Assembly (NCBI GenBank): GCA_040989845.1
Contig: JAYMFZ010000004.1
Coordinates: forward strand, 2,656,824-2,688,823
Reading direction: 5' to 3'
DNA length: 32,000 bases
Origin: Streptomyces sp. WGS_02
Lineage (GTDB): Bacteria > Actinomycetota > Actinomycetes > Streptomycetales > Streptomycetaceae
Positions 1-32,000 of this stretch are shown piece after piece (positions within the stretch are counted from its first letter, which is position 1; each line of letters begins with the position of its first letter). The translations under genes and the position numbers were made by a program. The notes beneath the pieces were generated by a model. That model saw only the letters and a list, made by a program, of their open reading frames with translations, made no database searches and was not told the DNA's origin.

Positions 1-1925
1 AGGGCGCCGAGGGTGTAGTCGGCCCAGATCCGGGCCGGGAAGCCGCCGCCGTTGGCGCGGCCGGAGTTGGCCGTGCCGGTCAGGGAGACCTGCTTGCGGC
101 CGCCGTCGCCCTCGCCGAAGAGGGCCACGACCGTGGTCAGTTCCGGGGTGTACCCGGCGAACCAGGCGGACTTGTTGTCCTCGGAGGTGCCGGTCTTGCC
201 CGCCGCGTCGTAGGCGGAGGTGTTGGCCGCGGCGCCGGATCCGGCGTCGACGACCCCGGTGAGCGCCTTGGTCACGGTGTCGGCGGAGGCACGGCTGATG
301 GCCTGCTCCCGCTTGGGCTTCTCCGGGTTGACGGTGCGGTCGCGGTGCTCGGCGGACTGGAGGATGTGCGGGGTGACCTTCTGGCCGTGGTTGTCGAGCG
401 TGGCGTACGCGCCGGCCATGTCCCAGGTCGAGGCGTTCATGGTGCCGAGCGAGACGGCGGGGCGTTCGGGGAAGTTCTTGTCCGGTACGCCGAGGTCGAG
501 CGCCGTCTGCTTCGCGGCGGAGGGCGTCACGTCCACGATCATCTGCGCGAAGACGGAGTTGACCGAGCTGTTCATCGCCTTCTGGACGGAGATCGGACCG
601 TAGCTGCGGTCGTCCTCGTTCTGCGGGGCGAACGGGGTGTCGCTGCCGACGACGGGCCGCTTGCTGGTGCCGTCGTAGACCGTGTTCAGCCCGATGAGGC
701 TGCCGTCCTGGGTCGTCGACTCGTTCTCCAGGGCGGAGGCGAGCACCAGCGGCTTGAAGGTGGAGGCGGGCTGGTAGTCCTGGCGGGTGGCGTTGCTGAT
801 GTAGTGCTTGATGTAGTCCTCGCCGCCGTACAGCGCGACGACCTTGCCGGTCTTCGGGTCGACGGAGGTGGCGCCCGCCTGGACGCCCGCGTCGACCTTG
901 CTGCCCTTACGGTCGAGCTTGGACTCCAACTGGTCGTCGACCGCCTTCTCCAGCGCCTGCTGGCGCTTCTTGTCGACGGTGAGGGTGAAGGTCCAGCCGC
1001 CGGCCTCGCGGTCCTCGGCGGAGACGCCCTGCTTCTCCAGTTCCTTGTTGGCCGCCTCGACGAGATAGCCGGTCTGGCCCTCCATGCCCGCGGCCGGCTT
1101 CGGCTTCTGCGGAACGTCGAACTCCAGCTTCGCCTTCTCGGACTCGGTCAGCCAGTCCATCTCGACCATGTTGCGCAGGGTGTAGGCCCAGCGCTCCTTG
1201 ACCAGCTTCTTGCCGGTGGGGGTGGCGGACGCCCAGTCGTACTGGCTGGGGGCCTGGAGGAGGGAGGCGAGGTAGGCGCCCTGGGAGACGTTCAGGTCCT
1301 TGGCGTCGATGCCGTAGTAGGCCTGGGCGGCGGCCTGGATGCCGCTGGCACCGCGTCCGTAGTAGGCGGTGTTGATGTACCCGGCGAGGATCTCGTCCTT
1401 GGACAGCTGCTGGTCGATCTTGAGCGAGATCACCAGCTCCTTGAGCTTGCGGCTCACGGTGGGGTCCTGCGTCAGGTAGTAGTTCTTCACGTACTGCTGG
1501 GTGATGGTCGAGCCACCCTGCTTGCCCTTGCCGCTGACCGTGTTGAGGAGACCGCGGGTGGTGCCCTTCAGATCGACGCCCTGGTCCTTGTAGAAGGTCT
1601 TGTTCTCGGCGGCGACGAAGGCGTGCTGGACCTTCTTCGGCACCTCGTCCAGGTCGACGATCTGGCGGTTGACGCCCTTGCCGGTCCGGGCGAGGACCGT
1701 GCCGTCGCTGTACTGGTAGACGTTGCTCTGCCGCTCCGCCATGGCATTGGCGGCGGGGACGTCGACGTACAGGTAGAGGGCACCGAAGGCGCCCATGCCC
1801 AGCAGGACGATCCCGAAGAACGTGCCCAGCAGCTTCTTCCACGTGAAGAGTCTGCGTATGCCGCCGCTCTTCGCGGCCCGGCGCGACTCCTGCGCCAGGG
1901 CTCGTCGCGCATCCGCTCGACCCAT
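1..1925 (-). CDS. Class A penicillin-binding protein (transglycosylase/transpeptidase), C-terminus beyond the window edge
   Basis: Reverse-strand frame from ATG at 1925 is open to the edge (spot-checked at three places). It encodes KKLLGTFFGIVLLGMGAFGALYLYVDVP (TM), AAENKTFYKDQG / GGSTITQQYVKNYYL (GT51 motifs), PASTFKPLVLASAL, SVNSVFAQM and AAGKTGTSEDNKSAWFAGYTP (transpeptidase motifs). Confidence 0.95.
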   Translation of the reverse strand, partial: MGRADARRALAQESRRAAKSGGIRRLFTWKKLLGTFFGIVLLGMGAFGALYLYVDVPAANAMAERQSNVYQYSDGTVLARTGKGVNRQIVDLDEVPKKVQHAFVAAENKTFYKDQGVDLKGTTRGLLNTVSGKGKQGGSTITQQYVKNYYLTQDPTVSRKLKELVISLKIDQQLSKDEILAGYINTAYYGRGASGIQAAAQAYYGIDAKDLNVSQGAYLASLLQAPSQYDWASATPTGKKLVKERWAYTLRNMVEMDWLTESEKAKLEFDVPQKPKPAAGMEGQTGYLVEAANKELEKQGVSAEDREAGGWTFTLTVDKKRQQALEKAVDDQLESKLDRKGSKVDAGVQAGATSVDPKTGKVVALYGGEDYIKHYISNATRQDYQPASTFKPLVLASALENESTTQDGSLIGLNTVYDGTSKRPVVGSDTPFAPQNEDDRSYGPISVQKAMNSSVNSVFAQMIVDVTPSAAKQTALDLGVPDKNFPERPAVSLGTMNASTWDMAGAYATLDNHGQKVTPHILQSAEHRDRTVNPEKPKREQAISRASADTVTKALTGVVDAGSGAAANTSAYDAAGKTGTSEDNKSAWFAGYTPELTTVVALFGEGDGGRKQVSLTGTANSGRANGGGFPARIWADYTLGA

Positions 1926-2111
1926 TGGTGTGTTGCTCCCGCTTCTCTGCTCGGCCGGTTCGCTCGGTTTCCTCAGTTCGCTCAGACCTGCCAGCTAACA
2001 CCGACAGCAGGGACAAAAGACAAGCGATCCGGCCTTTTACGGACGTGAGAATCAGCACCCGCCTCTACAGGAACCGACTCCCCAGGGGTGGACAAGGTTG
2101 CGAGAACCGAT

Positions 2112-2151
2112 AATGTGTAATCACATTGCTGGCGCGGTGCGATACCGCGCC
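2112..2151. promoter_or_regulatory. Two adjacent palindromes in the divergent PBP / SPFH intergenic region
   Basis: AATGTG-taat-CACATT (2112-2127, perfect 6-bp arms) and GGCGCGGT-gcgat-ACCGCGCC (2131-2151, perfect 8-bp arms), ending 15 nt before ATG 2166. Confidence 0.5.
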
Positions 2152-2165
2152 GAACGGGGGATCCC

Positions 2166-3137
2166 ATGACCGGACAGCACGAGAACCACCACCCGGACGC
2201 CCCGGCGCCGGACCTCTCCATCGACGCTCCCGACATGCCCGAACCGCAGGTCAGGGAGGTCGTCGCGCACTCCATCCCGGGCGGCCTCGGGCTGCTGCTG
2301 ACCGTGCTCGGCGTCTTCGGCGGGATCGGCCTGGCCATCTTCGGCGGGGTGCTGGGCGCCAACGACGACAAGGCGGTCGGCATCCCGCTGCTCATCTTCG
2401 GGGTGCTCCTGGTACTCACCTCGTTCTTCTGCATGAGCGGTGTGAAGATGGTCGCTCCGGGCGAGGCCCGGGTGATCCAGCTCTTCGGCCGTTACGTCGG
2501 CACCATCCGCGCCGACGGGCTCCGCTGGATCAACCCGCTGACCTCCAGCCGCAAGATCTCCACCCGTGTCCGCAACCACGAGACCGCCGTCCTGAAGGTC
2601 AACGACGCCTACGGCAACCCGATCGAGCTGGCCGCGATCGTCGTCTGGAAGGTCGAGGACACCGCCCAGGCGCTCTTCGAGGTCGACGACTTCCTGGAGT
2701 TCGTCTCCACCCAGACCGAGGCGGCCGTCCGGCACATCGCCATCGAGTACCCGTACGACGCCCACGAGGAGGACGGCCTCTCGCTGCGCGGCAACGCGGA
2801 GGAGATCACCGAGAAGCTGGCCGCCGAGCTGACCGCCCGGGTGCAGGCCGCGGGCGTGCTGATCATCGAGTCGCGCTTCAGCCACCTCGCGTACGCCCCC
2901 GAGATCGCCTCCGCCATGCTCCAGCGCCAGCAGGCCGGCGCGGTCGTCGCGGCCCGCAAGCAGATCGTCGAGGGCGCGGTGGGCATGGTCGAGATGGCCC
3001 TGCACCGGATCGCCGAGCAGGACATCGTGGAGCTGGACTCCGAGCGGAAGGCGGCCATGGTCAGCAACCTCATGGTGGTGCTGTGCGGTGACCGCAGCGC
3101 CCAGCCAGTCCTCAACACGGGCACCCTCTACCAGTGA
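2166..3137 (+). CDS. SPFH/Band 7 domain membrane protein
   Basis: ORF with two N-terminal hydrophobic segments, then [45 protein letters not shown] and [59 protein letters not shown], typical of SPFH proteins. Confidence 0.93.
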
Positions 3138-3433
3138 CCGACCAGACGCCTCCCCGGCGGACGCCGGCGTCCCGGTCGCAGCAGCGCAAGCAGATGCTGC
3201 TGCGGCTGGACCCCGCGGTGCACGACGCACTCGCCCGCTGGGCCTCCGAGGAACTGCGCAGCGCCAACGCGCAGATCGAGTTCCTGCTGCGGCGGGCGCT
3301 CGCGGAGGCGGGCCGGCTGCCCGGGGCTGCGCGGCCGATCCCCCGGCGGGGGCGGCCACCAGCTCAGCCGCCCGATCAGCCACCGGAGGAGCCGGAGACC
3401 CCGCCCGGGACGGGCGGCCGGGACGCCCCGTAG
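3134..3433 (+). CDS. Small Arc/ribbon-helix-helix-like protein, translationally coupled to the SPFH gene
   Basis: GTGA overlap with upstream stop. RKQMLLRLDPAVHDALARWASEELRSANAQIEFLLRRALAEAG resembles an RHH fold; Pro-rich C-terminus. Confidence 0.75.
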   Translation: MTDQTPPRRTPASRSQQRKQMLLRLDPAVHDALARWASEELRSANAQIEFLLRRALAEAGRLPGAARPIPRRGRPPAQPPDQPPEEPETPPGTGGRDAP

Positions 3434-3504
3434 CACCGCACCCCCGGCACGTACCGACACAGCGACCCCGGCCCGCCCATGGGCCGGGGTCGCCTTTCGG
3501 ACGC

Positions 3505-3534
3505 GTATACATCGGGGGTATACACGCCGTGTAC
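3505..3534. promoter_or_regulatory. Putative operator: GTATAC / GTATAC / GTGTAC series ahead of the padR-like gene
   Basis: GTATAC at 3505 and 3518, GTGTAC at 3529, all within 11-40 nt of ATG 3545. Confidence 0.4.
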
Positions 3535-3544
3535 AGTGCTCCTC

Positions 3545-4069
3545 ATGTCTATCGGTCACACCCTCCTCGGGCTCCTGGAGTCCGGCCCCCGGCACGGCTA
3601 CGACCTGAAGCGGACCTTCGACGAGAAGTTCGGCCAAGACCGCCCGCTGCACTACGGCCAGGTCTACTCGACGATGTCCCGGCTCCTGAAGAACGGACTC
3701 GTCGAGGTCGACGGCGTCGAGAGCGAAGGAGGCCCCGAGCGCAAGCGGTACGCCATCACCGACGCCGGGATCACCGATGTCTCGCAGTGGCTGGCGCAGC
3801 CCGAGAAGCCGGAGCCCTACCTCCAGTCGACGCTCTACACCAAGGTCGTCCTCGCGCTGCTGACCGACCGCAGCGCGGCTGGCCTGCTGGACACCCAGCG
3901 CTCGGCCCATCTGCGGATGATGCGCATCCTCACCGACCGCAAGCGCCAGGGCGACCTCGCCGACCAGTTGATCTGCGACCACGCCCTCTTCCACCTCGAA
4001 GCCGATCTGCGCTGGCTGGAACTGACCGCCGCCCGCCTCGACCAGCTCGCCAAGGTGGTGGCTCCGTGA
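3545..4069 (+). CDS. PadR family transcriptional regulator
   Basis: MSIGHTLLGLLESGPRHGYDLKRTFDEKF...LHYGQVYSTMSRLLKNGLVEVDG...ERKRYAITDAG is a PadR winged helix. Internal ATG at 3545 preferred over the ORF-track start at 3479. Confidence 0.93.
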   Translation: MSIGHTLLGLLESGPRHGYDLKRTFDEKFGQDRPLHYGQVYSTMSRLLKNGLVEVDGVESEGGPERKRYAITDAGITDVSQWLAQPEKPEPYLQSTLYTKVVLALLTDRSAAGLLDTQRSAHLRMMRILTDRKRQGDLADQLICDHALFHLEADLRWLELTAARLDQLAKVVAP

Positions 4070-4752
4070 TTCCCGAAGGCTCCCTGCTCGCCGCGCACGA
4101 TCTGCGCAAGACCTACGGTTCGACGCCCGCCCTGGACGGCGCGTCGTTCTCCGTGCACCCCGGCGAGGTCGTCGCCGTCATGGGCCCGTCCGGCTCCGGC
4201 AAGTCGACCCTGCTGCACTGTCTGGCCGGGATCATCACACCCGACTCCGGCACCATCACCTACGCGGGCCGCGAGCTGTCCGCGATGTCCGACGCCGAGC
4301 GCAGCGCCCTGCGCCGCAGCGACTTCGGCTTCGTCTTCCAGTTCGGCCAGCTCGTCCCCGAGCTGACCTGCGTGGAGAACGTCGCCCTGCCGCTGCGGCT
4401 CAACGGCGTGAAGCGCAAGGCCGCCGAGCGCACCGCACGCGCGTGGATGGAGCGCCTGGAGGTCGACGACCTCGGCTCCCAGCGCCCCGGCGAGGTCTCC
4501 GGCGGGCAGGGCCAGCGGGTCGCCGTGGCCCGTGCGCTGGCGGCGTCGCCGAAGGTGATCTTCGCCGACGAGCCGACCGGCGCGCTGGACTCGCTCAACG
4601 GCGAGCGGGTGATGGAGCTGCTCACCGAGGCCGCCCGGTCCGCCAACGTGGCCGTGGTCCTGGTGACCCACGAAGCCCGGGTCGCCGCCTACTCCGACCG
4701 TGACGTCACCGTGCGCGACGGCCGGGCCCGGGATCTGGAGCACGCGGTATGA
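4066..4752 (+). CDS. ABC transporter ATP-binding protein (MacB/LolD-like)
   Basis: Walker A GPSGSGKSTLL, signature SGGQGQRVAVARAL, Walker B KVIFADEPTGALD. GTG at 4066 overlaps the padR stop. Confidence 0.96.
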   Translation: MIPEGSLLAAHDLRKTYGSTPALDGASFSVHPGEVVAVMGPSGSGKSTLLHCLAGIITPDSGTITYAGRELSAMSDAERSALRRSDFGFVFQFGQLVPELTCVENVALPLRLNGVKRKAAERTARAWMERLEVDDLGSQRPGEVSGGQGQRVAVARALAASPKVIFADEPTGALDSLNGERVMELLTEAARSANVAVVLVTHEARVAAYSDRDVTVRDGRARDLEHAV

Positions 4753-7147
4753 CGCTGCTCGACTCCCGTACGGCACCGCCCGCCGCACCGGAGAGCCCGC
4801 AGCCGCCCTCGCGCGGCGCGGCGGTCCTCCGCGACCTCGGCCTCGGCGTCCGGTTCGCCGCCGCCGGTGGCCGCGAGGGCTGGATCCGTACGCTACTGAC
4901 CGCCGTCGGCGTCGGCCTCGGTGTGGCGCTGCTGCTGCTCGCCTCCTCCGTACCGCATCTGCTCGACGAACGCGGCGCACGCGAGGCCGCCCGCAGCGAG
5001 ACCCGGATCTCCGACTCACCCGACACGAACGCCGCGACGTCGGACAGCTCGGTGGTGCGCATCAACGCCACGTCCGAGTACCGGGACCGGACGGTCGCCG
5101 GGTATCTGATGCGCGCGGACGGTTCGGCGCCGGTCCTGCCGCCGGGGGTCGACCGCTTCCCGGCGGCGGACACCATGGTGGTCTCCCCCGCGCTGAAGGA
5201 GCTGCTGAGCAACCCGGGCAACGAGCTGCTGCGCGAGCGGCTGCCGTACGAGATCACCGGCACGATCGGGGACGCCGGGCTGCGCTCCCCCAACGAACTC
5301 CTCTACTACGCGGGCAGCGACACCCTGACGCCCGCGAAGGGCGGTCACCGCATCGGCGGGTACGGGGACTCCCGCGAGGGCGATCCCCTGCCGCCGCTGC
5401 TGATCGTGCTCGTCGTCATGGTCTGCGTCGTGCTGCTGGTGCCGGTGGCGATCTTCATCGCCACCGCCGTGCGCTTCGGCGGCGACCGCCGCGACCGCCG
5501 GCTGGCCGCGCTGCGCCTGGTCGGTGCGGACATCCGGACGACCCGGCGGATCGCCGCCGGGGAGGCGATGTTCGGCGCGCTGCTCGGGCTGCTGATCGGT
5601 CTGGCGTTCTTCCTGGTGGGCCGGTTGTTCGTCGGCGCGGTGGAGATCTGGGACGTCAGCGCGTTCCCCGCCGACCTGGTCCCCGACCCCCGGCTCGCCC
5701 TCCTCATCGTGGTGGCGGTGCCCCTGACCGCCGTCCTCGTCACCCTGGTCGCGATGCGGTCCGTGGTGATCGAGCCGCTCGGCGTCGTACGCCGGGGCCG
5801 CGAGCGGGGCCGCCGGCTCCGGTGGCGGCTGCTGATGCCCGCGGCCGGACTCGCGGTGCTCGCCGTGACGGGCCGCACCAACGGGTACGAGCCGGTGAAC
5901 CCCTTCGCCATAGCCTCGGGCGCGGTCCTGGTGCTGGTCGGCCTCGCACTGCTGCTGCCCTGGCTGGTCGAGGCCTGTGTGAACCGGCTGCGCGGCGGCC
6001 CGGTGCCCTGGCAGCTCGCCACCCGCCGGCTCCAGTTGAGCAGCGGGGCCGCGTCCCGCGCGGTCAGCGGGGTGACGGTCGCGGTGGCCGGGGCGATCGC
6101 CCTGCAGATGCTGTTCGCCGCGATGAACGCCGACTTCCACCGGGTGACCGGCCAGGACCCCTCGCGGGCCCAGTTCGCCGCGTACTCCGAGGACGTCACC
6201 GGCGAGGCGGCCACCTCGGCCATCGAACAGTTCCGTGCCACCCGGGGCGTGGACGTGGTGATCGGATCGGTGGAGGCGTACGCGACCAAGCCCGGGAACT
6301 ACACGGACGACGAGATCCAGCCCACCACCTCGCTGACCGTCGGCACCTGCGCGACCCTGCGCGAACTGGCCCGGATCGACCGGTGCGAGGACGGCGACGC
6401 CTTCGTCGTCCACCCCCGAACAACAAGGACCAGGCGGGCTGGGTGGACCGGACCGCACGCAAGGGCGAGACCGTCCTGATCGGCGAGGGCATGGGCCGCA
6501 AGCCGTTCCGGTGGACGCTGCCGGCCGACGCGCCGACCGTGACCGGCCGCAAGGACCCCATGGGCGAGGTGCACTGGGGAATCATGGCGACCACGGGCGC
6601 GCTGGACGCGGGCAAGCTGCCCGGCGCCACGATCGTCGCCCAGATCCGGGTCGACGAGAGCGTGCCGGACGTCGCCGAGCACGTACGCAACACGGCGGTC
6701 GGGATCGACCCCGGGATGCGCTTCAGCGAGCTGAACCCGGTGGCGCGCGACCGTCAGTACGACAGCGTGCAGACCGGCCTCCAGGTCGGCGCGACCGTGG
6801 TGCTGCTGCTGATCGCCGCGTCGATGCTGGTCTCCCAGCTGGAGCAGTTGCGTGAGCGCAGGCGGCTGCTGTCGGTGCTGGTCGCCTTCGGCACCCGGCG
6901 CTCCACGCTCGGCTGGTCGGTGCTGTGGCAGACCGCCGTGCCGGTGGCGCTCGGACTGGTGGTCGCGGTCGCGGGCGGCCTGGGGCTCGGCGGGACGCTC
7001 GCCTGGATGATCAGCAAGTCGGTGGCCGACTGGTGGCTGTTCTGGCCGATGGTGGGCGCCGGGGGCGCGCTGATCGCACTGGTGACGCTGCTGTCGCTGC
7101 CGCCGCTGTGGCGGCTGATGCGCCCGGAGGGGCTGCGCACCGAGTGA
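4749..7147 (+). CDS. FtsX-like ABC transporter permease, interrupted by an apparent -1 frameshift near 6413-6417
   Basis: Frame from 4749 encodes TM segments and NADFHRVTGQDPSRAQFAAYSEDV...CEDGDAFVVH. The C-terminal half (NNKDQAGWVDRTARKGETVL...QLEQLRERRRLLSVLVAFGTRRSTLGWSVLWQTAVP...) continues in another frame to 7147. Overlaps the ATPase stop at its 5' end. Confidence 0.9.
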
Positions 7148-7161
7148 CCTCCGCGTGATCC

Positions 7162-7206
7162 GTGTACGGCCGGGGCTCCTGAGGACGGGAGCCCCGGCCG
7201 TGTACG
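7162..7206. terminator. Bidirectional intrinsic terminator-like hairpin between the permease and oxyR ends
   Basis: CGGCCGGGGCTCC ... GGAGCCCCGGCCG, 13-bp perfect stem (7167-7179 / 7188-7200), in a convergent intergenic region. Confidence 0.8.
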
Positions 7207-7208
7207 TC

Positions 7209-8200
7209 TCAGTCCTGGTCGGGGCGGTCCACCGGCCGCACCGGCAGCGGCTTCATCGCCTCGCGCAGGGCGGCCGCGAACTCCTCGAACTCGCCGCCCC
7301 GCGCCGACCCGGTCCGCATCGCCAGCGCCAACCGCCGGGTGGGCGCCGGGTCCGCGAAGTACCCGGTGGCCAGCGCGTCGTTGCGGCCGGTCTCCACCGT
7401 CACGGCGGTGCGCGGCAGCAGGGTCACGCCGAGCCCGCCGGCGACCAGTTGCACGAGGGTGGAGAGCCCGGCGGCGGTCGTGGTGACCGGCGCGCCCCGG
7501 GTGCGGCCGGCCTCGCGGCAGATGTCCAGGGCCTGGTCGCGCAGGCAGTGCCCCTCGTCCAGGAGCAGCAGCGGCAGTTCGCGCAGCGCGTCCCGGGGAT
7601 GTCCGCGCGGCCGCCGAGCCAGTGGTCCTGCTCCATGACCAGCACGAAGTCCTCGTCGAAGAGCGGGATCTCGGTGACGCCCGGCACTCCGAGCGGCACG
7701 GCGAGCAGCAGCAGGTCCAGACGCCCGGCGGCGAGCCCTTCGAGCAGCGAGGAGGTCTGCTCCTCGTGGACCTGGAGGTCGAGGTCCGGGTACCGCTCGT
7801 GGACGAGGCGGAGCACGGTGGGCAGGAGATACGGGGCGACGGTCGGGATCACGCCGAGCCGGAGGACTCCGGTGAACGGGGCCCGGACCGCCTCCGCCTC
7901 CTCCATCAGCGCGGCGACGGCCTCCAGGACCGCCCCGGCCCGCACCGCGAGCCGCTCCCCCGCGGGCGAGAGCAGCACCTTGCGCGTCGTACGCTCGATG
8001 AGCTGGACACCCAGTGCCTCCTCCAGGGTGGACACCGCTCCGGAGAGTGCCGGCTGACTCATCCCGATTGCTGCCGCCGCGTCCCGGAAGTGCAGATGTT
8101 CCGCCACGGCCGTGAAGGCCCGCAGCTGGGACAGGCTGGGCTGCTTGACGGGTGACTTAACGGACTGCTTGGGGCGTACGCCCTGATTCACCTGGGTCAC
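7209..8200 (-). CDS. oxyR: LysR-family hydrogen peroxide regulator OxyR, interrupted by an apparent frameshift near 7592-7598
   Basis: QPSLSQLRAFTAVAEHLHFRDAAAAIGMSQPALSGAVSTLEEALGVQLIERTTRKVLLSPAG; divergent from ahpCD. The C-terminus (QLVAGGLGVTLLPRTAV...) is in a different frame. Start chosen as GTG at 8200 (GTG at 8191 also possible). Confidence 0.9.
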
Positions 8201-8333
8201 TGATAGGTACCTCCGATCATCCGGACCGAGTGTAGCTATTTCTGTGATCAATGCACTCTGTGCCAGGGTGGGAGCCGTCCAACCCTCAGGAAGACCCCCA
8301 AAAAGGGAATTCCAGACGTTGCAAGGAGAGCGC
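8201..8333. promoter_or_regulatory. oxyR-ahpC divergent control region
   Basis: Intergenic segment with ATAG (8203-8206) and CTAT (8236-8239) elements and AT-rich ctatttctgtgatca. OxyR-type control inferred from gene context. Confidence 0.5.
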
Positions 8334-8888
8334 GTGCTCACTGTCGGTGACAAGTTCCCCGAGTTCGACCTGACTGCTTGTGTCTCGCTGGAGAGCGGCA
8401 AGGAGTTCGAGCAGATCAACCACAAGACCTACGAGGGCAAGTGGAAGATCGTCTTCGCGTGGCCGAAGGACTTCACCTTCGTGTGCCCGACGGAGATCGC
8501 CGCCTTCGGCAAGCTGAACGAGGAGTTCGCCGACCGCGACGCGCAGATCCTCGGCTTCTCCGGTGACTCCGAGTTCGTGCACCACGCCTGGCGCAAGGAC
8601 CACCCGGACCTGACCGACCTGCCTTTCCCGATGCTGGCCGACTCGAAGCACGAGCTCATGCGTGACCTCGGCATCGAGGGCGAGGACGGCTTCGCCCAGC
8701 GCGCCGTCTTCATCGTCGACCAGAACAACGAGATCCAGTTCACGATGGTGACCGCCGGTTCCGTGGGCCGTAACCCCAAGGAGGTCCTGCGGGTCCTCGA
8801 CGCCCTGCAGACCGACGAGCTGTGCCCGTGCAACTGGACCAAGGGCGAGAACACCCTCGACCCGGTCGCGCTCCTCTCGGGCGAGTGA
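8334..8888 (+). CDS. ahpC: Peroxiredoxin AhpC
   Basis: VGDKFPEFDLTACV...VFAWPKDFTFVCPTEIAAFGKL (peroxidatic Cys) and DELCPCNW (resolving Cys). GTG start at 8334 preceded by aaggagag. Confidence 0.97.
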   Translation: MLTVGDKFPEFDLTACVSLESGKEFEQINHKTYEGKWKIVFAWPKDFTFVCPTEIAAFGKLNEEFADRDAQILGFSGDSEFVHHAWRKDHPDLTDLPFPMLADSKHELMRDLGIEGEDGFAQRAVFIVDQNNEIQFTMVTAGSVGRNPKEVLRVLDALQTDELCPCNWTKGENTLDPVALLSGE

Positions 8889-8900
8889 GCTGATACCGAC

Positions 8901-9434
8901 ATGGCTCTCGACGAACTGAAGTCCGCCGTACCGGACTTCGCCAAGGACCTGAAGCTGAACCTCGGTTCGGTCATCGGCAACAGCGACCTCCCGCAGCAGC
9001 AGCTGTGGGGCACCGTGCTGGCCTGCGCGATCGCCTCGCGATCGCCGAAGGTGCTGCGCGAGCTGGAGCCCGAGGCGAAGGCCAACCTCTCCGCCGAGGC
9101 GTACACCGCGGCGAAGTCGGCCGCCGCGGTCATGGCGATGAACAACGTCTTCTACCGGACCCGGCACCTGCTGTCGGACCCGGAGTACGGCACGCTCCGC
9201 GCGGGCCTGCGGATGAACGTCATCGGCAACCCGGGCGTGGAGAAGATCGACTTCGAGCTGTGGTCGCTCGCCGTCTCCGCGATCAACGGCTGCGGCCAGT
9301 GCCTGGACTCGCACGAGCAGGTGCTCCGCAAGGCCGGCGTGGACCGCGAGACCATCCAGGAAGCCGTCAAGATCGCTTCGGTGATCCAGGCGGTCGGTGT
9401 GACCCTCGACGCCGAGGCCGTACTCGCCGAGTAG
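8901..9434 (+). CDS. ahpD: Alkyl hydroperoxide reductase AhpD
   Basis: AhpD-like 177-aa protein with [16 protein letters not shown] (CxxC...H); directly follows ahpC. Confidence 0.96.
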
Positions 9435-9472
9435 TGACACCGCACCACCCCTGACCCACCTGGGTACGAGAG

Positions 9473-9506
9473 GAGCCCCGGGGACGAGAGACCGTCCCCG
9501 GGGCTC
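9473..9506. terminator. Bidirectional terminator hairpin between ahpD and the AI-2E transporter
   Basis: GAGCCCCGGGGAC (9473-9485) / GTCCCCGGGGCTC (9494-9506), 13-bp perfect stem with 8-nt loop. Confidence 0.85.
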
Positions 9507-9530
9507 TTCCGCGTGTTCCGTGCCGCTCCG

Positions 9531-10924
9531 CTACTCCGGCGACGGCGGGTTCTCCCGCGGGCGTTCGGCCGGCGCGTCCTGCGGGCCCGGACCGGGTGGT
9601 GCGGGCGTGGCCCCGGCGGGCACCGGGTTCATCGAGAGAGCCGTGGATCCGGTGCGCCCGCCGCTCCCGCCCGGGGGCCCCGGCGTCGCGTACGAACGCA
9701 GGTAGACCACAACCGTGTTGGTCACCGCGACCAGCGGTACAGCCACCACCGCGCCGCCGATGCCCGCGACGAGCCCGCCGGTCGCCACCGCGAGGACCAC
9801 CGCGAGCGGATGCACCCGGACGGCGCGGCCGAGGATGAACGGCTGCAGGATGTGGCCCTCGATCTGCTGCACGGCCAGGACCACCACCAGCGCCCACAGC
9901 GCCGTCCATACGCCTTCGGTGACCAGGGCCACGACCACGGCGAGCGCTCCGGAGACCACGGCTCCGACGAGCGGGATGAAGGCGAACAGGAAGATGAAGA
10001 CGGCCAGCGGCACCGCGAGCGGCACGTTCAGGACGTAGAGGCCGAGGCCGATGAAGATGGCGTCGATCAGGGCGACGAGCACCGTGCCCCGTACATAGGC
10101 GGTCAGGGTGCGCCAGGCGCGCGGTCCGGCCCCGGCGACGCCCGGACGGGCCGCGGCGGGCACCAGCTTGAGCGACCACTCCCAGATGCGGCGGCCGTCG
10201 TAGAGCAGGAACAGCGTGGAGAACATCGCCAGCAGCAGCCCGGTGAGGAACTCCACCATCACCGTGACGCCCTGGAGCCCGGCGGAGGTGATCTCCTCGG
10301 TGTTGGTGCCGATGGTGTCGCTGAGGTTCTTGGCGATGTCGTTGATCTGCGACTCGGTGACGTGGAACGGGCTGTCGAGCGCCCAGCGCTTCAGCTCGTC
10401 GATACCGTCCCGGACCCGGTCGGAGAGCGTGTCGAGGTTCTCCATCACCTGCCACACCACGAACCAGCCGACCAGGCCGATGATGACGAACCCGAGGACG
10501 GCGGTCACGGCGGTGGCGAGCCCGTGCGGCAGCCCGAACCGCTTGAGTCGGACCACCGTGGGCTGGAGCATCGCGGTGATGAGCAGAGCGGCCGAGAAGG
10601 CGAGCACCACCAGCTCCACGGCGGTGATCACCCGCATCAGCACCCAGAGCGTCCCGGCGAGGACGAGGAGGCGCCAGCCGGCCTCCGCGGCGACCCGCAT
10701 CCCCCACGGAATCGCCGCCACCGGATCCGGCTTGGCGGCGACCGAGGGGGCGTAGCTGGGGGCGCGGGCACCTGCCCCGCTTCGTCGTCGACGTCGGGGA
10801 CGGCCCCCTTCGCCGTGAACGGTTCATCGTCGGCGGCGGCTCTCGCCCGACGCTCGTCCAGGCGTGCGCCCAGCTCCGTCAGTTCGGACCCGAAGCGGCC
10901 CAGCCAGCCCGGCAGTTTTGACAT
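9531..10924 (-). CDS. AI-2E family transporter (PF01594-like), apparent frameshift in the N-terminal linker near 10758-10762
   Basis: Multi-TM body VAAEAGWRLLVLAGTLWVLMRVI...GTVLVALIDAIFIGLGLYVLNVPLAVPLAVFIFLFAFIPLVGAVVSG. The likely true N-terminus MSKLPGWLGRFGSELTELGARLDERR (ATG 10924, SD ggaaggaaa) lies in a different frame. Confidence 0.88.
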
Positions 10925-10992
10925 GCTCTCTTTCCTTCCCCCATCTGGGCTTCCCAGCGCTCCGGGTTCACCAGGAAGTGACCGTACAACGC

Positions 10993-11030
10993 GCGAGGCC
11001 CCCCACCGTCTGGACGGTGGGGGGCCTCGC
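10993..11030. terminator. Strong terminator hairpin downstream of the SLT gene
   Basis: GCGAGGCCCCCCACCGTC-tg-GACGGTGGGGGGCCTCGC, 18-nt perfect complementary arms. Confidence 0.88.
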
Positions 11031-11070
11031 GGGGTTGAGAGGACGGCAGGTGAGCTTCCGCCCGCTTCCC

Positions 11071-11790
11071 CTAATACCAGTTGTTGGCCTGCCAGAAGGA
11101 CCAGGCGCCGCACGGGGAGCCGTAACGGCCGTCCATGTAGCTGAGGCCCCACTTGATCTGGGTGGCCGGGTTGGTCTGCCAGTCGGCGCCGGCGGACGAC
11201 ATCTTGGAGCCCGGGAGCGCCTGCATCAGACCGTACGCCCCGGAGGACGGGTTGGTCGCGCGGTAGTTCCAGGTCGACTCGTGGTTCACGATGTTGCTGA
11301 AGCACTGGAACTGGTCGGCGGGGACCATCTGACGGGCCATCGCCTGGACCTCGGCCACGGAGTACGAGCCCTGGGCCGCGAACGAGGAGGCGTCGCGGAC
11401 GGAAGAGCGGCTGGCGCGCTCGGCCTCTTCCTTTTCCTTCTTCTCCGCCTCGGCCTTGCGCTCGGCCTCGATCCGGTCCTCGGCCGCCTGCTTCTTGGAC
11501 TTGGCGTCCTTGGCGGCCTGGATGCGGGCGGATTCCTCGGCCGACTTCTTCGCGGCGGCGTCGGCGGCGGACGCCTGGGCGTCGGCCTGCTGCGTCAGCG
11601 AAGCGGTCTGGACCTGGGCCTGCTGGCCCGCGGGGATGTCTGCGAGCAGCGTGGTGTCGGCTGCGGCCGCCTCGAAGTTGTTGTCGTCGGCGGCAGGTGT
11701 GCCGCCCGCAGCAACGCCTACGACGGCGCCTACGGTGGTGACCGCGGTGGCGGATGCCACGGCGAACCCCCGGACCGAGATCCGGCTCAC
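11071..11790 (-). CDS. Secreted transglycosylase-like (SLT domain) protein with coiled-coil linker
   Basis: GTG start at 11790 with ggaagga upstream. Signal peptide VSRISVRGFAVASATAVTTVGAVVGVAAG, EAERKAEAEKKEKEEAE coiled coil, FSNIVNHESTWNYRATNPSSGAYGLMQALPGSKM catalytic domain. Confidence 0.88.
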   Translation of the reverse strand: MSRISVRGFAVASATAVTTVGAVVGVAAGGTPAADDNNFEAAAADTTLLADIPAGQQAQVQTASLTQQADAQASAADAAAKKSAEESARIQAAKDAKSKKQAAEDRIEAERKAEAEKKEKEEAERASRSSVRDASSFAAQGSYSVAEVQAMARQMVPADQFQCFSNIVNHESTWNYRATNPSSGAYGLMQALPGSKMSSAGADWQTNPATQIKWGLSYMDGRYGSPCGAWSFWQANNWY

Positions 11791-11807
11791 ATGGTGTCCT
11801 TCCAGCA

Positions 11808-11990
11808 TCGCCCGCTTAGGTGACCTCGCGGGCGCGTTCGTGCCCCTGGCACTGGCCTCCCTACTGCGTGGGTCACGGGAGGCACGGGCCCGATGGGCAA
11901 CCCCGGTGAGGAGGCTGCCGCGTGGTGCTCGCGGGCGGCATACGGGCGTCTTGTGTTGAGTTGTGTGGTGCGTGGCGCCTCTGGAGGTGC
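11808..11990 (-). ncRNA. Candidate structured leader, possibly a ydaO-type (c-di-AMP) riboswitch
   Basis: Leader of the cell-wall-lytic gene, read on the minus strand: ...CACGCAGTAGGGAGGCCAGTGCCAGGGGCACGAACGCGCCCGCGAGGTCACCTAAGCGGGCG. Carries a GCCCGC...GCGGGC stem and partial similarity to the ydaO 3' core. Boundaries approximate. Confidence 0.35.
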
Positions 11991-12179
11991 CCAAGTGCCG
12001 TATGCGGGGCCTGACGGAAGCAAGACTCTGCCGGACGGGGACGCGTGGAGGCAATTCTGTGTTGCGTGGGAAACGTCACACCCCGTTTGGCCCATCGGTT
12101 TTGCGGAAATGACGGCGCAGCACAATGCAGCCCGGCTAAGATCCTTGGCTCGCCGGGCGGCATGAAGGGGACATGCGGG

Positions 12180-13503
12180 TCAGATGTGGCCCTCCTCCAG
12201 CATTTCGGTCACCAGTGCGGCGATCTGCGAACGCTCCGACCGCGTGAGCGTGACGTGCGCGAACAGCGGATGCCCCTTCAGCTTCTCGACGACGGCGACG
12301 ACTCCGTCATACCGGCCGACCCGGAGGTTGTCCCGCTGGGCCACGTCATGGGTGAGCACGACACGCGAATTCGCCCCGATTCGGGACAACACGGTCAGCA
12401 GGACGTTCCGTTCGAGCGACTGCGCCTCGTCGACGATCACGAACGCGTCGTGCAGCGAGCGGCCGCGGATGTGGGTGAGCGGCAGGACCTCCAGCATCCC
12501 GCGCCCGAGCACCTCCTCGATGACCTCGCGTCCGGCGACCGCCGAGAGCGTGTCGAAGACCGCCTGCGCCCAGGGGCTCATCTTCTCGGCCTCGCTGCCG
12601 GGGAGATAGCCGAGCTCCTGCCCGCCCACCGCGTACAGCGGGCGGAAGACCATCACCTTCTTGTGCTGCTGCCGCTCCAGCACGGCCTCCAGGCCCGCGC
12701 AGAGGGCCAGCGCGGACTTGCCGGTGCCCGCGCGTCCGCCGAGCGACACGATGCCGACGTCGCTGTCGAGGAGGAGGTCGAGCGCGATCCGCTGCTCGGC
12801 GCTGCGCCCGTGGATGCCGAAGGCCTCCCGGTCGCCCCGCACGAGGCGGACGTTGCCCTCGGCCGTCACCCGGCCCAGCGCCTTGCCGCGCTCGGACTGG
12901 AGGACCAGGCCGGTGTGGACGGGCAGCTCGGCGGCCTCGGGGACGTACAGCGTCTCCTCGCTGAACAGCAGGTCGATCTGTTCCCCGGCGAGGGACAGTT
13001 CGCTCATACCGGTCCAGCCGGAGTCGGTGATGGCGAGCTCGGCGCGGTACTCCTCGGCGAGGAGGCCGACGGAGGACGCCTTGATTCGGAGGGGCAGGTC
13101 CTTGGAGACGACCGTGACGTCGTACCCCTCGGCCTGGAGGTTGCGTGCGACCGCGAGGATCCGTGAGTCGTTGTCCCCCAGCCGATAGCCGGCGGGCAGT
13201 ATGCCGGGATCGGAGTGGTTGAGTTCGACACGGAGCGACCCGCCCAGGTCCCCGAGCGGGATCGGGGCGTCCAGCCGGCCGTACCGGACCCGGAAGTCGT
13301 CCAGCAGGCGCAGGGCCTGGCGGGCGAAGTAGCCGAGCTCGGGATGGTGCCGCTTGGCCTCCAGCTCCAGTGACCACCACGATCGGCAGCACGACTTCGT
13401 GCTCGTCGAAGCGGGCCATGGCGCCGGGGTCGGCCAGCAGGACGCTGGTGTCGAGAACGTATGTGCGCCGGTCGGGCATGCGGCGCTTGATGCTGTTCAC
13501 CAC
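12180..13503 (-). CDS. PIN domain - PhoH-type ATPase (YlaK-like), apparent frameshift near 13367-13371
   Basis: [40 protein letters not shown] (PIN), then in a shifted frame [25 protein letters not shown]...[22 protein letters not shown]...[41 protein letters not shown] (PhoH ATPase). Confidence 0.92.
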
Positions 13504-13830
13504 GGAAGGACGTACCCCCTCGGACGAGGTCGGGGAGTGCGACGGACGGTCGCGGAGCTTCCCGAAGGGAGAGGACGGACCGGGATCGGGCCCTCGTGCG
13601 CGGGCCTGACCGCGGCCACCGCGTCGGCCGCACGCTGCGTACGGTCCTTCGTGTGCAAAGGGCCTCCCGGGCGAGCGGACTGGGTGCCGCTCACTTGGTG
13701 ACGACATCCGCCTGGTTGATGACCGGATGCCGACCTGTCAGGGGTATTCCCTATTCGAACCGAAGCCATGCCGCCGCATATGACACGGCGTGGAGAAGTC
13801 CCGGTGGCCGCCCGATGACGCCCTGGTGGT

Positions 13831-14601
13831 TCAGGCCCCGTAACGCCGGTGCCGGGCCGCGTAGTCGCGCAGTGCCCGCAGGAAGTCGACCTTGCGGAAG
13901 GCCGGCCAGAAGACCTCGCAGAAGTAGTACTCCGAATGGGCGCTCTGCCAGAGCATGAAGCCCGAGAGCCGCTGCTCGCCGCTCGTCCGGATCACCAGAT
14001 CGGGATCGGGCTGCCCCCGGGTGTAGAGGTGCTCGGAGATCAGGTCGGTGGAGACGACCTCGGCCAGCTCCTCGAAGCTGGTGCCCTTCTCCGCGTGCTC
14101 CAGGAGCAGCGAGCGCACCGCGTCCGCGATCTCCTGGCGGCCGCCGTAGCCGACCGCGACGTTGACGATTATCCCATCGATGTGGGACGTCGACTCCTGG
14201 GCCTCCTTCAGGACCGTCTGTGTCTCCGGCGGGAGCAGGTCGAGCGTGCCCACGTGGTGGACGCGCCAGCGGCCGTCCGCGGCGAGGTTGCGGACGGTGT
14301 TCTCGATGATGCGGAGCAGCGGCTTCAGCTCGTGCTCGGGCCGGTCGAAGTTGTCCGTGGAGAGCATCCAGAGGGTGACGACCTCGACGTCGGTCTCGTC
14401 GCACCAGCCGAGCAGCTCGGAGATCTTGTCCGCACCGGCCTGGTGGCCCTGCACGGCGGAGCCGCCGGACGCCTTGGCCCACCGCCGGTTCCCGTCGAGG
14501 ATGACCCCGATGTGCTTCGGCACCTGGTCGTGGTCCAGGCGGCCTTCCACCCGGCGCGCGTAGAGCCTGTACACCAGGTCGCGGAAGTTCACTGCGTTCA
14601 C
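13831..14601 (-). CDS. uppS: Isoprenyl transferase (cis-prenyltransferase; undecaprenyl/decaprenyl diphosphate synthase family)
   Basis: HIGVILDGNRRWAKASG, QGHQAGADKISELLGWCDE, VNVAVGYGGRQEIADAVR, PDPDLVIRTSGEQRLSGFMLWQSAHSEYYFCEVFWPAF. GTG start at 14601 favoured over the longer ORF. Confidence 0.95.
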   Translation of the reverse strand: MNAVNFRDLVYRLYARRVEGRLDHDQVPKHIGVILDGNRRWAKASGGSAVQGHQAGADKISELLGWCDETDVEVVTLWMLSTDNFDRPEHELKPLLRIIENTVRNLAADGRWRVHHVGTLDLLPPETQTVLKEAQESTSHIDGIIVNVAVGYGGRQEIADAVRSLLLEHAEKGTSFEELAEVVSTDLISEHLYTRGQPDPDLVIRTSGEQRLSGFMLWQSAHSEYYFCEVFWPAFRKVDFLRALRDYAARHRRYGA

Positions 14602-14856
14602 CCTCTCGGTTCCGTACGGGCCGGGGCCCGCCCTCCCCGTCGCCGGGGGTAACAGGGGACGTCCCCCGCCGGGGCTCGCTCGCACGACCCGCGCCGCTCG
14701 CACGATCCCTGGGCGGTCCGCGCCTCTACCACCGGCACGGGCCACGCGGGCCATCGCCGCGCCGCACATCGGCATTCCCCGAAGCCGCCACATTACTGCG
14801 AGCGGGTCATCAGGGCCCAACCCGGTCTGTCACAACTCCGTGATAAGCAGAGAAAC

Positions 14857-15906
14857 GTGACTGATTACCTCTCCCCCGACCTGTACTACCGTGCCGCTCC
14901 CTCGCGCTACGACTCCATGGAGTACCGCCGGACCGGGCGCAGCGGCCTCAAGCTGCCCGCCCTGTCGCTCGGCCTGTGGCACAACTTCGGCGACGACCGG
15001 GCGCTGGACTCCCAGCGGGCGATCCTGCGCCGCGCCTTCGACCTCGGGGTGACCCACTTCGACCTGGCGAACAACTACGGCCCGCCGCCCGGCTCGGCCG
15101 AGCTGAACTTCGGCAAGCTCTTCGCCCAGGATTTCGCCCCCTACCGGGACGAAATGGTCATTTCCACCAAGGCCGGTTATCTGATGCACCCCGGCCCGTA
15201 CGGCGAGTGGGGCTCCCGGAAGTACCTGCTGTCCTCACTCGACGCCTCCCTGAAGCGGATGGGCGTGGACCACGTCGACATCTTCTACTCGCACCGCTTC
15301 GACCCGGACACCCCGCTGGAGGAGACGATGGGCGCCCTGGCGTCCGCCGTCCAGCAGGGCAAGGCCCTGTACGTGGGCGTCTCCTCGTACAACGCGGAGC
15401 AGACCGCCGAGGCGGCCGGGCTGCTCCAGGAGATGGGCGTCCCGGCCCTGATCCACCAGCCGTCCTACTCCATGATCAACCGCTGGATCGAGGACGACGG
15501 GCTGCTCGACACGCTGGAGGCGGCCGGAATGGGCTGCATCTCCTTCGTGCCGCTCGCCCAGGGCCTGCTCACGAACAAGTACCTGAAGGGCATCCCGGAG
15601 GGCTCGCGCGCCACCCAGGGCAAGTCGCTGGACCCGGGCCTGCTCTCCGACGAGGTCCTGCGGCGACTGCGTGGCCTGAACGACATCGCGCAGGGCCGCG
15701 GCCAGTCGCTCGCCCAGCTCGCCATCGCCTGGGTGCTCCGCGACAGCCGGATGACCTCGGCGCTGATCGGCGCGTCGAGCGTGAAGCAGTTGGAGGAGAA
15801 CGTGGCGGCCCTCGCGGGTCCGGCGCTCACCGCCGAGGAGCTGAAGGAGATCGACACCTTCGCCGTGGACACGGCCGGCACCAACATCTGGGCCGGTCGC
15901 GGCTGA
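14857..15906 (+). CDS. Aldo/keto reductase (L-glyceraldehyde-3-phosphate reductase / YghZ-like)
   Basis: MEYRRTGRSGLKLPALSLGLWHNFG...GVTHFDLANNYGPPPGSAELNFGK...HVDIFYSHRFDPDTPLEETMGAL...LIGASSVKQLEENVAAL. Confidence 0.95.
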   Translation: MTDYLSPDLYYRAAPSRYDSMEYRRTGRSGLKLPALSLGLWHNFGDDRALDSQRAILRRAFDLGVTHFDLANNYGPPPGSAELNFGKLFAQDFAPYRDEMVISTKAGYLMHPGPYGEWGSRKYLLSSLDASLKRMGVDHVDIFYSHRFDPDTPLEETMGALASAVQQGKALYVGVSSYNAEQTAEAAGLLQEMGVPALIHQPSYSMINRWIEDDGLLDTLEAAGMGCISFVPLAQGLLTNKYLKGIPEGSRATQGKSLDPGLLSDEVLRRLRGLNDIAQGRGQSLAQLAIAWVLRDSRMTSALIGASSVKQLEENVAALAGPALTAEELKEIDTFAVDTAGTNIWAGRG

Positions 15907-15947
15907 CGTCGGCGTCGGCTCAACGGGGCCCGCGCGGCGGGAAGAAC

Positions 15948-15971
15948 GGGAGCGGTCCGGGGGCCGCTCCC
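15948..15971. terminator. Hairpin downstream of the aldo/keto reductase
   Basis: GGGAGCGG (15948-15955) / CCGCTCCC (15964-15971). Confidence 0.55.
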
Positions 15972-16009
15972 GGGCCGCGGGGCAGCGCCGTAGTCGGCCC
16001 ACGAAAAAC

Positions 16010-16042
16010 GGGCCGGTCCGTGGGGGGGATACGGACCGGCCC
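16010..16042. terminator. Second hairpin, with an A5 tract before and GTTT after
   Basis: GGGCCGGTCCGT (16010-16021) / ACGGACCGGCCC (16031-16042), 12-bp perfect stem, loop GGGGGGGAT; preceded by CGAAAAAC. Confidence 0.7.
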
Positions 16043-16301
16043 GAGGGGGGTTTCCACCATAACCCTTCGTAAGTGCCGGCGCGTGCCACGCCACTCCATC
16101 ATTACTCTCCGCATATGCCAGACTCCGCTGCGGGCAGGCCCCGCCCCAAGTCGGCACCGGCCTCCGAGCCCCTTCCCGGCCCGTTATCGGCCTCCGTATC
16201 GAGGGGTCGCCGGGCATCGCCGCCTTGACGCGGCCGGGGCGCACGCGCCGGGGGCACGGAGGAGGACAGGAGCTGACCTCAAGGGCCTCTAGGTTCGGGG
16301 C

Positions 16302-17501
16302 ATGACGACACGACCCCCCGCGCCCGGGCCCGCGACTGCCGCCGTGACCGTGACCTGGGCCGGGGCGAACGCCCGGCGGCTGGCCCGGCAGCACCTCCAC
16401 CCGGACGCCGCCGCCACCGCGTCGCCCTTCGCCGAGCCGGGCGACGCGGTGGCCGCGATGCTCGGCGCGCACGCCCAGGTGCTGTCGGCGGCCGAGCTGT
16501 CCGTGGGGCTGCGCGGGGACGGGCTGACCCGCACGGACGTCCGTACGGCGCTGTGGACCGACCGGACCCTGGTGAAGACGTTCGGGCCGCGCGGCACGGT
16601 CCACCTGCTGCCCGCGGTGGACCTCCCCCGGTGGACCGGGGCCCTCTCCGCCGTACCGACGGGCCCGAACCCCTTCCCCGAGAACGCCCGGATGACCCCG
16701 GACCAGGTGGAGGCGGTCGTCGCGGCGGTCGGGGACGCGCTGGCCGGGGCGGAGCTCACGATCGACGAGCTCTCGGACGAGGTCGTCGCGCGGACCGGGC
16801 CGTGGGCCGGGGACCTGGTGATGCCCGGGTTCCAGGCGATGTGGCCGCGCTGGCGGCAGGTCCTGCATCTGGCGGGCCACCGGGGCGCCCTCGCCTACGC
16901 CCCGAACCGGGGCCGGAAGGCGACGTACACGAACCCCGGATGCACCCCGCTGCCGGGCTCCGGGGCGCTGCCCGCCCTGATCGAGCGGTACCTGTACGCC
17001 TACGGGCCGGCGACCCCCGCCCACTTCGCCCGGTGGCTCGCGGCACCGAAGCGCTGGGCGGCCGAGCAGTTCGCCGCCCAGGCCGCATCGGGGGCGATCG
17101 AGGAGGTGACGTTCGGGGAGGACGGACCGGCGTGGGTGGTCGCGGGTGACACGGACTTCCCGGACGCGCCGGTGCGGGGTGTGCGCCTGCTCCCCTACTT
17201 CGACGCGTTCGCCATCGCCTCGGCCCCCCGCGAGCGGCTGTTCCCGGGCGCTGCGTGGGAGCGGGCTCTCGGCGGTGGACAGGCGGGGAACTTCCCGGTG
17301 CTGCTGGTGGACGGCGTGGTGGCGGGCGTCTGGCACCAGCGCCGCTCGGGCCGCCGGATCGCGGTGACGGTGGAACCCCTGAAGCCGCTGACCGGGGCGC
17401 GGCTGCGGGACCTGGAGGAGCAGGTGGAGCGGGTCGCCACGATCATGGAGGGGACGGCGGAGCTGACGGTCGGCCCGGTGACGGTGGGGCCGCACGCGTA
17501 G
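16302..17501 (+). CDS. Winged-helix DNA-binding protein of the AlkZ-like DNA glycosylase superfamily (HTH_42)
   Basis: 399 aa: VAAMLGAHAQVLSAAELSVGLR, LVKTFGPRGTVHLLPAVDLPRWTGAL, PARFARWL-like YGPATPAHFARWLAAPK, VRLLPYFDAFAIA, GNFPVLLVDGVVAGVWHQRR. Matches the AlkZ-like/HTH_42 pattern by eye. Confidence 0.85.
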   Translation: MTTRPPAPGPATAAVTVTWAGANARRLARQHLHPDAAATASPFAEPGDAVAAMLGAHAQVLSAAELSVGLRGDGLTRTDVRTALWTDRTLVKTFGPRGTVHLLPAVDLPRWTGALSAVPTGPNPFPENARMTPDQVEAVVAAVGDALAGAELTIDELSDEVVARTGPWAGDLVMPGFQAMWPRWRQVLHLAGHRGALAYAPNRGRKATYTNPGCTPLPGSGALPALIERYLYAYGPATPAHFARWLAAPKRWAAEQFAAQAASGAIEEVTFGEDGPAWVVAGDTDFPDAPVRGVRLLPYFDAFAIASAPRERLFPGAAWERALGGGQAGNFPVLLVDGVVAGVWHQRRSGRRIAVTVEPLKPLTGARLRDLEEQVERVATIMEGTAELTVGPVTVGPHA

Positions 17502-17549
17502 GGGCGGGGGTGCGCGCGTACGGGGGGCATGCGCGGGGCGTGGCGGGGT

Positions 17550-17721
17550 GAGGCGGGTGCGCGGGCCGGCGGAGGCGGGTGCGCGGGCGGAGGCGGGTGC
17601 GCGGGCCGGCGGAGGCGGGTGCACGGGCGCGCGGGCGGAGGCGGAGGCGGGCGCGCGGGCGGAGGCGGGCGCGCGCGGGGTGAGGCGGGATCGCGGGCGG
17701 AGGCGGGTGCACGGGCGGAGG
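17550..17721. repeat. Imperfect GC-rich minisatellite, core about 18 bp (GAGGCGGGTGCGCGGGCG)
   Basis: GAGGCG recurs about nine times in 172 bp, with 18-bp units and 22-26 bp variants, in the convergent gap between 17501 and 17737. Confidence 0.9.
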
Positions 17722-17736
17722 CTCAGCCTGGACGCC

Positions 17737-18183
17737 TCAGGGGCGCGGGTCGAAGCGGATCGCCATCGTGTCTCCGGCGACCACCACGAAGTCCCCTTCC
17801 TCGCACCGGATGACGGCCTGGAGCACCTCGCCGCCGTCGTCCCTGACCTCCTGGGTGCCGACGACCGTCCACGCTCCCCCGTACGGCACCGGCGGCAGGA
17901 GCGCGGGCGGCGCGTGGTGCCACTGGCTCGCCGGTACGCACCAGTCGGGTAACCGCGGCCAGCCGCCCGGGGTGACGCGCAGCGTCCGGTCGGAGGCGCA
18001 GGTCAGCAGGACGGACTGGTCGTCCGCGAGGACGAACTCGACGGCTTCGGGCTCGCCCGCCCGGCCCTCGGGCCGGTAGTAGACGCCGAGGACGGCGGTG
18101 ATCCTGGCCCCCGTGAGCCAGTCGGCGTTGCCGTGCCGCGCGCGCCCGGCGGACCCCGCACAGTCTTTCCTCTCCACGGTCAT
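17737..18183 (-). CDS. Conserved-looking hypothetical protein (148 aa)
   Basis: ORF from ATG 18183: MTVERKDCAGSAGRARHGNADWLTGARITAVLGVYYRPEG...FVVVAGDTMAIRFDPRP. The track's longer 470-aa version overlaps the methyltransferase in the wrong frame. Confidence 0.7.
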   Translation of the reverse strand: MTVERKDCAGSAGRARHGNADWLTGARITAVLGVYYRPEGRAGEPEAVEFVLADDQSVLLTCASDRTLRVTPGGWPRLPDWCVPASQWHHAPPALLPPVPYGGAWTVVGTQEVRDDGGEVLQAVIRCEEGDFVVVAGDTMAIRFDPRP

Positions 18184-18320
18184 GCCCGCTCCCACTCCTT
18201 CACTGTGCGTGCCCCTCGCAGGGTAGGACGGCGGCCCGCACGATCCCGTTGCCTCCGGGGCACGGCTGAACTGACGTACGGAGTAAGCGGGTTGACCGGC
18301 GGTACGGGATTCGGCCAACG

Positions 18321-19133
18321 TCACCGGGGCTTGCGGGCTTCGATCAGGAAGCGGGCGGTGCGGGCGAGGAACGGCCCCTCCTTCTCGATCTTCCGGTGCA
18401 GCGCGGCCAGTTGGGGGCGGTACTGCTCGACGGTGAAGCCGGGGACCATCCAGATCACCTTGCGCAGGAAGTAGACCACCGCGCCGATGTCGCGGAACTC
18501 GGTGCGCAGGGTCTCGGAGCGCAGGTCCACCACCTCCAGACCGGCCGCCGTCGCGGCGGCCCGCGCGTCCTCGGGGTGCCGGGCGCGACGGACCTCGGAC
18601 GGCTGCGGGCCGAGGAAGTACTCCACCAGTTCGAAGACGCTGGCCGGTCCGACCTGCTGGGAGAAGTACGTACCGCCGGGGGCGAGCACGCGCGTGATCT
18701 CGTCCCACCACGTGGTGACCGGATGGCGGCTGACCACGAGGTCGAAGGCGGCGTCCCCGAAGGGCAGCGGCGGCTCGTCCTCGTCGGCGACGACGACCGC
18801 CCCGAGCGGGTGCAGCAGGGCGGTGGCGCGGGCGATGTTGGGCGGCCAGGCCTCCGTGGCCACGGTGACCGGCGGCAGCTTGGGCGCGGAGGCCAGCACC
18901 TCGCCGCCCCCGGTCTGGAGGTCGAGCGCGGCATGGGCCCGGCCGAGCCGCTCGGCCATCGCGCGGGCGTACCCCCAGGAGGGGCGTTCCTCGGTGGCGC
19001 GGCCGTCGAGCCAGGAGAAGTCCCACCCGTCCACGGACACGGCGTCGGCCTCGGCCACGAGGGCCTCGAACCGGTCGCGGGAGGCCGTGGAGTCGAACGT
19101 GGGGGCGGAGTCGGGGGTGGCGGGTTCGGGCAT
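18321..19133 (-). CDS. Class I SAM-dependent methyltransferase
   Basis: HAALDLQTGGGEVLASAPKLPPVTVATEAWPPNIARATALL (motif I), DLVVSRHPVTTWWDEITRVLAPGGTYFSQQVG. Confidence 0.9.
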   Translation of the reverse strand: MPEPATPDSAPTFDSTASRDRFEALVAEADAVSVDGWDFSWLDGRATEERPSWGYARAMAERLGRAHAALDLQTGGGEVLASAPKLPPVTVATEAWPPNIARATALLHPLGAVVVADEDEPPLPFGDAAFDLVVSRHPVTTWWDEITRVLAPGGTYFSQQVGPASVFELVEYFLGPQPSEVRRARHPEDARAAATAAGLEVVDLRSETLRTEFRDIGAVVYFLRKVIWMVPGFTVEQYRPQLAALHRKIEKEGPFLARTARFLIEARKPR

Positions 19134-19204
19134 ACCGGAATCGTGTCAAACGGGCCCGGAGGACGCGAACGGATTCCGCCGCGGCCTCAAGGGCTCGCCC
19201 TCGC

Positions 19205-20152
19205 TCAGCCGGCCAGGGCCCCCAGCAGCACTCCGGTCAGCGCCCCGGCGATCATGAACGGGCCGAACGGGATGCCGGTCCTGCGTCCCGCCCGGCGCAG
19301 GAGGACGAGGGCGAGTCCGTACGCCGCCCCGAACAGGAACCCGGCGAACCCGCCCACGAACAGCACGGTCCAGCCGTACCAGCCGAGGGCGACGCCCAGG
19401 GCGAGCGCGAGCTTCACATCGCCGAAGCCCATGCCGTTCGGGTTGATCAGGAAGAGCAGCAGGTAGAAACCGCCGAGGGCCAGGCCGCCCAGCAGCCCGG
19501 CGGTCCAGGACCCGGCGTGCCCGGGGAGGAGTGCCGCCCCGCCGAGCAGCAGGACGGCCAAAGCCGCGAGGGGCAGGGTCAGCGGGTCGGGCAGCCGGTG
19601 GACCCGCCGGTCGACGACGGCGAGAAGCACGGCGACAGGGGCCAGCGCCAGCCACCCGACGAGCTCGGGCCGGGCCCCGGTGGCGGCGGCGAGCGCGACA
19701 CAGGCGAGGACGCTGACGAGGGGGGCGAGGATGCCGGGGGCGTAGGCAGGGGTCGCAAGGGCGGCCGTGATCTGCGGTTCCGGACCGGGCGCTTCCGAAG
19801 CCGGGGCTCCCGGGCCGGGGGTTTCCGGGACCGGGGCCCCGGGGACGGGCGTTGCCGTGGGCCGCGATTCCGGGCCCGGGGCGGCCGGGGCCTGCGACTC
19901 CGGGGCGGGCGGTTCCGCGTCCTGGCCGCCCGAACCGGGGGTTTCCGGGACCCGGGCGGCCGGGGCGGCGCAAGGGGCGCACCGGGCCGGGCCGAGCCAG
20001 CCGCGGGCCGGGCCGGTGAGCGGGTGGCCGGCGGGGCACGCCGTGCGCCAGGGCTCGTCCGGCTCGACGGCGAACCGGTAGGCGGCACGCGGGATCAGCA
20101 GTCCGGTGGCGGCACCCCAGACCGCGGCGAGGGCGAGCAGCACGGCGTCCAC
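19205..20152 (-). CDS. Prepilin peptidase (A24 family) with a long Pro/Glu/Ala-rich linker
   Basis: LLFLINPNGMGFGDVKLALALGVALGWYG (catalytic GxGD), AVVDRRVHRLPDPLTLPLAAL (first Asp region), N-terminal TACPAGHPL...ARCAPCAA. Confidence 0.93.
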   Translation of the reverse strand: MDAVLLALAAVWGAATGLLIPRAAYRFAVEPDEPWRTACPAGHPLTGPARGWLGPARCAPCAAPAARVPETPGSGGQDAEPPAPESQAPAAPGPESRPTATPVPGAPVPETPGPGAPASEAPGPEPQITAALATPAYAPGILAPLVSVLACVALAAATGARPELVGWLALAPVAVLLAVVDRRVHRLPDPLTLPLAALAVLLLGGAALLPGHAGSWTAGLLGGLALGGFYLLLFLINPNGMGFGDVKLALALGVALGWYGWTVLFVGGFAGFLFGAAYGLALVLLRRAGRRTGIPFGPFMIAGALTGVLLGALAG

Positions 20153-20276
20153 GGGGCGACCCTAACGGGCCTCGGGACCTGGGGTCTTGGGTCCGGGGGC
20201 CCAGAGCGGCCGGCCGGGACCCAAGCGTCGCCGTTCCGGGTCCGGGCACGTCCGCCGGGGGCTACCGTCGGTGCCC

Positions 20277-20675
20277 ATGAGGACATGGCGCGATGGCGAC
20301 GGGACGCTAACGGTCGGTACGGACTCCGGGCCCGGGCCGGAGGGGCAGGCGGTTCCGCTGCGGATAGCCGCCTCGTACCGGGCCCGCGCCAAGGGGCTGC
20401 TCGGGCGGGACGGGATCGAGGGGGCGATGCTGCTCACCCCGTGCGGGAGCGTGCACACCTTCCGGATGCGGTTCCCCATCGATGTGGCGTACCTCGACCG
20501 GAAGTTCAGGGTCCTGGCGGTCACCACGATGCAGCCGGGCCGCCTCGGGCTGCCCCGGCTGCGGGCCCGGCACGTGGTGGAGGCGGAGGCCGGGGCGATG
20601 GCGCGGTGGGGGGTGCGGCCGGGCGTACGGCTGGAGCTGAAGGCGGCACCGGCCACCGCGCCGGAACCCAGCTAG
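20277..20675 (+). CDS. DUF192 domain protein
   Basis: SYRARAKGLLGRDGIEGAMLLTPCGSVHTFRMRFPIDVAYLDRKFRVLAVTTMQPGRLG matches DUF192. Confidence 0.9.
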   Translation: MRTWRDGDGTLTVGTDSGPGPEGQAVPLRIAASYRARAKGLLGRDGIEGAMLLTPCGSVHTFRMRFPIDVAYLDRKFRVLAVTTMQPGRLGLPRLRARHVVEAEAGAMARWGVRPGVRLELKAAPATAPEPS

Positions 20676-20681
20676 GAGGCT

Positions 20682-20794
20682 ACGGCGGGCCCGCGTCCGG
20701 GCAGGCGCGGCCTCCCGGCGGGCCCGCGGTCCGGGGGCGCGACCCCCCGGCGGGCCCGCGGTCCGGGGTGGCGCCGGCTCACGGCGGGCCCGCG
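20682..20794. repeat. Four copies of CGGCGGGCCCGCG, two embedded in a longer CCCGGCGGGCCCGCGGTCCGGGG repeat
   Basis: Core at about 20682, 20716, 20748 and 20782. Long copies at 20714-20736 and 20746-20768 (32-bp period). Confidence 0.8.
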
Positions 20795-21981
20795 CCCAGC
20801 AGGGTCCAGGCGCCGTAGGCCGCTGACGCGCAGGCGAGGGCGGCGAGCACGGCGGCCGTGCGGCCCGTGGTGCGCAGCCGCAGCAGGGCGACGGCGGGCG
20901 GGAGCAGCAGCGGGAAGGCGGGCATCATCAGCCGTGGCCGGGAGCCGAAGTATCCGGCGCCGATCAGCGAGATGACGACGATCGTGATCGCGTAGACGAG
21001 TACGGGGAGCGGTTGCCGCTGCCGTACGCAGAGGACGACCAGCCACCCCAGCAGCGCGAGCGCCGCGCACAGGCCGAGGGCGGCGGGCCACGGCAGCCCG
21101 GCGATGAAGGCGGCGAGCGCGCGGCCGCCGTCGATGTTGTTGCCCCACTGCGCCTGGACGTCGAAGTAGGCGACCGGGCTGCCCTCGCGTACGGCCACGA
21201 ACACCACGTACGCCAGCCAGCCCAGCGGTGCGAGCGCCACGCCCGCGATCATCCGCGCGTGGCGGCGGAGCACCGGGCCGGCGCGGCGCTCGTCGCGGTA
21301 CTCCCGTACGAGGGTGACGGCGGCGGTGATCGCCAGGGCCGCGATGAGGGCGGCCGCCGAGGGCCGGGTGAGCCCTGCCAGGACGCACAGCGCCCCCGCG
21401 ACGATCCAGCGGCCCTTGAGGACGGCGTACAGCGCCCAGGCGGCGAGCGCGGTGAACAGTGTCTCGGTGTACGCCATCGACTGGACGAACGCCGTCGGGT
21501 AGACGCCCCACAGTGCCGCCAGCACCACCCCCGTACGCCGTCCGCGCAGCTGGGAGCCGACGGCGAAGATGCCCCAGGCGGCGAGCAGCCCGGCCGTCCA
21601 GGCGACCAGCAGTCCGGCGCCCCCGAGGGTGAGCGGAGTCACGGCGGAGACGGCGCGTTCGAGGGCCGGGAGCAGGGGGAAGAACGCCAGATCGGAGTGG
21701 ACGGAGCCGTCGGGGAGGGTGACGGTGTAGCGGTAGCCGTGCTCGGCGATGCGCTGGTACCAGACGGAGTCCCAGCGTCCGCTGAGCGGCCCCAGGGGGT
21801 CCTTCCCGGCGGCGGAGGCGGCCACCCAGAAGACGAGGAGCCCCAGGGCCCGCACGGCGGCGTAGACCGCGAGCGCGGGCGCGGCGGCCCGGAGCGCGGC
21901 GGCGGCCCGGGACCCGCCGGGAGTGCGGGGGGCCGGGGCCGGTCCTGCGGGCGTCCGGGTGCGGAGCTGGTGATCGGACAT
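20779..21981 (-). CDS. Polytopic glycosyltransferase, PIG-V/mannosyltransferase-like
   Basis: WDSVWYQRIAEHGYRYTVTLPDGSVHSDLAFFPLLPALERAVS, followed by many TM helices including YPTAFVQSMAYTETLFTALAAWALYAVLKGRW and GLTRPSA. Confidence 0.85.
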   Translation of the reverse strand: MSDHQLRTRTPAGPAPAPRTPGGSRAAAALRAAAPALAVYAAVRALGLLVFWVAASAAGKDPLGPLSGRWDSVWYQRIAEHGYRYTVTLPDGSVHSDLAFFPLLPALERAVSAVTPLTLGGAGLLVAWTAGLLAAWGIFAVGSQLRGRRTGVVLAALWGVYPTAFVQSMAYTETLFTALAAWALYAVLKGRWIVAGALCVLAGLTRPSAAALIAALAITAAVTLVREYRDERRAGPVLRRHARMIAGVALAPLGWLAYVVFVAVREGSPVAYFDVQAQWGNNIDGGRALAAFIAGLPWPAALGLCAALALLGWLVVLCVRQRQPLPVLVYAITIVVISLIGAGYFGSRPRLMMPAFPLLLPPAVALLRLRTTGRTAAVLAALACASAAYGAWTLLGAGPP

Positions 21982-22146
21982 ACGGCCGATTATGACGTCG
22001 GCGACGGGTACGCCGTGCCACGGGCAGCGCAGGGCCGGGCGTCCCGGCAGCGGTCCGATCGGTCCAGGGCCTGCCCCGGACCGGCCGGTGGCCGACGGCG
22101 GTGCGGGTGGCCCCGGCCCCCCGTACGGGCCGGGGCCAACCGGCTC

Positions 22147-22743
22147 TCAGACGCCGCCCAGCACCTCGTTCCCGAACACCTTCCACGGCGACATCTCCAC
22201 CGCGTCCATCACCGCGAGCTGCGGGTGCCGGGCCGCCGTCTCGTCCCGTACGGCGACGGTGTCCGGCCAGGCGTCCAGGTGCGCGGCGCCCTCGATGACG
22301 ACGGCGTCCCAGTCGGTGGCGGCCGTCGCGCCGGCCCGGTCGACGACGAAGCCGATGCACAGCACCGAGGCCCGCCCGACGGTCCGCCGGATGGCGCCCA
22401 CCGCGTGCTCCCGCTCCGGCTCGGGCAGTTCCCCCACGGAGAACTCGACGGCGACGACGCCGGCCCGGGCCCGCCGGATGCGCACCAGGAGGTCGAGGCC
22501 GCCGTCGGTCCACAACCGGAAGCCGACCTCGTGCAGCCGCTGGAGGCCGGCGAGGGACAGCAACTGCTCGCGGGTGACAGGCGAACGGGCCCCGAGGGAG
22601 GCGGAGTCGAGGCTGACGAGAACCGTGCGGCCGGTCACCGGGTGCTCCGGACGGAGCCCCTCGGCCGCCAGGTCGCCCAGCAGGGTGCGGGCGTCCAGCC
22701 GGGTCCAGCCGAGGTGGTACGAGAAGAAGAATCCGGCACCCAT
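22147..22743 (-). CDS. Hypothetical protein (198 aa)
   Basis: ORF MGAGFFFSYHLGWTRLDARTLLGDLAAEGLRPEHPVTG...DAVEMSPWKVFGNEVLGGV. No family recognised. Confidence 0.65.
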   Translation of the reverse strand: MGAGFFFSYHLGWTRLDARTLLGDLAAEGLRPEHPVTGRTVLVSLDSASLGARSPVTREQLLSLAGLQRLHEVGFRLWTDGGLDLLVRIRRARAGVVAVEFSVGELPEPEREHAVGAIRRTVGRASVLCIGFVVDRAGATAATDWDAVVIEGAAHLDAWPDTVAVRDETAARHPQLAVMDAVEMSPWKVFGNEVLGGV

Positions 22744-23033
22744 CGACGCCCACCCCCATCGCTCTCGTCGTCACGATCGCTCTCGCTCCGCGCCCGGCGT
22801 CGTGGTCGGCGACCCCCGGCACCCACGAGCGTACTGAGCGGCGGCCGGGGCTGCGTGGGCCCACGGACCCACGGCCGGCCCCCGGCACAACGGCCTCCGC
22901 GCCCCGGCGCAACACCCCTGACGTGCACCGGACTTGGGCCCGGCTTTGGGACCGGGGGCCCGGGACGTGGCAGGTTTTCGGCCGTACGCTCTCGGCCGTC
23001 GGCAACACGCGCGGGTCGAGGAGAGGGTGCACC

Positions 23034-25073
23034 GTGAGCGGTGACGGGGGCGCAGACCGGGGGCGGGCCCGGGGAGACCGGAGCGCGGGACACATACCGC
23101 TGGGACGCCACGGCATCGCCGGTTCCGGTGTCCCGCACCCGCCCCAGCAGGGCAGCCGTTTCTTCGCGTTGACCCGGAGCTGGGTGATCGGCGGCCTGGT
23201 CTACCTCGCCCTCGGGTTCGTCATGAGCCGGGTCCTGGTCGATCTGCTGGCCACCGAGGAGCGGCTGGAGGCGTTCGGCTGGCGGCTGGCCCTGCTCCAC
23301 CTGCCCGCCCTCGTCGTGACGCTGCTGACGGTGCTGGCGGCGACCCGCGTCCTTCCCGAGGAGCACCGCGAGTCCTCCCGCACGGTGTATCTGCTCGCGG
23401 CCCTGGTCGTACCGCTGGCCGGGCTGCTGTACGGCTTTGCCGTCGCGGGGGACGTCGTCGGCATCGAGGGCCTGCTCATGCCCGCCGCGTCCCTGGCGGC
23501 GGGCGCGGCGTCGGGGGTGGCCGTCGACCGGCTGCTGGAGGAGCGCGCCACGCGCGCCCCGGAGCCGCCCCGGTACGCGTACAACTGGCGGGACAGCGGT
23601 GCGACGGCGATGGAGTACCTGGGTCTCGTCGTCCTCGTCACGATGCTGATCGGCGCGATGGCGATGGCAGGGGTCGGCGGCAAGATCGGGGAGCGGCTGC
23701 GGTGTGCGATCAGCTCGCTGGCCGGTGGCGGCGGCTCCTGTGCGTCCGGCGGCCAGGACCCCGAGGCCAAGCCGAAGACGGACGCGGACTACGAACCGAA
23801 GATGTGCCAGGTCTCCAGCATCTCGGACACGGCGGGCGGGAAGGTCAAGATCGGCTGGTTCGAGTGGGGCGAGGAGTACGGCTTCCAGCAGAAGGTCTCC
23901 CAGGCGAGTACCGATGTGAACGGCGACGGCACGGTCGACGGCAAGGACAAGATCGTCTCGATGACGTTCACCGACGCCGCGTCCGCCGGGGCCACCGCCA
24001 GTACACCGGGCGTCAAGCTCGGCAGCCTGGGCAAGGCGGATGTCGACATCGGCGGCGGCATCAAGATCACCAACGGTGACACCTGGATCTTCGCGAGCGA
24101 GGAGGAGGCTCAGCGGATGCGGGACGACATCGAGGAGATGAAGATGTGGGAGACCTCCACCAAGCACAGCGGCGGCTACGGCGGCGGCTGGTACTCCGCG
24201 ATGAAGTGGGCGGAGAAGAAGGAGGACATCGAGAAGAAGATCGGCGACAAGAAGATCTCCTACTCGACCGTCGGCCTCAACGCCTACGCGGACGGCGGCC
24301 TCTCCGTCAAGGGCGGCGACGAGGACGAACTGGGCGCGAAACTCGGGGGCAAGGCGACGTTCTCGCCCGAGGTGACGATCACCAAGGACGACGTGAACGG
24401 CAACGAGTCGTCCACGTACACCGCCAAGCTCGAACTGGAGGGCAAGGCCGGCGGGAACGTGGGTCCGGTCAAGGGCACGGTGGGCGGCAAGCAGAGCCGT
24501 ACCGGCGCCATCACCGTCACCCGCGACCAGAAGACCGGGAAGATCGTCCGGATCGACATGACACAGACCGTGGAGAGCGGTTCGACGTCCGGCAAGGTCG
24601 AGGTCGGCGGCGACAACGGCGAGAGCGGCCAGGACAAGCGGGGCGGCAAGGGCAGCGCGTCGGACTCCTCGGGCGGGACGGGCATCGACGTCGTGACGAA
24701 CTCGATCGTCTTCGGCAAGGACACGGACGCGGCGACCGAGGCCAAGCGGGGCATCGCGGAACAGTGGCTGGACGGCTCCGGCAACAACACGGCCCCCTTC
24801 GAGTACCTCTTCGGCGACCACGGCATGGAGAACCGCCCGGACGGCAACGACCCGTTCCAGCAGCTGATGTTCGAGGACGGGCTGTCCAGCACCCTGCGGT
24901 ACACGGGCGAGAGCGACGCCCAGGAGTTCGGCTTCGAGATCTCCCTCGGGATGAGCCTCGGGTTCTCCCTCTCCACGGAGGAGAAGAAGGAGACACTGAC
25001 GGACGCGCAGTTCCTCGGGGCGCCGCGGGGCGACGCGCGCACGTATCTTCCGTACAGCTACTGCGCGAACTGA
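23034..25073 (+). CDS. Large membrane/extracytoplasmic protein (679 aa) with embedded type IVb (Flp-like) prepilin signature
   Basis: GTG 23034 after gaggagagg. About four N-terminal hydrophobic segments, then RDSG|ATAMEYLGLVVLVTMLIGAMAMAGVGGKIGERLRC, then a long Gly/Lys/Asp/Thr-rich soluble domain. Confidence 0.85.
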   Translation: MSGDGGADRGRARGDRSAGHIPLGRHGIAGSGVPHPPQQGSRFFALTRSWVIGGLVYLALGFVMSRVLVDLLATEERLEAFGWRLALLHLPALVVTLLTVLAATRVLPEEHRESSRTVYLLAALVVPLAGLLYGFAVAGDVVGIEGLLMPAASLAAGAASGVAVDRLLEERATRAPEPPRYAYNWRDSGATAMEYLGLVVLVTMLIGAMAMAGVGGKIGERLRCAISSLAGGGGSCASGGQDPEAKPKTDADYEPKMCQVSSISDTAGGKVKIGWFEWGEEYGFQQKVSQASTDVNGDGTVDGKDKIVSMTFTDAASAGATASTPGVKLGSLGKADVDIGGGIKITNGDTWIFASEEEAQRMRDDIEEMKMWETSTKHSGGYGGGWYSAMKWAEKKEDIEKKIGDKKISYSTVGLNAYADGGLSVKGGDEDELGAKLGGKATFSPEVTITKDDVNGNESSTYTAKLELEGKAGGNVGPVKGTVGGKQSRTGAITVTRDQKTGKIVRIDMTQTVESGSTSGKVEVGGDNGESGQDKRGGKGSASDSSGGTGIDVVTNSIVFGKDTDAATEAKRGIAEQWLDGSGNNTAPFEYLFGDHGMENRPDGNDPFQQLMFEDGLSSTLRYTGESDAQEFGFEISLGMSLGFSLSTEEKKETLTDAQFLGAPRGDARTYLPYSYCAN

Positions 25074-25080
25074 ACGGGCG

Positions 25081-25767
25081 GTGACGGAGTCGATGAGCAC
25101 GGCGATGAGCACAGCGATGAGTCCGGCGATGAGCACAGCGATGAACTCGGCCATGAGGACCAGGACGCGGAACATGCGGACAGCCCCGGGGCGGATGACG
25201 GCTGCGGCGGCGGCCGTCGCGGCGGCGGCCGTGCTGCTGACCGGATGCGGCGGCGACGCGGACAAGGCCTCCGTGCCCGAGGGCTGGGGCACGTTGGAGA
25301 CCGACAGCCTGAGCGTCGGCTACCCGAGGAGTGAGGGGTACGCGGAGCAGCCCGCGGGCGAGCGGGCCAAGGCCAACGCGGCCGTCGCGCTCAAGGAGGA
25401 GAACGGCATCCGGACCGGCATGGTCTCGGTCCAGCGGGACTTCGCCACGGGGGTGCACGACGCGGCCGGGGCGGCGGCAGCAGCGGGCGCGGGCATCGGC
25501 CTCAACTCCACCCGCAAGGCGACGGACGACGTACGCCTCGCGGGCCCGGACGACGCCGGCGAAGGCCGCGAAGCGCGCCGGATCGACTACGACTTCACGG
25601 CGGACGGCCGGGAGGACACCCCGAACAGGGGGACGCCGATGACCGGGGTCCTGGTCGCGGGGGTGGACTCGAAGGGTGTTCCGTTCGTCGTGCGCCTGAA
25701 CGCGGTGAAGGACGCGGTGGAGGCGGAGGACCTGGACGCGTTCGTGGGGTCGATCACGGTGAAGTAG
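25081..25767 (+). CDS. Secreted lipoprotein, probably co-transcribed with the upstream gene
   Basis: Starts 7 nt after the upstream stop. Signal peptide with lipobox MRTAPGRMTAAAAAVAAAAVLLTGCGGDADKASVPEGWGTLETDSLSVGYP. True start uncertain. Confidence 0.8.
   Translation: MTESMSTAMSTAMSPAMSTAMNSAMRTRTRNMRTAPGRMTAAAAAVAAAAVLLTGCGGDADKASVPEGWGTLETDSLSVGYPRSEGYAEQPAGERAKANAAVALKEENGIRTGMVSVQRDFATGVHDAAGAAAAAGAGIGLNSTRKATDDVRLAGPDDAGEGREARRIDYDFTADGREDTPNRGTPMTGVLVAGVDSKGVPFVVRLNAVKDAVEAEDLDAFVGSITVK
25093..25152. repeat. 12-bp tandem repeat, five units, each beginning with an in-frame ATG (encodes M-S-T-A type repeats)
   Basis: ATGAGCACGGCG ATGAGCACAGCG ATGAGTCCGGCG ATGAGCACAGCG ATGAACTCGGCC, then ATG. 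Confidence 0.95.
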
Positions 25768-25789
25768 GGGACGGCGAGGACCGGTTGGG

Positions 25790-26401
25790 ATGTTCGACGG
25801 CGACCGGCCCTATCTCCCGAGCGACGCCCTGGACCGGGAGGCGGCCGAGGTCGTCGCGCGGGCGGCGGGAGCGGAGGATCCGGGGGCGGTGGTGGACCCG
25901 GACTCCGTGGAGTCGCCGGCCCGGGCGGCCCGCCGCCTCCCGCCGTGGCCCGACACCGTGGCGGGGCTCGCCCGCCTCGCCGGGCGCTTCCCGCTGATCG
26001 GCCTGTCCAACGCGAGCCGGACGGCGCTGCCGGAGCTGAACGCCCACGCCGGGCTGCGCCGGCACCAGGCGCTGTCCGCGCAGGACGCCCGTACGTACAA
26101 GCCGGATCCGGCGGTCCACCGGCTCGCCGTCACCTTCGCCGGGCTGCCGCCGGAGCGCCTGCTGATGGTCGCCGCCCACGCCTGGGACCTGCGCGGCGCG
26201 CAGGCGCTGGGGCTGCGCACGGCGCATGCGGCCCGCCCGGTCGGCGACCCGCCCACGCCCTCGGACCGCTTCGACCTCCATGCCGAGGACCTGACGGATC
26301 TGGCGGGTCAGCAGGGGGCATCCTGGGGACGGGGGAACACGGCGCTCCTCAGCTCAGCGGGCAACCGAGCGGGAGGACGCGTTCGGTCAGCCGGCCGGTG
26401 A
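25790..26401 (+). pseudogene. N-terminally truncated haloacid dehalogenase-like protein
   Basis: Has HAD motif II/III-like segments (LIGLSNASRTALPELNAHAGL, ARTYKPDPAVHRLAV, LMVAAHAWDLRGAQALGLRTA) but no DxxxT nucleophile motif; the space upstream is occupied by the lipoprotein gene. Confidence 0.65.
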
Positions 26402-27943
26402 GGAGGGTGTCGGTGACGTCGGCCTCCGCCAGCCAGTCCGCGGCGGTCAGCCGGTCCACGAGGTCCGGCAGGTCGGCGGGGTCGACGGAGCACCCGGAGG
26501 ACAGGGCGTCCAGGCCGACGCCCTCCCCTCCGGGCCCCAGCCGCCCTTCGCCGTCGGAGCCGGTGGCCAGGGCCAGGGCGAGAAGCCGTACGTCGGCGCC
26601 GGTCTTGCCCTTGCGGAGCTTCTTCTCCCCGACGACCCGCTGGGCCCATCCGCTGAGCTTGGGGCGCAGCTTCCTGCCGAACGTGAACGGCCCCGGGTCG
26701 TCCTCGTCGGGCGTGAGGGACGGCACGCTGATCCGGGTGGGGCTCTCCGGGCGGGAGGCGATCAGTTCCTCGACGGTCCCGGAGATACCGAGCCAGCCGG
26801 ACTCGACCAGCTGCCCCACCAGGTGCTCGGGATCCTGCAGGGGCAGCCCCTTGATGTCCTGCCCGACCAGATTGCCGACCCCGGACTGCGCGGTGCGCAG
26901 CGTCACCATCAGCACCAGCAGGCGCGCCTCGGCTCCCGGCAGGGGGCGTTCTCGGCCACGTGGGCCAGGACGGCTCGGGCGTGGTTCCACTGCGCGGGGG
27001 CGGTCAGCAGCCGTACGACGGCGTGCCCTTCGCCGTCCGGGGCCTGGCCGATGCGGTGCAGATGCTGGAGGCGGGCGGTGGCGGCGGCCTGTTCGGCCCG
27101 CTGGGCGTCGAGGCGCAGCCCGGTGTCGGCGGTGACCTCGGCCCAGGCGCTGAAGGCCTCCGCTTTACGCGCGTGGAGGTCGGCGAGCATCGCGAGGTCG
27201 GGTTCGGTGCGGGCCTGGTAGGCGCGGAAGAGTTCGCCGAGCTCGGTGAGTTCGTCCCGGAGCGCGACGGGCCGCAGGTCGTGGGGGACGAGGCGCTGAG
27301 CGATCCTCCCGCGCGGGTGCCGCTTCCGCGTCGGCCTCGCGGACCGGGGGGCGGAGCGGGGCGACGACGTCTGTTGGGGGACGGCGGTGGCCGTGGTGGT
27401 GGCGGCGCTGTGCGAGAAGTGCGGGCTGATCGCCGAGAAGGTCGGCGTGTGGACCGCGGGGGCCGCGGGAGCTGCGGTCCCGGCCCGGGGCCCGTCGTTC
27501 CTGGCCGGTGCCTCGGTGGCGGCCGGAGCGGTGGCGACGACCTTCGCGGTGGGGTGGGCGGCGGCGCAGCGCGAGCAGCACTCCATGACCTGCCACCAGC
27601 GCCCTTCCCGGTCCGTGATGACGGCCAGGACGACCGCTCCCCCGCACCGCCAGGGCACGGGGCGCTCACGCGGCCCGGCGGGCCGGATGTGCGTATGGCA
27701 CTCCTCGGCCCGACAGGCGCAGTGCACGGAGGGGCGGGGGGCGGGGCCGGCGCGCAGGTGGGCCTTGAGGTGCGCGATCGCCGCCGTGCGGCCGGCGGCG
27801 GCGGAGGGCAGCACCTGCGCCGCGCAGGCCGGGCGGCTGCACGAGACGCGTACGTCCGCACGACCGCGGCCGACCGGGTCCAGCCGCACCGTCCACCGGC
27901 GTCCCGTCACGCGTTCGTTCGTCGCGTGGGCCTCCACACCCAT
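26349..27943 (-). CDS. Cys-rich hypothetical protein with C-terminal winged-helix-like segment, apparent frameshift near 26942-26946
   Basis: N-terminal frame (ATG 27943) has CSRPAC, HCACRAEECHTH and CCSRCAAAH; continues into another frame (LPGAEARLLVLMVTLRTAQSGVGNLVGQDIKGLPLQDPEHLVGQLVESGWLGI...). Confidence 0.7.
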
Positions 27944-28153
27944 CACACCTTCCTCGACGACTGTTCGTATGCGCACCGCGGCAGCCACCCGCCTGTGCAG
28001 GCGGCTGCCGCGGTGCGCGGCGTGTCACAGTCTGCTACGCCGGGCAGTCCGGATTCCGGCCCACAACACCAACGAGGGTCCGCCGTTCGGGTGACGGCCT
28101 CGGCGGGCATGTGGCCGGATTCCTGCCCTGGCGGTGTGGCCCCGGACGGCACA

Positions 28154-28194
28154 CCCGCGCCCGCCGTCGTGGGAAGAACGACGGCGGGCGCGGG
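28154..28194. terminator. Strong terminator hairpin at the end of the Flp/TadG/lipoprotein/OmpA operon
   Basis: CCCGCGCCCGCCGTCGT-gggaaga-ACGACGGCGGGCGCGGG, 17-bp perfect stem. Confidence 0.9.
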
Positions 28195-28227
28195 TTGCGA
28201 GGTACGGGCAGCGGTGTCGGGAAGGGG

Positions 28228-28887
28228 TCAGGACCCCTCTCCGCGCGGGAAGGAGACCTCCACGCGGCGGTTCTTCTTCCGGCCCTCTTCGTTGCTGTTG
28301 CTGGCGATCGGGTACTGCTCGCCGTAGCCCCGGATCTCGTACGTGACGGTGGGGCCGAGCTGCTTCGACAGGACCCCGTGCACGGCGTCGGCCCGCTGCT
28401 TGGAGAGGACGTCGCCGTGGGCCGAGGAACCGAGGTTGTCGGTGAAGCCGAAGACGCGGACCTTGGTCGCGTTCTGCTTCTTGATCTCCTCGGCGATGGC
28501 GGCGATACGGGCGTTGGCCGCCGAGCTGAGCTTGGCACTGTCCTTGCCGAAGAGGACTTCGGCCTGGAGCGCGAACTTGATGTCGGCGTTGCTGTCCTCG
28601 CGGCGCTCTTCGCCGCCTAGGTCTTCGACCACCTGGACGATGTCGAGGACGCGGCCGGGGGCGAGGGTGCCGCCTTCGGGCATCTTGAGGTCGGGGTCGT
28701 TCGGGTCGACGGGCACGGGCGGCTCCGACGTCGCCTCCGTACCGGGCGGGACGCTCGGGCCGTCATCGGCGTACGAGGGTGACGCGCCGAGCAGCGTCGT
28801 GCCGGCGATCAGCACGGCGACCGCGACGGCTTGTCCCAGGTTGCGCGCCGCCCGGGGGCGCTGGGTGGTCTTCATGGCCGCGTTCAC
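28228..28887 (-). CDS. Secreted OmpA-family (OmpA C-terminal-like) protein
   Basis: Signal peptide LGQAVAVAVLIAGTTLLGASPSYA; FGKDSAKLSSAANARIAAIAEEIKKQNATKVRVFGFTDNLGSSAHGDVLSKQRADAVHGVL...GYGEQYPIASNSNEEGRKKNRRVEVSF. GTG start at 28887 overlaps the upstream stop. Confidence 0.93.
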   Translation of the reverse strand: MNAAMKTTQRPRAARNLGQAVAVAVLIAGTTLLGASPSYADDGPSVPPGTEATSEPPVPVDPNDPDLKMPEGGTLAPGRVLDIVQVVEDLGGEERREDSNADIKFALQAEVLFGKDSAKLSSAANARIAAIAEEIKKQNATKVRVFGFTDNLGSSAHGDVLSKQRADAVHGVLSKQLGPTVTYEIRGYGEQYPIASNSNEEGRKKNRRVEVSFPRGEGS

Positions 28888-29501
28888 CCAGAAATCTTCA
28901 GCGAGGTGGTGGCGAAGGTCGGAAGGCTGAAGTCGACCTCGGTCGTGTCCTGCGGCGGGGCGGGGAACTGCATGAAGATCGGTGCCGACTTGCCCGGTGC
29001 GAGGGACGTGATCGCCGTGGTGCACAGGCAGCGGGAATCTGTGTCCCGCAGCACGTAGTAACGCTTCTTCCCCGCCTTGTCGACCAGCGTCGCACCGGCG
29101 ACCGAGTTGGGGTTCTTGTTCACGATGTTCACCTCCGAGCCGGCCCAGCCCGAGGTGGTTCGCGCCTGGTCGCCCTCGTTGGTGATCGCGCCCTGCACGG
29201 TGAGGAATCCGCCGGAATCCCGCTTGACCTCGTTGACGACCAGAACCAGGCCGCCCTGCCCGCGTGTCTCCGCGAGTTTCACATCCGGGTCCACGTTCTC
29301 GCCCGCAGCCGTGTCCTCCTGCTGCGACTCGCCCTTGTCCTCCGCGGAGGGGCTGGCCGGGGCGGACGGCGCGCTGGAGCCCTCGTTGCCGGGCTTCTCG
29401 CCTCCGTCGTCGCCACAGCCGGCGAGAGCAAAGGCCAGAGCAGCGGTCATGCTGACAGCCGCCGTGGCCCTTCTGGTCGTCGTGGTCCGCCGCATGCTCA
29501 T
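28884..29501 (-). CDS. Lipoprotein, hypothetical, in the Tad-like operon
   Basis: ATAAVSMTAALAFALAGCGDDGG lipobox; Ser/Pro/Glu-rich linker; globular C-terminus. Confidence 0.85.
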   Translation of the reverse strand: MSMRRTTTTRRATAAVSMTAALAFALAGCGDDGGEKPGNEGSSAPSAPASPSAEDKGESQQEDTAAGENVDPDVKLAETRGQGGLVLVVNEVKRDSGGFLTVQGAITNEGDQARTTSGWAGSEVNIVNKNPNSVAGATLVDKAGKKRYYVLRDTDSRCLCTTAITSLAPGKSAPIFMQFPAPPQDTTEVDFSLPTFATTSLKISG

Positions 29502-29535
29502 GGTCCGATTCCTCTACTCGTCGTTCGCTTCGCTG

Positions 29536-30144
29536 TCACTGGTCGACCAACCGCACGTCGAAGAGAGTCCTGCTCACCGTCTCCCAGGGTGGAGGGCTGG
29601 CCGGTGCGATCTCGAGAACCTTGCCGTTCCGGCACGTGAAGATGAAAAGGTCCATGATTCCGTCGCTGTTGGCGTCCACAGCCTTCGGGCGGGGGCACCG
29701 GAACTCGATGAGCGCGGTGGCCTCGGCTTTGGCCTTCTTGTTCTCCGAGCCGGGCAGTACCGAGGAGTCGACCGCCTTCAGGCCCTGGACCTCGACCGTG
29801 ATCCGGTCGCGCAGATATCCAGGAGTCGGATAGCACGATTCCATTGTGGCGCCGTTGGCCGCCGCGAGACGGTCCGCCTCGTAACAGGGCGCAATGAAAG
29901 GCGTGTTGAGGAACACGTCCAGCATATTGGTGGGGAGCGAGGCGTAGAAGCCCGTCCCGAAGTCGTCGCGTGCCTGCTGGGCGGCGGCCAGAGCGGCGGC
30001 GTCCGCCGCACCCTGGGAACCGTTGCGCAGAGCCGAGGCCTTACCGACAGCGAAGAAGGCCAACGCAAGGAAGAGCAGGCCCGCCACCATCATCACGTAG
30101 ATGGGGAAGGCCTGCCCTGCGTCGCCGTGTTGGCGCTTATGCAT
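29536..30144 (-). CDS. TadE/TadG-like pilus assembly protein
   Basis: ATG 30144: MHKRQHGDAGQAFPIYVMMVAGLLFLALAFFAVGKASALRNGSQGAADAAALAAAQQARDD is a Tad-type N-terminus. Overlaps the Flp stop. Confidence 0.9.
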   Translation of the reverse strand: MHKRQHGDAGQAFPIYVMMVAGLLFLALAFFAVGKASALRNGSQGAADAAALAAAQQARDDFGTGFYASLPTNMLDVFLNTPFIAPCYEADRLAAANGATMESCYPTPGYLRDRITVEVQGLKAVDSSVLPGSENKKAKAEATALIEFRCPRPKAVDANSDGIMDLFIFTCRNGKVLEIAPASPPPWETVSRTLFDVRLVDQ

Positions 30145-30374
30145 CAGCCCGAGACGATGGAGGTCACCAGTCCGTCGATGCGGCTGGAGATGTTCCCGCC
30201 GATCCCGGAGGCCGCGATCGCCCCGATGATCGCCACGACCACCAGAATGATCCCCAGGTACTCGAACGCCGTCTGCCCCCGGTCCTTCGCCGCGTAGCGC
30301 TTCTGGATCGCGCTGACGGCGGTGTTGGCCCAGCCGTTGACGCGGACGGCGGTCTTCACGGTGATGTCCGACAT
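30144..30374 (-). CDS. Flp/type IVb pilin-like protein (76 aa)
   Basis: MSDITVKTAVRVNGWANTAVSAIQKRYAAKDRG|QTAFEYLGIILVVVAIIGAIAASGIGGNISSRIDGLVTSIVSG, with the class III prepilin site. Confidence 0.93.
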   Translation of the reverse strand: MSDITVKTAVRVNGWANTAVSAIQKRYAAKDRGQTAFEYLGIILVVVAIIGAIAASGIGGNISSRIDGLVTSIVSG

Positions 30375-30584
30375 GGTGTTCCCCTCCGGGTTCGGCCGAC
30401 CGGTTGCCGGCCGACTCGCACGTTTCTGCGGTGCCGCCCTCGTTACCGGCTTCCTCCTGGCCGGTGCCGCTGGCGACAGGAGAAACATAGGGGGGAACCC
30501 GCATTCCCACAGAGGGCCCGTGGGCCCATTCCCGGGCCCAAAGAGCCTTCTGGGTCCACCCGTCGCGGAATCGCTCGGTCATGG

Positions 30585-31553
30585 TCACGGCTGCCGCCCG
30601 GGGTTCCGGGGCGCGGTGCCGAGCCAGTGGGCGATGGCCTCGCTGCGGGTGGCGCTGTGGAGCTTCGTGAAGATGCGGTTGATGTGGTTCTTGACCGTCT
30701 TCTCACTGATGAAGCAGGTGGCGGCGATCTGCTGATTACTCATTCCGGACGCAATCAGGTCCATGACCTCCACCTCCCTCGAACTCAGCCCGAACTGCTG
30801 CCTGTTGGGGGTGGATACCGACCCCCCGGATACAGAAGACTGTCCCACAACTGGTTGCAGTTGCGAAAGGCTTTCCGAAGGTTCGGTGGTGTGCGGGGGC
30901 AGTGGGGCCGGCGCCGTGGCCAGTGCCGAGCCCAGGCCCTCGGGGAGCGGGCCCCGCTGGGGCGGCGTGCCGTGGCGCATATGGGCCAGGAGGGCGTCCG
31001 CGGCGGTGACGGTGAAGTTGGCGCGGCCGTCCTTCGTGTCGCGTACCGCCTGGACCAGCTGGTTCGCCGTGAACTCGCCGTGCACCAGATAGCCGCCCGC
31101 GCCCAGCCGCAGCGCCTCGTGGACGATCTCGCTCTCGCGGCTGTATGTCAGCATCAGCACAGGTGCGATGCCGACCAGGTGCGGCAGGGCCGAGATGCCG
31201 TCCACGCCCGGCATGCGGACGTCCAACAGGACGACGTCGGGGCGGTGTTCGAGCGTCCTCTCGTACGCCTCGCGGCCGTCCGCCGCCTCCGCGACCACCT
31301 GGATGTCCGCCCGGCCGGACAGCAGTACGCCCAGGCCGGCCCGGACCACCGGGTTGTCGTCCGCGACCACGACGCGGAGACGTTCGGCGGCCGGGGCGGC
31401 AGGCCCCGGGAAGAAGGGGGACGGGGACGGGATCGCAGGGGGTCGAGGGTCGGGGGCCGGGGTGAGCGGGATGGGCGGCGACGGGTGCTGGGGGGCGGGG
31501 CGGTGAGCCGCCGCCCCGTGGCTGTTCGGCGCAGGGGAGACATCGTCCGGCAT
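30585..31553 (-). CDS. LuxR/NarL-family response regulator
   Basis: RVVVADDNPVVRAGLGVLLSGRADIQVVAEAADGREA...DVVLLDVRMPGVDG receiver; LSSREVEVMDLIASGMSNQQIAATCFISEKTVKNHINRIFTKL HTH. Pro-rich N-terminal extension and long linker. Confidence 0.95.
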   Translation of the reverse strand: MPDDVSPAPNSHGAAAHRPAPQHPSPPIPLTPAPDPRPPAIPSPSPFFPGPAAPAAERLRVVVADDNPVVRAGLGVLLSGRADIQVVAEAADGREAYERTLEHRPDVVLLDVRMPGVDGISALPHLVGIAPVLMLTYSRESEIVHEALRLGAGGYLVHGEFTANQLVQAVRDTKDGRANFTVTAADALLAHMRHGTPPQRGPLPEGLGSALATAPAPLPPHTTEPSESLSQLQPVVGQSSVSGGSVSTPNRQQFGLSSREVEVMDLIASGMSNQQIAATCFISEKTVKNHINRIFTKLHSATRSEAIAHWLGTAPRNPGRQP

Positions 31554-31580
31554 GCTGCGACCTCCTCTCAGGGTCGAGGG

Positions 31581-32000
31581 TTACGGGTGAGTGGCGTGTC
31601 CGTATTCGGCTGCTGGTGCGGAAGCACGTACGGGTACGGAAGCGGGCCGGGGAGCCGACGACGGGCTTTCCACGGACCCGCCCGCCAGCGCCGCCAGCGG
31701 GAGCTCCACCCGTACCTCCGTCCCCTTCTCCGCCTTCCCCCGCCCGATCCTGATCCGGGCCCCGATCGACGCCGCCCGCTCCACCATGCCGACCAGGCCG
31801 AAGTGGCCCGCCCGGCGCAGTGCTTCCAGGGTCGTTCCGGCGGGCAGGCCGCGGCCGTCGTCGTACACGGTGACGCGGAGCATGTCGCCCTTCACGCCCG
31901 CGAGGACGATCAGGTACGTCGGGGACGCGTGGCGGTGTGCGTTCTCCATGGCCTCCGAGGCGACGGTGAGGAGCTGGCGGGCCACTGCCTGCGGGACCGG
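31581..32000 (-). CDS. Sensor histidine kinase, C-terminal part (5' end beyond the window)
   Basis: ASEAMENAHRHASPTYLIVLAGVKGDMLRVTVYDDGRGLPAG...AGHFGLVGMVERAASIGARIRIGRGKAEKGTEVRVELP matches a NarX/DegS-type HATPase_c; frame open past 31985 to the edge. Confidence 0.93.
   Translation of the reverse strand, partial: PVPQAVARQLLTVASEAMENAHRHASPTYLIVLAGVKGDMLRVTVYDDGRGLPAGTTLEALRRAGHFGLVGMVERAASIGARIRIGRGKAEKGTEVRVELPLAALAGGSVESPSSAPRPASVPVRASAPAAEYGHATHP

Follow-up and report, generated by a model that had tools for sequence, protein, structure and literature searches.

A conserved Streptomyces protein with a Flp-type prepilin signal behind a four-helix membrane module, a candidate modular minor pilin

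The gene, its cassette and the neighbouring tad operon

We analysed a 32,000-nucleotide stretch of contig JAYMFZ010000004.1 from Streptomyces sp. WGS_02 (the window), in which one gene encodes a 679-aa protein laid out as a four-helix membrane module, a Flp-type class III signal with its α1 helix, a Gly-rich linker and a β-rich domain (Table 1). The open reading frame (ORF) is genuine. Its frame is open from position 22923, the GTG start is preceded by the Shine-Dalgarno-like GGAGAGGG and agrees with the MSGGGG N-termini of homologues, and the in-frame GC3 is 0.91. The protein has more than 200 Streptomyces homologues, every one of them annotated 'hypothetical'.

Table 1. Features of the fusion gene and of its surroundings in the window
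Feature	Residues	Positions	Strand	Remarks
Fusion-protein gene	1-679	23034..25073	+	679 aa; ORF list, GC3, Shine-Dalgarno-like sequence, homologues
Gly/Arg-rich N-terminal tail	1-40	23034..23153	+	Predicted cytoplasmic and disordered
Four-transmembrane-helix module	41-172	23154..23549	+	Hydropathy, AlphaFold2, stand-alone homologues
Leader-like basic linker ending WRDSG	173-189	23550..23600	+	G189 = position -1
ATAMEY and hydrophobic α1N helix (fifth transmembrane segment)	190-214	23601..23675	+	E194 = +5, Y195 = +6
Second helix and Gly-rich flexible linker	215-248	23676..23777	+	C224, C236
β-rich domain	249-679 (~430 aa)	23778..25070	+	Predicted extracytoplasmic
EF-hand/dockerin-like loop STDVNGDGTVDGKD	292-305	23907..23948	+	Weak Dockerin_1 match
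Partner lipoprotein gene		25081..25767	+	Lipobox LLTGC
TadV-like A24 prepilin peptidase		19205..20152	-	PF01478, E 1.8e-13
Flp-like major pilin of adjacent tad operon		30144..30374	-	DRG/QTAFEYLG motif
Tad/TadE-G-like (Rv3654c-family) pseudopilin-like gene		29536..30144	-	PF13400, E 8.8e-6; 202 aa
Last tad operon genes		28228..29501	-	Lipoprotein 28884-29501; OmpA-family peptidoglycan-binding protein 28228 to ~28872

The lipoprotein gene downstream probably has its true start at a later Met codon, at 25174 or 25195. Such a gene lies downstream on the same strand in all 70 loci compared, and its homologues also follow unfused relatives of the large gene. The lipoprotein itself has no family or PDB match, and Pfam and NCBIfam scans of the fusion protein's cassette partners yielded nothing usable. 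The translation of the prepilin peptidase gene contains the D-containing motifs VDRRVHRLPD and GMGFGDVK and does not match the PilD-type N-terminal domain. An A24 peptidase gene is present no more than 10 kb upstream in 68 of the 70 loci, establishing the synteny, and we presume that the enzyme encoded here is the one that processes the fusion protein.

An earlier reading of these letters without database searches (the sequence-only reading) had placed a prepilin peptidase and a Flp/TadG operon in the window, and both are borne out by the Peptidase_A24 domain at 19205-20152 and the Tad/TadE-G-like domain at 29536-30144. The Flp gene sits between a response regulator gene and the Tad-domain gene, and the product of the latter also matches TIGR03816 (E 3.4e-9), although the match does not reach that model's own cut-off. 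The OmpA-family protein matches PF00691 (E 2.3e-15), and the terminal tad genes have the same order in loci L001 and L004. The operon has the same actinobacterial layout as the mycobacterial Rv3654c-Rv3660c Flp locus, comprising Flp, a Rv3654c-family TadE-like protein, TadC, TadB, TadA and TadZ (PMC9531140); the literature searched mentions neither a large Flp-motif protein there nor a cassette with a lipoprotein or four-helix gene, and it says nothing on the role of Tad pili in Streptomyces. The end of the tad operon is more than 10 kb away in about 40 of the 70 Streptomyces loci, and a locus from a distant genus (L089) carries the cassette without adjoining tad genes.

A Flp-type prepilin site behind four predicted transmembrane helices

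A class III signal peptide is taken to be a strictly N-terminal element with a short hydrophilic leader, and software for finding pilins assumes as much. In the 679-aa protein the motif instead follows a polytopic region. About four hydrophobic segments had been noted there by eye; hydropathy gives four, at approximately residues 49-69, 83-103, 117-137 and 141-164, with a fifth at 194-214, and the AlphaFold2 (AF2) helices (41-72, 81-106, 116-138, 145-172 and 188-211) agree. The preceding tail is poorly conserved (mean pairwise identity 56%), with pLDDT below 50 over residues 1-38. The four-helix module has no Pfam family and contains the conserved motifs RSW, ERLExFGWR, H-x-P, EG and D-R. Lys and Arg residues number seven within residues 1-48 and five in the linker loop 173-189, the latter consistent with a cytoplasmic location, and the three predicted cytoplasmic segments together hold 15, compared with one in the two predicted outside loops. 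The predicted topology suggests that the module is an inner-membrane protein with both ends in the cytoplasm, and the charge distribution thus places the predicted cut site on the cytoplasmic face, where A24 peptidases act.

The string NWRDSG/ATAMEYLGLVVLVTMLIGAMAMAGVGGKIGERLRC is confirmed in the translation, with the Gly at -1, the Glu at +5 and the hydrophobic stretch that the sequence-only reading had described; hydropathy peaks at 2.41 over residues 196-214. Prepilin peptidase is predicted to cut between 23600 and 23601, after the G189 codon (23598-23600), which on recomputation would leave 490 residues, in line with the mature length of about 490 aa given before. A recount of the hand alignment with the pilin encoded at 30144-30374 reproduced 18 identities over 38 positions. 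BLASTP extends this alignment to 22 identities in 58 positions (pairwise E 5e-12), and hhalign against 31 Streptomyces Flp pilins (98.1%, E 8e-14, 48 columns) establishes the homology of the motif region to Flp. Scanning all six frames of the window for G-x4-E-[YF] with a hydrophobic stretch behind it gives only two sites, one in the fusion gene and one in the Flp gene.

Conservation of the Gly at -1 and the Glu at +5 had been put forward as a test of the site, and it holds. Among 67 diverse relatives, the Gly is present in all, position +5 is Glu in 57 and Asp in 7, and position +6 is Tyr in 43; G(-1), E/D(+5) and Y/F(+6) are retained in 147/147 fused homologues. The linker 173-189 is the least conserved stretch of the protein (49% mean pairwise identity), yet D187 and G189 within it are invariant. 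The search for Flp or TadE signatures that had also been suggested gave a divided outcome, in that the hhalign homology to Flp pilins stands but the Pfam models miss it: Flp_Fap, TadE and Tad do not match the 679-aa protein, PF04964 weakly matches three of 74 family members and not this one, and PF07811 (TadE) and PF13400 (Tad) match neither this protein nor any member of the sets of 67 and 74 relatives.

With the Flp/Fap pilins of Tad (type IVc) pili, which are processed by TadV, the protein therefore shares Gly -1, Glu +5, Tyr +6, a hydrophobic helix of about 20 residues, detectable homology and linkage to both an A24 peptidase and a tad operon; the acidic +5 residue and Tyr +6 are among the defining Flp features (PMC3244431). 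Judged by sequence, the embedded motif is a Flp-type class III signal. The earlier assignment to the class III prepilins thus stands, and the accompanying label 'type IVb' is better replaced by Flp/Tad, that is, type IVc. The protein differs from Flp/Fap pilins in that its motif is preceded by 189 residues with four transmembrane helices rather than by a short hydrophilic leader, and its predicted mature part has 490 residues, compared with about 50-60 for Flp. It can be at most a modular or minor pilin, not the major Flp subunit.

From the signal onwards, AF2 predicts a helical stretch at 188-229 (its second part a separate helix, 214-229), a low-confidence Gly-rich linker at 231-241 (pLDDT below 50) and a separate β domain, with no globular pilin head. 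C236 is invariant, and a Cys occurs at aligned position 227 in 62 of the 67 diverse relatives (C224 in close homologues). The β-rich domain is the most conserved region (83%), rich in K, D, E, G, S and T and mildly amphipathic, and is modelled as about 12 antiparallel strands of 15-20 residues together with helices (pLDDT 79.6, pTM 0.79); C258 and C677 in it are invariant. It has no sequence match in Pfam, NCBIfam or the PDB, where the protein, the lipoprotein and two family profiles as queries returned only noise, including a natterin-like match at E 0.89. Foldseek comparison of full-length and domain models with the PDB brought up outer-membrane barrels, which we rejected as a generic β-meander resemblance (TM-score at most 0.30, rmsd 13-30 Å); the isolated domain had no match at E ≤0.001, and there was no superposition on a closed transmembrane β-barrel of the FadL, TodX, CymA or autotransporter type. 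Dockerin_1 weakly matches the loop 292-305 in 11 of 74 members (best E 0.004), and D294, N296, D298, G299, D302 and D305 are invariant among close homologues. The loop may bind calcium, as a feature of a subclade, and together with the three invariant Cys residues and the nearly conserved fourth it is compatible with an exported domain.

Fused and unfused relatives

An exhaustive HMMER search returned 198 representatives of the family, most of them 450-530 aa long and aligning to residues ~185-679 of the query from their own residue ~5-30. The N-termini of these read [DE]-R-G/A-x-x-x-E-Y-x-G behind a basic leader of 5-30 residues. The four-helix module is homologous to stand-alone proteins of about 130-190 aa (P0203, P0229, P0233, P0248, P0251, P0258 and P0260), which terminate at the point where the leader begins in the fusion. 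In Streptomyces loci with an unfused large gene (L005-L008 and L092-L094, L005 being from S. afghaniensis), the module is a separate gene of about 150 aa in the same cassette, and no separate copy was found within 10 kb in any of 80 fused loci. The short-leader relatives and the separate four-helix genes thus identify the 679-aa gene, by sequence comparison, as a fusion whose junction is the predicted cleavage site. The single fused ORF is maintained in 147 sequence clusters. Unfused cassettes do not have their genes in the order of the fusion, four-helix module and then pilin, so its formation required a rearrangement.

This established pattern of fusion and fission changes how two points of the sequence-only reading are understood. 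The polytopic N-terminal region had been taken for an unusual pilin leader and is rather a member of a separate family with its own gene in unfused Streptomyces. Homologues encoded as two separate proteins had been named as evidence against the proposal; they do exist, and they argue for cleavage at the junction, not against the site. The fusion also serves as a Rosetta-stone clue: it connects a previously unnoticed four-helix protein, as well as the lipoprotein that always lies next to the gene, with a family of large Flp-type pilins, one that in our searches lacks annotation, domain signature and fold match.

The large Flp-type family extends across Streptomyces and at least two other actinomycete genera. 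The genomic context of its distant members comes from a few loci, since a contig profile scan with a closer alignment recovered nothing beyond near relatives of the fused type in Streptomyces. Small polytopic membrane proteins recur beside the family, as in the gene upstream in L089, or fused with it, as in P0175; an HMM of the four-helix module matched neither of these.

Proposed maturation and competing explanations

We propose, with moderate confidence, that the product is a minor pilin of Flp type and modular build, whose polytopic pro-region is cut off on the cytoplasmic face so that the bulky pilin subunit is freed for the neighbouring Tad pilus. The polypeptide would insert as a five-helix membrane protein with the G189-A190 bond at the cytoplasmic face, and cleavage of this bond by the neighbouring TadV-like A24 peptidase would restore the two-protein state of unfused species. 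The 490-aa mature protein would then act as the minor pilin, its α1 helix being held in the membrane until the Tad machinery (TadA/B/C, Flp and TadE-like proteins) incorporates it. Because of its bulk, it would most likely occupy the pilus tip, with the β domain on display. The lipoprotein and the four-helix module would probably be partners in handling, docking or retention. If this is true, prepilin peptidase would act as an internal maturation protease, cutting at a conserved site behind four transmembrane helices.

PilB (PMC8179133), KilN/TadG (PMC12075869) and CpaL (PMC12607857) set precedents for minor pilins of bulky, modular build at the tips of pili. In Streptococcus sanguinis PilB/PilC, CofB/TcpB and GspK, as is predicted for the fusion protein, a flexible linker connects a small pilin module with a bulky one, for which there should be room solely at the filament tip; a monoderm bacterium is among these examples too (PMC8179133). 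The fusion protein differs from these in that its Flp-like helix carries no globular head, no domain or fold was recognised in its extra module, and the described examples have no polytopic pro-region. That the pilin module consists only of helix and linker counts against the minor-pilin model, as do the missing Pfam matches, the loci in which tad genes are distant or do not adjoin, the lack of a fold match for the β domain and the rearrangement that the fusion required. TadG, KilN and CpaL are likewise large, pilin-like and tad-linked; they are predicted to be processed by prepilin peptidase and to belong to a complex at the tip that adapts the Tad pilus to particular functions (PMC12075869, PMC12607857). 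In contrast to them, the fusion protein lacks PF13400, PF07811 and a vWA domain, its N-terminus is Flp-like rather than TadE/G-like, and its gene lies outside the operon in its own cassette with the lipoprotein.

A less likely explanation, although one that deserves weight, is that the protein of the fused lineage stays uncleaved and permanently tethered to its four-helix partner, the Flp-like helix serving as a fifth anchor that keeps the β domain on the outside of the cytoplasmic membrane, never in a pilus. The class III leaders described are short, hydrophilic peptides, and none resembles a polytopic N-terminal region of 189 residues (PMC8179133); the literature searched contained neither a precedent for such a polytopic prepilin leader nor a description of this large Flp-type family. 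Fusing two interacting membrane proteins also needs no cleavage as such, and AF2 draws a continuous five-helix membrane region, albeit at low confidence (pLDDT ~60). However, one would not expect a mere anchor helix to keep a charged Glu at +5, and D187, G189 and the +5/+6 residues persist across the 147 fused sequences while the linker around them drifts to 49% identity. The retention of a prepilin peptidase nearby in 68 of 70 loci also speaks for the cleaved form.

It is also conceivable, but improbable, that the cleaved protein is an effector and not a structural pilin, with the β domain pushed out or released by a Tad machine working as a type II secretion-like piston. In this case the β domain could be a membrane-active or pore-forming factor and the four-helix module its immunity-like partner. 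In Myxococcus, killing on contact is carried out through Tad tips (PMC12075869), small polytopic membrane proteins occur next to or fused with the family (the L089 upstream gene and P0175), and the domain is a long amphipathic β meander with weak 3Di likeness to membrane β-barrels and a faint, non-significant profile match to aerolysin-like natterin (E 0.89). Against this, the structural comparison yielded no real barrel match (TM-scores ≤0.30, rmsd 15-25 Å), the K/D/E/G/S/T-rich domain is only mildly amphipathic, and Streptomyces lacks the outer membrane in which a barrel could sit. Arms-race toxins would not be expected to have the β domain as their most conserved part (83%), and for this reason we rejected a polymorphic-toxin reading. 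The most specific version, in which a Tad-delivered β domain forms a pore or channel at the tip for contact-dependent interaction and the four-helix module is an immunity-like factor made in cis and detached by prepilin peptidase (a self-neutralised pilin-effector polyprotein), appears more doubtful still.

We give very little credence to a short-leader prepilin made from an internal start, besides or instead of the fusion. This strain does have an in-frame GTG 28 codons ahead of G189, at V162 (23517-23519), but it lacks a spaced Shine-Dalgarno sequence, the homologues have T, L or A at this position and no conserved internal start codon, and the single ORF is kept in the 147 clusters. Finally, long spurious ORFs are abundant in high-GC DNA, but the notion of a chance motif or a high-G+C artefact is refuted by conserved homologues numbering in the hundreds, together with the in-frame GC3 of 0.91, the hhalign match to Flp (E 8e-14) and the mere two motif matches in the six-frame translation.

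The gene and its Flp-type signal

The window gene is a real gene. It lies in Streptomyces DNA with a GC content of ~72%, has an in-frame GC3 of 0.91 and opens with a GTG start preceded by GGAGAGGG. Its nearest relatives, in S. rubiginosohelvolus, S. globisporus and S. parvus, share 96-97% protein identity, and the starts of the homologues coincide with that of the window protein (N-terminus MSGGGG).

Features of the window gene and its surroundings (nucleotide positions in the window unless given as residues of the window protein)
Feature	Position	Strand	Description
GC-rich tandem repeats	17542-17722		periods 18/22/40 nt; between AlkZ-like gene and next gene
A24 prepilin peptidase, TadV-like	19205-20152	-	
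Tandem repeats in peptidase gene	19778-19857	-	15/30 nt
DUF192 gene	20187-20675	+	beside prepilin peptidase
GC-rich tandem repeats	20682-20794		period 32 nt; DUF192/glycosyltransferase boundary
Mannosyltransferase-like membrane protein	20779-21981	-	PIG-V-like (GT-C type)
Window gene	23034-25073	+	679 aa
N-terminal tail			Gly/Arg-rich
Four hydrophobic helices, hydropathy	residues ~49-69, 83-103, 117-137, 141-164		
Four hydrophobic helices, AF2	residues 41-72, 81-106, 116-138, 145-172		
Basic linker			between fourth helix and WRDSG|ATAMEYLG
Fifth hydrophobic helix	residues 188-211		after WRDSG|ATAMEYLG
Second helix, then linker			after fifth hydrophobic helix; linker Gly-rich with two Cys
C-terminal domain			~430 aa; rich in G, S, K, D, T, E
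DVNGDGxVDxxD loop	23907-23948		EF-hand/dockerin-like
Partner lipoprotein	25081-25767	+	
12-nt tandem repeat	25091-25157		5.6 copies, coding (MSTA)n
Two overlapping ORFs	26349-27988	-	different frames
Flp pilin	30144-30374	-	
Histidine kinase and LuxR-type response regulator	30585-32000	-	inside tad operon, between TadC and Flp (also L001/L004)

The sequence-only reading had aligned the motif region by hand with the window Flp pilin, and a recount returned the same 18 identities over 38 positions; its mature size of 490 aa was also correct. By BLASTP, the match between the two proteins extends to 22 identities over 58 positions (E 5e-12). A six-frame scan of the 32 kb for G-x4-E-[YF] followed by a hydrophobic stretch found two sites, one in the window gene and the other in the Flp gene. 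When the motif-region profile of 67 diverse relatives was compared by hhalign with 31 Flp pilins from Streptomyces tad operons, the match covered 48 columns, comprising the leader end and alpha1, with 98.1% probability (E 8e-14). G(-1) is conserved in all 67 relatives, E(+5) in 57 (with D in another 7), Y(+6) in 43 and G(+8) in 52; such features define Flp prepilins (PMC3244431). On the hhalign result, the motif first picked out by eye is genuinely a class III signal of the Flp type, and the window protein is very probably a member of the Flp-type class III family.

Fused and separate forms

Searched exhaustively with HMMER, 1.84 billion representatives yielded 198 relatives. Most are 450-530 aa long, match the query over residues ~185-679 from their own residue 5-30, and begin with ordinary prepilin-like leaders, for example MRGQGNSERG|ATGLEYVG and MFWPRHRTGDRG|ATAIEYVG; in some sources the name 'Flp family type IVb pilin' is already attached to proteins of this kind from Streptomyces. 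The same search returned proteins of ~130-160 aa that match only query residues ~30-170 and end just past the fourth helix. Where the Streptomyces leader is short, the cassette consists of the large protein, the lipoprotein, a DUF3592-like protein and a stand-alone four-helix protein (loci L005-L008, L092 and L093), and at locus L094 the four-helix gene directly follows the large gene. At the 80 fused-type loci, no separate four-helix copy was found within 10 kb. This distribution argues that the window gene is a fusion of two proteins, joined at the predicted prepilin peptidase site. The sequence-only reading had named homologues encoded as two separate proteins as a refutation of its proposal; the pattern is seen in unfused Streptomyces, yet we read it as support for cleavage at the junction, and a cut at G189 would restore the ancestral two-protein state. 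In a 686-aa relative from an ENA metagenome (P0175), an unrelated polytopic domain, unmatched by the four-helix HMM, stands at the N-terminus before the same type of motif (YRDGG|AAVVEFVG). Here a membrane protein may have been joined independently to the pilin-like family, which hints that such fusions recur.

Topology, probable cleavage and the C-terminal domain

The tail and loops 2 and 4 of the window protein contain 15 K/R residues, compared with 1 in loops 1 and 3, and the N-terminus is therefore predicted to lie inside, with the loop carrying the cleavage site in the cytoplasm. A24 peptidases act at the cytoplasmic side. This charge-based topology is clear and predicts that the C-terminal domain is outside, a location with which its Cys residues and EF-hand/dockerin-like loop are consistent. 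The C-terminal part has three invariant Cys residues (C236, C258 and C677) and a fourth, near-conserved one at C224, or at aligned position 227 in 62 of 67 relatives. The loop is similar to those that bind calcium in dockerins and EF-hands and is invariant in, and confined to, the Streptomyces subclade; distant relatives show SDGxV at the same place.

All 147 fused sequences keep G(-1), E/D(+5) and Y/F(+6). Mean identity is 49% in the linker just upstream of the motif, the least conserved part, 79% in the motif and alpha1N, and 83% in the beta domain. Full retention of the motif behind a poorly conserved linker supports a site that is still functional, and we consider it probable that the fused form is cleaved. 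A protein that stays uncleaved as an anchor is an unlikely alternative to this; an effector with a protective partner is improbable, internal initiation highly so, and an artefact is scarcely credible.

In the maturation route that we favour, the precursor would enter the membrane as a five-helix protein and the TadV-like peptidase would cleave it after G189 at the cytoplasmic face. The 490-aa product would be a modular Flp-type minor pilin, with an alpha1 helix that would allow uptake by the Tad machinery; its bulk would restrict it to the pilus tip. The four-helix module and the lipoprotein would be its partners. Tip placement of bulky pilins has likewise been proposed for PilB (PMC8179133), TadG/KilN (PMC12075869) and CpaL (PMC12607857). 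We suggest tip incorporation tentatively. Large modular pilins are already known. New here are an uncharacterised actinobacterial family in which an Flp-like helix is joined to a domain without a recognised fold and always paired with a lipoprotein, and a class III signal behind a polytopic module, for which the literature searched held no precedent.

AF2 modelled the C-terminal domain with good confidence (pLDDT 79.6, pTM 0.79) as ~12 antiparallel strands of 15-20 residues, only mildly amphipathic, with two long and three short helices. Pfam, NCBIfam and PDB sequence searches returned no family for it, and Foldseek with the isolated domain gave zero PDB matches at E <=0.001. The Foldseek hits were outer-membrane barrels only (TM-score <=0.30, rmsd 13-30 Å), and we rejected this fold as a generic beta-meander resemblance. 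The domain's high conservation speaks against an arms-race toxin or fast-evolving adhesin.

Genomic neighbourhood

Neighbours were counted at 70 loci of Streptomyces species that had complete flanks of 10 kb. The lipoprotein gene is directly downstream at all 70 and an A24 prepilin peptidase gene upstream at 68; a DUF192 gene is present at 69, a DUF3592-like gene at 46 and the 3' end of a tad operon, within 10 kb, at about 30. This end encodes an OmpA-like protein, a lipoprotein, a Tad-domain protein, Flp and a LuxR regulator, and beyond it the operon of related genomes goes on to encode a histidine kinase, TadC, TadB, TadA, TadE proteins, TadZ and an RcpC-like protein. Unfused species have the cassette at the opposite end of this operon, where it and the first operon gene are divergently oriented. 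Such linkage does not hold everywhere: in a Nostocoides MAG (L089 9530-12894), the large gene sits amid housekeeping genes, flanked by its lipoprotein gene (184 aa), a gene for a multi-pass membrane protein of 130 aa and one for an Rce1-like CPBP intramembrane protease, with no tad genes within 10 kb.

The mannosyltransferase-like gene follows the DUF192 gene at 48 of the 70 loci, and either could serve the pilus, for instance by glycosylating pilin. The region between peptidase, cassette and tad operon is a variable island (L002 16665-19839; L004 7410-8876; L094 3066-5826), where several species have genes for polymorphic toxins and immunity proteins (Tox-REase-5/Imm52, PT-HINT). The last tad genes encode, in a monoderm bacterium, a lipoprotein and an OmpA-family peptidoglycan-binding protein.

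Read together, the two overlapping ORFs correspond to a single hypothetical protein, Cys-rich and 548 aa long, in a close relative (L001 13605-15251). Because the frame changes near 26943, the pair is either a pseudogene with a frameshift or the result of an error in sequencing. The (MSTA)n stretch lies between the window gene stop and the lipoprotein signal peptide and is absent from homologues; for the lipoprotein, the probable start is a Met further on, at 25174 or 25195. In the peptidase, repeats encode a Pro/Ala/Gly-rich insert between the A24 domain (residues 169-279) and a segment with Cys at the N-terminus, and the orthologues, at 260-270 aa, are 45-55 aa shorter. The two GC-rich arrays have 66-82% matches.
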